Part shown: in pieces, positions 1 through 23,588 of the stretch
Numbering within the stretch: position 1 is the first letter of the stretch
Layout of the letters: every line of letters begins with the position of its first letter
Virus genome (UHGV): UHGV-1382276
Reading direction: 5' to 3' (one strand)
DNA length: 23,588 nucleotides
Source: a virus
Notes under the pieces: generated by a model
What the model was told of the DNA's origin: nothing
Seen by the model: only the letters and a program-made list of their open reading frames with translations
The model's database searches: none
Translations under genes and position numbers: made by a program

Positions 1-255
1 TAACGCGTCGCCGGAAGCCACGTCATAAACCGTTTTACCCCGATGATCTTCAACGAGATGCCACGATGACTCATCACTGTTGAAAACAGCCACGAAACCA
101 GCCGGAATATCTGGCGGTGCAATATAGGTACTGTTTGCAGGCAGACCTGTATGAGGCGGAATATATGCGTCACCTTCACCAATAAATTCATTAGTTCCGG
201 CCAGCAGATTATAAATTTTTATGGTCCGTGGTTGTTCACTCATTCTGAATGCCAT
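1..255 (-). CDS. tfa: Tail fiber assembly protein Tfa, N-terminal 85 codons only; the rest of the gene lies beyond the window start
   Basis: Reverse-complement translation of 255..1 gives [85 protein letters not shown], which I recognise as the N-terminus of lambda Tfa. The ATG (255..253) overlaps the stf stop (TAATG). Absent from the ORF track because it is truncated by the window edge. Confidence 0.85.
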
Positions 256-3200
256 TATGCAAGCCTCACAATATAGTTAACGGTGATGGTATGTCCATGT
301 GAACCAATCGCAACGGAGTGCGTATGAGCACCAATACCGACAGTATGTGCGTGTGCACCTGCGCTTGCAGCAGTACCCGATACAGAGTGCGTATGAGCGC
401 CTGCAGAAGAAGTGTTAACACTGTATTTAGAATAATCAGGTGATCCACTTCCCGGAGCACCACTGGAACCACCTGAAACAAATGTCATCGAATGGGTATG
501 TGCACCGGCTGAAGCAGCCGTACCGCTAACACTATGGGTATGCGCACCAGTGTTATTCGTGGATTTAGTGCCGTAATCAAACGACGATGTGGTTTTCGTC
601 CCCAAATCAGTACTGGATGCGCTGGCGCTGTGGGTATGCGATTTTATGCCGTCCTGTTCCTGAGACAATACGGCACGACCACTGGCGGGCTTGCCCTTAA
701 TCGTCCAGCCACGCATATCAGGGATCACGCCTGACGGATAAGCGGCTGCAAGTTTCGGGTAGGCAGATTTGTCAAAAGTCTGCCCCTGCATCAGGGCATA
801 ACCAGACGGAACGGTATCTGATGGCCACGGGATTGGTGCGCCGATTGGGTAGCTTTCTGGTGGAAGATTTTTCGAGGTATAAACTTCTGCCCAGTCTTCC
901 TCAAAACCATAACCGTCTCTTGAAGAACGGTAGAACAGACCACCATTTCTGTAATGCGCCTTCATCTGCAGGGTCCGGCAACTTCCGACTCCGGTATAGA
1001 AGTTAACCAGAATATAGCTGTCGCCAGAGCGGGTGACATTATAAGCGCCTGATTCGGCATTCCAGGGAACGCCACCATCCGCATCGGCATATGTATCCGT
1101 TGCCCTTCTGGCAAAAGCAGCCACATGCGCGGCGGTTAAAGTAATATCTTTGGAACCATCAAACTCAACACCAGAAACCCGTCTTGGCGTTTGCAGCTTT
1201 GTTTCTGTTAATGCATTACCGTTCAGACTTGCGGACAGTTTGGTTCCAATAACCAGTTCGCCAGTTGCGTTATCAATAGCAAACGGTCTTAATGTATTCC
1301 AGCCACCATAAACATCACCTTGATTGGTAAGCAGCAGGTAAGTTTTAGCGCCATCATTACGCCATAATGCCCCATACTCCCCACCTATCATTCGAATCTG
1401 ATTACCACCACGCGCTACAATTTCGTCTGTGGCAAAAAGTTTTTTGCACGACAAATTATCGTTAACGATTAACGAATGAGACTCATAAAAACCACGCCCA
1501 CTCTTAAAATCAAGGATAACGTCCGCCGCGATACATTCAGTCGCTGGATTTGTTGCCCCAAACTTATAGGTCGTATCATTAACAACGAGATCAGCACCAG
1601 GTGCGGATATTGACAGGCCATCTTCGATAAACGCAAAAACAGGGAAAGCAGCGCCATCAACATAGAACACAGAGCGCAAATCATCGCCCTTATTACTCAT
1701 CATTATTGAGTGGATGGCTCGTTCATTGTTTTGATATTGCCAGAACATTCCATAAGCATAACGCCCCCTGTCAGTCCAGCCACCAGGCATAACAAATCCG
1801 TTAAACTCGCAGTTATTCATCGGATCGCCTGCGGTTCGCGTTGCCGTGGTGATAATGACCCTTGATGCCAGTTCGCTTACTGAGCCAGCAGAACGCATAA
1901 CAACAACAGGGTAATATTTTCCAGATGTTGCACCTGCAGGAGCGTTAACCCGCACATAACGCATACCACGCTTATCAGCAAAGTCTGTTTTACTGACCGC
2001 GTTAATGTTGTTCAGGAAGCGTCCCTTATCGGGTATATCAGCGCCGTTCTGGTCTTTCTGCAGACGTTTCTCTGCATTGTCATAGGCTGATTTTACTGCC
2101 TTTGGCGTTGCCGCCAGCGTTTCAGACGTACTGTTGGTCGCACTGCTGAGCTGTACTATCCCCTTTTTCGTCGTGCTCGCATCCTCAAGCGCCACGGCGG
2201 ATGCAATATCCTCTGCCCGTTTTGCCGCTGTCTCGGCGCGCGTTGCCGCGGATTCCGCCGTACTTTTGCTCTGTGCTGCCGCCGTCGCACTGCCAGCTGC
2301 CTCTGTCGCCTTCGTGGATGCTGTCGTGGCGCTGCCCTTCGCTGCTGACGCCTGTCTGGTCGCCTCATCTTTTGAAGCAGACGCCGATGATGCCGATGAC
2401 GCCGCCGAACTGGCTGACGATGCGGCAGCCGTTTTTGAGGATTCTGCGCTGGTTTCCGACGCTTTCGCGTTCGTTTCGGATGTCTTCGCTGCGGAAGCAG
2501 AACTCGCTGCTGCGCTGGCCTGTTCAGTGGCTTCGCCAGCCTTCGTTGTGGCTGTTGAAGCGGATGATGCGGCGCTTTCTGCCGATTTTCCGGCGGCGGT
2601 GGCACTGGCTGAGGCCTGCCCGGCACTTGTTGACGCGGCGCTGGCAGATGATGCAGCCGCTGTTTTTGAGCCTGCCGCAGCTGAGGCGCTCTGTCCCGCT
2701 GCCGTCTCAGAAGACTTAGCGTTCGTCTCGGACGTTTTTGCCGCCTTCGCGGAATTTCCTGCCGCCGTTGCCGAGGAAGTTGCGCTACTGGCGCTCGAGG
2801 ATGCGTTCGTTTCTGATGATTTCGCTGCCTCTTTTGAGGCCGCCGCATCCCGGGCTGAGGTGGCAGCTTCTGACGCTTTCGTGGTCGCGGTGGATGCAGA
2901 AGTGGCTGCTGATTGTTGTGACGCTGCGGCATTCGTTTCTGACGTTTTCGCGGCACTGGCACTGGTAGCTGCCGCGCTTTTTGAGGACTCTGCAGCAGCA
3001 GCACTTTTCGATGCTTCAGTGGCCTTTGTTGATGCCGTTCCTGCGCTGGAAGACGCTGACTGAGCCGACGTCGCGGCCTGCCCGGCTGATGTGCTGGCTG
3101 CGCGTGCTGAGCCTGCAGCATCAGTCGCATGGGTTGCCGCCTCACGGGCTGATGTGCTGGCATCACTGGCTGACTTCTTCGCGGCTGCCGTGTTCTGTGC

Positions 3201-3560
3201 CACCACGGACGCGTTACGCGCCACCTCTTCCACCATCAGCTCAAAACGGCGCAGTGCCTCCGGACGGGCATCATCCTCCGTCATGGCACCGAGAAAATCA
3301 TTCAGCGTACCGGGTCGGGAATCTTCATACACGGTGATGGTCCCGGCATGTGACGGCGGGAATCCTTCCACCAACAGAATAACGCTGTACTGACCGTACT
3401 CAACGTCCATGCTGTAACGCCCGGCTTCATCCGGATTTTCTGAGGCCAGCGTGTTCACCACCACCGTGGTGCTGTTACGTTTTGCTTTCAGCTGGATTGT
3501 GCAGTTCTGTACCGGTTTTCCTGTGCCGTCTTTCAGTACACCTGAAATCTTTACTGCCAT
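255..3560 (-). CDS. stf: Side tail fiber protein, intact, 1101 aa; lambda-like N-terminus and C-terminus with an expanded and partly replaced middle
   Basis: ORF track 255..3566. The N-terminal ~120 aa ([35 protein letters not shown]...) and the C-terminal ~200 aa (GAPIPWPSD...KSHTHSASA...[16 protein letters not shown]) match lambda Stf as I recall it. I place the start at the ATG 3560..3558, preceded by GGGGTG, rather than the GTG at 3566 used by the ORF track. Confidence 0.9.
2202..3209 (-). repeat. Ala/Ser/Thr-rich low-complexity coding repeat forming the stf shaft, with a recurring AAKTSETNA unit
   Basis: stf residues ~120-455 are almost entirely A/S/T/K/E with quasi-periodic units. AAKTSETNA recurs three times at ~71-83 aa spacing, and the DNA shows matching near-repeats around 2461-2490, 2711-2745 and 2930-2950. 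The plus-strand ORFs in this interval are shadows of this region. Confidence 0.7.
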
Positions 3561-3571
3561 ATTCACCCCAC

Positions 3572-3598
3572 AAAAAAGCCCGCCTGAACCGGCGGGCT
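3572..3598 (-). terminator. Rho-independent terminator candidate downstream of lom
   Basis: Perfect 8-bp inverted repeat agcccgcc (3577..3584) / ggcgggct (3591..3598) with a 6-nt loop. The plus-strand A6 run at 3572..3577 gives a U-tract immediately 3' of the hairpin on the minus-strand transcript. It sits between the lom stop (3625) and the stf start (3560). Confidence 0.55.
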
Positions 3599-3624
3599 GT
3601 CATAACACTGTGTTACCTGGCTAA

Positions 3625-4224
3625 TCAGAATTTATAACCGACACCCACGATGAAACCGTCAGTGCGCCAGTCGCCACTGCCGGAGCCTTCATAAGCAATA
3701 TCAATGGCCACGGATTCGGTCGGGTTAAACTGCACGCCAGCCCCCCACGCCAGAGACGTGTTGCTGTGGCGACCGTCATCACTTCCGGTCAGCACATCGT
3801 GCGTTTTCCCCTTGTTGTCAGTTACGCGGAGATAATCCCCGAAGAAAGTCGACACACGGCTGTAAGCCACACCCGCCATCGCATACACGCTGAACCATTC
3901 ATTCACGCGCACAGACGGCCCCGCCATTACGCTGAACCAGCGGTTACGAACGGAATCTTCATGCCAGCGGGTATCGCTGTAATGGGTCAGCTGGCGATTC
4001 TTGTCTCCTGCATAGCTGAATGACGTCACCATCCCCAGTGTGTCCGTAAACTCATAACGGTATTTCACGTTAATCCCGTTCAGATCATCGCTGCCGGGAA
4101 CGTTCGTCGAGGCATGAAGATACCCCGCGCTCAGCGTGGACTGATGTTCAGACGCCCATGCAGACGCACCGGATACGACCTGCCAGACTACTGCGGACAA
4201 AATAACAGCACATAATTTACGCAT
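3625..4224 (-). CDS. lom: Lom-like outer membrane beta-barrel protein (Ail/Lom/PagC family), 199 aa
   Basis: ORF track. Has an N-terminal signal-peptide-like segment (MRKLCAVILSAVVWQVVSGASAWA), a C-terminal ...AYEGSGSGDWRTDGFIVGVGYKF ending in aromatic Phe as in lambda Lom, and GAGGT/GAGAGG 6 nt upstream of the ATG. Same position as lambda lom (between J and stf) but the N-terminal two-thirds is diverged and it is 7 aa shorter than the 206 aa I recall for lambda. Confidence 0.85.
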   Translation of the reverse strand: MRKLCAVILSAVVWQVVSGASAWASEHQSTLSAGYLHASTNVPGSDDLNGINVKYRYEFTDTLGMVTSFSYAGDKNRQLTHYSDTRWHEDSVRNRWFSVMAGPSVRVNEWFSVYAMAGVAYSRVSTFFGDYLRVTDNKGKTHDVLTGSDDGRHSNTSLAWGAGVQFNPTESVAIDIAYEGSGSGDWRTDGFIVGVGYKF

Positions 4225-4245
4225 AATTACCTCTCGCTTTTCTGC

Positions 4246-4273
4246 AATAAAAAAGGCGCCATTTCTGGCGCCC
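4246..4273 (-). terminator. Rho-independent terminator candidate downstream of J
   Basis: Inverted repeat ggcgcca (4255..4261) / tggcgcc (4266..4272) with a 4-nt loop. On the minus-strand transcript the hairpin is followed by UUUUUUAUU (plus-strand A-run 4246..4254). It lies between the J stop (4292) and the lom start (4224). Confidence 0.55.
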
Positions 4274-4291
4274 GTATCTGGGTTATAAAAT

Positions 4292-7200
4292 TCAGCTAAT
4301 CGTGATGCCTGCAGTGGCTTTCTTCATCACCACAACCAGCAGATCGCTGATACTGGTTGTTGGTGTCCAGTTATTCGCTCCTGATGAAGATACGGTGAAT
4401 GTCAGTGTCAGTGTCCCCTGTCCGGCAGGCATATCTATAACTGAGGAAAATACGCCCTGAGCATCCGTCGTGGACTGATTAAAAATCTCCTGACCATTGC
4501 GGGTCACTCTTAACCGGCAGGTTGAATACCAGTATGACTGTTGGTTATTACTGTTGAAATTCTCATGCTTACCACCGCGGAATAACACTGGAGGTATCAT
4601 GACCTGCCGGTCAAACTTCTGATCATCACTGATTCTTACCGTGATGGTGCCACTGGCATAACTGTTCGTGCGGGGGAAAGACTTGCTGACCGTTTTGACA
4701 ATATCGCCTTCAATCTGATTGGCTGACAGTTTCCCCTTAATCTGACAGTTCTCATTAATCGTGACGTTGTTGAGCGTCCCGGAGTTCGCATTCACACTGC
4801 CACTGATATCCGCATTTTTAGCAGTCAGCTTTCCGTCCGGTGTCAGGGAAAATGCCGGTGGATTTCCACCGCTGGTAATGGTGGGGGCCGTCAGGCGTTT
4901 CAGGAACACGTCGTTCATGAATATCTGATCGCCCTGACCAACAAACATCGGTTTTGTGTTGCCATTCGCAGGATTAACCATCGCAATCCTGTCCGCCGCC
5001 AGCAGCACCTGACTCTGCATGCCGTCAGGGGTGTTCTCAATACCGGCACCAATACCCGCGATATAAAGGCGTCCGTCCTGCATCTGCTGCAGCTTCACAG
5101 CCCACATGCTGTTCAGGTTATTATTTGTATCAACCTGAACCTTCTGTATCTGCTGAATTGCCGCACTCTGGTCTTCCAGTTTCTTATTGACGGTCTGCGT
5201 GATTTCATTGCTGACATCCGTAATGGACGTCCTGATTTCAGCCAGGTCAGGCGCAAGCTGACCGTTATCAATCTGCGTCCACAGCTCCTGAGCCAGATGG
5301 CTTTTCCCTATCTCGCCTTTGAAAAAATCCAGATAGCCGGATGCATCATCACTCGGCTGACCAACAGCCTCCACGAATGCCGATTTGCCAACGGTGTTCA
5401 CACTGCGGATATAAAAGTAATAATCATGGCCCGGTTTGATATTGATACTGGCGGCTATCCAGTACATCCCCGTGCCAAGATAGCGCGCGCTGGTTTCAAC
5501 CTGCCTGATATCCGCAATCCGCTTTTCCGAGAACCAGAACTCAAACTGTACCGTCGGATCATAAACCGCAAGATGCGGCGTGGCGGTTATCTGAAAATAC
5601 CCCGGTGTCAGCTCAATCTGCGACGGCGCTGCCGGTGCGGCAATCCGGAACGATACCGATGCCGGATCGCCCTGCTGCCCCCACGCATTTACTGCCCGGA
5701 CTGTCAGCCTGTAGTTCCCCAGCGCCAGTTGTGTGAAGCGGTATGTGGTTTCCGCCGTCCGGGCTGTGCTGACCAGCCGCTCACTGCCGTCATCCGCTGC
5801 CACGGTCAGGCGAAGCATAAAGCTCACCCCCTTCACCACCTTCGGCGTGTCCCAGCGGGCCAGTACCTGATATTCCCCGCTGTCTGCGGTGACTTCGGCA
5901 GTCAGGTGCTGCACCGCTGGCGGCGTGACACCATTCACCGTGCCGCTCTGGTCGCCGTCAAAGTGCGCCCCGTTATCCACGATGGCCTCTTTTTCCGGTA
6001 CATGCTGCACGGCGGTGATGGCATACATACCGTCGTCGTTCTCACGGATACTCACGCAGCGGAACAGGCGCTGGCGCAGCGTCGGCAGCTTCAGCCCCCA
6101 CACGCTGTATCCGGCAACGCCGTCAGGAACACGGCTCACTTTTACCTTCACGCCGTCGGTGACGGACTGGACCTCCACGCTGACCGGATTGCCACTTCCG
6201 TCAACCAGGCTTATCAGCGTGGTACCGGAGGATGGCAGCGTGATTTCACGGTCGAGCGTCAGCGTCCGGGTCTGGCTGTTCACCGCCAGCACGCGCCCGC
6301 CGGTGCGGATACCGGCATAGTCATCATCGCAGATTTCAATGACATCGCCCGGCACATGGCGAAGCCCTTCTGCGCCCACGCTGAAATCCACGGTCTGTGT
6401 TTCCAGCAGTTCTGTTTTAATCAGCCACAGCCCGGCGCGATGTGCCTGCCCCCGGCTGGTACAGCCAAAGGCATCCATCTTCGTGACGTTACGACCGTAA
6501 CGGGCAATGGCCTGCGTGTCCTCCACAAGCTCTGTCGCCGTCTCCCAGCCGTTATTCGGGTCAATCCAGTTCACCTCAACGGCATTATGGCGGTCCTTCA
6601 GGGCGCTGAAGCTGTAGCGGAACGGCGCGCCATCATCCGGCATCACCACATTACTGCGGTTATAGGTCCACACCTTATCTGATGGTCGGTCCTGCACGAA
6701 CGTCAGCGTCTGCCCGTTCCATACCGGCATACAGCGCATCGCCGAGCAGAAATCACTGAGCACATCCCACGCCTTGCGCTGTGTGGTCAGGTACGCATTA
6801 CAGATGATGCGCGGCTCCGTGCCGCCAAAGCCGTCCGGCACTGACTGGTCGCAGTACTGGCCGATGACATACAGCGCCCATTTATCCACATCCGCCGCAC
6901 CAAGACGTTTCCCCATGCCGTAGCGCGGATGGGTCAGCATATCCCACAGACACCAGGCCATGTTGTTGCTGTATGCCGGTTTAAACGTTCCGTCCCAGAT
7001 ACCGCTGTATTGCCGCGTCTGCGGGTTATAGTTCGACGGCACCTGCAGAATGCGCCCGCGCAGATGATAATTACGGCTCACCTGCTGGCTGCCGAACTGC
7101 TCCGAATCCACCTGCACGCCGACCAGTGCCGTGTTCGGGTAGCCCTGTTTCACATCGATGATTTCGGTGTATGACGACCAGAGCGTTTTGTTCTGCAGCT

Positions 7201-7774
7201 GGTCTGTGGTGCTGTCCGGCGTCATCCTGCGCATCCGGATATTGAACGGGCGCGGCGGCAGGTTACCCACCACCACCGAGGCCAGATACTGCGAGGTGGT
7301 TTTGCCCTTAATGGTGATGTCTTTTTCCGTCACCCAGCCACCATTACGCTGTATCTGAACCAGCAGGCGAACTTCCGACGGATTCCGGTCCCCCTTTGAG
7401 GTGGTTTCCACCAGTGCCTGCACGCCGAAGGTAAAACGCAGTCGGTCAATGTTTGCCGACGTGATGGTCCGGGTGATCGGCGTGTCGTATTTCACTTCCG
7501 TACCCAGCACCGTCTCGGAGCCGGAGGATTCAAATCCCTCCGGCGGTGTCTGCTCCTGCTCACCGGCCCGGAACACCACCGTGACGCCGGAGATATTGGT
7601 ATTCCCCTCACTGTCCAGCACTGGCGTACTGTTCAGCAGCACGCTTTTTAATCCATCCACCGGACCTTCAACCGGCCCTTCGCTGATGGCATCGATCACA
7701 CTCAGCAACTGCGTGGACTTCAGGTTGTCCTTCGCTTCGCGCGGGGTATGCCCCTTACTGCTGCCTTTACCCAT
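4292..7774 (-). CDS. J: Tail tip central fiber / host specificity protein J, 1160 aa
   Basis: ORF track. The N-terminal ~800 aa ([34 protein letters not shown]...) match lambda J. The C-terminal ~350 aa diverge from what I recall of lambda J and are 28 aa longer than lambda's 1132. Confidence 0.93.
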
Positions 7775-7833
7775 TCCTCACGCTCCATAAACGACAAAAC
7801 CGCCCGGAGGCGGTTTCACATAAACGTTTTTCA

Positions 7834-8505
7834 TCATCGACCAATCACCACAACCTGACCACCATCCCCTTCGTCTGCCGTGCTGATCTCCTGAGAGACC
7901 ACCCGCGACCCCACGCGCATTTCACCGTACAGAACCGGCAGAACATTGCCCTGGGCAACCATGTTATCCAGTGAGGAGAAATAGGTGTTCTGTTTGCCGT
8001 TATCCGTTGTCTGTGTACGGGGAGTTCTGGCTTTCGGTGCCAGCATCTGCGCCACACCACCGAGCACCATACTGGCACCGAGAGAAAACAGGATGCCGGT
8101 CATACCACCGGCCCCAATGGCTGCCCCCCATGCTGCAAGGGTGGCCCCGGCGGTAAAGAATGATCCGGCAATGGCGGCAGCCCCCAGGACAATCTGGAAT
8201 ACGCCACCTGACTTGGCCCCGGCGACTCTGGGAACAATATGAATCACAGCGCCATCAGGCAGAGTCTCATGTAACTGCGCCGTTAATCCGGACGTGCTGA
8301 CATCCTGCCCGGCAATCCGTACCTGATACCAGCCGTCGCTCAGTTTCTGACGAAACGCCGGGAGCTGTGTGGCCAGTGCGCGGATGGCTTCAGCCCCCGT
8401 TTTCACACGAAGGTCGATGCGGCGGCCAAATCGTTGTAAATCCCCGTAAAGGCAGATGCGCGCCATGCCCGGTGACGCCAGAGGGAGTGTGTGCGTCGCT
8501 GCCAT
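7834..8505 (-). CDS. I: Tail tip assembly protein I, 223 aa (ubiquitin-like beta-grasp N-domain)
   Basis: ORF track. The sequence MAATHTLPLASPGMARICLYGDLQRFGRRIDLRV... matches lambda gpI. Its 5' end overlaps the 3' end of K by 103 nt in a different frame. An alternative internal start at Met14 cannot be excluded. Confidence 0.88.
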   Translation of the reverse strand: MAATHTLPLASPGMARICLYGDLQRFGRRIDLRVKTGAEAIRALATQLPAFRQKLSDGWYQVRIAGQDVSTSGLTAQLHETLPDGAVIHIVPRVAGAKSGGVFQIVLGAAAIAGSFFTAGATLAAWGAAIGAGGMTGILFSLGASMVLGGVAQMLAPKARTPRTQTTDNGKQNTYFSSLDNMVAQGNVLPVLYGEMRVGSRVVSQEISTADEGDGGQVVVIGR

Positions 8506-9146
8506 TTGTCGGTATACCTCTCTCGTTTGCTCAGTTGTTCAGGAATATGGTGCAGCAGCTCGCCATCACCACAGTAAATGGCGGCATGATTCGGCACCGA
8601 TGAACCAAAACAGCACAGCAGCACATCGCCCGGTTGTGCTGATGACAACGGCACCTGATACAGCCCTGTGGCCTCCAGATTATCCAGATAGAGATTCTGG
8701 CCGTTACGCCACCAGTCATCCTCACGATGAAAGTCCGGCATCTCAATCCCCGCCAGATGATAAGCATCCCGGAACAGTGTGTAACAGTCCGTCACACCGT
8801 GCTCAAAGCGCCGCCCGGTGAGATGCGGCACACAGCGGAACTTATGAATCGTCCCCCGGCAGACCAGCCACCACGGCAAATCACTCTGCACCTGCAGCCG
8901 CCGGTCGGCCTCACTCAGCCAGGGCAGACCACCGGGGTGGCTGTGGACCAGCGCCACAATCTCACCCTGCATTTCTGCCTGCAGCCAGTCTTCCGGCGAC
9001 ATACGGAAATACGCCTCCGGCTCACCGGAGATATTCACGCAGGGGAAATATCTTTCCCCCTCCGGCGTGCTTACCACGAAGCCGCACGACTCCGCTGGCG
9101 CACATCGCCGGGCGTGCGCCAGAATCGCTGATTCTGTCTGTGTCAT
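8403..9146 (-). CDS. K: Tail tip assembly protein K with JAMM/MPN metallopeptidase and NlpC/P60 domains; longest ORF is 247 aa, the conventional lambda start corresponds to Met49 (8403..9002)
   Basis: ORF track. HSHPGGLPWLSEAD (H-x-H-x7-S-x2-D) is encoded at 8904..8945, with a P-A-E-S-C-G motif ~49 residues upstream. The C-terminal half has NlpC/P60-like Cys (GVTDCYTLF) and His (NHAAIYCGDGELLHH). The rest matches lambda gpK. Confidence 0.8.
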   Translation of the reverse strand: MTQTESAILAHARRCAPAESCGFVVSTPEGERYFPCVNISGEPEAYFRMSPEDWLQAEMQGEIVALVHSHPGGLPWLSEADRRLQVQSDLPWWLVCRGTIHKFRCVPHLTGRRFEHGVTDCYTLFRDAYHLAGIEMPDFHREDDWWRNGQNLYLDNLEATGLYQVPLSSAQPGDVLLCCFGSSVPNHAAIYCGDGELLHHIPEQLSKRERYTDKWQRRTHSLWRHRAWRASAFTGIYNDLAAASTFV

Positions 9147-9151
9147 GGGAT

Positions 9152-9850
9152 TTACTGCGAAAGTTTGTTAATGGAAAGGAAGCCGCCAAAGTTGCCGACG
9201 TTATTGCGGAACTTACAACCGCTCAGGCATTTGCTGCATTTATCCTTCGTGATATCGGACGTTGGCTGGTCATATTCATCCGCGACAGCCGGACCGCTAT
9301 AACCGCACTCGTCACCGCGATAGGTCCAGGTGCAGGTGTTGGCCAGCATGATACGTCCCGGAAAAACAGCGCCATCCGTTTCCGTCGGCGTGGACAGTAC
9401 AAAGGAGGCACTCACCGCGCTCAGTTCGCTGCACTGCTCAATGCGCCAGCGGCTGATCACCTCCTGCTCCGGATCGGCATAACTGTTTCCGTTGACGAAG
9501 TTCACCGCATCCAGAAAACGGGCGTAAACCTTACGCCGGACCACCGTTCCGCCGACCAGACTCTGCATATCTTCCGCCATCCCGGTGACCATACCGTACA
9601 GGTTAGAAACCGTCAGCGTGGGGCGCGTACTGGTGCCTTTGCCATTCAGTTCAAAACCGCTCCCCTGAATGGGATACGGCTGATACTGTCGCCCCTGCCA
9701 GGTGACCGGCTCACCTTTTTCGTTCTGCTCATTACAGAAAAAATAACGTTCTCCACCGACCTCTGTCAGGTCGATTTCCCAGAGCACCACGCTGGCCGAC
9801 TGCTCCGCACGGGTGCATTCATTCAGTGTTTCCTGCCGGATATCCTGCAT
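9152..9850 (-). CDS. L: Tail tip assembly protein L, 232 aa
   Basis: ORF track. Length and sequence (MQDIRQETLNECTRAEQSASVVLWEIDLTEV...) match lambda gpL, with a C-terminal cysteine cluster. The start overlaps the M stop by 1 nt. Confidence 0.92.
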   Translation of the reverse strand: MQDIRQETLNECTRAEQSASVVLWEIDLTEVGGERYFFCNEQNEKGEPVTWQGRQYQPYPIQGSGFELNGKGTSTRPTLTVSNLYGMVTGMAEDMQSLVGGTVVRRKVYARFLDAVNFVNGNSYADPEQEVISRWRIEQCSELSAVSASFVLSTPTETDGAVFPGRIMLANTCTWTYRGDECGYSGPAVADEYDQPTSDITKDKCSKCLSGCKFRNNVGNFGGFLSINKLSQ

Positions 9851-10179
9851 CAGTTCACCACCTGTTCAAACTCTGCGCTGAACTCAACACGCAGCATACT
9901 GACCCGCGACGACCATTTTGCGCAGGTCACCTTTATCTGCCGCCACTCATAAGGCGGCGTCCACAGAAAGGATTTCCAGCCCCCGTGCTCTTCCAGAAAC
10001 GACTCCAGTACCGTGGCCTCCTCACGGGGGACAGAAAGCGTCACGCTGTACGTTTTCAGGTTGGCATTCAGCCCGGCAGGCGCTCGCTGAGAATAGCCAT
10101 CACCAAAGCGCACCTTTCTTACAGAAGGGACCGAAGCCACATCCATACCGGGTTTCACTTTCCAGCGGAAGGTCTTCAT
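9850..10179 (-). CDS. M: Tail assembly protein M, 109 aa
   Basis: ORF track. MKTFRWKVKPGMDVASVPSVRKVRFGDGYSQRAP... matches lambda gpM. ATGA overlap with the H stop. Confidence 0.92.
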   Translation of the reverse strand: MKTFRWKVKPGMDVASVPSVRKVRFGDGYSQRAPAGLNANLKTYSVTLSVPREEATVLESFLEEHGGWKSFLWTPPYEWRQIKVTCAKWSSRVSMLRVEFSAEFEQVVN

Positions 10180-12737
10180 CGTCCACCTCCGGAGAACAGG
10201 CCACCATCACGCATCTGTGTCTGAATTTCATCACGGGCACCCTTGCGGGCCATGTCATACACCGCCTTCAGAGCAGCCGGACCTATCTGCCCGTTCGTGC
10301 CGTCGTTGTTAATCACCACATGGTTATTCTGCTCAAACGTCCCGGACGCCTGCGACCGGCTGTCTGCCATGCTGCCCGGTGTACCGACATAACCGCCGGT
10401 GGCATAGCCGCGCATCAGCCGGTAAAGATTCCCCACGCCAATCCGGCTGGTTGCCTCCTTCGTGAAGACAAACTCACCACGGTGAACAATCCCCGCTGGC
10501 TCATATTTGCCGCCGGTTCCCGTAAATCCTCCGGTTGCAAAATGGAATTTCGCCGCAGCGGCCTGAATGGCTGTACCGCCTGACGCGGATGCGCCGCCAC
10601 CAACAGCCCCGCCAATGGCGCTGCCGATACTCCCGACAATCCCCACCATTGCCTGCTTAAGCAGAATTTCTGTCATCATGGACAGCACGGAACGGGTGAA
10701 GCTGCGCCAGTTCTGCTCACTGCCGGTCAGCATCGCCGCCATATTCTGTGCAATACCATCAAAGGTCTGCGTGGCTGCACTTTTTACCTGCGACATACTG
10801 TCCGTGGCGCTCTCTTCCCACTCACTCCAGCCGGACTTCAGGCCTGCCATCCAGTTCCCGCGAAGCTGGTCTTCAGCCGCCCAGGTCTTTTTCTGCTCTG
10901 ACATGACGTTATTCAGCGCCAGCGGATTATCGCCATACTGTTCCTTCAGGCGCTGTTCCGTGGCTTCCCGTTCTGCCTGCCGGTCAGTCAGCCCCCGGCT
11001 TTTCGCATCAATGGCGGCCCATTTTGCCCGTTGCTGCTGTGCGAATTTATCCGCCTGCTGCGCCAGCGCGTTCAGGCGCTCCTGATACGTAACCTTGTCG
11101 CCAAGTGCAGCCAGCTGGCGTTTGTACTCCAGCGTCTCATCTTTATGCGCCAGCAGGGATTTCTCCTGTGCAGACAGCTGGCGACGTTGCGCCGCCTCCT
11201 CCAGTACCGCGAACTGACTCTCCGCCTTCCACAAATCCCGGCGCTGCTGGCTGATTTTCTCATTTGCTCCGGCATGCTTCTCCAGCGTCCGGAGTTCTGC
11301 CTGAAGCGTCAGCAGGGCAGCATGAGCACTGTCTTCCTGACGATCGCCCGCAGACACCTTCACGCCGGACTGTTTCGGCTTTTTCAGCGTCGCTTCATAA
11401 TCCTTTTTCGCCGCCGCCATCAGCGTGTTGTAATCCGCCTGCAGGATTTTCCCGTCTTTCAGTGCCTTGTTCAGTTCTTCCTGACGGGCGGTATATTTCT
11501 CCAGCGGCGTCTGCAGCCGTTCGTAAGCCTTCTGCGCCTCTTCGGTATATTTCAGCCGTGACGCTTCGGTATCGCTCTGCTGCTGCGCATTTTTGTCCTG
11601 TTGACTCTGCTGCTCAGCCTTCTTTCGGGCGGCTTCAAGCGCAAGACGGGCCTTTTCACGATCATCCCAGTAACGCGCCCGCGCTTCATCGTTAACAAAA
11701 TAATCATCCTTGCGCAGATTCCAGATATCGTCCGCTTTCTTAAACGCGGCCTCTGCCTTAATCAGCATCTCCTGCGCGGTATCAGGACGACCAATATCCA
11801 GCACCGCATCCCACATGGATTTGAATGCCCGTGCTGTCCTGTCTGCCCAGGTTTCCAGCGTGCCCATGTTCTCTTTCAGGCGGCGGGTCTGGTCATCAAA
11901 CCCTTTCGTCGCGGCCTCGTTCGCCGCCTGCAATGCCCCGGCTTCTTCGCCGGAACGCTGCAACTGAGCAACATACGCAATCTGCTCCGCCGTCACGTTA
12001 TGGAACTGGCGCGCCATCGCTGTCAGCCCCGACGTCGGGTCAGTGGTCAGCTTCCCGAAGGCTTCAGCGACCTTGTCCACCTCCACGCCGGATGCAGAGG
12101 AGAAACGCGCCACACTCTGGCTGATGGACGCAATCTGAGCCTCACCGCTTACCCCCGCCTTAACCAGTGCGCTGAGTGACTCGCTGGTCTGGTTAAACGT
12201 CAGCCCTGCCGCCTGCCCGGCTCTGGACAGGACCAGCATACGATCTGCCGTCAGCCCGGCCTGATTGCCGGAAAGGACCAGCGTTTTGTTGAAATCGGAC
12301 AGGGTTGAGTTGCCCTGATACCAGGCATACGCCAGCGCACCGGTCGCCACCGCCAGCGAGGTGGCCCCCACCATCGGCAGGGTGATCGCACCGGCAAGCC
12401 CCCGGAACATGGGGATCATCCCGCCGAAGGAGTCCTTCACCTGACCCCCCTGTTGCAGCAGGATCAGCCACGGACTTTGCCCGCCTGCAAGCTGCGTGGC
12501 CACGTCAGTGAACTGCGCAGGCAGCATACGCATGGCGGCTTTATACTGCCCGACGGAAATTCCCGCTTTCTGTGCAGCCAGCGCCTGCCGGTTCATCGAC
12601 TGTTCAACGACTGCCGCTGTTTTTTTCGCATCACTTTCCGTACCGGAAAAATGACGCCTGACTCTGGCCATCTGCTCGTCAAATCTGGCCGCATCCAGAC
12701 TCAAATCAACGACCAGATCGCCTACCGGTTCAGCCAT
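10176..12737 (-). CDS. H: Tail tape measure protein H, 853 aa
   Basis: ORF track. Same length as lambda gpH; long alpha-helical, Ala/Gln/Glu-rich protein; position between the G-T chaperone genes and M. Confidence 0.93.
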   Translation of the reverse strand: MAEPVGDLVVDLSLDAARFDEQMARVRRHFSGTESDAKKTAAVVEQSMNRQALAAQKAGISVGQYKAAMRMLPAQFTDVATQLAGGQSPWLILLQQGGQVKDSFGGMIPMFRGLAGAITLPMVGATSLAVATGALAYAWYQGNSTLSDFNKTLVLSGNQAGLTADRMLVLSRAGQAAGLTFNQTSESLSALVKAGVSGEAQIASISQSVARFSSASGVEVDKVAEAFGKLTTDPTSGLTAMARQFHNVTAEQIAYVAQLQRSGEEAGALQAANEAATKGFDDQTRRLKENMGTLETWADRTARAFKSMWDAVLDIGRPDTAQEMLIKAEAAFKKADDIWNLRKDDYFVNDEARARYWDDREKARLALEAARKKAEQQSQQDKNAQQQSDTEASRLKYTEEAQKAYERLQTPLEKYTARQEELNKALKDGKILQADYNTLMAAAKKDYEATLKKPKQSGVKVSAGDRQEDSAHAALLTLQAELRTLEKHAGANEKISQQRRDLWKAESQFAVLEEAAQRRQLSAQEKSLLAHKDETLEYKRQLAALGDKVTYQERLNALAQQADKFAQQQRAKWAAIDAKSRGLTDRQAEREATEQRLKEQYGDNPLALNNVMSEQKKTWAAEDQLRGNWMAGLKSGWSEWEESATDSMSQVKSAATQTFDGIAQNMAAMLTGSEQNWRSFTRSVLSMMTEILLKQAMVGIVGSIGSAIGGAVGGGASASGGTAIQAAAAKFHFATGGFTGTGGKYEPAGIVHRGEFVFTKEATSRIGVGNLYRLMRGYATGGYVGTPGSMADSRSQASGTFEQNNHVVINNDGTNGQIGPAALKAVYDMARKGARDEIQTQMRDGGLFSGGGR

Positions 12738-13164
12738 ACCGGACTCCTCCTGCGATCCCTTCTGATACTGTCATCAGCATTACGTCATCCTCCGTCATGT
12801 CCGCCACATCCGGGGAAGTAGGGATAACTTCATTCCCGTCCGGGCCAAAGCGGACACCTCCGGCAAGCCCTGCCGCTTTCTGCATCAGCACATCATCTTC
12901 AGGCTCTTCGTCAGCCTCACGCCGGTTCAGCAAACTGAAATCCAGCGGATGCATATCCGGATCGCTGAAAAACAGGCTGAGCACGGTGTACGTCAGCCCG
13001 GAAAAGTGCATATCCAGCAGAACATCATGAAAATAATGGGTACTGTAAAAGCGGTGCCAGTCGGCATACTCCGTGGATGACATCCCGGCAAGCATGGCAC
13101 GCCAGTCGGGTCGCCCCATCTCACGCGCCAGTTTCAGGGCAAAACTCAGCTCACCGTCGAACAC
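12730..13164 (-). CDS. T: T reading frame (-1 frame relative to G), expressed as the C-terminal part of the G-T fusion chaperone
   Basis: ORF track. Begins at the GTG within the slippery site; VFDGELSFALKLAREMGRPDW... matches lambda gpT; overlaps the H start by 8 nt. Confidence 0.85.
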   Translation of the reverse strand: MFDGELSFALKLAREMGRPDWRAMLAGMSSTEYADWHRFYSTHYFHDVLLDMHFSGLTYTVLSLFFSDPDMHPLDFSLLNRREADEEPEDDVLMQKAAGLAGGVRFGPDGNEVIPTSPDVADMTEDDVMLMTVSEGIAGGVRYG

Positions 13165-13568
13165 TTTCCCGCAGAAACAGGCTCTGCGGGCCCGGCGTCC
13201 TCTGTCTGTTCAGGGGCATTATTCACCACAAACTCATACATACCAGACAGCCGGTACACCACGTTTTCAGCATGAGAAATTGCCTCCGTGGGCCAGGTGG
13301 TAAGCACTTCCTGCTCAATCTGTTTAACGGCTTCATTCATGGACGGCATCTGCGTCTTCTGCGGATGGTTATGCCACAGGGACATCGCCACCAGAAACGC
13401 GCCGGTTCTGATGGCGTCTTCCACAGTAAACTTCCGGTTGCTGTCTGACTCCGCCTGTTCTGCCTGCCGTTTCATCAGGGCGAGATGCTCAATACGCTGC
13501 AGGGCTGACAGTTCAGAAAGCGTGACGGTCACACCGTTATGTTCAAATGATTCGGTTTTCAGGAACAT
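13146..13568 (-). CDS. G: Tail assembly chaperone G, 140 aa
   Basis: ORF track. Matches lambda gpG in length and sequence, ending ...PVSAGKCSTVS. Confidence 0.92.
   Translation of the reverse strand: MFLKTESFEHNGVTVTLSELSALQRIEHLALMKRQAEQAESDSNRKFTVEDAIRTGAFLVAMSLWHNHPQKTQMPSMNEAVKQIEQEVLTTWPTEAISHAENVVYRLSGMYEFVVNNAPEQTEDAGPAEPVSAGKCSTVS
13164..13170 (-). other. Programmed -1 ribosomal frameshift slippery heptamer G GGA AAG (G to G-T)
   Basis: Reverse complement of 13164..13170 (ctttccc) is GGGAAAG, positioned as G|GGA|AAG in the G frame 5 codons before the G stop. A -1 shift continues into the T frame. This is the classical lambda G-T site. Confidence 0.85.
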
Positions 13569-13583
13569 CGCTGACTCTCCGGA

Positions 13584-14324
13584 TTAACTGGCGGTGACGT
13601 TGATTTCTGCAACCGCAGCAAACTCACCATTACCGGATACGACCGGAATGTTGACCTTGCCTGCAGCAACACCTTTCACGGTGATGGTCATACCACTGAC
13701 CGACACGGTGGCTTTTGTTTTATCCGCAGACACCGCACGGAAGCTCTTGTCGGTTGCGCCCTCCGGCTGGAATGCCACGGTCAGCGTGGTGCTCTGCCCT
13801 TTCACTACGGAAGCACTGGCGGGTGTCACCGTCATGCCGGTTGTCGCCGTCACCGTGCTGCGATCTTCTGCCATCGACGGACGTCCCACATTGGTGACTT
13901 TCACCGTGCGGGTGATCACTTCCTTCGCCGTCACCGCCTTACCGATACTGCTGACCCAGCCACGGAACACATCGACCGTGCCGTTCGGGAAGCGGATTTT
14001 ATAGGCACGGGTATCGCCTTCATTAAACCACGCCAGCAGCGCCTGCTGCCCCTGCTCTCCGGGCATCCACGCCAGCGTGAAGCTGGTATCTCCGGCAGAT
14101 TTCTGCCCCTGCCCGGTCGCAGTCCAGTCTGCATCTTCATCATCGAGATAGCTGTCGTCATAGGACTCAGCGGTCAGTTCGCCGGGCGTCAGGTCTTTAA
14201 CTTTTGCCAGACGCGACCAGTCAACGTCTGAAAGCGGATTCGCATAAGGGTCACCGCTCCCCTTATAAACCCACAGGGTGGTCCCGGCACCTTTCACCGG
14301 CATTGTAGGATTTGGTACAGGCAT
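13584..14324 (-). CDS. V: Major tail tube protein V, 246 aa, with C-terminal Ig-like domain
   Basis: The ORF track ORF (13584..14354) contains [27 protein letters not shown]..., the lambda gpV N-terminus. I chose the start at the Met giving 246 aa; the 10 upstream codons are probably not translated. Confidence 0.9.
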
Positions 14325-14331
14325 AGCGTCC

Positions 14332-14727
14332 TCACATTTCATAGGTAATGACATAAGTCAGATCGGCTGAACTCCACAGGCCCGCATCATCGTCGCGCCG
14401 GTAGTCATAGCCGCTGGCCACCATACTGGTGATCAAATCTGACAGTGCCGGGATATCGCTCATCACCGGATAAATCCGGGACTCCATCCACGCATCCAGC
14501 TCTGAATCCGGCACCTGAGCAGGCAGGAAAACTTCAATATGCAGCTCCGCCTGCCAGGTATCGCTGTCCAGCTCTTCGCCCGTGTATTCAGCGCCGGTGA
14601 GATAAACGGCAATTGCCGGAAAATCCGCCTCATCAAAAACAGCGGGGCGACCATCAAAAAGCGTCGCCCCGGTGTCATGCTTCTCCAGTGCATCCAGTAC
14701 GGCTGCACGGAGTTCAGTATGTTTCAT
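14332..14727 (-). CDS. U: Tail terminator protein U, 131 aa
   Basis: ORF track. Matches lambda gpU; ATGA overlap with the Z stop. Confidence 0.92.
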
Positions 14728-15302
14728 CGCTTTATTACCATTCTCAGTTGATGCTGCAGCGCATAGCCCAGCTCTTTCGGAAGACGTTCACGCCGTATCC
14801 GTTCAATATTCTGTTTAAACGCCGTGGTAAGCGGCACCGCCATCGGGATTTTCACCACATCAATGGGGTAACGGTTTTTCCCGGCCACACGCTGCATGAC
14901 ATGCCACCGGCCATTTTTCAGTTGCTGAATAAACGCGCCGGGAATACGACGGTTTCCCACCACAAGCACGCTGCCGCCACCTTTCAGGGATGAACGCTGC
15001 CCCTTTTTACGACGTCTGCGGCGGGAAAGGACAACCCGCGCGTTACCCAGCTTGATTACGGGCAAATCCCCCCGGTTAACCCTGATTCTGGCCTGCGGAT
15101 TTTTGACCGTGGCCCTTTTCAGCCTGGCCCTTTCCTTTACCAGTTTCCGGCGTACCTTTGTCTCACGGGCAACCTGTGACGCAGACTGCGATATCGCGGA
15201 TGACGCAACGCGGTTAATGGCCATTGCGGCGGCACCAGGCACCGCCGTTTTGCTGATACGGCTGAGGTTTTCAACGGCCTGCTCAAGACCTTTTATGGCC
15301 AT
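14724..15302 (-). CDS. Z: Tail completion protein Z, 192 aa
   Basis: ORF track. Matches lambda gpZ in length and sequence. Confidence 0.92.
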   Translation of the reverse strand: MAIKGLEQAVENLSRISKTAVPGAAAMAINRVASSAISQSASQVARETKVRRKLVKERARLKRATVKNPQARIRVNRGDLPVIKLGNARVVLSRRRRRKKGQRSSLKGGGSVLVVGNRRIPGAFIQQLKNGRWHVMQRVAGKNRYPIDVVKIPMAVPLTTAFKQNIERIRRERLPKELGYALQHQLRMVIKR

Positions 15303-15313
15303 ACATCCCCCTT

Positions 15314-15667
15314 TCAGCGGCGACGGTTAACGGCAGGCGGCACGCCACGCCCAAGCCAGAGATGACAGCTTCCGCCATCATCCGGCGAAATCCGGTCCAC
15401 CCAGAAGTTTTCCTCGCCGATGGTCAGTGTGTCTCCACGCCGCAGCTGCCGCACATCATCAGTCCGGACAAACAGGGACGGGCTGGAGCCTTCAACGCGC
15501 ACCCCCTGTCCGGCATAGCTGATATTTTCAGGGTCATCAAAAACACCACGTATCACAGCACCGGACAGCTCACCGGATGTCATGGTGGCTGACGTTCCCA
15601 TGTACCCGCGTATCGTTTCATCGGCGCGGGCAATGGCAGCATCGAACAGGTTATCGGAATCAGCCAC
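15314..15667 (-). CDS. FII: Head-tail joining protein FII, 117 aa
   Basis: ORF track. Matches lambda gpFII. Confidence 0.92.
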   Translation of the reverse strand: MADSDNLFDAAIARADETIRGYMGTSATMTSGELSGAVIRGVFDDPENISYAGQGVRVEGSSPSLFVRTDDVRQLRRGDTLTIGEENFWVDRISPDDGGSCHLWLGRGVPPAVNRRR

Positions 15668-15678
15668 AGCGCCTCCCG

Positions 15679-16074
15679 TTATTGCATTCTGGCCAGGCCA
15701 TGTTCTGTCATTTCGGCTGCCACACCGGCAGAGACACGAAACGCCGTTCCCGGCAGCACAAATGCCACAGGCTCATCCCGCGTGGCGTGAAGTGCATCAG
15801 TATGCAGCGTCACCAGTGCCACGACCGTGACCAGAGCAGCCGTATCAATCACGGTATCCGGCTGCGCTGATACCACCTCATTTTCATGTCCGGTCAGCGC
15901 ATTTTCCGGGCTGACAGATGTGTCCTGACCGGCAGCGTCATCCGTGTCATCAAGCTCCTCTTCCAGCTCTGCCACACGGAGCACCAGTTCTTCTTTCGTC
16001 CCCGTCAGGCTGACATCACGGTTCAGTTGCTCACCCAGCACCTGAAGACGGGCAATCAGTTCATCTTTCGTCAT
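15679..16074 (-). CDS. FI: Head assembly / DNA packaging accessory protein FI, 131 aa
   Basis: The ORF track ORF (15679..16113) contains MTKDELIARLQVLGEQLNRDVSLTGTKEEL..., lambda-like gpFI. The start is placed at that Met, with GGAGG 5-9 nt upstream. Confidence 0.88.
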   Translation of the reverse strand: MTKDELIARLQVLGEQLNRDVSLTGTKEELVLRVAELEEELDDTDDAAGQDTSVSPENALTGHENEVVSAQPDTVIDTAALVTVVALVTLHTDALHATRDEPVAFVLPGTAFRVSAGVAAEMTEHGLARMQ

Positions 16075-16115
16075 GGACTCCTCCACAGAGAGAAAATGGC
16101 CCCGAAGGGCCATGA

Positions 16116-17141
16116 TTACGCCAGTTGTACGGACACGAACGCATCAGGGTCAGCCAGCAGCATCAGCGGTGCTGACTGAATCATGGTGAACTCACGCGCC
16201 GGATCGCCGGTGGTCACCCAGTTTTTCGGGTAGCGGGCAGAGGCGTTAATACCTTCGCGCTGTGCGTCCGCATCCTGAATGCAGCCATAGGTGCGCAGAC
16301 CGCGTGCCTGAGTGTTCCCCAGCACCATCGTGTTGTCCGGCAGGAAGTTCTTTTTGACGTCGTTTTCCACGTACTGTCCGGAATACACGACGATCGCCGT
16401 ATCGCCATACATCCCCTTATAGGACACCGCTTCGCCCAGGTCTTTTACCGCTGTCTCCAGCTCGGAATTAGAGCCGCGACGGGTATCCAGCTTCTCCTTG
16501 ACGGCTTTGAAGGAACGGAACAGCGCCCAGCCTTTCGGATCAAACACGATGATATTCACCACGCCGCTGGCGTTCAGCGCGTAGGCTTCGATATCGTCGG
16601 TCGGGTCATACGTGGACTTGTCACGCTTGCTCCACTCCGTGCCGCCGGACTGCGTGATGTTATTCTCCTCACTGCGGCCCATATCCACCTCAACCGGATC
16701 GAAGGCTTCACCGGTCATGGTGTATTTGCCCTTGAGCACGGCAGAAACTGCCTGCATCTCTTCGACCTGAGCAATGGCCAGCTCTTCGTCACGCATGTTC
16801 TGCAGGATGATGCGACGGCGGCGGTAAGCCGGGTCCGCCAGATTCTGCGGATCTTCATCCGGCAGGCGACGCAGGGTCATCTGCGGATTCACCTCATGCT
16901 TCGGCTTGACATAACCCGGCGTAAATTCAGAGGTGGAGCCGCCACGGGAACGGATAACCTCACCGGAAACAATTGGCGAAACGTACAGCGCCATGTTTAC
17001 CAGTCCAGGAATTTGTGAGAGATAGACTTTCTCCGTGGTGAAGGGATAGCTCTCACGGAAAAAGAGACGCAGAAACAGCGGATCAAACTTAAATTTCTGC
17101 TCATTTGCCGCCAGCAGCTGGGCGGTTGTGTACATCGACAT
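16116..17141 (-). CDS. E: Major capsid protein E, 341 aa
   Basis: The ORF track ORF (16116..17168) contains MSMYTTAQLLAANEQKFKFDPLFLRLFFRESYPF..., matching lambda gpE. The start is placed at that Met, giving 341 aa. Confidence 0.93.
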   Translation of the reverse strand: MSMYTTAQLLAANEQKFKFDPLFLRLFFRESYPFTTEKVYLSQIPGLVNMALYVSPIVSGEVIRSRGGSTSEFTPGYVKPKHEVNPQMTLRRLPDEDPQNLADPAYRRRRIILQNMRDEELAIAQVEEMQAVSAVLKGKYTMTGEAFDPVEVDMGRSEENNITQSGGTEWSKRDKSTYDPTDDIEAYALNASGVVNIIVFDPKGWALFRSFKAVKEKLDTRRGSNSELETAVKDLGEAVSYKGMYGDTAIVVYSGQYVENDVKKNFLPDNTMVLGNTQARGLRTYGCIQDADAQREGINASARYPKNWVTTGDPAREFTMIQSAPLMLLADPDAFVSVQLA

Positions 17142-17196
17142 AAAAAAATCCCGTAAAAAAAGCCGCACAGGCGGCCTTTAGTGATGAAGGGTCAGG

Positions 17197-17529
17197 TTAA
17201 ACGATGCTGATTGCCGTTCCGGCAAACGCGGTCCGTTTTTTCGTCTCGTCGCTGGCAGCCTCCGGCCAGAGCACATCCTCATAACGGAACGTGCCGGACT
17301 TGTAGAACGTCAGTGTGGTGCTGGTCTGGTCAGCAGCAACTGCAAGAATGCCAACGGCAGCACCGTCGGTGGTGCCATCCCACGCAACCAGCTTACGGGT
17401 GGAGGTGTCCAGCATCAGCGGGGTCATTGCAGGCGCTTTCGCACTCAACCCGCCGGGCGCGGTTGCGGTATGAGCCGGGTCACTGTTGCCCAGCGGCTGG
17501 TAATGGGTAAAGGTTTCTTTGCTCGTCAT
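17197..17529 (-). CDS. D: Capsid decoration protein D, 110 aa
   Basis: The ORF track ORF (17197..17535) reads [14 protein letters not shown].... The second ATG (17529..17527) gives the 110-aa lambda gpD and has AGGGA 5 nt upstream. Confidence 0.9.
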
Positions 17530-17538
17530 AAACATCCC

Positions 17539-18144
17539 TTACACTGGTGTGTTCAGCAAATCGTTAACGGCATCAGATGCCGGGTTACCTGCAGCCAGCG
17601 GTGCCGGTGCCCCCTGCATCAGACGATCCAGCGCAGTGTCACTGCGCGCCTGTGCACTCTGTGGTGCTGCGGCCAGAATACGGCGGGCCGTTTCCACGGT
17701 CATACCGGGGGTTTCGGCCAGCACGCATGCCTGTTCTTCGCGTCCGTGAGCCTCCTCACAGTTGAGGATCCCCATAATGCGACTGTTTTCTGCCGCAACC
17801 GCTGCGGTGATCTGCGCGTTCACGTCCGGCTGCGCAGCGCTGGCGTTCTCGCCCTCCGTCGCTTGCACCACGCCAGTAACGTCAGCCTGCGAAGCAGTGG
17901 CTGAAACAGTTGTTGATTGAGTCTCTTTGGTCATTCGCCCTCCTGAGAGACGGGATTTACGTGCATCCAGTGCATCACGCATGACGGTGATCGCATCGGT
18001 ACTGTTCACAAGTTCATCAGCCAGTCCGGCATCAATGGCCTCCTGACCGCTGTACACTGCAGCCTCGGTATCCAGCACAGCCTGCACGGACAGGCCGGTA
18101 TATGCCGACACCTTCTGTGCAAACATCCGGCGGATTGCATCCAT
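17539..18144 (-). CDS. Nu3: Scaffolding protein Nu3, 201 aa, nested in-frame in the 3' third of C
   Basis: In-frame internal Met (MDAIRRMFAQKVSAYTGLSVQ...) at 18144..18142 gives exactly 201 aa sharing the C stop, as in lambda. Confidence 0.8.
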   Translation of the reverse strand: MDAIRRMFAQKVSAYTGLSVQAVLDTEAAVYSGQEAIDAGLADELVNSTDAITVMRDALDARKSRLSGGRMTKETQSTTVSATASQADVTGVVQATEGENASAAQPDVNAQITAAVAAENSRIMGILNCEEAHGREEQACVLAETPGMTVETARRILAAAPQSAQARSDTALDRLMQGAPAPLAAGNPASDAVNDLLNTPV

Positions 18145-18838
18145 CCGGGACTGCAGTGTTTCCCGGACATCATCCGGTAGATGGCTGTAGGGGTTGCCAT
18201 CCACCTTATGGCTGCCGCTGTAAATCAGCGTGATTTCCACGCCCTGTTTCTCCAGCGCAGCACCGTAATTACTGTGAGCCATCATGACGCCGATGGAGCC
18301 TGTCCGGGCGGTCTGCGTGACCAGACGCCGGGAGGCGGCGCTGGCAAGCAGCTGACCTGCACTGCAGTTCATGTCGTTGGCCAGCGCCCATACCGGTTTT
18401 ATGTCTCGCACACGGGCGATGATGTCAGCACAGTCAAATGCTCCCGCCACCATCCCGCCCGGTGTGTCCATATCCAGCAGAATGCCGTCCACCATCGGAT
18501 CGCTGGCAGCCTGTTGCAGACGGGCGATAATGCCGTTGTAACCGGTCATCCCCGAATACGGCTGCAGCGCCCGCGTCCGGCTGACCAGCGTGCCGGACAC
18601 CGGCAGCACGGCGATGCCGTTCATGACCTGATAACTGCGGGCCTGTCGTGGTCCGTCATCATCAACGGATAACGCCAGCGCCGCGGGTGCCTCTCCGGCA
18701 GTCAGGCTGTCGCCGGACACCGCATCCGTCAGGCGGCTGATCCCAAGCTGGCCTGCAAGCGCACAAAAGAAAACCCGCGCATAGGCGGGTTCAAGCATCA
18801 GCGGCTCATTAAAGGCCATACTGGCAATATGCGGGAGA

Positions 18839-18858
<20 letters not shown>
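17539..18858 (-). CDS. C: Prohead protease / head assembly protein C, 439 aa, GTG start
   Basis: The ORF track ORF (17539..18993) contains VTAELRNLPHIASMAFNEPLMLEPAYARVFF..., matching lambda gpC. The start is the GTG at 18858..18856, 20 nt inside the 3' end of B. Confidence 0.88.
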
Positions 18859-22539
<3,681 letters not shown>

Positions 22540-22565
<26 letters not shown>

Positions 22566-23085
22566 TCAGCAACCCCGGTATCAGTTCATCCAGCGCGGCT
22601 GCTTTGTTCATGGCTTTGATGATATCCCGTTTCAGGAAATCAACATGTCGGTTTTCCAGTTCCGGAAAACGCCGCTGCACCGACAGGGGGATCCCGTCGA
22701 GAATACTGGCAATTTCACCTGCGATCCGCGACAGCACGAAAGTACAGAATGCGGTTTCCACCACTTCAGCGGAGTCTCTGGCATTCTTCAGTTCCTGTGC
22801 GTCGGCCTGCGCACGCGTAAGTCGATGGCGTTCGTACTCAATAGTCCCTGGCTGGAGATCTGCCTCGCTGGCCTGCCGCAGTTCTTCAACCTCCCGGCGC
22901 AGCTTTTCGTTCTCAATTTCAGCATCCCTTTTGGCATACCATTTTATGACGGCGGCAGAGTCATAAAGCACCTCATTACCCTTGCCACCGCCTCGCAGAA
23001 CGGGCATTCCCTGTTCCTGCCAGTTCTGAATGGTACGGATACTCGCACCGAAAATGTCAGCCAGCTGCTTTTTGTTGACTTCCAT
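22540..23085 (-). CDS. Nu1: Terminase small subunit Nu1, 181 aa
   Basis: ORF track. MEVNKKQLADIFGASIRTIQNWQEQGMPVLRGGGKGNEV... matches lambda gpNu1 (winged helix-turn-helix N-terminus). Located immediately downstream of cosB. Confidence 0.93.
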
Positions 23086-23104
23086 TGCTCATTCCACGGA
23101 CAAA

Positions 23105-23225
23105 AACAGAGAAAGGAAACGACAGAGGCCAAAAAGCCCGTTTTCAGCACCTGTCGTTTCCTTTCTTTTCAGGGGGTATTTTAAATAAAAACATTAAGTT
23201 ACAACGAAGAAGAACGGAAATGCCT
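23105..23225 (-). promoter_or_regulatory. cosB terminase-binding region: R1 (~23110..23126), R2 (~23151..23166), IHF site I1 (~23177..23197), R3 (~23205..23220)
   Basis: Three copies of the CGTTTCC-containing R element in lambda arrangement: gaaaggaaacgacag (R1, reverse), ctgtcgtttcctttct (R2, forward) and cgaagaagaacggaaatg (R3, reverse, 1 mismatch to lambda). An A/T-rich tract (gtattttaaataaaaacattaagtt) lies between R2 and R3 where lambda has I1. The reverse complement of 23161..23274 matches the lambda left end as I recall it, apart from a few substitutions. Confidence 0.75.
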
Positions 23226-23262
23226 TAAACCGGAAAATTTTCATAAATAGCGAAAACCCGCG

Positions 23263-23274
23263 AGGTCGCCGCCC
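23263..23274 (-). other. cosN, the 12-nt cohesive-end sequence (GGGCGGCGACCT on the minus strand)
   Basis: Window 23263..23274 is aggtcgccgccc, the reverse complement of the lambda 5' cohesive end. It is flanked by lambda left-end sequence on the low-coordinate side and right-end sequence (cgtaacctgtcggatc...) on the high side. Confidence 0.85.
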
Positions 23275-23284
23275 CGTAACCTGT

Positions 23285-23312
23285 CGGATCGCCGGAAAGG
23301 ACCCGCAAAATG
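23285..23312 (-). promoter_or_regulatory. Approximate cosQ region on the right-arm side of cosN
   Basis: Placed by position only, about 10-40 bp on the right-arm side of cosN, where lambda carries cosQ. Sequence here (gatcgccggaaaggacccgcaaaatga) is close to the lambda right end. Exact boundaries are not established from this sequence. Confidence 0.35.
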
Positions 23313-23588
23313 ATAATAATTATCATCTGCATGTCACAACGTGCATCTACGCCATCAAACCACGTCAAATAATCAATTATGACGCAGGTATCGTATTAAT
23401 TGATCTGCATCAACTTAACGTAAAAACAACTTCAGACAATACAAATCAGCGACACTGAATACGGGACAACCTCATGTCAACGAAGAACAGCAATGCAAGA
23501 CTTATAGAGCAACGAATGGTTGCAACGACATAACACCACATTATTATAATTTAGGCGGAGCGATGAAAATTCGTTCCGCCACTTTCTT

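Follow-up and report, generated by a model that had tools for sequence, protein, structure and literature searches.

The side tail fibre gene stf of the virus genome UHGV-1382276 carries a long, Ala/Ser/Thr-rich stretch, and the question raised by this locus is whether that stretch is an expanded DNA repeat whose length is apt to change or a structural element whose regularity lies in the protein. The analysis covers a stretch of 23,588 nucleotides, referred to here as the window. The best overall explanation, which we hold with a probability of about 0.85, is a coiled-coil rod of heptads in the version found in stfR, encoded by DNA that is not repetitive and stable in length within its lineage.

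The gene is a lambda-type prophage side tail fibre gene. Three features of the Stf/StfR proteins are present: the N-terminal PF08400 (PfN) domain (residues 3-136, E = 1.6e-71 in Pfam), the gene order J - lom - stf - tfa, which is also the order annotated in homologues, and a gp37-like distal part with HxH repeats. The tfa start codon overlaps the stf stop codon, and tfa is annotated at the corresponding position in homologues. The product is 1103 aa long when read from a GTG and 1101 aa when read from the ATG of MAVKISG; homologues use this ATG, at position 3560, as their start. Pfam places Gp34_trimer, Collar and Phage_fiber domains further along the protein, and the Stf genes of phages 2H10, mEp332 and PhiR34_1 share 95-98% nucleotide identity with this gene. 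Residues 1-94 match the 94-residue 'Tail fiber protein' of PDB 9e7m/9mgh (E = 2e-51), chains that we read as the Ur-lambda collar domain, since a domain with these residue limits is described in the structure paper (PMC12617516). At the other end, residues 902-1096 of the 1101-aa form match T4 gp37 (PDB 2xgf, E = 1.9e-75). Alignment with E. coli EC291 and six phage Stf proteins locates an in-frame deletion of 45 nt (15 aa) near the C-terminus of the window copy, which also sets it apart from the stfR orthologues; because these 15 aa are missing, function is uncertain. The features discussed below are collected in Table 1.

Table 1. Coordinates in the window of stf, its parts, its neighbours and the open reading frames that overlap its shaft.
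Feature	Residues of Stf	Position	Strand	Basis or remark
stf, side tail fibre gene		255..3566	minus	ORF list
J		4292..7774	minus	ORF list
lom		3625..4224	minus	ORF list
tfa, 5' part (tail fibre assembly protein)		1..255	minus	translation; runs past window end
N-terminal collar/attachment domain and linker	3-112	3231..3560	minus	PF08400, PDB match
Shaft, 49 uninterrupted heptads x-x-A-x-x-S-A	113-455	2202..3230	minus	layout, column composition, autocorrelation
AAKTSETNA, copy 1	205-213	2928..2954	minus	also in lambda
AAKSSETNA, variant copy	247-255	2802..2828	minus	also in lambda
AAKTSETNA, copy 2	275-283	2718..2744	minus	crossover point in hybrid fibres
AAKTSETNA, copy 3	359-367	2466..2492	minus	inside extra 15-heptad block
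Possible ancient source of the extra block	155-245	2832..3104	minus	aligns with residues 309-399 (nt 2370-2642)
15-heptad block without counterpart in lambda Stf	309-413	2328..2642	minus	blastn and gap placement
Distal tip, T4 gp37-like, HxH repeats		273..857	minus	PDB 2xgf; Pfam Collar and Phage_fiber
Junction TTAAC of the 45-nt in-frame deletion near the stf 3' end		276..280	minus	alignments
Spurious 336-aa ORF, +1 frame of stf		2156..3166	minus	composition, homologues
Spurious 309-aa antisense ORF		2134..3063	plus	homologue frames
Spurious 172-aa antisense ORF		2201..2719	plus	same nature as 2134..3063

An earlier note, made from the letters alone, had drawn attention to residues 120-455, which correspond exactly to nt 2202-3209, as consisting almost entirely of Ala, Ser and Thr with Lys, Glu and Gln. 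Composition bears this out: the first three residues make up 74.7% of the segment, and all six together 90.5%. The order beneath this composition is a heptad. Self-identity of the shaft rises to z = 8-10 at all lags divisible by 7, where the 99th percentile of the maximum in shuffled sequences is 3.6, and the columns of the pattern are strict, with Ala at position 3 in 47 of the 49 heptads, Ser at position 6 in 37 and Ala at position 7 in 35. When the heptad signal is removed by shuffling within heptad columns, no longer period is significant over the shaft as a whole (maximum z = 2.58, at lag 77; 95% threshold z = 2.89), and a repeat unit of ~70-84 aa was rejected on this basis. The true repeat unit of the shaft is the heptad rather than a block of about 75 aa. 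Variation among 58 distinct homologous shafts follows the same register, with 17, 18, 24 and 21 variable columns at positions 1, 2, 4 and 5, and only 6, 8 and 5 at positions 3, 6 and 7. By stf codon position the variable sites number 57, 51 and 194, so the stf frame is under purifying selection.

The peptide AAKTSETNA does occur three times, as the note had said, with spacings of 70 and 84 aa (10 and 12 heptads) in place of the ~71-83 aa given there. The motif belongs to the heptad pattern, and may also belong to an ancient duplication of residues 155-245 into 309-399; spanning two heptads, it would put a Glu in the core with a Lys beside it. Near-repetition in DNA, over and above what coding for the heptad produces, is not borne out. 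The copies are 60-72% identical in nucleotides and reuse codons at a frequency of 0.14-0.40, which is the level of the background (0.27). AAKTSETNA is conserved in its amino acids but not in its nucleotides, and other shaft families have it too, one of them seven times over.

The proposal that the shaft is a trimeric, alpha-helical or coiled structure is supported by the strict heptad, Ala at both core positions, a helical model, and homology to characterised fibres. Residues 113-455 would form one continuous alpha-helical coiled coil of 49 heptads in which the core is almost always Ala, with a at heptad position 7, d at position 3 and Ser at the flanking g. An Ala-only core is unusual and may be of marginal stability. 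The E. coli lipoprotein Lpp-56 is an alanine-zipper, a parallel trimeric coiled coil with small Ala residues in core layers, and indicates that such cores are structurally feasible, although its sequence is unrelated, its length only 56 aa and its core only partly Ala. Helical secondary structure is predicted by AlphaFold2, run on a single chain with no alignment, which returns helices H8-164 and H169-385 over 388 residues at a mean pLDDT of 73.6; because the model is a single chain and folds the helix back on itself, it is silent on oligomeric state.

For the assembly of three chains, the relatives of the shaft are the guide. The 774-aa Stf of Ur-lambda consists of a collar, a linker, a proximal coiled coil, a hinge and a distal part; it is a trimer with the proximal coiled-coil domain at residues 102-393, and its trimeric bundle continues from the collar (PMC12617516). 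For the lambda shaft, that published model is based on fitting AlphaFold3 segments to tomograms, and trimeric assembly on the tail tip with faster adsorption is known for Ur-lambda only (PMC12617516). The window protein is co-linear with lambda Stf in its N-terminal domain and in the flanks of its shaft, which are 80-87% identical in nucleotides and in the same heptad register. A second relative is PCoil, in the collagen-like fibre proteins EPclA and EPclB of E. coli O157 prophages (Ghosh et al. 2012, PMC3368898), whose Ala/Ser-rich heptad Ala-x-x-Ala/Ser-x-x-Ser directly follows the PF08400 domain. SEC-MALLS, circular dichroism and electron microscopy of the PfN-PCoil fragment from an E. coli prophage fibre show a trimer with alpha-helical structure, and PCoil length differences are multiples of 7 (PMC3368898). 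The shaft of the window likewise follows PfN, is predicted to be helical and differs from lambda in whole heptads (105 aa). PCoil is far shorter, with a run of 16 heptads in the related locus L111 against 49 here, is richer in charged residues and leads into a collagen triple helix rather than a distal part like Mu S or gp37. The shaft is a homologue of both the Ur-lambda proximal trimeric coiled coil and PCoil, each of which has been characterised experimentally.

By analogy with these homologues, three chains would be wound together as the thin, proximal rod of the fibre, which links the N-terminal collar domain, clamped on the tail tip, with the hinge and the receptor-binding distal part beyond it. 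Such a rod, presumably trimeric and rigid, would serve as a ~51-nm spacer (343 residues at ~0.148 nm each), ~15.5 nm beyond the 34-heptad rod of lambda. A disordered or beta-structured Ser/Thr-rich low-complexity linker, for instance a flexible tether or a modified region, is a highly improbable reading of the same residues. Ser and Thr do have low helix propensity, the corresponding region of K-12 StfR has been flagged as low-complexity (PMC12695832), and a PDB search yields matches to residues 1-94 and from 441 onwards only, with no solved structure for the shaft. However, a seven-residue register that runs unbroken over 343 residues with Ala spaced by 3 and 4 is not what a linker of this kind accounts for, and the predicted helix, the measured helicity and trimeric state of PCoil (PMC3368898) and the trimeric bundle leaving the Ur-lambda collar (PMC12617516) all speak for the rod.

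The coiled-coil rod is also an ordinary and already known feature, in the same version as in K-12 stfR. The stfR gene and its many prophage and phage orthologues, those of 2H10, mEp332 and PhiR34_1 among them, have the same domain order and 49 heptads with no shaft indel, and the stfR of K-12-derived strains is 95.8% identical to the window over nt 2100-3300. Distal and tip modules vary among these relatives, and complete homologues range from 652 to 1248 aa in total.

The DNA of the shaft is not repetitive. No exact direct repeat exceeds 15 nt, where permutation of synonymous codons gives a mean of 13.2 nt (P = 0.19), and the number of repeated 12-mers equals the expectation of the same permutation. 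In a dot matrix with windows of five heptads (105 nt), the best in-register match is 58%, below the null median of 59%, and Tandem Repeats Finder reports only two weak arrays, of periods 9 and 21. Across these tests and a further repeat search (find_repeats), repeats in the shaft DNA show neither the excess left by a recent duplication nor the deficit left by selection against repeats.

Length is equally constant among relatives, as measured on loci from IMG/VR and GTDB genomes. The shaft is 343 aa long in all 71 homologues, which are 88-98% identical and comprise 58 distinct sequences; of the 73 full-length shafts of this type in the locus scans, 71 have this length. An E. coli genome search gave, in its 'spread' sample, 46 full-coverage rows, of which 45 have no shaft indel, stfR of the K-12-derived strains among them. 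Three relatives differ slightly, by +4 aa (STSA) in L015, +9 aa (AAAESSKSA) in L090 and -1 aa in SW070912, none of these being a multiple of 7. As the sampled homologues are close relatives (at least 88% identical), the constant length could come partly from recent common ancestry rather than from selection. Searching a protein database with the N-terminal domain yielded hardly anything but partial fragments of less than 245 aa, which were unusable for shaft length. Variants with an additional 132 nt in E. coli genomes were considered as length variants and set aside: they carry a 44-aa duplication downstream of the shaft.

These observations bear on a rival view of the locus, in which the shaft was recently lengthened by DNA duplication and its repeats now promote slippage or unequal recombination, leaving fibre length variable in populations. 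Peptide motifs do recur, the block that lambda lacks resembles residues 155-245 in protein, and rare small tandem duplications or deletions exist in the three relatives just named. Against this, the DNA has neither the long exact repeats, the surplus of 12-mers nor the in-register identity that such a history calls for, the AAKTSETNA copies differ in their codons, nearly all shafts in the locus scans and genome rows agree in length, and the block and its putative source are far more diverged than the flanks shared with lambda. We consider this view very unlikely and already largely refuted. The corresponding claim of the earlier note, that DNA repeats make the region prone to recombinational changes in length, falls with it, since the DNA is non-repetitive and 71 homologues with up to 12% protein divergence all keep 343 aa; the note had itself named identical length in homologues as one observation that would refute it.

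Comparison with lambda Stf shows that the window shaft is indeed the longer, with 49 heptads against 34, as had been proposed; that it grew by internal duplication is the part of that proposal that the data favour only weakly. By blastn, nt 1-908 of the window stf correspond to lambda nt 1-908, and nt 1214-1469 to lambda nt 899-1154. The two proteins are separated here by a single gap of exactly 105 aa (15 x 7), best placed after heptad 28. Lambda lacks this block and already holds two of the three AAKTSETNA copies together with the AAKSSETNA variant. The shaft accounts for only 105 of the 327 residues by which the window protein exceeds that of lambda; the remainder lies in a replaced distal module, which is larger in the window and includes a domain like the T4 gp34 trimerization domain. 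In an alignment by heptad units, the block scores 18.0 locally against residues 155-245 (null 11.7 +/- 1.6, P ~0.001), and over twelve aligned heptads the two are 67% identical in protein and 56% in DNA (P = 0.096). This similarity hints at an internal duplication, and because it exists in protein and not in DNA, any such duplication would be ancient. Moreover, as the block is far more diverged from its possible source (56% in DNA) than the lambda and window flanks are from each other (80-87%), its creation does not postdate the divergence from lambda, and a loss of the block on the lambda side is equally possible.

The direction of change could accordingly be the reverse of that assumed, with 49 heptads as the older or majority state and the 34 of lambda derived by an in-register deletion of 315 nt or by recombination with a shorter fibre. 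If so, the window shaft is not 'expanded' at all. We rate this a serious possibility that falls a little short of even odds. In its favour, the block is too diverged from any internal source to postdate the split, all 71 homologues carry it, as does a phage-plasmid fibre with a different N-terminus, and among 5426 complete E. coli genomes there are 3576 in which the 49-heptad form reaches a query coverage of at least 80%. Abundance gives no polarity, however, no clear microhomology is found at the lambda/window indel junction, and other families have 33, 31 or 16 heptads.

Natural hybrids illustrate how one length class turns into another. In L070 and E. coli E92 the fibre changes over to another shaft family within AAKTSETNA copy 2, at stf nt 813-842, and the hits H81-H85 end at the same nucleotide. 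Changes of length class come about by homologous exchange, in register, with other fibre genes, AAKTSETNA being one place where this happens. One may go further and regard the shaft as a ruler, in which a selected, quantised length sets the reach of the side fibre relative to J while the polar-core layers of AAKTSETNA lock the register of an Ala core that is featureless elsewhere and supply crossover points; as it stands, this is a speculative and rather unlikely extension. The accompanying idea that families swap modules and thereby jump between 49, 43, 34, 33 and 31 heptads is to our minds equally doubtful.

The shaft is also overlain by long open reading frames, which the earlier note correctly called spurious. 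Because the shaft has almost no codons with T in second position, no stop codon can form in its +1 frame. That the +1 frame (2156..3166, minus) or the antisense frame (2134..3063, plus) is a real overlapping gene is scarcely credible. The frames are long, counterparts are annotated in lambda (orf206b), phi458 (Orf45) and pYLPD4a, and 66% of homologues leave the +1 sense frame open. Yet this openness follows from the scarcity of T-second codons, and the variable sites pile up on the third position of stf codons, which is the second position of the +1 frame (194 sites against 57 and 51). Of 64 homologous shaft DNAs, only 0-2% leave the antisense frames open throughout; in the other 98-100% these frames are interrupted. 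As genes, the alternative-frame ORFs were rejected on their substitution pattern and on stop codons in homologues; they are by-products of composition. It is the lambda counterpart of the antisense ORF 2134..3063 that has been annotated as orf206b.

The findings on the shaft do not challenge current understanding of these fibres, and their consequences are mainly for how the genes are read and used. The region should be annotated as a coiled-coil rod and not as a repeat-expansion locus, and the other-frame ORFs annotated in lambda, phi458 and the phage-plasmid are to be ignored. In E. coli genomes this DNA is present in a median of 2 and up to 10 copies, a multiplicity that probably explains why many of the database records of the protein are partial and stop in the shaft. 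For the engineering of fibres, the heptad register and the junctions of natural hybrids, such as AAKTSETNA, mark splice sites for chimeric Stf proteins, and the rod could be lengthened in steps of 7 residues, ~1 nm each.

The stf product is a lambda-type side tail fibre. Its gene follows J and lom and precedes tfa, and the protein carries the PF08400 N-terminal domain (Pfam, E = 1.6e-71) as well as a T4 gp34-like trimerization domain, a Collar domain and a Phage_fiber repeat. The N-terminus matches PDB chains 9e7m/9mgh ('Tail fiber protein', 94 residues; E = 2e-51), which we take to be the collar domain of Ur-lambda Stf because a domain of residues 1–94 is described for that fibre (PMC12617516). 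Residues 120–455, mapping exactly to nt 2202–3209, are 74.7% Ala, Ser and Thr, and 90.5% with Lys, Glu and Gln included, so the description of this shaft in an earlier note as Ala/Ser/Thr-rich is accurate. Its true repeat unit is the heptad: self-identity is 0.40–0.47 at all lags divisible by 7 (z = 8–10; maximum z in shuffled sequences, 99th percentile 3.6) and depressed at other lags. Residues 113–455 form 49 rows of seven in unbroken register with the pattern x-x-A-x-x-S-A, in which position 3 is Ala in 47 of the 49 rows, position 6 Ser in 37 and position 7 Ala in 35 and otherwise K, E, Q or T. As positions 7 and 3 are spaced three and four residues apart, they are the a and d positions of a coiled-coil core, with Ser at g. 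The three AAKTSETNA copies that the earlier note had placed at ~71–83 aa spacing are present, at residues 205, 275 and 359, and lie 70 and 84 aa apart, which is just 10 and 12 heptads. With the heptad signal removed by within-column shuffling, no higher-order period was found (maximum z = 2.58 at 77 aa; 95% threshold 2.89). AAKTSETNA is conserved as a peptide, since its codons differ between copies and it recurs seven times in another shaft family. In register it places Glu at a core position with Lys beside it, which suggests that such polar layers might hold an otherwise uniform Ala core in register.

That the shaft is a coiled coil, as first proposed, is well supported by its register, by modelling and by homologues. 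An AlphaFold2 single-chain model of residues 93–480 is helical throughout (helices 8–164 and 169–385 of 388; mean pLDDT 73.6); with only one chain modelled, the helix expectedly doubles back on itself, and the model is uninformative on oligomeric state. Among PDB matches there was no solved structure spanning the shaft. Ur-lambda Stf, visualised as a trimer, consists of an N-terminal collar (1–91), a linker, a proximal coiled coil (102–393), a hinge and a distal part (PMC12617516). PCoil, a domain of E. coli prophage fibre proteins found to be trimeric and alpha-helical by SEC-MALLS, circular dichroism and rotary-shadowing electron microscopy, has an Ala-x-x-Ala/Ser-x-x-Ser heptad and length differences in multiples of seven (Ghosh et al. 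2012; PMC3368898). By analogy with these homologues, the shaft would be trimeric.

Features of stf and length classes of related shafts
Feature	Location	Strand	Remarks
stf ORF	255..3566	minus	1103 aa; 1101 aa from the MAVKISG ATG, the start used by homologues
45-nt in-frame deletion, 3' end of stf	276-280	minus	flanked by a TTAAC direct repeat
33-heptad class			Escherichia ruysiae, Escherichia sp.
31-heptad class (about)			hybrids, including locus L070 and E. coli E92 (L135)
43-heptad class			phage-plasmid fibre with a different N-terminus
16-heptad class			collagen-like fibre (L111)

The near-repeats that the earlier note had reported at the DNA level were not borne out. Repeat families found by repeat search are only 60–88% identical, with spacings mostly multiples of 21 nt, and Tandem Repeats Finder returns two weak arrays, of period 9 and 21. 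Recurring peptide motifs are 56–80% identical in DNA, and the same codon is reused at identical motif residues at rates of 0.14–0.56, scattered about a background of 0.27. The best in-register 105-nt match (58%) lies under the null median of 59%. Against permutation of synonymous codons, exact direct repeats reach no more than 15 nt (null mean for the longest, 13.2; P(null >= observed) = 0.19) and repeated 12-mers are as numerous as expected. The shaft DNA therefore shows neither traces of a recent duplication nor signs that repeats were selected against.

A comparison with lambda confirms that the window shaft is the longer, with 49 heptads vs 34. Lambda stf nt 1–908 aligns to nt 1–908 of the window gene at 87% identity, and 899–1154 to 1214–1469 at 80% (blastn). 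The best single-gap placement is one block of exactly 15 heptads (residues 309–413, nt 2328–2642), the rest being co-linear. At the coiled-coil rise of ~0.148 nm per residue, the rod would measure about 51 nm in the window and 35 nm in lambda. Only 105 of the 327 residues by which the window protein exceeds lambda Stf lie in the shaft, the remainder being a replaced distal module, and two of the three AAKTSETNA copies are already in lambda. The proposed lengthening by internal duplication is at best ancient. Local alignment of heptad units places residues 309–399 onto 155–245 (score 18.0 vs a null of 11.7 +/- 1.6, P about 0.001), with twelve aligned heptads 67% identical in protein over a background of 40%, but the corresponding DNA identity of 56% is not significant (P about 0.1). 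Judged on this protein likeness, an ancient duplication is a plausible source of the block; it must long predate the lambda/window split, because the flanks common to both are 80–87% identical. Equally, the block may have been lost from lambda; the indel junction has no clear microhomology.

Shaft length is conserved among homologues, and the recombinational instability expected by the earlier note is not supported. Among loci retrieved by N-terminal domain from IMG/VR and GTDB genomes, the shaft is exactly 343 aa in 71 (58 distinct protein and 64 distinct DNA sequences), with pairwise protein identity down to 88%; the complete ORFs encode proteins of 652 to 1248 aa in total. Matches occur in 4354 of 5426 complete E. 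coli genomes, with a median of 2 places per genome and a maximum of 10. Of 60 rows taken evenly down the ranking of these matches, 46 had full coverage and 45 of those lack any shaft indel, including K-12-derived stfR at 95.8% identity. The exceptions found (L015, +4 aa; L090, +9 aa; SW070912, -1 aa) are small slippage-type events. Rows with +132 nt reflect a 44-aa duplication downstream of the Ala/Ser region. This tandem duplication, seen just after the shaft in PhiR26_1, E. coli D10 and SW070912 (window equivalent ~nt 2085–2100), is a real length polymorphism, though outside the shaft. Almost all of 120 database proteins listed with the Stf N-terminus are short, most being labelled partial; short-read assemblies probably break at the shaft, given its multiple copies per E. 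coli genome.

The open reading frames in other frames are spurious, as the earlier note held, and we reject them as genes. Almost no shaft codons have T at the second position, so the +1 sense frame cannot form a stop. TCA (Ser), used 28 times, reads as TGA in the antisense frame in phase with stf codons, which holds 22–31 stops. Across the 64 homologous DNAs, variable sites at stf codon positions 1, 2 and 3 number 57, 51 and 194; antisense frames are fully open in 0–2% and the +1 frame in 66%. These frames are by-products of composition. Antisense shaft ORFs are annotated as protein-coding in public records of lambda (orf206b, L004 3004–3624), phi458 (Orf45, L009 4504–5241) and plasmid pYLPD4a (L133 3019–3702), and are composition artefacts. 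Loci L093–L108 and similar ones are laboratory lambda with the frameshifted orf-401 allele, on low-coverage contigs in assemblies of unrelated species (Pseudomonas, Shewanella, Leeuwenhoekiella, Neobacillus, Oceanobacillus and others), some ~48.4–48.5 kb long vs 48.5 kb for lambda; they most likely stem from contamination with sequencing spike-in or laboratory DNA.

The 45-nt deletion removes 15 aa (AAGNAENTVKNIAFN) directly ahead of the conserved C-terminal YIVRLA. The stf of E. coli EC291, 99.9% identical elsewhere, and six phage Stf proteins do not have it, and from sequence the window fibre may be defective. EC291 (L134, 9749–13201) is the closest genome; its prophage adjoins ybhB and bioA, the lambda attachment region, and the position after tfa, taken by a Pin-type invertase in several relatives, is occupied by a diguanylate cyclase gene.

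Shaft length changes by in-register exchange with other fibre genes, as in the recurrent hybrids L070 and E. coli E92: these match the window at 96% identity as far as stf nt 842, from where an E. ruysiae-type shaft takes over. The crossover falls within AAKTSETNA copy 2 (stf nt 813–842; L070 nt 5813–5842), in 30 nt common to both parents, and 5 of the 60 sampled genome rows (H81–H85) break off at the same nucleotide. Between lambda and the Rac prophage, recombination across stf-tfa has been demonstrated experimentally (PMC3945230). Plasmid pYLPD4a (112 kb), a putative phage-plasmid, matches stf nt 534–1559 at 94.5% identity (nt 3000–4026) within a fibre of >1493 aa with an unrelated N-terminus. 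The fibre on MAG contig L111 (ORF residues ~225–360), of the EPcl type of Ghosh et al. 2012, joins a PF08400 domain to 16 in-register heptads and a collagen-like Gly-X-Y region. The shaft is the proximal coiled coil already known from Stf/StfR-type fibres; most E. coli genomes carry it, and different fibre genes exchange it as a module.

What the first reader, a model, noticed from the sequence alone, without database searches (positions are those of the whole stretch)
852..2078. stf central ~410-aa module has no counterpart in lambda Stf, making a mosaic fibre
Seen in sequence: between the Ala-rich shaft and the lambda-like C-terminal region (resuming at GAPIPWPSD) lies a block ([39 protein letters not shown] ... 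[21 protein letters not shown]) that I do not recognise from lambda Stf, which has a shorter and different segment here. Inference: modular exchange has given lambda-like tail-attachment and distal tip domains joined by a foreign middle domain, as seen in longer E. coli prophage side tail fibres. This may change fibre length or geometry, or add a second binding function.
Basis: inference. Interest (0 to 1): 0.4.

Follow-up and report, generated by a model that had tools for sequence, protein, structure and literature searches.

The report
StfR-type middle of side tail fibre
The roughly 410-residue stretch that phage lambda lacks is real, but it is the ordinary middle section of the common E. 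coli prophage side tail fibre StfR, built from three exchangeable tail-fibre modules also found in T4-, Mu- and P2-type phages.

Summary
The stf ORF (window 255-3560, minus strand, 1101 aa) has lambda counterparts for residues 1-499 and 904-1101. Residues about 491-903 have none, even at E<=10.

The fibre is not unusual. It matches E. coli K-12 Rac prophage StfR (b1372) at all but about 20 positions up to residue about 1010, and the block differs at 2 of 409 residues. The block DNA is in 1307 of 5426 complete E. coli genomes; lambda's own middle segment is in 584. Isolated lambdoid phages such as mEp332, 2H10, ev099, Kati and Chlobot carry it.

The block is three modules joined by conserved linker motifs:
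- **A (519-704):** a beta-sandwich with no Pfam family or close solved structure.
- **B (705-777):** the T4 gp34 triple beta-helix and P4 prism, also in Mu S.
- **C (812-903):** a Mu S'/P2 H-type domain that carries at least five different tips in other fibres.

Natural variants swap A+B, B or C independently, and a P2-type fibre carries the same block.

Most likely reading: structural shaft and adaptor modules that carry the T4 gp37-type receptor-binding tip. A second binding function, most plausibly in A, is not excluded and has no positive evidence. This is already-known biology of low interest.

In passing: a 45-nt in-frame deletion at the fibre's C-terminus, found in no E. coli genome or phage record searched.

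The parts
255..3560 (-). stf: side tail fibre gene, 1101 aa, StfR-type allele. The stop TAA at 255-257 overlaps the ATG of tfa.
   Evidence: ORF and translation. Matches K-12 StfR at all but about 20 positions up to residue about 1010. The gene is called identically in the source contig.
3159..3560 (-). Residues 1-134: N-terminal tail-attachment domain (Pfam phage_tail_N).
   Evidence: PF08400, 239 bits. Residues 1-94 match the solved chain 9e7m_Ta at E=2e-51. 80% identical to lambda.
2196..3158 (-). Residues 135-455: Ala/Ser/Thr-rich repetitive shaft, about 105 aa longer than lambda's.
   Evidence: Composition 37% A, 25% S, 13% T and GC 0.62. Overlapping tblastn pieces against lambda.
2079..2195 (-). 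Residues 456-494: conserved junction [35 protein letters not shown] followed by SAYD. The left break point with lambda lies right after ATPKAVK (window 2091-2111).
   Evidence: Alignment with lambda orf-401. The same motif precedes the block in a P2 H-type fibre, P0017.
2007..2078 (-). Residues 495-518: linker repeat [24 protein letters not shown], as in Mu tail fibre S.
   Evidence: Weak local matches to Mu S residues 146-172 and 181-205 in 8ju3/5yvq (per-stretch E 0.7-6.5).
1449..2006 (-). Residues 519-704: module A, an all-beta domain of unknown function. Conserved motifs: NAPxG..GKYYP, PMNNCxFNG, GGWSDRG, ERAIHS, FYVExRAFP.
1230..1448 (-). Residues 705-777: module B, T4 gp34-type triple beta-helix plus P4 beta-prism. 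Also present in Mu S.
   Evidence: PF21446 Gp34_trimer, 95.7 bits against a cut-off of 27. Matches gp34 residues 1036-1106 (4uxe/5nxf/9x3r) and Mu S residues 268-339 (5yvq). Domain assignment from PMC5537660.
1128..1229 (-). Residues 778-811: linker repeat [34 protein letters not shown], the 'GNAxTATKLQT...FDGSxDITL' type. This is the break point between B and C.
   Evidence: Identity to variant P0067 ends here, and identity to P0073/P0105 begins here.
852..1127 (-). Residues 812-903: module C, a Mu S' (gp52)/P2 H-type pre-tip adaptor domain.
   Evidence: Matches 8ju3 residues 321-409 (best-stretch E about 8e-21; whole-chain E 1.5e-26). PF12604 gp37_C, 24.8 bits against a cut-off of 22.5 when the block is scanned alone. 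Followed by at least five different downstream tips in other fibres.
258..851 (-). Residues 904-1101: T4 gp37/lambda-type receptor-binding tip (collar, HxH needle, variable head). It lacks 15 residues near the C-terminus.
   Evidence: 2xgf E=3e-77, aligned to chain residues 27-222, which would be T4 gp37 811-1006 if the chain starts at residue 785 (recalled, not checked). PF07484 Collar and PF03335. 62% identical to lambda. Deletion shown.
1..255 (-). tfa: tail fibre assembly chaperone. Only the N-terminal 85 codons are present; the gene runs off the contig.
   Evidence: 81 residues are 97.5% identical to lambda Tfa. Called with PF28596 Caudo_TAP_N in the source contig.

Best explanation
**What it is.** The block is the standard middle section of the StfR-type lambdoid side tail fibre. 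It is a chain of three tail-fibre modules joined to one another and to their neighbours by short conserved linker motifs: ATPKAVK, the [10 protein letters not shown] repeat, the GNAxTxTKLQT...FDGSxDITL repeat, and [19 protein letters not shown].

- **Module A (residues 519-704):** an independently folding beta-sandwich, probably three copies forming a lateral knob.
- **Module B (705-777):** the triple beta-helix and P4 beta-prism of the T4 proximal fibre gp34.
- **Module C (812-903):** a Mu S'/P2 H-type domain that in other fibres sits just before the distal tip.

**How it most likely works.** The three modules lengthen and stiffen the distal half of the fibre. They present the T4 gp37-type tip, whose variable head domain, folded with the help of Tfa, makes the receptor contact. 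The conserved linkers are the points at which recombination swaps neighbouring modules, and this produced the difference from lambda.

**Shown:** the homologies, the near-identity to StfR, the independent exchange of modules, and the presence of the block in isolated phages.

**Inferred:** the trimeric architecture, the spacer/adaptor role, and the absence of a receptor contact within the block.
For: - **Identity.** Matches K-12 StfR at all but about 20 positions up to residue about 1010, with 2 differences in the 409-aa block.
- **Abundance.** The block DNA is in 1307 of 5426 complete E. coli genomes at >=80% coverage, annotated stfR or prophage tail fibre. It is also in phages mEp332, 2H10, ev099, PhiR34_1, Kati and Chlobot.
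- **Module B.** PF21446, 95.7 bits. It matches gp34 residues 1036-1106, which PMC5537660 describes as triple beta-helix plus P4 prism.
- **Module C.** Matches Mu S' (8ju3) residues 321-409, whole-chain E=1.5e-26. In 50%-cluster representatives it is followed by at least five unrelated downstream tips.
- **Independent exchange.** P0067 replaces C only. P0073 and P0102 carry 60-70% diverged A+B with identical C. P0105 lacks B. P0110 has the same B+C with an unrelated S74-type tip. P0017 has a P2 H-type N-terminus with the same block.
- **Separate distributions.** The best-match stretches in the 1.84-billion-protein search fall into three ranges of the block: 1-204, 213-320 and 280-406.
- **Receptor specificity lies elsewhere.** It maps to the head domain of the gp37-type tip in T4 (PMC5221442; PMC9659904). 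The tip here matches 2xgf at E=3e-77.
Against: - No experiment or trimer model bears on what the block does.
- The monomer AF2 model of the whole block was poor (pLDDT 44), so the architecture of B and C rests on sequence homology alone.
- A and B diverge (60-70% identity) between fibres that share identical C and collar. That could reflect selection on a host-contacting surface rather than drift.
- From memory, module C's solved relative lies within the distal host-recognition part of Mu gp52. The paper was not available to check.
Confidence: 0.72

Rival explanations
1. One of the modules, most plausibly the beta-sandwich module A, is an auxiliary adhesion domain. It would bind a surface glycan (O-antigen, core or capsule) along the side of the fibre. 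The StfR-type fibre would then have two binding functions, with the gp37-type tip as the other.
For: - A folds on its own as a beta-sandwich (pLDDT 75.5, pTM 0.78).
- A+B vary at 58-66% identity among E. coli fibres that share the same C and collar.
- Side tail fibres of lambda-like phages can bind LPS sugars: Gifsy-1 Stf binds Gal II (PMC12312913).
Against: - There is no detectable similarity to any characterised lectin or carbohydrate-binding module.
- The same domain occurs mid-fibre in many unrelated fibres. In Bas54 it sits in a fibre with several 'permutable' pseudo-domains of unknown function, as described in PMC12143355.
- The Cys and His that are invariant in the enterobacterial copies are not kept in Bas54.
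Confidence: 0.2
2. Module C plus its neighbours is a relic of an older distal tip. A Mu S'/P2 H-type half-fibre was extended by fusion to a gp37-type tip. The block would then be a historical passenger with no role beyond holding the chain together.
For: - C is homologous to the distal part of Mu S'.
- In many representatives C is followed by only a 79-residue cap, as in Mu S'.
- The whole block plus tip also occurs on a P2 H-type N-terminus (P0017).
Against: - C precedes at least five different tips. That fits a general adaptor better than a relic.
- The block is very well conserved in E. coli: 729 records at >=99% identity.
- This reading overlaps with the best explanation rather than excluding it.
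Confidence: 0.06
3. The block is an artefact: a mis-assembly, a frameshifted pseudogene, or a segment that Ur-lambda Stf also has.
For: The window is a metagenome contig of only 8.3x coverage. The gene carries an otherwise unseen 45-nt deletion at its 3' end.
Against: - The reading frame is open over all 1101 codons.
- The block is 99.5% identical to StfR of K-12.
- It is present in over a thousand finished genomes and in sequenced phages.
- Lambda's stf region shows no similarity to it in any frame.
Confidence: 0.01

Closest known systems
StfR, side tail fibre homologue of the Rac prophage of E. coli K-12 (b1372, 1120 aa)
   Same: Same architecture from the first residue to the needle. Identical at all but about 20 positions up to residue about 1010. 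The 409-aa block differs at 2 residues. Same gene order: J, lom, stf, tfa.
   Different: The head-domain loops of the tip differ. The window's fibre lacks 15 residues (NAAGNAENTVKNIAF) before the C-terminal NYIVRLA.
Ur-lambda Stf (orf-401 + orf-314, 774 aa)
   Same: N-terminal attachment domain (80% identity), Ala-rich shaft, the ATPKAVK junction, the gp37-type tip (62%) and a 97.5% identical Tfa N-terminus.
   Different: Lambda has an unrelated middle of about 140 residues where this fibre has about 410. Lambda's shaft is about 105 residues shorter.
T4 gp34 C-terminal region (PDB 4UXE, 5NXF, 5NXH; Pfam PF21446)
   Same: Module B matches gp34 residues 1036-1106, the triple beta-helix plus P4 beta-prism.
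   Different: Only this roughly 70-100 residue piece is shared. In T4 it lies in the proximal half-fibre of a myovirus. Here it lies in the distal half of a siphovirus side fibre.
Phage Mu tail fibres S (gp49, PDB 5YVQ) and S' (gp52, PDB 8JU3), and P2 gpH-type fibres
   Same: The linker repeat and module B match Mu S. Module C matches 8ju3 residues 321-409 (whole-chain E=1.5e-26) and P2-like fibres at about 50% identity. One E. coli fibre (P0017) has a P2 H-type N-terminus followed by this same block and tip.
   Different: Mu S' ends 79 residues after module C. Here C is followed by the 198-residue gp37-type tip. The N-terminal attachment domains are unrelated.
Mobile tail-fibre pseudo-domains of the RBPseg atlas (D11, D40 and D73 from distal gp34, and the unclassified D42; PMC12143355)
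   Same: The concept is the same: mid-fibre domains that move between fibre classes. Module A occurs in the Bas54 (MaxBurger) lateral tail fibre bas54_0027 at residues 593-769. That protein has a C-terminal S74 domain, like the TC12 fibres described as carrying D42.
   Different: Whether module A is D42 was not tested.

Membership tests
Lambdoid side tail fibre of the StfR type | N-terminal phage_tail_N attachment domain | tested here: met
   PF08400 covers residues 1-134 over the full profile, 239 bits against a cut-off of 26.6.
Lambdoid side tail fibre of the StfR type | Gene position: downstream of J and lom, immediately upstream of tfa, within a lambda-like tail module | tested here: met
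   ORF map and source-contig gene calls. The whole window is 97-98% identical to lambdoid phages Chlobot and 2H10. Tfa N-terminus is 97.5% identical to lambda's.
Lambdoid side tail fibre of the StfR type | Full-length collinearity with K-12 StfR, including the 409-aa middle block | tested here: met
   Global alignment: 2 differences in the block. Divergence is confined to the tip head and a 15-aa C-terminal deletion.
Lambda Stf proper (lambda-type middle segment) | Middle segment homologous to lambda residues about 387-530 (VVMDETNRKAPLDSPALTG...) | tested here: not met
   No alignment for residues 500-903 at E<=1e-3 or at E<=10.
T4 gp34 C-terminal trimerisation region (PF21446) | Profile match above Pfam's gathering score | tested here: met
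   95.7 bits (whole protein) and 99.9 bits (block alone) against a cut-off of 27, profile positions 24/25-116 of 116.
T4 gp34 C-terminal trimerisation region (PF21446) | Trimeric triple beta-helix / beta-prism structure | not testable with these tools
   Only monomer AF2 was available. This part of the model had pLDDT 25-40.
Mu S' (gp52)-type distal domain / Pfam gp37_C (PF12604) | Sequence match to the solved chain and to the Pfam profile | tested here: met
   8ju3 residues 321-409, best-stretch E about 8e-21 (whole-chain E 1.5e-26). PF12604 scores 24.8 bits against a cut-off of 22.5 when the block is scanned alone, which is marginal. It is not listed (E<=0.1) when the whole protein is scanned.
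T4 gp37 / lambda Stf receptor-binding tip family (PMC9659904) | Last roughly 200-215 residues homologous to the gp37 collar, needle and head, followed by a Tfa/gp38-type chaperone gene | tested here: met
   2xgf E=3e-77. Collar PF07484 and HxH repeat PF03335. tfa lies directly downstream. Caveat: 15 residues before the C-terminal NYIVRLA are missing.
RBPseg mobile pseudo-domain D42 | Structural or sequence identity with the D42 class defined in PMC12143355 | not tested
   Module A is present in a Bas54 TC12-like fibre.

The most novel reading that the evidence does not exclude
Module A (residues 519-704) is a widespread, mobile, independently folding beta-sandwich domain with no Pfam family and no close solved structure. 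It might be a lateral glycan-binding domain. The very common StfR-type fibres, and the many unrelated fibres that carry the domain, would then have a second binding site separate from the tip.
Probability: 0.15. Interest if true: 0.45.

Novelty: already known. Interest (0 to 1): 0.15.

Why it matters
There is little new biology here. The finding rediscovers that the side tail fibres of lambda-like phages are mosaics and that lambda's own fibre is the less common short form.

The practical value is a domain map of a very common E. coli prophage fibre, with natural break points. Such a map is useful for designing chimeric fibres for phage or cosmid delivery.

It also flags module A as an abundant tail-fibre domain that still has no family, structure or function.

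Tried and rejected
- **Whole-block structure model.** AF2 on the 409-aa block as a monomer with a 16-sequence alignment gave mean pLDDT 44. Foldseek against the PDB with that model gave nothing better than E=0.045. This is expected for intertwined trimers. Both were discarded.
- **Family libraries.** NCBIfam gave nothing for the fibre or the block. Pfam gave nothing for 14 diverse copies of module A.
- **A catalytic or metal site in module A.** I considered this because Cys66, His99, Glu95 and Asp79 are invariant or nearly so in alignment A3. The Cys and His are not kept in the Bas54 copy, and model coordinates could not be inspected, so I dropped it.
- **GC content as evidence of foreign origin.** The block is 44-50% GC against 62% in the shaft. 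The shaft's value follows from its Ala codons, so this is not independent evidence.
- **Tool limits.** The afdb50 library was not available. The search for homologous proteins appears to return only proteins up to about 1.7 times the query length, so its hits were truncated gene calls and fragments.
- **Papers not held.** Mori et al. 2024 on Mu gp52, Bartual et al. 2010 on the gp37 tip, and the RBPseg supplements.

Full report
**1. The observation**

The window carries one long minus-strand ORF, 255..3566 (1103 codons from a GTG). Its likely start is the ATG at 3560, giving 1101 residues. Window 852-2078 corresponds to residues 495-903.

I fetched the lambda stf-tfa region (NC_001416, locus L001) and ran tblastn with the whole protein. 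Lambda aligns to residues 1-352 (80% identity), 315-499 (58%, the end of orf-401) and 904-1101 (62%, orf-314). Nothing aligns in between. With the block alone at E<=10, only a chance match at E=0.96 appears.

The left break is directly after the conserved ATPKAVK (residues 484-490). The right break is at about residues 903-906, just before GAPIPWPSD. Lambda has about 140 unrelated residues here. The shaft is also about 105 residues longer than lambda's.

**2. What the fibre is**

The window is a lambda-like structural module in reverse orientation: Nu1/A ... H, M, L, K, I, J, lom, stf and the start of tfa. It is 97-98% identical to lambdoid phages Chlobot, 2H10, PhiR34_1, Kati, mEp332 and ev099. 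It is the whole of an ENA metagenome contig, ERZ507994 NODE_268, at 8.3x coverage.

A global alignment with StfR of the Rac prophage of E. coli K-12 (b1372, 1120 aa) shows identity at all but about 20 positions up to residue about 1010. There are only two differences within the 409-residue block.

The block's DNA is present at >=80% coverage in 1307 of 5426 complete E. coli genomes, usually annotated stfR. Lambda's own middle segment is in 584. So this is the common form and lambda's is the rarer one. Only 20 of 50,697 phage records carry >=80% of the block; they include the isolated lambdoid phages listed above.

**3. Anatomy of the block**

Pfam finds these domains in the whole protein:
- phage_tail_N at residues 1-134.
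- Gp34_trimer at 663-762.
- Collar at 907-954.
- A Phage_fiber repeat at 1002-1015.
- A marginal gp37_C hit when the block is scanned alone.

Sequence search of the PDB shows:
- Block residues 212-283 match T4 gp34 residues 1036-1106. Granell et al. describe this stretch as triple beta-helix flanking the P4 beta-prism (PMC5537660).
- Block residues 216-289 match Mu S residues 268-339 (5yvq).
- Block residues 318-406 match residues 321-409 of the Mu S/S' construct 8ju3 (whole-chain E=1.5e-26).
- The first 28 residues resemble a repeat in Mu S.
- The last 198 residues of the fibre match the T4 gp37 tip (2xgf) at E=3e-77. This is the shared T4/lambda receptor-binding tip family described in PMC9659904.

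That leaves Stf residues 519-704, module A, which has no Pfam, NCBIfam or PDB sequence match.
- An alignment of 14 copies at 31-66% identity shows conserved motifs: NAPxG..GKYYP, PMNNCxFNG, GGWSDRG, ERAIHS and FYVExRAFP.
- Predicted alone, it gives an all-beta model with pLDDT 75.5 and pTM 0.78.
- Foldseek against predicted viral structures finds the same fold (TM 0.7-0.83) inside tail fibres of phage JenK1, Vibrio phage phi 3, Aeromonas phiAS4 gp37 and the rV5-like phage navn.
- tblastn finds it in 262 phage records. These include T5-like, 9g-like, Aeromonas T4-like and Vequintavirinae phages, for example Bas54 lateral tail fibre bas54_0027 at residues 593-769.

**4. Evidence that the modules move independently**

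In a search of 1.84 billion cluster representatives, 2740 proteins match at E<=1e-3. The best-matching stretches fall into three ranges of the block: about 1-204, 213-320 and 280-406.

Natural E. coli variants make the point directly:
- P0067 is identical up to the GNALTxTKLQ linker, has a different domain in place of C, and is identical again from the collar.
- P0073 and P0102 have A+B at 60-70% identity but C and the collar at >=90%.
- P0105 lacks B.
- P0110 has the same B and C followed by an unrelated tip with an S74 chaperone domain.
- P0017 has a P2 H-type N-terminus (PF12571) followed by the same block and tip.

Among the representatives, module C is followed by at least five different continuations. 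These include the gp37 collar, a 79-residue Mu S'-type cap, and a 158-residue tip starting 'GDVGALPLSGG'. C therefore behaves as a pre-tip adaptor.

**5. How it most likely works**

The best-supported reading is that the block is a run of structural modules: knob A, beta-helix/prism B and adaptor C. They extend the distal half of the fibre and carry the gp37-type tip. The tip's head domain makes the receptor contact, as shown for T4 (PMC5221442). The Tfa chaperone encoded just downstream helps the tip fold. The conserved linkers are the recombination points.

The homologies and the exchanges are shown. The trimeric architecture and the purely structural role are inferred.

The main rival is a second, lateral binding function, most plausibly in module A. 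Its support is indirect: an independent beta-sandwich fold, divergence of A+B between fibres that share the same tip base, and the precedent that a lambda-like Stf can bind LPS sugar (PMC12312913). I put it at about 0.2.

An artefact or an overlooked lambda homologue is excluded.

**6. Comparison with what is known, and novelty**

The protein is a member of the StfR type of lambdoid side tail fibre. All the features I could test are met. The one lambda-specific feature, the lambda-type middle segment, is not. Mosaicism of tail fibres between lambdoid, P2-, Mu- and T-even phages is long established; PMC3945230 summarises the classic references. Mobile mid-fibre domains, including pieces of distal gp34 and an unclassified domain D42 in Vequintavirinae fibres, were catalogued recently (PMC12143355). 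Module A may be D42, but I could not test that.

The finding is therefore already known in kind and in sequence. What is added here is a domain map with natural break points, and the note that module A still lacks a family, a structure and a function.

**7. Seen in passing**

The window's stf lacks 45 nt (15 codons...TITV[NAAGNAENTVKNIAF]NYIVRLA) that are present in StfR, lambda, Chlobot and all the best E. coli matches; T4 gp37 has about 20 residues at the corresponding position, beyond the aligned stretch. The missing stretch begins with GTTAA, and GTTAA recurs immediately after it. A 40-nt probe across the junction finds nothing in 5426 E. coli genomes or 50,697 phage records. The exact protein is on record only in this contig. 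Whether the fibre still assembles is unknown.

The last 250 residues of J are only 57% identical to lambda J, and Lom is 43% identical to lambda Lom.

Noticed in passing
window 258-299 (junction at about 275/276), minus strand: There is an in-frame 45-nt deletion at the 3' end of stf. It removes 15 residues (NAAGNAENTVKNIAF) between HGHTITV and NYIVRLA. StfR, lambda Stf, Chlobot and all the best E. coli matches have them. The missing stretch begins with GTTAA, and GTTAA recurs immediately after it. A 40-nt junction probe finds no match in 5426 complete E. coli genomes or 50,697 phage records, and the exact protein is on record only in this 8.3x metagenome contig. It could impair tip folding, or it could be a rare variant or an error.
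   Followed up: partly
window 4292-5050, minus strand (C-terminal ~250 codons of J, 4292-7774): The tail tip protein J is 1160 aa. Its last ~250 residues are only 57% identical to lambda J, and GC drops to 0.46-0.47 there. This suggests a receptor specificity different from lambda's LamB.
   Followed up: no
window 3625-4224, minus strand: The Lom homologue (199 aa) is only 43% identical to lambda Lom, although the neighbouring genes are 80-97% identical to lambda's.
   Followed up: no
window 2196-3158, minus strand: The Ala/Ser/Thr-rich shaft of the fibre (37% Ala, 25% Ser, 13% Thr) is about 105 residues longer than lambda's. The extra length shows up as overlapping alignments to the same lambda repeats.
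   Followed up: partly
window 380-560, minus strand (tip head, about residues 1010-1050): The variable head of the gp37-type tip (..[26 protein letters not shown]..) differs from those of K-12 StfR, lambda, T4 and Chlobot. It is identical in other E. coli fibres (P0067, P0105). It is therefore an existing receptor-specificity allele re-assorted onto this fibre.
   Followed up: partly
locus L006 (Escherichia phage MaxBurger/Bas54) 2198-6016, protein residues 593-769: The Bas54 lateral tail fibre bas54_0027 (1272 aa, with a C-terminal S74 domain) contains one clear copy of module A (E=6e-34 with the A3 profile). This may be the 'D42' mobile pseudo-domain of the RBPseg atlas. The Cys and His that are invariant in the enterobacterial copies are not conserved there.
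   Followed up: partly

Follow-up and report, generated by a model that had tools for sequence, protein, structure and literature searches.

The window, the whole 23,588-nucleotide stretch analysed here, most probably carries a lom gene of the ordinary kind found in lambda-like prophages of E. coli, flanked by terminators that would be read through with the help of Q in lytic growth and would end transcription in the lysogen, a reading to which a probability of roughly 85% is assigned. The window extends from cos and Nu1 to tfa, and lom lies between J and stf on the same strand of a lambda-type late operon, as the positional orthologue of lambda lom. The J gene (4292..7774, minus strand), for the central tail fibre or tip attachment protein as annotated in the closest relative, ends in a C-terminal receptor-binding domain of the 'A8' type. 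The side tail fibre gene stf (255..3560, minus strand) has an N-terminus more than 90% identical to lambda stf DNA, and homology with lambda Stf (MAVKISG...) puts its ATG at 3560. The GC content of lom is 51-58%, and that of the flanks 48-63%, with no atypical base composition.

The lom coding sequence (3625..4224, minus strand) starts with ATG and encodes a 199-residue precursor of a predicted outer-membrane beta-barrel of the Ail/Lom family. Its Shine-Dalgarno sequence, GAGAGG (4230..4235, minus strand), is invariant in an alignment of 19 variants and is the same in lambda. Pfam PF06316 (Ail_Lom) aligns with the product over its whole length (positions 1-199 of 199; E 8.4e-120; 398.2 bits, with a cut-off of 23), which makes it a full-length member of the family; members of the same Pfam clan also match. 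As read from the sequence, codons 1-24 (4153..4224, minus strand) are predicted to encode a Sec signal peptide, MRKLCAVILSAVVWQVVSGASAWA, with a positive n-region (MRK), a hydrophobic core and an A-x-A motif, cleavage falling between AWA and SE, and this peptide aligns with those of lambda Lom and other alleles. The C-terminus (...GVGYKF) is of the aromatic beta-signal type of outer-membrane beta-barrels. The PF06316 match and the annotated relatives thus agree with the earlier note, made from the letters of this DNA, which had described a Lom-family ORF of 199 residues between J and stf with a signal peptide and an outer-membrane C-terminus. Lom would be exported via Sec and cleaved after A24, and BAM would insert it as an eight-stranded beta-barrel through the C-terminal ...GYKF signal. 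The solved homologues that cover the full mature length are lambda Lom in PDB 9wso (E 5e-47), OmpX (1e-19) and Ail (1e-17), and the eight-stranded fold is predicted from homology to these proteins. AlphaFold2, run on the window Lom with a 67-sequence alignment of close homologues, gave a mean pLDDT of 38.8 and a pTM of 0.29, too low for the model to be of use. Judged by its chain content, entry 9wso contains lambda Lom and the maltoporin LamB, the latter in the construct of 8xcj; a literature search found no paper on this entry.

The window Lom is homologous to Ail of Yersinia, OmpX of E. coli, and Rck and PagC of Salmonella, a virulence-associated family of eight-stranded beta-barrels, from which it differs in its much longer L2 and L3 loops and in being encoded on a phage, within a late operon. 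Serum resistance, with which the earlier note had associated lom, is documented for the relatives Rck and Ail and not for Lom. The window Lom also scores below the NCBIfam cut-offs for Rck (NF011777, 113.4 versus 258 bits) and OmpX (NF006917, 98.4 versus 176 bits).

Both flanks of lom have the anatomy of an intrinsic terminator, namely a GC-rich stem, a short loop and an immediate U-tract. The upstream hairpin, GGGCGCCA-GAAA-UGGCGCCU (4254..4273, minus strand), lies between the J stop and lom and was identified by terminator scan, folding and covariation. It has an 8-bp stem with 6 GC pairs (GGGCGCC/GGCGCC in the window allele), a loop of 4 and then the U-tract TTTTTATT (4246..4253, minus strand), which ends ~22 nt 5' of the lom ATG; the RNA fold has an energy of -15.7 kcal/mol (z = -3.08). 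The downstream hairpin, AGCCCGCC-GGUUCA-GGCGGGCU (3577..3598, minus strand), was found by terminator scan and folding between lom and stf, with an 8-bp stem that includes 7 GC pairs, a loop of 6 and then TTTTTG, its U-tract (3572..3576, minus strand) ending 11 nt before the stf ATG. When a terminator is defined strictly, as an 8-bp stem with at least 6 GC pairs, a loop of 3-8 and five or more T among the six bases that follow, no other site matches on either strand of the whole 23.6-kb window. Both are on the sense strand, and together they occupy the sole two intergenic gaps of this region. In 100 dinucleotide shuffles the mean number of strict matches was 0.03, and none of the shuffles had two or more. 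The terminator scan therefore bears out the hairpins and U-tracts that had been noted on both sides of lom, on its own strand. An Rfam scan of the whole window at the gathering threshold gave zero matches.

For the upstream hairpin, the comparative evidence is clean, and the stem is under selection for pairing. Pairing holds in 98.7% of cells across 19 distinct variants, compared with 35-61% in slid controls, and the TTTTTT of the U-tract is invariant. Compensatory change on both sides is seen at four of the eight stem pairs, and the observed covariation score was reached by none of 500 shuffles. The Citrobacter variant (L009) and the L012 variant likewise keep a hairpin, of different sequence. 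For the downstream hairpin, the fold z-score is only -1.9, and 64 of 92 loci share an identical 75 nt 3' of the lom stop, a near-invariance that means that covariation cannot support this hairpin on its own. Where lom has other genomic surroundings (L007 and L009), different GC-rich, terminator-like hairpins are found 3' of it. Taken over both flanks, the view that the two hairpin/U-tract elements behave like selected structures is supported.

The same hairpins might instead serve chiefly in RNA stability or processing, by shielding the 3' ends of J and lom in late mRNA, or as crossover boundaries for module exchange, a pair of roles considered very unlikely to be the principal ones. The major capsid gene has a weaker hairpin 3' of it (16113..16096) that lacks a clean T-tract, which fits stabilisers that tune stoichiometry, and the mosaic joints and conversion patch described below map to hairpin boundaries, with the hairpin loop inverted in one variant (L120). 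However, both sites flanking lom have the complete canonical anatomy, with an uninterrupted T5-6 right after the stem, for which the chance expectation is the 0.03 given above, and what the covariation shows to be selected is pairing and not sequence identity, a point against a role as recombination linkers alone. Stabiliser and terminator roles are, in addition, not mutually exclusive.

With the hairpins taken as terminators, established knowledge leads us to infer both Q read-through and termination, as it does the export and membrane insertion of Lom. In lytic growth, Q-modified RNA polymerase from pR' would pass both terminators, and Lom and the downstream tail-fibre genes would be made; complexes modified by Q run past terminators of the late operon (PMC10325885). 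In a lysogen, where there is no Q, the upstream terminator would halt stray transcripts from the tail genes, and the downstream terminator would end any lom transcript ahead of stf. That the hairpins flanking lom are the only canonical terminators in the 23-kb late operon supports the idea that they shield lom and stf against transcription that does not depend on Q. The low level of lom expression documented for lysogens of lambda and phi24B would start from a promoter that is not evident in the sequence.

Expression of lom in lysogens, and strong expression late in infection, is attributed to Liu et al. 2013 as cited in PMC9836094 and bioRxiv 10.1101/2025.02.28.640651, and lom of phi24B is expressed irrespective of induction (PMC3342100). 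In one microarray study of a lambda lysogen, lom was undetected, and the authors describe the lom promoter as little known (PMC2147009). A standard promoter scan of 3000..5000 returned no promoter-like sites, and a relaxed sigma-70-like scan (at least 8 of 12 matches) of the 400 nt upstream of lom gave no candidate in the window. When the relaxed scan was applied to nine representative loci, no site kept its position from one J type to another; a weak match at about -356, inside J, is shared only by lambda and L009, the Citrobacter locus. The lom promoter may be non-consensus or dependent on an activator. An estimate of only ~20 bp between the upstream terminator and the lom ATG had been given earlier, and the ~22 nt found here agree with it; a promoter would not fit into this space.

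Between the J stop and the hairpin lies a conserved motif, TTATAACCC (4280..4288, minus strand), that is nearly invariant in the window lom type and missing from lambda. A search for repeats or further copies of it turned up nothing informative. The motif contains TTATAA, which had been put forward as a weak -10-like element; its position (4288..4283) is exact, but there is no matching -35, and it is not a convincing -10 element. If the motif were nonetheless to serve, as TTATAA(CCC) at 4288..4280, as the -10 of a weak promoter, the upstream hairpin would be a promoter-proximal attenuator, with read-through setting the lysogenic level of lom. Such an arrangement would suit the near-invariance of TTATAACCC, which is non-coding and adjoins the variable stem, the lack of room for a promoter 3' of the T-tract, and the induction-independent expression of phi24B lom. 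It is nevertheless most improbable: there is no acceptable -35 at a spacing of 16-18 nt, TATAAC lacks the conserved final T, the motif is missing in both lambda and L009 while the hairpin is present in both, and a GC stem of 8 bp with U6 directly behind it would stop most such transcripts. The conservation of TTATAACCC may also be mere shared ancestry across 9 nt.

These results bear on the description of lom as a moron, a label that implies a promoter of its own. Like the morons of Juhala and Hendrix (HK97 gene 15, for instance), lom is an accessory, non-structural gene among tail genes with its own terminator, and relatives of lom are reported to be expressed from the prophage, as morons are. 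The arrangement departs from the moron model in that a terminator stands where the model places the promoter. Thus, of the earlier description, the downstream terminator stands, whereas a promoter of its own was not found and the GC content is not atypical. Given that the lom promoter cannot be predicted from sequence, the textbook label of lom as a moron derives from expression data alone.

The lom gene of lambda (NP_040601; lambda 18965..19585) belongs to the same family and occupies the same position between J and stf, and it too has a hairpin and T-tract upstream (18920..18935) and downstream (19612..19633). The upstream hairpin of lambda is unrelated in sequence to that of the window but equal in position, whereas the downstream terminator and the stf start are near-identical in the two phages. 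The presence of both terminators at the same positions in lambda indicates that the terminator bracket belongs to the lom cassette generally. The proteins are 43% identical overall, with differing signal peptides and an L1 that is 8 residues shorter in the window Lom. When the OmpX topology is transferred to Lom, with its strand boundaries, by sequence alignment, the predicted loops L1-L3 are 21% identical to those of lambda Lom, strands b1-b6 are 60% identical, and the segment of strand b7, loop L4 and strand b8 is 93% identical. On this topology, the comparison supports the predicted extracellular loops L1-L3 as the parts most diverged from lambda Lom, in keeping with the prior suggestion that the surface-exposed loops have diversified.

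The high identity at the C-terminus has a different character. In a sliding comparison, DNA identity to lambda rises from ~50% to more than 90% at ~3710, and stays high through the terminator and ~1 kb of stf. The 3' end of lom (3625..3710, minus strand), or approximately its last 29 codons, lies in this lambda-like block, which is more than 90% identical through the terminator into stf. The conserved C-terminus therefore marks a mosaic recombination joint at ~3710, and not a retained conserved third of the protein; the block that the earlier note had singled out does exist, but covers the last ~29 residues (~15%). The divergence from lambda is of an allelic, mosaic kind. The stretch that begins with the J receptor-binding domain and runs as far as lom codon ~170 is of a lineage other than that of lambda, with lambda-like DNA from codon ~171 through stf.

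In a wider comparison, the divergence of this lom proves to be relative to the reference chosen. The gene is diverged from lambda, as had been claimed, at the 43% identity given above, but it is the majority type of E. coli prophages, and the allele of lambda is the rare one. The window lom type is found in ~4,900 of 5,426 complete E. coli genomes, and the 1.1-kb lom region recurs at 95-98% identity, its intergenic layout unchanged, in over 3,800 genomes and in 162 phage records. Phage and E. coli records name the product Ail/Lom or Lom; its relatives include those of E. coli ST12468 (WP_021562222.1, to which the mature window Lom is identical), phages 2H10 and PhiR30_1, Stx1a- and Stx2a-converting phages, and VT1-Sakai (Sp15). 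The window lom being the common, well-annotated E. coli version, and both hairpins being present in lambda, the gene is not new, and its significance is small, as a very common and recognisable prophage gene whose architecture copies that of lambda.

At the other end of lom, a shorter exchange can be traced. Compared with a 99.7%-identical prophage of E. coli ST12468, all 22 mismatches and the single indel of the window fall within 4178..4318 (minus strand), a gene-conversion patch that covers the last 9 J codons, the upstream hairpin and lom codons 1-16. From 4341 to 4176 the window is 100% identical to the type of VT1-Sakai and E. albertii, giving a patch length of 141-166 bp. The window thus joins the J end, hairpin and signal peptide of the VT1-Sakai type to a mature Lom of the ST12468 type. 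It is quite unlikely, though conceivable, that the 5' end of the window allele (the signal peptide ...AVVWQVVSGASAWA together with the GGGCGCC/GGCGCC stem) is an artefact of assembly or polishing, introduced from paralogous lom reads. The number of lom copies per E. coli genome has a median of 2 and reaches 14, the patch is about as long as one short read and is completely identical to a common paralogous type, and its junction is absent, at above 94% identity, from the 5,426 complete E. coli genomes. On the other hand, the patch boundaries are clean, the frames of J and lom are intact and the hairpin is fully paired, and short conversion tracts and intragenic chimeras, such as P0101, are common in the lom family.

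A further question concerns the role of Lom beside a J protein of a given receptor type. The C-terminal 250 residues of the window J match PDB 9wca ('A8 gpJ'), and its receptor-binding part of ~170 residues equals that of A8 gpJ save for 2 residues, both inside the patch. A8 gpJ uses OmpC (PMC11338833), so that the J receptor-binding domain beside lom is of the OmpC type in the window and of the LamB type in lambda. A second OmpC-using chimera is 1A2. It is possible, if on balance unlikely, that the main job of Lom is to mask the phage's own receptor, for superinfection exclusion or to prevent re-adsorption of progeny, and not adhesion or virulence, with loops L1-L3 retargeted from LamB to OmpC. 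The anatomy of gene and terminators would be the same as in the preferred reading, the role alone being different. Consistent with masking, over-expressed lambda Lom protects strongly against lambda-vir and not against T7 (bioRxiv 10.1101/2025.02.28.640651), entry 9wso includes lambda Lom and LamB by chain content, and the window J has the receptor-binding domain of the OmpC-using A8 type. In addition, the receptor-binding domain of J and lom codons 1-170 form one contiguous non-lambda block, and the predicted surface loops are where most of the divergence lies. Against this, Lom at the level of a lysogen fails to block lambda-vir (bioRxiv 10.1101/2025.02.28.640651), PADLOC gives no defence-family match for the window Lom, and the short conversion tract parts J from mature Lom in the window. 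The window type of Lom, with the same loop haplotypes, is also found beside three unrelated J C-terminal clusters (0, 1 and 2, in 53, 20 and 27 loci, respectively), and beside the OmpC-type J cluster 1 there are two types of Lom, in 20 and 32 loci, that are ~45% identical to each other. Masking predicts that Lom type or loop haplotype follows the J receptor-binding type, but across 148 loci Lom type does not follow J type, and loop haplotypes recur beside different J types.

For the ordinary terminator-flanked lom favoured here, an extension of the masking idea is doubtful but readily examined, namely that the lom cassette is a swappable receptor-masking module, and that the window type of Lom binds OmpC as lambda Lom appears to bind LamB. 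If so, masking would shield infected and lysogenic cells from wasteful adsorption, and, owing to the terminator-bracketed layout with conserved flanks, the module could recombine separately from J and stf. Recent work ties lambda Lom to LamB and the window allele adjoins a J that uses OmpC, which makes it a simple testable case for receptor-specific Lom types. Among phage exclusion proteins, Llp of T5 and Cor of phi80 and N15 mask the receptor FhuA. They resemble Lom in being phage-encoded outer-membrane proteins whose genes adjoin receptor-binding genes, and differ from it in being small lipoproteins, whereas Lom is a predicted beta-barrel.

The window, read on its minus strand, is a lambda-like prophage's late operon: cos and Nu1 stand at the high end, next come the genes for head and tail, and then J (4292..7774), followed by lom (3625..4224), stf (255..3560) and the beginning of tfa. 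An earlier note had placed a hairpin followed by a T-tract on either side of lom, and both were recovered on the lom strand at the positions it gave, the upstream element at 4273..4246 (GGGCGCCAGAAATGGCGCCT then TTTTTATT) and the downstream element at 3598..3571 (AGCCCGCCGGTTCAGGCGGGCT then TTTTTG). A strict definition of a terminator requires an 8-bp stem with 6 or more GC pairs, a loop of 3-8 and no fewer than 5 T among the 6 bases that follow; by this definition the two hairpins have no other match on either strand of the 23.6-kb window. Dinucleotide shuffles gave 0.03 strict matches per strand, and none of 100 shuffles had two. With a laxer scan, the same hairpins rank first and second among the sense-strand matches.

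The upstream stem is also supported by covariation. The J-lom spacers of 92 loci reduce to 25 distinct sequences, 19 of which align in register, and across these 19 variants 98.7% of the cells of the 8-bp stem are paired, with changes on both sides at four of the eight pairs (two replace G-C by A-U, one replaces C-G by U-A, and in one A-U gives way to U-A or C-G). The covariation score was reached by none of 500 shuffles, and pairing falls to 35-61% when the partner columns are slid as a control. The downstream element is too uniform for covariation to show, the 75 nt after the lom stop being the same in 64 of the 92 loci. When lom is followed by other sequence, as in L007 of E. albertii and L009 of Citrobacter, a GC-rich hairpin of another kind comes after it. 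Lambda has a hairpin and T-tract in the same place between J and lom, the stem of which (CGTCCG-GGAA-CGGGCG, then TTTTATTAT) is unrelated to that of the window; its downstream terminator is nearly identical. We conclude that both hairpins, as judged from their sequences, are very probably true intrinsic terminators; the bracket is a trait of the lom cassette generally, lambda included. The earlier observation is confirmed and its interpretation partly supported; the gene is already known and abundantly annotated, and lambda has the same kind of terminator bracket. Among the spacer variants, that of locus L120 has an inverted hairpin loop (AGAAAT to ATTTCT) on an unaltered stem, and in L002-type spacers the stem is lengthened by A/T pairs (AATAAA...TTTATT), giving a palindrome like that of a bidirectional terminator.

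As had been pointed out, there is little room for a promoter before lom, with ~22 nt separating the upstream T-tract from the ATG codon. A promoter scan of 3000..5000 gave no match, and a relaxed scan (at least 8/12, with A2 and T6 required) found none within 400 nt upstream of lom in the window, nor any position-conserved candidate across loci with different J ends. The TTATAA proposed as a -10-like element is present, as part of the almost invariant TTATAACCC, but no -35 element accompanies it, and both lambda and the Citrobacter locus lack it. The description of lom as a moron holds in that the gene has its own terminator; however, a promoter of its own could not be demonstrated in these scans, and its GC content is unremarkable rather than odd. 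Lambda lom is reported to be expressed in lysogens and strongly late in infection (Liu et al. 2013, as cited in PMC9836094 and in bioRxiv 10.1101/2025.02.28.640651), and lom of phi24B is expressed irrespective of induction (PMC3342100); a microarray study failed to detect lom in a lambda lysogen (PMC2147009). Read-through of terminators by Q-modified polymerase is a general principle (PMC10325885), and we infer that such polymerase would pass through both lom terminators during lytic growth. Without Q, the upstream terminator would stop stray transcription coming out of the tail genes, and the downstream terminator would keep lom transcripts from entering stf.

The reading frame is the 199-aa one that the earlier note described; its ATG is at 4224, with GAGAGG 5 nt upstream. 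The Pfam family Ail_Lom covers the whole product (E 8.4e-120). Among solved structures the product matches lambda Lom (E 5e-47), OmpX (1e-19) and Ail (1e-17), and it scores under the NCBIfam equivalog cut-offs of both Rck and OmpX. Its N-terminus resembles a signal peptide (MRKLCAVILSAVVWQVVSGASAWA|SE) and its C-terminal end reads GVGYKF. Most likely, Lom is exported and then inserted as an eight-stranded barrel.

The claim that this lom is diverged stands relative to lambda, to whose Lom it is 43% identical, but the allele is the common one in E. coli. At 95-98% identity, the 1.1-kb lom region occurs in 162 phage records, among them Stx1a- and Stx2a-converting phages, 2H10 and PhiR30_1. Of 5,426 complete E. 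coli genomes, ~4,900 have it, the median being two copies each, and a single protein cluster at 90% identity has 24,859 members. In a sliding comparison with lambda, DNA identity is ~50% from the receptor-binding region of J to lom codon ~170, and at ~3710 rises to >90%, which holds across the terminator and ~1 kb of stf. The C-terminal end is therefore conserved as proposed, but over the last ~29 residues rather than a third of the protein, and this conservation reflects a mosaic joint. With putative strand and loop boundaries carried over by alignment from OmpX, identity to lambda Lom is 60% in strands b1-b6, 36% in the periplasmic turns, 21% in loops L1-L3 and 93% in b7-L4-b8; on this transferred topology, the suggested diversification of the surface loops is supported. 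The AlphaFold model was unusable (pLDDT 38.8). Variation within the window's Lom type is most concentrated in three parts, the signal peptide, L1 and L2, and indels and natural deletion alleles are located in L1 and L3.

Lom itself is mosaic, and both mosaic and deletion alleles were seen (P0101, P0120 and P0038). In P0101, an L012-type N-terminus and L1 loop meet the rest of a window-type protein at the conserved GINVKYRYE block. One common kind of deletion allele lacks ~30 aa of L3 (169 aa). Another common deletion, found in many clusters (183-185 aa), removes 16 aa around strand b4, which probably breaks the barrel; it is flanked by direct repeats encoding WFSV(M/Y)A (3868..3897 and 3910..3939 in the window). 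Lambda-type lom also occurs in "genomes" of unrelated organisms (Neobacillus, Kitasatospora, Pseudomonas, Shewanella, Leeuwenhoekiella, Desulfosporosinus and others; loci L013-L025, L029, L030 and L036-L039), on contigs of ~48.5 kb or on small ones at ~1x coverage, which looks like contamination of the assemblies with phage lambda DNA.

The closest relative of the window is a prophage of E. coli ST12468 adjoining ybhB (L040), with 99.7% identity over 23.5 kb. Across 3401..4800 the two differ only by 22 mismatches and a single indel, which all fall in 4178..4318 (-), a patch spanning the last 9 codons of J, the hairpin and lom codons 1-16. The stretch 4341..4176 is 100% identical to the VT1-Sakai/E. 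albertii type, which differs heavily beyond it, giving a patch size of 141-166 bp. The patch changes both sides of the stem (C-G in the window, U-A in the relative) and replaces the signal-peptide core, but it does not alter mature Lom. Although patches of this type are common, the junction with this mature Lom was found at >94% identity in none of the 5,426 complete E. coli genomes. The patch arose either by gene conversion over a short tract or through a polishing error that drew on a paralogous lom copy.

According to a 2025 preprint, over-expression of lambda Lom gives protection from lambda-vir though not from T7, and its authors propose exclusion or prevention of readsorption (bioRxiv 10.1101/2025.02.28.640651). 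Lambda Lom (two chains; L001, 3966..4586) and the maltoporin LamB (the 8xcj construct) share PDB entry 9wso, which suggests a Lom-LamB complex; a literature search for a paper describing the entry found none. The receptor-binding domain of J in the window (4295..4810, -) is the same as that of A8 gpJ (PDB 9wca/9wcb) except for two residues, both inside the patch. Since A8 gpJ delivers DNA via OmpC and not LamB (Brodel et al. 2024, PMC11338833), the most likely target of the prophage's central fibre, on this match, is OmpC. This raised the possibility that the window's Lom type is matched to OmpC. The receptor-masking reading is tenable but not supported for this allele, as Lom type does not track J type across 148 loci. 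Window-type Lom neighbours J C-termini of three unrelated clusters (53, 20 and 27 loci), J of the OmpC-type cluster occurs with either of two types of Lom (20 and 32 loci), and identical Lom loop haplotypes are found with all three J types. With finer sub-typing, many J types map to one Lom type, a pattern explained equally well by linkage and by function.

Elsewhere in the operon, a cos region of lambda type lies 5' of Nu1 at and around ~23261..23272 (-), reading GGGCGGCGACCT then CGCGGGTTTTCGCTATTTATGAAAATTTTCCGG, and the final ~100 nt (23491..23588) are not covered by the match to the ST12468 prophage. That match falls in two pieces because stf is 15 codons shorter in the window (1101 aa, versus 1116 aa in the relative, 3255..6605); stf also contains a weak 21-nt repeat (2593..2646). 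The head decoration gene D, annotated in the relative as a pseudogene with an internal stop (20241..20573), has an intact homologue of 112 aa in the window (17197..17535). Directly 3' of the major capsid gene (16116..17168), a 7-bp GC-rich hairpin at 16096..16113 (-), ATGGCCC-TTCG-GGGCCAT then TTTCTCTC, may stabilise the mRNA or act as a partial terminator. The slippery heptamer GGGAAAG (13164..13170, -) sits where the tail chaperone ORFs G (13146..13568) and T (12730..13164) overlap, the position of the programmed -1 frameshift of lambda G/GT. Long antisense ORFs within J (5297..6682, +; 461 aa) and stf (2134..3063, +; 309 aa) probably arise from biased codon use and GC content; the annotation of lambda has a similar antisense ORF, orf206b, inside stf.

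Follow-up and report, generated by a model that had tools for sequence, protein, structure and literature searches.

A mosaic-like J protein in a lambdoid prophage carries a predicted OmpC-type receptor-binding domain

The DNA analyzed here (the window, 23,588 nt) carries an intact J gene within a lambda-like prophage. We consider it highly likely that the C-terminal third of the J protein was built by recombination and that its receptor-binding domain (RBD) binds OmpC rather than LamB. OmpC is put forward as the probable receptor because the RBD is nearly identical to proteins whose receptor has been tested, and not because of the family to which it belongs. Since few changes can shift the receptor within this RBD family, the assignment rests on relatives that are 98 to 99% identical.

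The window covers the late region of a lambdoid prophage, with genes for the small terminase subunit at one end and the side tail fiber at the other. It is 97.6% identical to phage Chlobot, which was submitted to the databases as a phage genome and lists E. coli as its host, and 99.7% identical to a prophage that adjoins the bio operon in E. coli ST12468. The exact lambda cos cohesive-end sequence, GGGCGGCGACCT, lies at 23263-23274 on the minus strand, 178 nt upstream of the small terminase gene, and because cos is internal the window reads through it, as a prophage or a circular form would. In every close relative the match stops at 23490, and the last 98 nt (23490-23588) differ from them. 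In the ST12468 prophage, the annotation marks the head decoration gene (L007 23241-23573) as a pseudogene interrupted by an internal stop, while its counterpart in the window, at 17197-17535 on the minus strand, is an intact open reading frame (ORF) of 112 aa. ST12468 also has a gene for a sensor-domain diguanylate cyclase (L007 4266-5597, outside the window) between chromosomal ybhB and the prophage tail fiber assembly gene, which the prophage may carry as cargo at the end with the attachment site.

Gene J, encoding the tip attachment or central tail fiber protein, occupies positions 4292..7774 on the minus strand and, according to the ORF list and its translation, specifies 1160 aa plus a stop codon. 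It is the only long minus-strand ORF at the locus, and it follows the tape-measure gene and homologues of M, L, K, and I and precedes lom and stf, in agreement with the annotated gene order in lambda, 21, Chlobot, and E. coli ST12468. At the nucleotide level, J is 97.8% identical to J of Chlobot and 93.1% identical to J of phage 21, and it is full-length, equal in length to both; the protein differs from that of Chlobot at 21 of 1160 residues. Pfam recovered all six domains of a lambda-type J above the cut-offs and in the expected order (FNIII-A_GpJ, Phage-tail_3, Ig_J, Ig_J_second, Phage_Tail_Tip, and Ig_GpJ_C), with Phage_Tail_Tip at aa 872-1000 and Ig_GpJ_C at aa 1036-1160, and a PDB sequence search matched the protein to lambda gpJ (8iyk) with E = 0. 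An ORF of 461 aa lies antisense to J at 5297-6682 on the plus strand but had no support as a gene. In coding DNA rich in GC, antisense ORFs of such length are to be expected.

The original prediction held that the first ~807 residues of this protein match lambda J and that the C-terminal region differs from it and is 28 residues longer. Alignment agrees on each point. Lambda J (NC_001416) has 1132 aa, 28 fewer than the window protein; 780 of the first 800 residues are identical (97.5%), and the match collapses from residue 808, so that the interval singled out earlier, 4292-5353, spans exactly aa 808-1160 plus the stop codon. Downstream, over aa 801-1160, identity falls to 187 of 327 aligned columns, with 38 further gap columns. 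The sequence had also been described as patchy from about residue 808 onward, which fits these figures but not aa 951-1000, where all 50 residues are identical to lambda; the divergence is therefore non-uniform. A MAFFT alignment traced the whole net gain of 28 aa to an insertion of 21 aa that follows lambda residue 835 and one of 7 aa that follows lambda residue 838. Within the RBD, the same alignment placed indels of -4 at lambda 1011, +5 near 1053, and -1 near 1103, and because these sum to zero the additional 28 aa sit entirely in the shaft. Natural J homologues have four indel hot spots, at lambda residues 1012, 1048-1049, 1077-1078, and 1107 (Maddamsetti et al., PMC6646904). The indels of the window RBD fall at or near three of them (1012, 1048-1049, and 1107), and the list of indels relative to lambda holds none at the fourth, 1077-1078. 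The last 160 aa match lambda at 71 of 154 positions by MAFFT (43.3% by tblastn), and the RBD as a whole (aa ~991-1160) is 43-46% identical to its lambda counterpart. This excludes near-identity to lambda over the final ~150 aa, and, judged against the sequence and loop lengths of the lambda specificity region (lambda residues 960-1132), the protein does not have a lambda-type, LamB-binding RBD.

To locate these changes, nucleotide identity was mapped in 90-nt bins against lambda, 21, 434, Chlobot, and phi330, and the resulting pattern shows the C-terminal third of J to be a recombination mosaic. The conserved N-terminal module (aa 1-810; 5345..7774, minus strand), made up of the hub domains and two FNIII/Ig domains, is 87-100% identical to lambda, 21, and 434. 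A phage 21-type segment follows (aa 811-960; 4895..5344, minus strand), comprising the helical shaft and the upper straight fiber. It is 92-99% identical to phage 21 but only 51-77% identical to lambda and 434, and it aligns with phage 21 without gaps, as a long shaft of the 21 type. This segment includes the insertion stretch (aa 836-866; 5177..5269, minus strand), in which MAFFT separated the 21 aa and 7 aa by three residues that align with lambda; phages 21 and Chlobot have the inserted segment as well, and phi330 has a diverged form of it. Domain names here follow the structural study of lambda gpJ, in which the alpha-helical shaft comprises lambda residues 809-861 (PMC11101478). Both insertions fall within that range, placing the 28 aa in the helical shaft. 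An AlphaFold single-sequence model of aa 790-1160, with a low-confidence mean pLDDT of 45, had helices at aa 812-877 and a beta-rich C terminus but is too weak to build on. Although 28 equals 4 x 7, no register stood out in a count of heptad registers over aa 809-892, and we make no claim that a coiled-coil register is kept across the insertion.

Between the shaft segment and the RBD lies a conserved junction in the lower straight fiber (aa 961-990; 4805..4894, minus strand), with nucleotide identities of 94% to lambda, 91% to 434, 82% to 21, and 72% to phi330. This is likely the crossover zone. The engineered A8 chimera, described below, changes from lambda-type to donor-type sequence inside the same conserved zone, where the exact junction is unreadable. 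The final module (aa 991-1160; 4295..4804, minus strand) is of the A8/phi330 type in nucleotide and amino acid identity, carries the Pfam domain Ig_GpJ_C, and is the predicted OmpC binder. Across aa 991-1140, it is 98-99% identical at the nucleotide level to phi330, compared with 64-87% for phage 21 and 52-74% for lambda, and the last 63 nt of J are 89% identical to Chlobot and phi330. Since the J gene of phi330 is mostly 60-80% identical to the window outside the RBD, the RBD appears to have been exchanged as a unit, through crossovers located in the lower fiber, which is conserved.

Among the J proteins of known receptor compared here, the closest in the RBD were two that depend on OmpC, those of A8 and phi330. 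The last 160 aa of the window protein match the RBD of the A8 gpJ chimera (PDB 9wca/9wcb, "A8 gpJ 713") at 158 of 160 positions without indels, the exceptions being S1153A and S1158T (serine at both positions in A8, A1153 and T1158 in the window). According to the PDB sequence search, the C-terminal part of A8 equals the window protein from the lower fiber to the end except for these two residues, and the C-terminal tail that A1153 and T1158 produce also ends a second OmpC-using chimera, 1A2. A8 is a chimeric gpJ in which lambda gpJ was fused to the C terminus of a natural E. coli phage gpJ, as described by Brödel et al. (Nature 2024, PMC11338833). [quoted passage not shown] The A8 gpJ DNA in the supplement to that paper, despite its text-recognition gaps, aligns to window positions 4292-4951 at 94%, which indicates that the PDB protein is the published chimera and ties it to the natural allele of the window; in its DNA, the natural donor of A8 carried the allele found here. 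When the PDB was searched with OmpC of E. coli K-12, entry 9wcb proved to contain three OmpC chains, and it also lists A8 gpJ.

Evidence from a natural phage points the same way. The RBD of phi330 (Stx2a siphophage vB_EcoS_phi330, PV189401), which forms plaques, is identical to that of the window at 156 of 160 positions, again without indels. When 54 Keio outer-membrane knockouts were tried with phi330, lysis was blocked by the ompC knockout only, and complementation restored plaques (PMC12502783). Near-identity to both proteins places the window RBD in the A8/phi330 type, in which A8 and phi330 depend on OmpC. Of the two alternatives in the original prediction, a different outer-membrane receptor and a diverged LamB-binding surface, these comparisons favor the first, and that receptor would be OmpC. 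A literature search on Chlobot, PhiR70, mEp332, PhiR34, and 2H10, the closest relatives over the whole gene, found no receptor data, and a 2026 receptor-prediction preprint covers GpJ of Drexlerviridae, not lambda-type RBDs.

The OmpC dependence of phi330 could in principle come partly from side fibers, and in the window the side tail fiber gene stf is a second host-range determinant. It lies at 255..3560 on the minus strand, encoding ~1101 aa from a likely ATG at 3560 (the ORF, 255-3566, spans 1103 aa). Pfam domains in its product are phage_tail_N, Gp34_trimer, Collar, and Phage_fiber, with Gp34_trimer and Collar in the middle; identity to lambda proteins is 80% between the N terminus and orf-401 and 62% between the His-rich C terminus, which has GAHTHS repeats, and orf-314. 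GC content is 0.46 at 1001-2000 compared with 0.60 at 2001-3500, a drop that suggests a second mosaic junction. The side fiber of Ur-lambda is reported to bind OmpC (PMC11338833). Between stf and J lies lom (3625..4224, minus strand; Pfam Ail_Lom, E = 8e-120), which encodes an Ail/Lom outer-membrane protein of 199 aa that is 43% identical to lambda Lom. Phage 434 has an annotated Ail/PagC/OmpX gene of the same length, and phage 21 has no gene at this position. A consensus scan also found two terminator-like, GC-rich hairpins with T runs on the minus strand, one just downstream of J (4254..4273) and one after lom (3577-3598). Two such hairpins, with 0.8 expected in shuffled sequences, are not significant alone. 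The records of phages 21 and 434 annotate terminators at matching places.

The best surviving alternative, although quite improbable in our judgment, is that J is a generalist using OmpC together with a second porin, either LamB or OmpF. Phages of this kind have been evolved in the laboratory. The native receptor of phage 21 is LamB, and use of OmpC was acquired through the single change I1025T (PMC11336670, which is the source for this substitution, since the phage 21 coevolution preprint lists no residue-level changes); in evolved variants, only 1 to 4 changes in J suffice for the use of LamB, OmpC, and OmpF. Furthermore, the A8 assays used lamB-deleted recipients, and the accessible text of PMC11338833 contains none on LamB alone. 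I1025T is a change at the junction of the fiber and the RBD. The window, however, keeps I1025 and V1026, and the absence of the substitution that opened OmpC use in phage 21 speaks for a stable specialist and against a destabilized generalist. The failure of phi330 to lyse the single ompC knockout likewise indicates that neither LamB nor OmpF acted as a substitute there (PMC12502783).

Phage 21 is also the basis for the second alternative in the original prediction, namely, continued LamB binding by an RBD whose surface has diverged. The two RBDs are 80.6% identical (129 of 160 residues) with no indels between them, and they have a long loop and another segment in common. The 31 differences are clustered in aa 1030-1060 and aa 1087-1131. 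The window does not carry the 21-type, LamB-specific RBD, and the much closer A8 domain works via OmpC in lamB-deleted cells (PMC11338833). A deposited complex of A8 gpJ with OmpC (9wcb) and the failure of phi330 on an ompC knockout in which lamB is intact (PMC12502783) also argue against continued use of LamB, which we regard as very improbable. It is hardly credible that J belongs to a decaying prophage in which divergence from lambda is functionally meaningless, and we rejected this reading: the window is indeed prophage DNA with an internal cos site (23263-23274), and the head decoration gene of its 99.7% identical relative in ST12468 has an internal stop, but J is a full-length ORF as long as those of phages 21 and Chlobot, full-length ORFs, one of them gpD-sized, correspond gene by gene to the annotated late operon of ST12468, small terminase subunit through stf, and the divergence tracks domain boundaries, with 98-99% of nucleotides in common with plaque-forming phi330.

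If the RBD does bind OmpC, the functions of the J segments can be proposed by analogy with lambda gpJ bound to LamB, whose structures are the source of the triggering mechanism (PMC11101478). The N-terminal 810 residues form the tail-tip hub as in lambda, and aa 811-960 are the phage 21 version of the helical shaft and upper fiber, 28 residues longer than that of lambda. Beyond a short stretch conserved among lambdoid phages, the Ig-like RBD of the A8/phi330 type would insert its distal loops into the extracellular face of the trimeric porin OmpC. As in the solved mechanism of lambda and LamB, binding would then spread the three RBDs apart, twist the straight fiber, and flip the helical shaft, after which the tail tip would open for DNA ejection. 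We infer that the window phage uses OmpC and triggers tail opening as lambda does. A longer shaft might, for example, alter the reach of the central fiber or the threshold of the trigger. It is possible, although unlikely, that the pairing of a 21-type shaft with an OmpC-type RBD is functional rather than neutral and that the 31 substitutions represent a minimal natural switch from LamB to OmpC; such a switch could include some residual use of both receptors.

The RBD described here is a common natural allele that has already been characterized, engineered, used for DNA delivery in the gut, and solved structurally, and its biology is not new. Of 5426 complete E. coli genomes, 1576 contain the last 483 nt of J at an identity of at least 95%. 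At the protein level, 44 phage records match the corresponding 160 aa with 95-99% identity, and Stx1a- and Stx2a-converting phages are among them. The combination of alleles in aa 790-1160 is also common: among 120 matches listed in a homologue search with this region, all but three were E. coli fragments 98-99% identical to it, which yielded no diverse alignment. Because the receptor of a temperate phage decides which strains are lysogenized and which hosts its cargo reaches, it is relevant that the same RBD allele rides on Stx-converting phages. Recognizing an OmpC-type J allele would make both host range and the routes to resistance, such as loss or variation of ompC, predictable from sequence for many E. 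coli prophages.

Comparison with the known J proteins shows how the same parts are combined in different ways. A8 shares with the window its RBD and the preceding lower fiber, which is identical, but as an engineered fusion it keeps the shorter helical shaft and upper fiber of lambda in place of the longer 21-type shaft. In the J protein of phi330, the shaft is likewise of the long form, although outside the RBD its gene is only 53-97% identical to that of the window at the nucleotide level and is annotated as shorter (1042 aa); the phage itself, a member of another genus (Pankowvirus), carries stx2a. Phage 21 (OL657228) has a J of 1160 aa with the same architecture, including the 28-aa insertion within the 92-99% identical segment at aa 811-960, but differs in the RBD, which is 64-87% identical at the nucleotide level. 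Lambda (NC_001416; PDB 8iyk, 8xcj, and 8xck) resembles the window over aa 1-800, in aa 951-1000, and in the order of its Pfam domains, and the two proteins presumably have a trigger mechanism in common; its receptor is LamB, its shaft is shorter by 28 aa, and its RBD is separated from that of the window by indels. Finally, phage 434 (OL657226), a classical OmpC-using lambdoid phage (PMC11101478), has the same N-terminal module as the window joined to the short shaft of lambda. Its RBD is of a different sequence type, identical at 76 of 154 positions with several indels, and the window RBD is not of the 434 type. Judged by their alignment, the predicted OmpC-using RBD of the window and the OmpC-using RBD of 434 resemble each other no more than each resembles that of lambda.

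What the first reader, a model, noticed from the sequence alone, without database searches (positions are those of the whole stretch)
7834..9146. Adjacent I and K encode a ubiquitin-like domain followed by Gly-Gly next to a JAMM plus NlpC/P60 dual peptidase
Seen in sequence: I has an N-terminal ~95-aa region (ARICLYGDLQRFGRRIDLRV...VIHIVPRVAG) followed by AKSGG and then a long Gly/Ala-rich hydrophobic segment (VFQIVLGAAAIAGSFFTAGATLAAWGAAIGAGGMTGILFSLGASMVLGG). K carries JAMM (HSHPGG...SEAD) and NlpC/P60-like Cys/His motifs. The two genes overlap by 103 nt out of frame. Established knowledge: comparative analyses have proposed that gpI is a beta-grasp ubiquitin-like protein and gpK a JAB peptidase that may process it. 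Inference: this is a ubiquitin-like processing module embedded in tail-tip assembly; the cleavage site and the role of the NlpC/P60 half are unresolved as far as I know.
Basis: partly seen in the sequence, partly recalled or inferred. Interest (0 to 1): 0.45.

Follow-up and report, generated by a model that had tools for sequence, protein, structure and literature searches.

The report
Lambda K protease trims ubiquitin-like I
These are phage lambda's tail-tip assembly genes K and I: K carries a deubiquitinase-type protease that clips a ubiquitin-like cap off I while the tail tip is built, a pairing predicted in 2006 and recently reported as confirmed, so it is real but already known.

Summary
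On the minus strand, I (7834-8505, 223 aa) and K (8403-9146, 247 aa) overlap by 103 nt out of frame. They sit in an H-M-L-K-I-J tail module about 98% identical to phage lambda.

I has an N-terminal domain (residues 14-97) that models as a MoaD/SAMP/ubiquitin-type beta-grasp. A charge-free Gly/Ala-rich hydrophobic stretch follows (102-156), then the C-terminal plug domain seen in lambda virion structures.

K is a JAMM/JAB metalloprotease (E19, H68-x-H70, S78, D81) fused to an NlpC/P60 cysteine peptidase (C121, H187, H199). Every one of these residues is invariant or nearly so in diverse relatives.

It is now backed by three things:
- virion cryo-EM and mass spectrometry show only I residues ~134-223;
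- a 2026 F-pyocin preprint shows the homologue's N-terminus is removed;

One refinement comes from this work. The conserved, MoaD-equivalent "di-glycine" is P92-x-x-x-G96-A/S97, not G100-G101. The scissile bond is therefore more likely A97|K98.

The role of the NlpC/P60 half remains open. Novelty: already known. Interest is low.

The parts
7834..8505 (-). Gene I (tail tip assembly / plug protein precursor), 223 aa; 2 substitutions from lambda gpI
   Evidence: ORF; PDB 8iyk chain I E=9e-141; Pfam PF06805
8215..8466 (-). Ubiquitin-like beta-grasp domain of I (residues 14-97)
   Evidence: Pfam Lambda_tail_I 14-97. AF2 model has strands 14-19, 29-33, 60-64, 87-92 and helix 37-47. Foldseek matches MoaD, SAMP1, CysO and Urm1.
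8215..8232 (-). Conserved Ubl tail P92-R-V-A-G96-A97, equivalent to the P-x-V-x-G-G C-terminus of MoaD/ThiS-type proteins; favoured cleavage motif (inference)
   Evidence: P92 81/83, G96 81/83, A/S97 74/83; profile alignment to 1v8c and 4n6e
8203..8208 (-).
   Evidence: G100 40/83, G101 67/83; spacer 98-100 varies in length
8038..8202 (-). Charge-free Gly/Ala-rich hydrophobic segment of I (102-156), with invariant G108, G143 and G150
   Evidence: Composition and hydropathy; invariant glycines; residues ~134-152 form helices around the gpH C-terminus in virions
7837..8037 (-). C-terminal plug domain of I (157-223), the part built into the tail-tip lumen
   Evidence: PDB 8iyk/8iyl/8k35/8xcg/9e7m; modelled residues 133/135-223
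8403..9146 (-). Gene K, 247 aa, non-structural tail-tip assembly peptidase; start lies 5 nt after the L stop codon
   Evidence: ORF; 96-98% identity to 247-aa clusters with thousands of members; start context
8832..9146 (-). JAMM/JAB (MPN+) metalloprotease domain of K (1-105), including E19 (9090-9092)
   Evidence: Pfam Prok-JAB 3-104; Foldseek matches PfJAMM1 5ld9/5lda, Rpn11 and CSN5; E19 invariant 36/36
8904..8945 (-). JAMM motif H68-S-H70-PGGLPWL-S78-EA-D81
   Evidence: Sequence; H68, H70 and D81 36/36, S78 35/36 in diverse K relatives
8475..8816 (-). NlpC/P60 (C40) papain-like peptidase domain of K (111-224); C121 at 8784-8786, H187 at 8586-8588, H199 at 8550-8552
   Evidence: Pfam NLPC_P60; Foldseek matches MepS, LytE and C. 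difficile hydrolases; the triad is intact in all 36 of 38 unique sequences that cover it
8403..8505 (-). 103-nt K/I overlap: K residues 214-247 over I residues 1-34, with I in the -1 frame; no slippery heptamer
   Evidence: Both reading frames are conserved among lambda-like relatives. The overlap is much shorter or absent in distant relatives.

Best explanation
This is the lambda gpK/gpI tail-tip maturation pair.

gpI is made as a precursor with three parts: a ubiquitin-like beta-grasp cap (14-97), a charge-free hydrophobic helical segment (102-156), and a C-terminal plug domain (157-223). [quoted passage not shown]

gpK is a low-abundance, non-structural enzyme. Its JAMM zinc site is formed by H68, H70 and D81, with E19 as general base and S78. 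That site recognises the beta-grasp cap and its extended tail ...V-P92-R-V-A-G96-A97 and hydrolyses the peptide bond just after the tail. The most likely bond is A97|K98; the alternative is G101|V102.

Cleavage happens once gpI is installed in the tip complex. The ~9-10 kDa cap is released and the ~12.5 kDa membrane-active plug stays in the tail. The cap most plausibly keeps the hydrophobic precursor soluble and blocks later assembly steps until it is removed, acting as a proteolytic checkpoint.

What rests on what:
- Shown or reported: the domain folds (predicted), the motifs and their conservation, the synteny, the absence of cap and K from virions, and K-dependent cleavage (meeting report).
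- Inferred: the exact bond, the chaperone/checkpoint role of the cap, and any role of the NlpC/P60 half.
For: - Identity with lambda: region 97.8-98.4% identical; gpI E=9e-141.
- Domains.
- Catalytic residues invariant in 36 diverse K relatives, and nearly so in 30 close ones.
- A JAB gene lies immediately upstream of Ubl-I in all 42 tail-context loci with upstream sequence plus 3 distant phages. This includes a lineage whose K is JAB-only.
- JAB-I and K-I fusion families exist in PHROGs.
- Only gpI ~134-223 is modelled in five virion structures.
- Virion MS found no gpK and one gpI peptide at 9.87% coverage, which is 22 aa. Only tryptic peptide 202-223 has that length.
- The PA0640 N-terminus is present in stalled F-pyocin tips, absent from mature particles, and PA0639 (the K homologue) is required for tips.
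- A meeting report says gpK cleaves the Ubl from gpI only after gpI joins the complex.
- Tail motif conservation and alignment to the MoaD-type C-terminus.
Against: - The direct biochemical evidence available here is a second-hand conference summary. No peer-reviewed data or cleavage site could be found.
- Recombinant PA0640 loses its N-terminus to unknown E. coli proteases without its K partner, so non-specific removal is possible.
- Cryo-EM invisibility and a single MS peptide are also compatible with a flexible, still-attached cap.
- The AF2 model of the cap is only moderately confident (pLDDT 73.7, shallow alignment).
- The sequence alignments to MoaD-like chains that place the di-Gly equivalent at G96-A97 are marginal on their own (E 0.12-0.2).
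Confidence: 0.85

Rival explanations
1. The cap is removed, but at G100-G101|V102 as the reader implied (a classical Gly-Gly site) rather than after G96-A97.
For: A literal GG is present and G101 is Gly in 67/83 representatives. Deubiquitinases typically cut after Gly-Gly (established knowledge).
Against: G100 is Gly in only 40/83. The 98-100 spacer varies from 0 to 4 residues. A JAB-only lineage has ...VPLAHG-NFF... with no downstream GG. Profile alignments put MoaD/ThiS-type terminal GG on G96-A97.
Confidence: 0.3
2. The N-terminal domain is not specifically cleaved by K. Either it stays attached but disordered in the virion, or it is trimmed by host proteases, and K acts only as a chaperone or scaffold.
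For: The cap is simply unseen in cryo-EM maps. Recombinant PA0640 is clipped by unknown E. coli proteases. The F-pyocin authors say the cleavage mechanism is not established.
Against: The complete JAMM catalytic set is invariant across distant relatives, which a scaffold would not need. JAB and Ubl are strictly paired, with fusions. The meeting report describes K-dependent cleavage. The N-terminus is stable in stalled tips yet absent from mature particles.
Confidence: 0.08
3. K is mainly a peptidoglycan hydrolase (NlpC/P60 endopeptidase) that helps the tail cross the cell wall at infection, as proposed for the RcGTA g14 peptidase.
For: The C-half matches gamma-D-Glu-mDAP endopeptidases such as MepS and LytE. 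Its Cys-His-His triad is invariant. RcGTA g14 degrades peptidoglycan and may sit in the tail lumen.
Against: gpK is not detected in lambda virions by MS or cryo-EM. PA0639 is absent from F-pyocin particles. Lambda virions are stated to contain no such enzyme. Some lineages keep JAB and Ubl but have no NlpC/P60 in the module. RcGTA g14 deletion also blocks tail formation, which points to an assembly role.
Confidence: 0.1
4. The Ubl is a true conjugatable modifier or sulfur carrier like ThiS/MoaD/SAMP. After release it would be activated and attached to another protein.
For: The nearest structural relatives are MoaD, SAMP1, CysO and Urm1. Cleavage would expose a small-residue C-terminus.
Against: No E1/E2-like gene lies in the H-M-L-K-I-J module here or in any related locus examined. 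The exposed end would be G-A/S rather than GG in most members. Iyer et al. also found only JAB plus Ubl in phage clusters.
Confidence: 0.03

Closest known systems
Phage lambda gpK (P03729 family) and gpI (tail tip assembly protein I; PDB 8iyk, 8iyl, 8k35, 8xcg, 9e7m)
   Same: Orthologues. I differs from lambda gpI at 2 of 223 residues and K is 96-98% identical to the common 247-aa form. Gene order H-M-L-K-I-J is the same, and so is the 103-nt overlap.
   Different: There are only a few substitutions (I: Q67 for R, T164 for I). Older lambda records annotate K as 199 aa from M49, which truncates the JAB domain.
TAPI/TAPK module of Iyer, Burroughs & Aravind 2006 (Genome Biol 7:R60)
   Same: This is exactly that module: a ThiS/MoaD-like Ubl with a conserved C-terminal glycine, next to a JAB + NlpC/P60 protein predicted to release the Ubl.
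   Different: That paper stated TAPI is not incorporated into tails. Later structures show its C-terminal part is incorporated.
Pseudomonas F-pyocin PA0640 (tip plug) / PA0639 (gpK homologue)
   Same: The arrangement is the same. Only C-terminal residues 127-200 are seen in particles. The N-terminus is present in stalled tips and absent in mature ones. PA0639 is non-structural and essential for tip formation. PDB chains 9l9p_A and 25vf_9 match the Ubl profile (E 1e-16, 1e-13) and carry the same VP-x-x-x-GS-K-x-x-G tail.
   Different: It is a tailocin, not a phage. The protease responsible was left open by those authors.
JAMM proteases acting on prokaryotic Ubls (Pyrococcus JAMM1-SAMP2, PDB 5lda; Mec+/CysO; proteasomal Rpn11)
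   Same: Same fold and the same E...HxH...S..D zinc site. The substrate is a MoaD/SAMP-like beta-grasp with a short flexible tail.
   Different: Here the substrate is a linear fusion to a structural protein, not an isopeptide conjugate. No E1/E2 is present. P1 is probably Ala/Ser rather than Gly. The protease is fused to an NlpC/P60 domain.
RcGTA g14 NlpC/P60 tail peptidase
   Same: It is an NlpC/P60 protein encoded between hub and central-fibre genes, and it is required for tail formation.
   Different: g14 is 150 aa. It was shown to degrade peptidoglycan and may be carried in the particle. gpK is absent from virions.
Phage T5 pb3 plug domain
   Same: It occupies the same place in the tip lumen as the gpI trimer, and a membrane-insertion role has been proposed for it too.
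   Different: It is an internal domain of the hub protein. It has no ubiquitin-like cap and no K-like protease.

Membership tests
Lambda gpI / Pfam PF06805 Lambda_tail_I | Significant match to the family model and to lambda gpI over full length | tested here: met
   PF06805 97.6 bits against a cutoff of 23.8; 8iyk_I E=9.4e-141, residues 1-223
Lambda gpI / gpK tail-tip module | Synteny: tape measure H - M - L - K - I - J on one strand | tested here: met
   ORFs and Pfam for L and M; lambda annotation; same order in distant phages
Ubiquitin-like beta-grasp, ThiS/MoaD clade | Beta-grasp fold (beta-beta-alpha-beta-beta-beta) | tested here: met
   AF2 model pLDDT 73.7. Top Foldseek hits are MoaD-related 1v8c, MoaD 1fm0, SAMP1, CysO and Urm1, probability 1.00, TM 0.6-0.7 on the target. 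This is a predicted structure, not an experimental one.
Ubiquitin-like beta-grasp, ThiS/MoaD clade | Conserved small-residue (Gly-Gly) tail 4-5 residues after the last strand | tested here: met
   P92-x-x-x-G96-[A/S]97 conserved in 81, 81 and 74 of 83. It aligns to ...PPVAGG / ...PAVAG(G) of 1v8c and 4n6e. This is a G-A/S variant of the motif. The literal G100-G101 is poorly conserved.
Ubiquitin-like beta-grasp, ThiS/MoaD clade | Partner E1-like adenylating enzyme (for a conjugation or sulfur-carrier role) | tested here: not met
   No such gene lies in the module in the window or in related loci. It therefore works as a cleavable Ubl fusion, not as a modifier.
JAMM/MPN+ metalloprotease (Pfam PF14464 Prok-JAB) | E-x(n)-H-x-H-x7-S-x2-D motif complete | tested here: met
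   E19, H68, H70, S78, D81; invariant in 36 diverse relatives, with one S-to-T change
JAMM/MPN+ metalloprotease (Pfam PF14464 Prok-JAB) | MPN fold | tested here: met
   Pfam 52.3 bits against a cutoff of 25. In the AF2 model the mean pLDDT of the 10-residue blocks covering residues 1-100 is 77-95. Foldseek matches 5ld9/5lda, Rpn11 and CSN5.
JAMM/MPN+ metalloprotease (Pfam PF14464 Prok-JAB) | Zinc-dependent cleavage after the Ubl tail | not testable with these tools
   There is only a second-hand report that gpK cleaves the Ubl of gpI.
NlpC/P60 (MEROPS C40, Pfam PF00877) | Papain-like fold with a Cys-His-His/polar triad | tested here: met
   Pfam 49.3 bits against a cutoff of 23. C121, H187 and H199 are spaced as in MepS-type enzymes and are intact in all 36 sequences that cover them. 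Foldseek matches MepS, LytE, 4hpe and 4xcm.
NlpC/P60 (MEROPS C40, Pfam PF00877) | Peptidoglycan endopeptidase activity, and presence where peptidoglycan is (virion or periplasm) | tested here: inconclusive
   Activity cannot be tested here. K is absent from virions by MS and cryo-EM, which argues against a virion lysin role.

The most novel reading that the evidence does not exclude
The NlpC/P60 half of K may not be a cell-wall enzyme at all. It could be a second dedicated assembly protease or amidase. [quoted passage not shown] That would make K a two-headed maturation enzyme. Its Cys-His-His triad is invariant although K never enters the virion. Even so, the domain is dispensable in at least one lineage that keeps the JAB-Ubl pair.
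Probability: 0.2. Interest if true: 0.55.

Novelty: already known. Interest (0 to 1): 0.2.

Why it matters
The pair is a clean viral example of ubiquitin-type logic used for assembly control: a beta-grasp cap removed by a JAMM protease. It is often cited as a prokaryotic antecedent of the deubiquitinase/ubiquitin relationship.

Knowing the exact scissile bond and what the cap prevents would explain how a strongly hydrophobic, membrane-active plug is delivered safely into the tail tip. That applies to lambda-like phages, T1-like phages and F-type tailocins.

This window adds no new biology, because it is essentially lambda itself. Two things remain testable: the proposal made here that cleavage follows G96-A97, and the function of the NlpC/P60 half.

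Tried and rejected
- The search for related loci with the 57-sequence I alignment failed because no stretch was conserved enough.
- A scan with representative P0349 found nothing.
- Literature searches for a full paper on gpK cleaving gpI found none: 'gpK'+'ubiquitin' and 'tail tip complex'+JAB+NlpC+siphophage. One search was rejected for syntax.
- The Tai tail-interference paper turned out to be unrelated to I and K.
- Programmed -1 frameshifting from K into I was considered, since I is in the -1 frame. No X XXY YYZ heptamer lies in the last 200 nt of K. The K-I fusion proteins in the databases are mostly singletons, so they are most simply explained by indels in the overlap.
- G133-G134, just before the first residue modelled in virions, was considered as a cleavage site. 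It was rejected because that stretch is indel-rich and unconserved even among close relatives.
- P0288, a 2783-aa 'hit' with 23 stretches, is an unrelated repetitive sequence.
- The terminator scan did not flag the I-J hairpin; direct folding did show it.
- Natural K-I fusions were considered as a way to model the K:I complex. This was dropped because the structure tool returns no coordinates or PAE with which to judge docking.
Full report
WHAT IS THERE

The window is the left (structural) arm of a lambda-type genome, read in reverse. From high to low coordinates the minus strand carries terminase, portal and head genes, then tail genes. The tail genes end with H (10176-12737), M (9850-10179), L (9152-9850), K (8403-9146), I (7834-8505) and J (4292-7774).

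The 1.6 kb around the finding is 97.8-98.4% identical to phage lambda and its close relatives. I differs from lambda gpI at two positions. K is 96-98% identical to the widespread 247-aa form.

This covers the coordinates, the quoted peptide segments, the JAMM motif H68-S-H70-x7-S78-x2-D81 with E19 upstream, the NlpC/P60 Cys/His residues (C121, H187, H199), and the 103-nt out-of-frame overlap at 8403-8505. Pfam confirms the three domains well above threshold: Lambda_tail_I on I 14-97, Prok-JAB on K 3-104, and NLPC_P60 on K 111-224.

ANATOMY OF I

An AlphaFold2 model of I 1-105 was built on 30 sequences and has a mean pLDDT of 73.7. It has the strand/helix order of a beta-grasp. Its best matches among solved structures are a Thermus MoaD-related protein, MoaD, SAMP1, CysO and Urm1, followed by SUMO, NEDD8 and ubiquitin.

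Residues 102-156 carry no charged residue, are 45% Gly+Ala and are strongly hydrophobic. G108, G143 and G150 are invariant across 57 diverse sequences.

Residues from ~134 onward are the only part of gpI modelled in five lambda virion or tail entries. There a gpI trimer plugs the tip lumen, binds gpJ by beta-augmentation and cradles the C-terminus of gpH.

ANATOMY OF K

The K model (pLDDT 81) separates into two halves:
- The N-terminal half matches Pyrococcus JAMM1 (alone and bound to SAMP2), Rpn11, CSN5 and STAMBPL1.
- The C-terminal half matches NlpC/P60 endopeptidases such as MepS, LytE and Clostridioides hydrolases.

In 36 non-identical K relatives taken from metagenomic viral contigs and distant phages, E19, H68, H70 and D81 are invariant and S78 is Ser in 35. 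C121, H187 and H199 are intact in every sequence that covers them. The same holds among 30 closer relatives. Both active sites are thus under selection.

The 247-aa reading frame is the relevant one. It starts 5 nt after the L stop codon and has no Shine-Dalgarno sequence, which suggests translational coupling. The classical 199-aa annotation starts at M49, behind a GGAGG, and would remove E19.

LINKAGE OF THE TWO GENES

Forty-nine related loci were recovered from viral contigs. In every locus where I lies in a tail module with upstream sequence available, a JAB-bearing gene lies directly upstream. The same is true in Acinetobacter phage Acba_11, Salmonella phage SSU5 and the T1-like phage IsaakIselin.

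One lineage (L048/L049) has a 117-aa JAB-only protein between L and I, with no NlpC/P60 anywhere in the module. The JAB-Ubl pairing therefore persists without the second peptidase. PHROGs contains a JAB-I fusion family and a K-I fusion family.

The long overlap is a lambda-clade peculiarity. Elsewhere the genes overlap by 1-64 nt or are separated. In lambda, the first 39 nt of the overlap encode a 13-residue N-terminal extension of I that distant homologues lack. The remaining 64 nt encode a C-terminal tail of K laid over the first strands of the Ubl. No slippery heptamer that could fuse the two frames is present.

WHAT IS ALREADY KNOWN

They identified the ThiS/MoaD-like Ubl in 'TAPI' and the JAB + NlpC/P60 architecture of 'TAPK'. 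They predicted that JAB releases the Ubl at its C-terminal glycine. Later work is consistent with this:
- Virion mass spectrometry found no gpK.
- That same dataset found one gpI peptide with 9.87% coverage, i.e. 22 residues. The only 22-residue tryptic peptide of gpI is the C-terminal 202-223.
- In the F-pyocin, the gpI homologue PA0640 keeps its N-terminus in stalled tips but lacks it in mature particles. The gpK homologue PA0639 is non-structural and required for tip formation.
- A summary of a 2025 plenary talk by A. [quoted passage not shown]

I found no full paper with the data or the cleavage site.

REFINEMENT OF THE CLEAVAGE MOTIF (INFERENCE)

I examined 83 representatives that are under 50% identical to one another. 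The conserved residues after the last Ubl strand are P92 (81/83), G96 (81/83) and A/S97 (74/83). G100 is Gly in only 40 and G101 in 67, and the spacer 98-100 varies in length.

A profile of the Ubl domain aligns ...V-P-x-x-x-G-A to the ...P-P-V-A-G-G of the MoaD-related protein 1v8c. It also aligns to the ...P-A-V-A-G(-G) C-terminus of the ThiS/MoaD protein 4n6e. These matches are marginal by sequence (E 0.12 and 0.2), but 1v8c is also the top structural hit.

The JAB-only lineage has ...VPLAHG-NFF... with no downstream GG. The equivalent of ubiquitin's G75-G76 is therefore G96-A97.

MECHANISM

The likely sequence has six steps:
1. K is translated at a low level, coupled to L. I is translated from its own ribosome-binding site.
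2. The I precursor carries the Ubl cap, which probably shields or solubilises the hydrophobic segment and marks an unfinished tip.
3. I joins J and L.
4. The JAMM site of K engages the cap and its tail and cuts.
5. The cap and K leave.
6. The plug remains and holds gpH until the receptor triggers opening.

From my own knowledge of the classical complementation work (Katsura and colleagues), K acts after J, I and L. That fits the order given.

THE NLPC/P60 HALF

Its homology points to peptidoglycan endopeptidases, and the RcGTA counterpart g14 degrades peptidoglycan. However, K is not in lambda virions and PA0639 is not in pyocin particles. Deletion of g14 also abolishes tails, and one lineage lacks the domain altogether.

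An assembly-stage proteolytic or docking role is therefore at least as likely as a lytic one. The catalyst of the gpH to gpH* cut is explicitly unknown. This question stays open.

VERDICT

Novelty: already known. Interest is low (0.2). The residual value lies in the unpublished cleavage site and the unexplained second peptidase.

Noticed in passing
L043-L046 (I-like ORF e.g. L045:3968-4582), L042:2628-3269: Orphan I homologues carry the Ubl cap, the hydrophobic segment, the plug and the VP-x-x-x-GS tail, but have no K/JAB, L or J beside them. In L045 the gene order is portal, head completion, HNH, TerS, TerL, I-like, then a host phosphoribosyltransferase. That looks like a capsid-forming, tail-less satellite (PICI-type). 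Such a protein would depend on a helper phage's K, so it could be a tail-hijacking or interference factor.
   Followed up: partly
L048:3651-4004 and L049:1105-1458: K is reduced to a 117-aa JAB-only protein inside an otherwise complete H-M-L-K-I-J module, with no NlpC/P60 domain. The I tail there reads VPLAHG followed directly by the hydrophobic segment.
   Followed up: partly
window 7775-7833 (minus strand), between I stop and J start: A stable GC-rich hairpin (AAACCGCC-UCCG-GGCGGUUU) followed by a U-run: dG -20.8 kcal/mol, z -2.8 against shuffles. It is terminator-like and lies inside the late operon. The consensus scan did not list it.
   Followed up: partly
window 9002 (K Met49) and 9146 (K Met1): The full-length K start has no Shine-Dalgarno and lies 5 nt after the L stop. 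The internal Met49 has GGAGG 11 nt upstream and is the start used in classical lambda annotation (199 aa). A shorter JAMM-dead K isoform made from Met49 cannot be excluded.
   Followed up: no
proteins P0135, P0150, P0200, P0237, P0009, P0012 and others; phrog_28576, phrog_35166: Many database proteins fuse K (or only its NlpC/P60 or JAB part) to I. Most are singletons and are most simply explained by indels in the out-of-frame overlap. PHROGs nevertheless holds whole families of K-I and JAB-I fusions.
   Followed up: no
L029-L039 (e.g. L029:3419-3959): In one clade, K and I are separated by about 540 nt with no same-strand ORF of 70 aa or more. The content of this spacer was not examined.
   Followed up: no
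window 255-3566 and 4292-7774 (minus strand): The central fibre J is 1160 aa here. Downstream of a 199-aa ORF at 3625-4224 there is an uninterrupted 1103-aa ORF in the position where lambda has its side tail fibre genes. From memory, lambda J is 1132 aa and the 199-aa ORF is in the lom position. The tail-fibre end of this phage therefore differs from laboratory lambda.
   Followed up: no
L041:3211-3796: An I homologue is split into a 91-aa Ubl-only ORF and a 105-aa hydrophobic+plug ORF by a frame change right after the Ubl tail (...EGSKK). It is probably a frameshift error or pseudogene, but the break falls exactly at the domain boundary.
   Followed up: no

Follow-up and report, generated by a model that had tools for sequence, protein, structure and literature searches.

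The tail gene K of the lambda-like prophage studied here is very probably the 247-codon open reading frame (ORF) at 8403..9146 on the minus strand of the window (the whole 23,588-nt stretch of UHGV virus genome UHGV-1382276). Its product would be a two-domain peptidase, and the classical 199-aa K an annotation artifact. According to the ORF list and Pfam, the 247-aa protein (predicted mass, 28.3 kDa) begins with MTQTES and has a JAMM/Prok-JAB domain in its N-terminal part and an NlpC/P60 (C40) domain in its C-terminal part; a product starting at the conventional site would begin with MSPEDW and have a mass of 23.0 kDa. The first-pass annotation had proposed the 247-aa form as the probable real product, since the 199-aa form lacks Glu19, and this proposal was supported by profile, structure, and alignment checks. 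RefSeq already annotates the 247-aa form routinely in prophages, and the JAB plus NlpC/P60 architecture was published in 2006. What is new here is the reason for the gap in the lambda reference, namely, one missing G.

Location and reading frame of gene K

The minus-strand gene order was H, M, L, K, I, J, with K lying between L-like and I/J-like tail-tip genes. Gene L (9152..9850, minus strand; ORF list), immediately upstream of K, encodes 232 aa and matched PF05100 with 338 bits. At the junction (9147..9154, minus strand), the L stop codon TAA (9154..9152) is followed by the 5-nt spacer ATCCC and then by the K ATG (9146..9144), which is the earliest possible start codon in the K frame. The coordinates thus bore out the earlier reading of a 247-aa ORF that begins 5 nt past the L stop. 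The 3' end of K overlaps by 103 nt with gene I (7834..8505, minus strand), a 223-aa ORF for a tail assembly protein (PF06805) assigned as ubiquitin-like by Iyer et al. (PMC1779556), on which K is predicted to act or with which it would pair. An identical gene occurs in an E. coli prophage, where PGAP calls it a "C40 family peptidase" of 744 nt (WP_024168874.1). Two antisense ORFs, at 8727..9131 and 9140..9952 on the plus strand, were regarded as by-products of the G+C-rich coding strand.

Lambda gpK (TIPK_LAMBD, NP_040598, 199 aa) is the same gene: the DNA is ~98.4% identical to the window over 1 kb, and in both, K sits between L and I and overlaps I by 103 nt. In agreement with the first-pass annotation, which took the conventional lambda K to be 199 aa, both J02459 and NC_001416 give K at 14276..14875 (199 aa), with L ending at 14127. 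The conventional start (14276 in NC_001416) corresponded, again as proposed, to Met49 of the longer form (ATG, 9000..9002, minus strand), and the 48 codons missing in the conventional protein therefore occupy 9003..9146 on the minus strand. A Shine-Dalgarno-like GGAGG is present 5' of Met49 (9014..9018, minus strand) inside the codons for Pro43-Glu44-Ala45; its distance from the ATG, originally put at about 13 nt, was only approximate, the gap being 11 nt.

Coding character of the 48-codon extension

An open stretch of 48 codons is weak evidence by itself, but given its match to the Prok-JAB profile, the signal in the extension sequence is above chance. When scored against Prok-JAB (PF14464; Pfam gathering cutoff, 25 bits), the 247-aa form matched the profile end to end and above the cutoff (52.3 bits; positions 3-112 of 114), whereas the 199-aa form matched only the C-terminal half and fell below it (23.3 bits; positions 63-112), a result in favor of the longer protein. 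The 50-residue extension by itself matched the N-terminal half of the profile (positions 3-54 of 114; E = 4.2e-5).

The extension also behaved like the rest of the gene in codon comparisons. At ~85% amino acid identity, dN/dS was 0.09-0.14 for codons 2-48 and 0.10-0.16 for codons 49-213; judged from these ratios, purifying selection acts on the extension as it does on the remainder of K (dN/dS about 0.1). Within the extension, I8, L9, P17, E19, C21, G22, Y33, N38, and F47 were invariant in 54 homologues, and position 19 was Glu in all 55 close sequences (window K plus the 54 homologues). Conservation extended to a distant set of 109 representatives with 33-79% identity (median, 38%), in which the residues of the predicted JAMM motif were retained at high frequency (Glu19 in 102, Cys21 in 97, Gly22 in 105, His68 in 105, His70 in 103, Ser78 in 98, and Asp81 in 105). 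Most of these distant proteins begin between ~8 residues before and 5 residues after Met1. Among close relatives, 116 unique coding sequences (CDS) were compared, and every one carried the corresponding ATG 4-10 nt past the L stop. These CDS came from 165 loci, mostly IMG/VR viral contigs, supplemented by a small number of GenBank records of lambda type and a single E. coli prophage.

Position 49 showed a different picture. In the close set (n = 55), this residue was Met in 27, Ile in 23, Leu in 4, and Val in 1, and in the distant set (n = 109), it was Met in 15, Ile in 65, Leu in 14, and Val in 6. At the DNA level, codon 49 was ATG in 76 of 117 unique close CDS and encoded Ile or Leu in the other 41. 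On these alignments, Met49 is not conserved, and most relatives have Ile, Leu, or Val in its place.

A noncoding RNA or regulatory element in the L-K "gap" was also considered. An Rfam scan of 8800..9300 on both strands returned no match at E <= 1, and this null result, together with the codon-level selection, led us to reject it.

Predicted JAMM domain

The JAMM/MPN+ motif consists of a Glu followed, after ~45-50 residues, by H-x-H-x7-S-x2-D, and all of its residues (E19, H68, H70, S78, and D81) were found in K. The Glu19 codon (GAG, 9090..9092, minus strand), within ...CAPAESCGFVV..., specifies the predicted catalytic, water-activating glutamate. The zinc-ligand portion, H68-S-H70-x7-S78-x2-D81, was read from the sequence at 8904..8945 on the minus strand; the spacing of 49 residues between Glu19 and His68 and the position of the second element (8945..8904) agreed with the first-pass annotation.

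An AlphaFold2 model of K had a mean pLDDT of 83, with residues 1-40 at 90-95 and arranged as a helix (3-15) and two strands (21-27 and 30-36), which the extension contributes to the JAMM fold. The best PDB matches to the model in Foldseek were JAMM enzymes: PfJAMM1 (5LD9/5LDA; TM 0.65, rmsd 2.7 A), Rpn11, CSN5, and AMSH. The confident modeling of residues 1-40 (pLDDT >= 90) and the nature of these matches were both favorable to the extended form. Comparison of the K-family profile with the solved structures 2KKS, 2KCQ, and PfJAMM1 (5LD9/5LDA) gave E-values between 5e-14 and 1e-11, and in the alignments, Glu19 coincided with the glutamate of the E-x-C-G element in each of these proteins. The catalytic Glu was thus placed upstream of Met49, and not downstream of it. 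According to the model, K is predicted to have an MPN fold, and the profile alignments assign Glu19 to the catalytic-Glu position of solved enzymes.

Residues 1 to ~105 would form a JAMM/MPN+ zinc metalloprotease domain. Glu19 would activate the catalytic water, His68, His70, and Asp81 would bind zinc, and Ser78 would stabilize the intermediate, and K is predicted to bind zinc and to have (iso)peptidase activity. Because the lambda reference gpK is without residues 1-48, it has neither Glu19 nor the helix and the two strands with which the JAMM domain begins; in the window, the frame is open by virtue of the G at 9012.

NlpC/P60 domain

The C-terminal part of K, residues 111-224 (8475..8816, minus strand), matched PF00877 from end to end (profile positions 1-105 of 105) with 49.3 bits, against a gathering cutoff of 23 bits. 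The catalytic Cys, the His, and the third polar residue of NlpC/P60 enzymes were all found in K, and C121, H187, and H199 were kept in 103, 104, and 104 of the 109 distant representatives, respectively. This region would be an NlpC/P60 cysteine peptidase domain that uses Cys121, His187, and His199.

The base missing from the lambda reference

Relative to the window, J02459/NC_001416 is one G short. The alignment, the reference ORFs, and an allele survey all located the absent base at window position 9012 (minus strand), between reference positions 14266 and 14267. As a result, the first 45 codons lie in another frame in the reference (alignment and reference ORFs), the K frame is closed upstream of Met49, and the first in-frame ATG is Met49. 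The first-pass annotation had called the L-K gap in the reference an artifact, which held. The cause that it implied, a start mischosen within an open frame, did not, as the reference DNA lacks a base and its frame is closed.

Among the lambda-type records surveyed, the G was missing only in J02459, NC_001416, and two records with reference-identical coordinates. It was present in lambda PV340536, LC730321, and KT232076 and in lambda imm21, DE3, and HK629, as well as in Lambda_AGU and three lambda hybrid records (OM418625-7), two of these judged by match length. The allele without the G had 0 exact matches in IMG/VR and 0 in metagenome contigs, compared with at least 120 and at least 119, respectively, for the allele with it. 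Likewise, a search of 5426 complete E. coli genomes turned up 8137 places, in 4103 of them, that resemble the reference stretch, and none was a 100% match. A programmed frameshift joining the two reference ORFs was dismissed, since in these surveys, no source other than the reference and its derivatives carried the frameshifted allele. The 1982 reference J02459/NC_001416 would owe its missing G most likely to a sequencing error. The supplier sequence of lambda cI857 ind1 Sam7 is reported to list an inserted G at 14266 relative to J02459.

Alternatively, the lambda cI857 S7 stock that was sequenced could truly have lost the G by mutation, with K split into a 76-aa N-terminal ORF and a 199-aa C-terminal protein; if so, the JAMM domain would be dispensable in the laboratory. 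Laboratory lambda does have another known frameshift, in stf (PMC10721106), and two further database records are without the G. However, one of these two records bears the label UNVERIFIED, and the other describes a lambda "isolate" recovered from the metagenome of a swab; given these origins and their reference-identical coordinates, reference-guided assembly is likely for both. Moreover, the G was present in all the other lambda-derived stocks read (DE3, OM418625-7, Lambda_AGU, PV340536, and KT232076). We therefore consider a real mutation very unlikely and favor a sequencing error.

The 199-aa model would then have spread by homology to records that have the G, and through gene callers drawn to the internal GGAGG. 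Clusters of the 199-aa form hold ~11,000 member sequences, and Met49 is often picked by gene callers despite an open frame. In one locus (L171), read directly, a 199-aa call was made although the frame upstream of Met49 is open. Of 10 contigs with the exact lambda 199-aa call, none carried the reference allele, and several of them showed other homopolymer indels, typical of assembly error. These observations led us to reject a natural truncated allele as the source of the 199-aa calls. The 247-aa lambda sequence was found on at least 1000 contigs, and 247 aa is already the length annotated by PGAP and in the 2025 lambda record PV340536.

A literature search found, in the papers available, no explicit published remark on the missing G or the K start. 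The source of the 247-aa lambda record (PMC12315714) does not discuss either, and Iyer et al. (PMC1779556) do not mention the N-terminal truncation of the lambda reference entry. Because the 247-aa JAB plus NlpC/P60 biology is already standard, the gain here lies in curation of the lambda reference and UniProt rather than in discovery. For the assembly of siphophage tails, lambda serves as the reference organism, and gpK is the only one of its essential tail proteins still without an assigned role and location (PMC12617516). J02459, NC_001416, and TIPK_LAMBD still give a K without the catalytic Glu and without a third to the front half of the JAMM domain. The truncated K has been used in structural and interaction papers, and PMC7291167 quotes "199 in total." Any construct built on the 199-aa ORF, whether for cloning, complementation, two-hybrid assays, or structural work, would yield a crippled protein.

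Translation start

The two candidate starts differed in their initiation signals. There was no Shine-Dalgarno sequence at ATG 9146, where the best anti-Shine-Dalgarno duplex was +0.7 kcal/mol and the RNA around Met1 was weakly folded. The GGAGG before Met49 formed a duplex of -9.5 kcal/mol at a spacing of 10-11 nt (usable but long), and the local folding at this start was strong (-25.8 kcal/mol). Because ATG 9146 has no Shine-Dalgarno sequence and lies 5 nt past the L stop, translation of K would most likely be coupled to L termination, with ribosomes terminating on L feeding the K start. Such coupling would hold K at a low, catalytic level.

The strong Shine-Dalgarno sequence ahead of Met49 could be taken to support the conventional annotation, in which Met49 is the first residue of K and the 144 nt preceding it are an untranslated spacer or regulatory element between L and K. 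The reference entries and UniProt TIPK_LAMBD give 199 aa, and 199 residues are still quoted in recent papers (PMC7291167). However, codons of the K frame in these 144 nt show purifying selection, and the encoded residues match the JAMM profile in its N-terminal half and are modeled confidently as part of the JAMM domain. The stretch is also conserved down to 33% identity with a nearly invariant catalytic Glu, it contains no Rfam family, and the reference frame is closed solely by the absence of one G that is otherwise found in the surveyed sources. Against this evidence, a K that starts only at Met49 is scarcely credible.

Use of both starts would give a low-level, L-coupled 247-aa JAMM plus NlpC/P60 enzyme and a nested NlpC/P60-only protein, made from the GGAGG and ATG49, with its own role in tail-tip assembly. 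Such an arrangement would resemble other nested phage gene pairs, and in some phages, the K homologue is NlpC/P60-only, according to Iyer et al. (PMC1779556). It would also fit the strong GGAGG before ATG49 (-9.5 kcal/mol) and the lack of one before Met1, and ATG49 and GGAGG occurred together in 75 of 117 unique close CDS. In 41 of these 117 CDS, however, codon 49 encodes Ile or Leu (ATT, ATC, ATA, or CTG), and GGAGG was still kept in 40 of the 41 unique relatives concerned, so that its persistence is explained by the conserved Pro-Glu-Ala codons. Furthermore, residue 49 was Met in just 15 of 109 distant representatives, ATG49 lies in a strongly folded stretch (-25.8 kcal/mol), and the 199-aa product would keep a nonfoldable half JAMM domain (residues 49-105) ahead of the peptidase. 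A functional second product therefore appears unlikely, although some internal initiation at Met49 may occur in lambda-type sequences. If two starts were true, what laboratory papers call the "199-aa gpK" would be a genuine second product and not an artifact. The single 247-aa product remains the reading that we prefer.

Comparison with related systems and predicted role of K

The K family of Iyer et al. (2006; PMC1779556) has the same JAB plus NlpC/P60 architecture and the same L, K, I, J neighborhood as window K. The catalytic residues of both domains are conserved in window K, and nothing substantive differs, making the window gene a typical member.

The E-x-C-G ... H-S-H-x7-S-x2-D motif and the predicted fold of K are shared with PfJAMM1 (5LD9/5LDA), the HvJAMM1 "desampylase," 2KKS, and 2KCQ. 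Similarity of K residues 3-103 to the NCBIfam desampylase model was weak (29.7 bits versus an equivalog cutoff of 130). The archaeal and prokaryotic JAMM/MPN+ enzymes cleave ubiquitin-like proteins; in K, the JAMM domain is instead joined to an NlpC/P60 domain, the protein serves virion assembly, and its substrate is a predicted one.

For the C-terminal domain, the closest comparison was with E. coli MepS/Spr (C40). This domain of K matched PF00877 over its full length, the K-family profile matched MepS/Spr structures, and the Cys-His-His residues are conserved. Unlike MepS/Spr, K has no signal peptide context or cell-wall-binding modules; it is cytoplasmic, takes part in tail assembly, and is absent from virions (PMC10721106). 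For these reasons, a peptidoglycan substrate is doubtful.

The predicted target of K is the neighboring I protein. Iyer et al. (2006) regarded I as a ubiquitin-like protein and predicted its cleavage by the JAB domain of K (PMC1779556). In the window, PF06805 covers I residues 14-97, the sequence then continues with ...VAGAKSGG and a Gly/Ala-rich stretch, and the assignment of a ubiquitin-like beta-grasp fold is from PMC1779556. Following that work, which predicted that K processes I, K would act on the putatively ubiquitin-like I during tail-tip assembly and would not be kept in the virion. Cleavage would be expected next to the Gly that closes the ubiquitin-like domain, near ...VAGAKSGG. With the corrected start and the missing G restored, the 2006 prediction that I is processed by the JAMM protease K in virus assembly becomes testable with the right construct. 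The sole hint toward such processing is an indirect one: gpK was not found in lambda virions (PMC10721106), and of gpI, cryo-EM resolves just residues 135-223 there.

Coding capacity of the K extension

The minus strand of the window carries a lambda-like row of tail genes, namely H (10176..12737, 853 aa), M (9850..10179, 109 aa), L (9152..9850, 232 aa), the K-frame ORF (8403..9146, 247 aa), I (7834..8505, 223 aa), and J (4292..7774, 1160 aa). Across a 1-kb stretch around K, prophages in many Escherichia coli chromosomes are 100% identical to the window, and phage lambda is about 98.4% identical. In the K frame, the earliest start codon, ATG 9146..9144, lies 5 bases past the L stop TAA (9154..9152). 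The annotated lambda K start corresponds to the Met of codon 49 (9002..9000), and 11 nt separate ATG49 from an upstream GGAGG (9018..9014). In the annotation of both J02459 and NC_001416, L ends at 14127 and K spans 14276..14875 (199 aa). The first-pass annotation had proposed that the 247-aa form is probably the real K product and the L-K gap an annotation artefact. The observation was confirmed, and the interpretation is supported by Pfam, homologues, DNA-level selection, and predicted structure; the added explanation for the artefact is that the reference sequence is one base short.

Five independent lines of evidence establish the 48-codon extension as coding. The 247-aa K matched Prok-JAB (PF14464) over profile positions 3-112 of 114 with 52.3 bits, versus 23.3 bits for the 199-aa form (positions 63-112 only), which falls under the Pfam cut-off of 25 bits. 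The 50-residue extension by itself matched positions 3-54 (E = 4.2e-5), and matches to PHROG families 2635 and 7305 likewise started at K residue 1. In 54 full-length homologues with 68-98% identity, I8, L9, P17, E19, C21, G22, Y33, N38, and F47 were invariant; position 49, with the window K included (n = 55), was Met in 27, Ile in 23, Leu in 4, and Val in 1. An exhaustive HMMER search yielded 109 distant representatives (33-79% identity, median 38%), with N-termini mostly from about 8 residues before to 5 after Met1. E19 was conserved in 102/109, C21 in 97/109, and G22 in 105/109, and the JAMM zinc-motif positions H68, H70, S78, and D81 in 105, 103, 98, and 105, respectively; just 15 of the 109 had Met at position 49.

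Glu19 (9092..9090), within CAPAESCG, lies 49 residues N-terminal to H68-S-H70...S78..D81 (8945..8904). In sequence and profile alignments with PfJAMM1 and two solved MPN proteins, 2KKS and 2KCQ, it falls on their E-x-C-G glutamate, in agreement with the earlier claim that the catalytic Glu lies upstream of Met49. No conserved substitute Glu was found between Met49 and His68 among the 109 distant representatives; thus, initiation at Met49 would yield a protein missing both the catalytic Glu and three secondary-structure elements of the core. The AlphaFold2 model of K (mean pLDDT 83, pTM 0.78) was confident over residues 1-40 (pLDDT 90-95), with a helix at 3-15 and strands at 21-27 and 30-36. 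Its best PDB match was PfJAMM1 (5LD9/5LDA, TM 0.65, rmsd 2.7 A), and the JAMM enzymes Rpn11, CSN5, and AMSH were also among the best matches.

For the DNA comparison, 116 unique CDS were drawn from 165 loci, most of them on IMG/VR viral contigs and the others from a few GenBank records of lambda type and a single E. coli prophage. Every one of the 116 had an ATG at the position homologous to Met1, 4-10 nt beyond the L stop. At about 85% amino-acid identity, dN/dS was 0.09-0.14 for codons 2-48, equal to that of codons 49-213 (0.10-0.16). A non-coding role of the L-K gap was also considered; it is contradicted by the selection pattern and by the lack of any match to Rfam families at the gap.

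A missing base in the lambda reference

The reference reads GGAGGC-TATTTCC, one G short of the window, which reads GGAGGCGTATTTCC, as do lambda imm21, HK629, DE3, Lambda_AGU (LC730321), lambda PV340536, and KT232076. The missing base is window 9012; in reference numbering its place would be between 14266 and 14267. Its absence takes the first 45 codons out of the K frame, and the first in-frame ATG past the shift is Met49; in NC_001416 the shifted front codons form a separate 76-aa ORF beginning MTQTESAILAHARRCAPAESCG. These results support the view that the one-base gap created the 199-aa annotation artefact.

The allele without the G had no exact match in 2.9 million IMG/VR viral contigs or among metagenome contigs, and the allele with the G had at least 120 and at least 119 matches, respectively. 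Among 5426 complete E. coli genomes, 4103 had a match, at 8137 places, and the reference stretch was matched at best at 99.3%, equal to one gap. Even among 10 contigs encoding the exact lambda 199-aa protein, none had the G-less allele and 8 had the allele with the G. The only other records with the gap, OR974322 and OR474059 (UNVERIFIED), have reference-identical coordinates, which makes reference-guided assembly their likely origin. The gap is most simply read as a sequencing error of 1982; a private mutation of the sequenced lambda stock is less likely. The commercial supplier's sequence of lambda cI857 ind1 Sam7 reportedly records an "inserted G at 14266", the same position.

Spread of the short K model

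Lambda imm21, HK629, and DE3 have the G, yet carry the 199-aa model, which was copied to them by homology. PGAP called the full 744 nt on E. coli prophages, and the lambda record PV340536 (2025) also has the full length. KT232076 (comparison locus L007, 563..1198) has a third annotated start, GTG codon 37, giving 211 aa, likewise without Glu19. Gene callers often picked Met49 even with the 247-codon frame open (for example, comparison locus L171, 1057..1800), likely because Met1 lacks a Shine-Dalgarno sequence and Met49 has an internal GGAGG. The 199-aa protein clusters P0059, P0060, P0065, and P0067 together hold about 11,000 member sequences. In several assemblies, single-base homopolymer indels broke the K frame and resulted in 199-aa calls: loci L292, L295, and L297 lost a G from the GGGGG run equivalent to window 9056..9060, and L299, L300, and L301 had other indels in the extension. 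Such indels have the look of assembly error and not of biology. A protein identical to the lambda 199-aa K was also filed under the names of Staphylococcus aureus and Bacillus paralicheniformis (one protein cluster, P0269 and P0278), most likely through lambda control DNA contaminating the assemblies.

The JAB and NlpC/P60 architecture of TAPK, paired with ubiquitin-like TAPI, was published in 2006 (Iyer et al., PMC1779556), and the 247-aa lambda K sequence occurs on at least 1000 contigs, under names including "PAD1/JAB1 superfamily metal-dependent protease" and "C40 family peptidase". Thus, the biology of K was already known. The canonical entries remain uncorrected: UniProt TIPK_LAMBD is still 199 aa, K in NC_001416 is still 14276..14875, and 199 residues are still quoted for gpK (PMC7291167). 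No statement of why the reference K is short was found in the literature searched. The main value here is therefore the correction of a model-organism reference, which affects construct design for gpK studies.

Expression and proposed function of K

K combines two peptidase domains, each with its catalytic residues conserved. The RNA around its start codon, which adjoins the L stop, is weakly folded (-7.2 kcal/mol) and offers Met1 no Shine-Dalgarno sequence (best duplex, +0.7 kcal/mol). Ribosomes finishing L would translate K, and such coupling may keep K at low, sub-stoichiometric levels. Low amounts would fit an assembly enzyme missing from virions, and neither mass spectrometry nor cryo-EM detected gpK in virions (PMC10721106, PMC12617516).

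The GGAGG before Met49, set against its absence at Met1, might suggest dual initiation, with a second K product starting from Met49 in lambda-type sequences. This is improbable, as the Met49 start is not a conserved feature: codon 49 is ATT, ATC, ATA, or CTG in 41 of 117 unique close CDS, and GGAGG, which simply encodes Pro-Glu-Ala, is kept in 40 of those 41. The Met49 site also lies within strongly folded RNA (-25.8 kcal/mol).

For the full-length K, the JAMM domain may process the ubiquitin-like I after the glycine ending its beta-grasp domain (after PMC1779556). In window I, PF06805 covers residues 14-97; beyond it the protein reads ...VAGAKSGG and continues into a Gly/Ala-rich linker. In the tail-tip lumen, gpI is resolved for residues 135-223 only, which is compatible with processing by K without demonstrating it.

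Gene I start and the host-range end

Gene I (7834..8505, minus strand) has a start problem mirroring that of K. The PGAP model is 190 aa, from a GTG overlapping the K stop. The ubiquitin-like Pfam domain Lambda_tail_I spans residues 14-97 of the 223-aa ORF, so the 190-aa model loses about 20 residues of it. The ATG at 8505 is preceded by GAGAGAGG, which resembles a Shine-Dalgarno sequence (-8.5 kcal/mol); no such sequence accompanies Met14 (8466) or the GTG.

Window J is 1160 aa, compared with 1132 aa in lambda (PMC7291167), and downstream of it a 1103-aa ORF (255..3566, minus strand) occupies the place expected for the lambda side tail fibre gene. Thus, the host-range end of the window prophage is unlike that of lambda.
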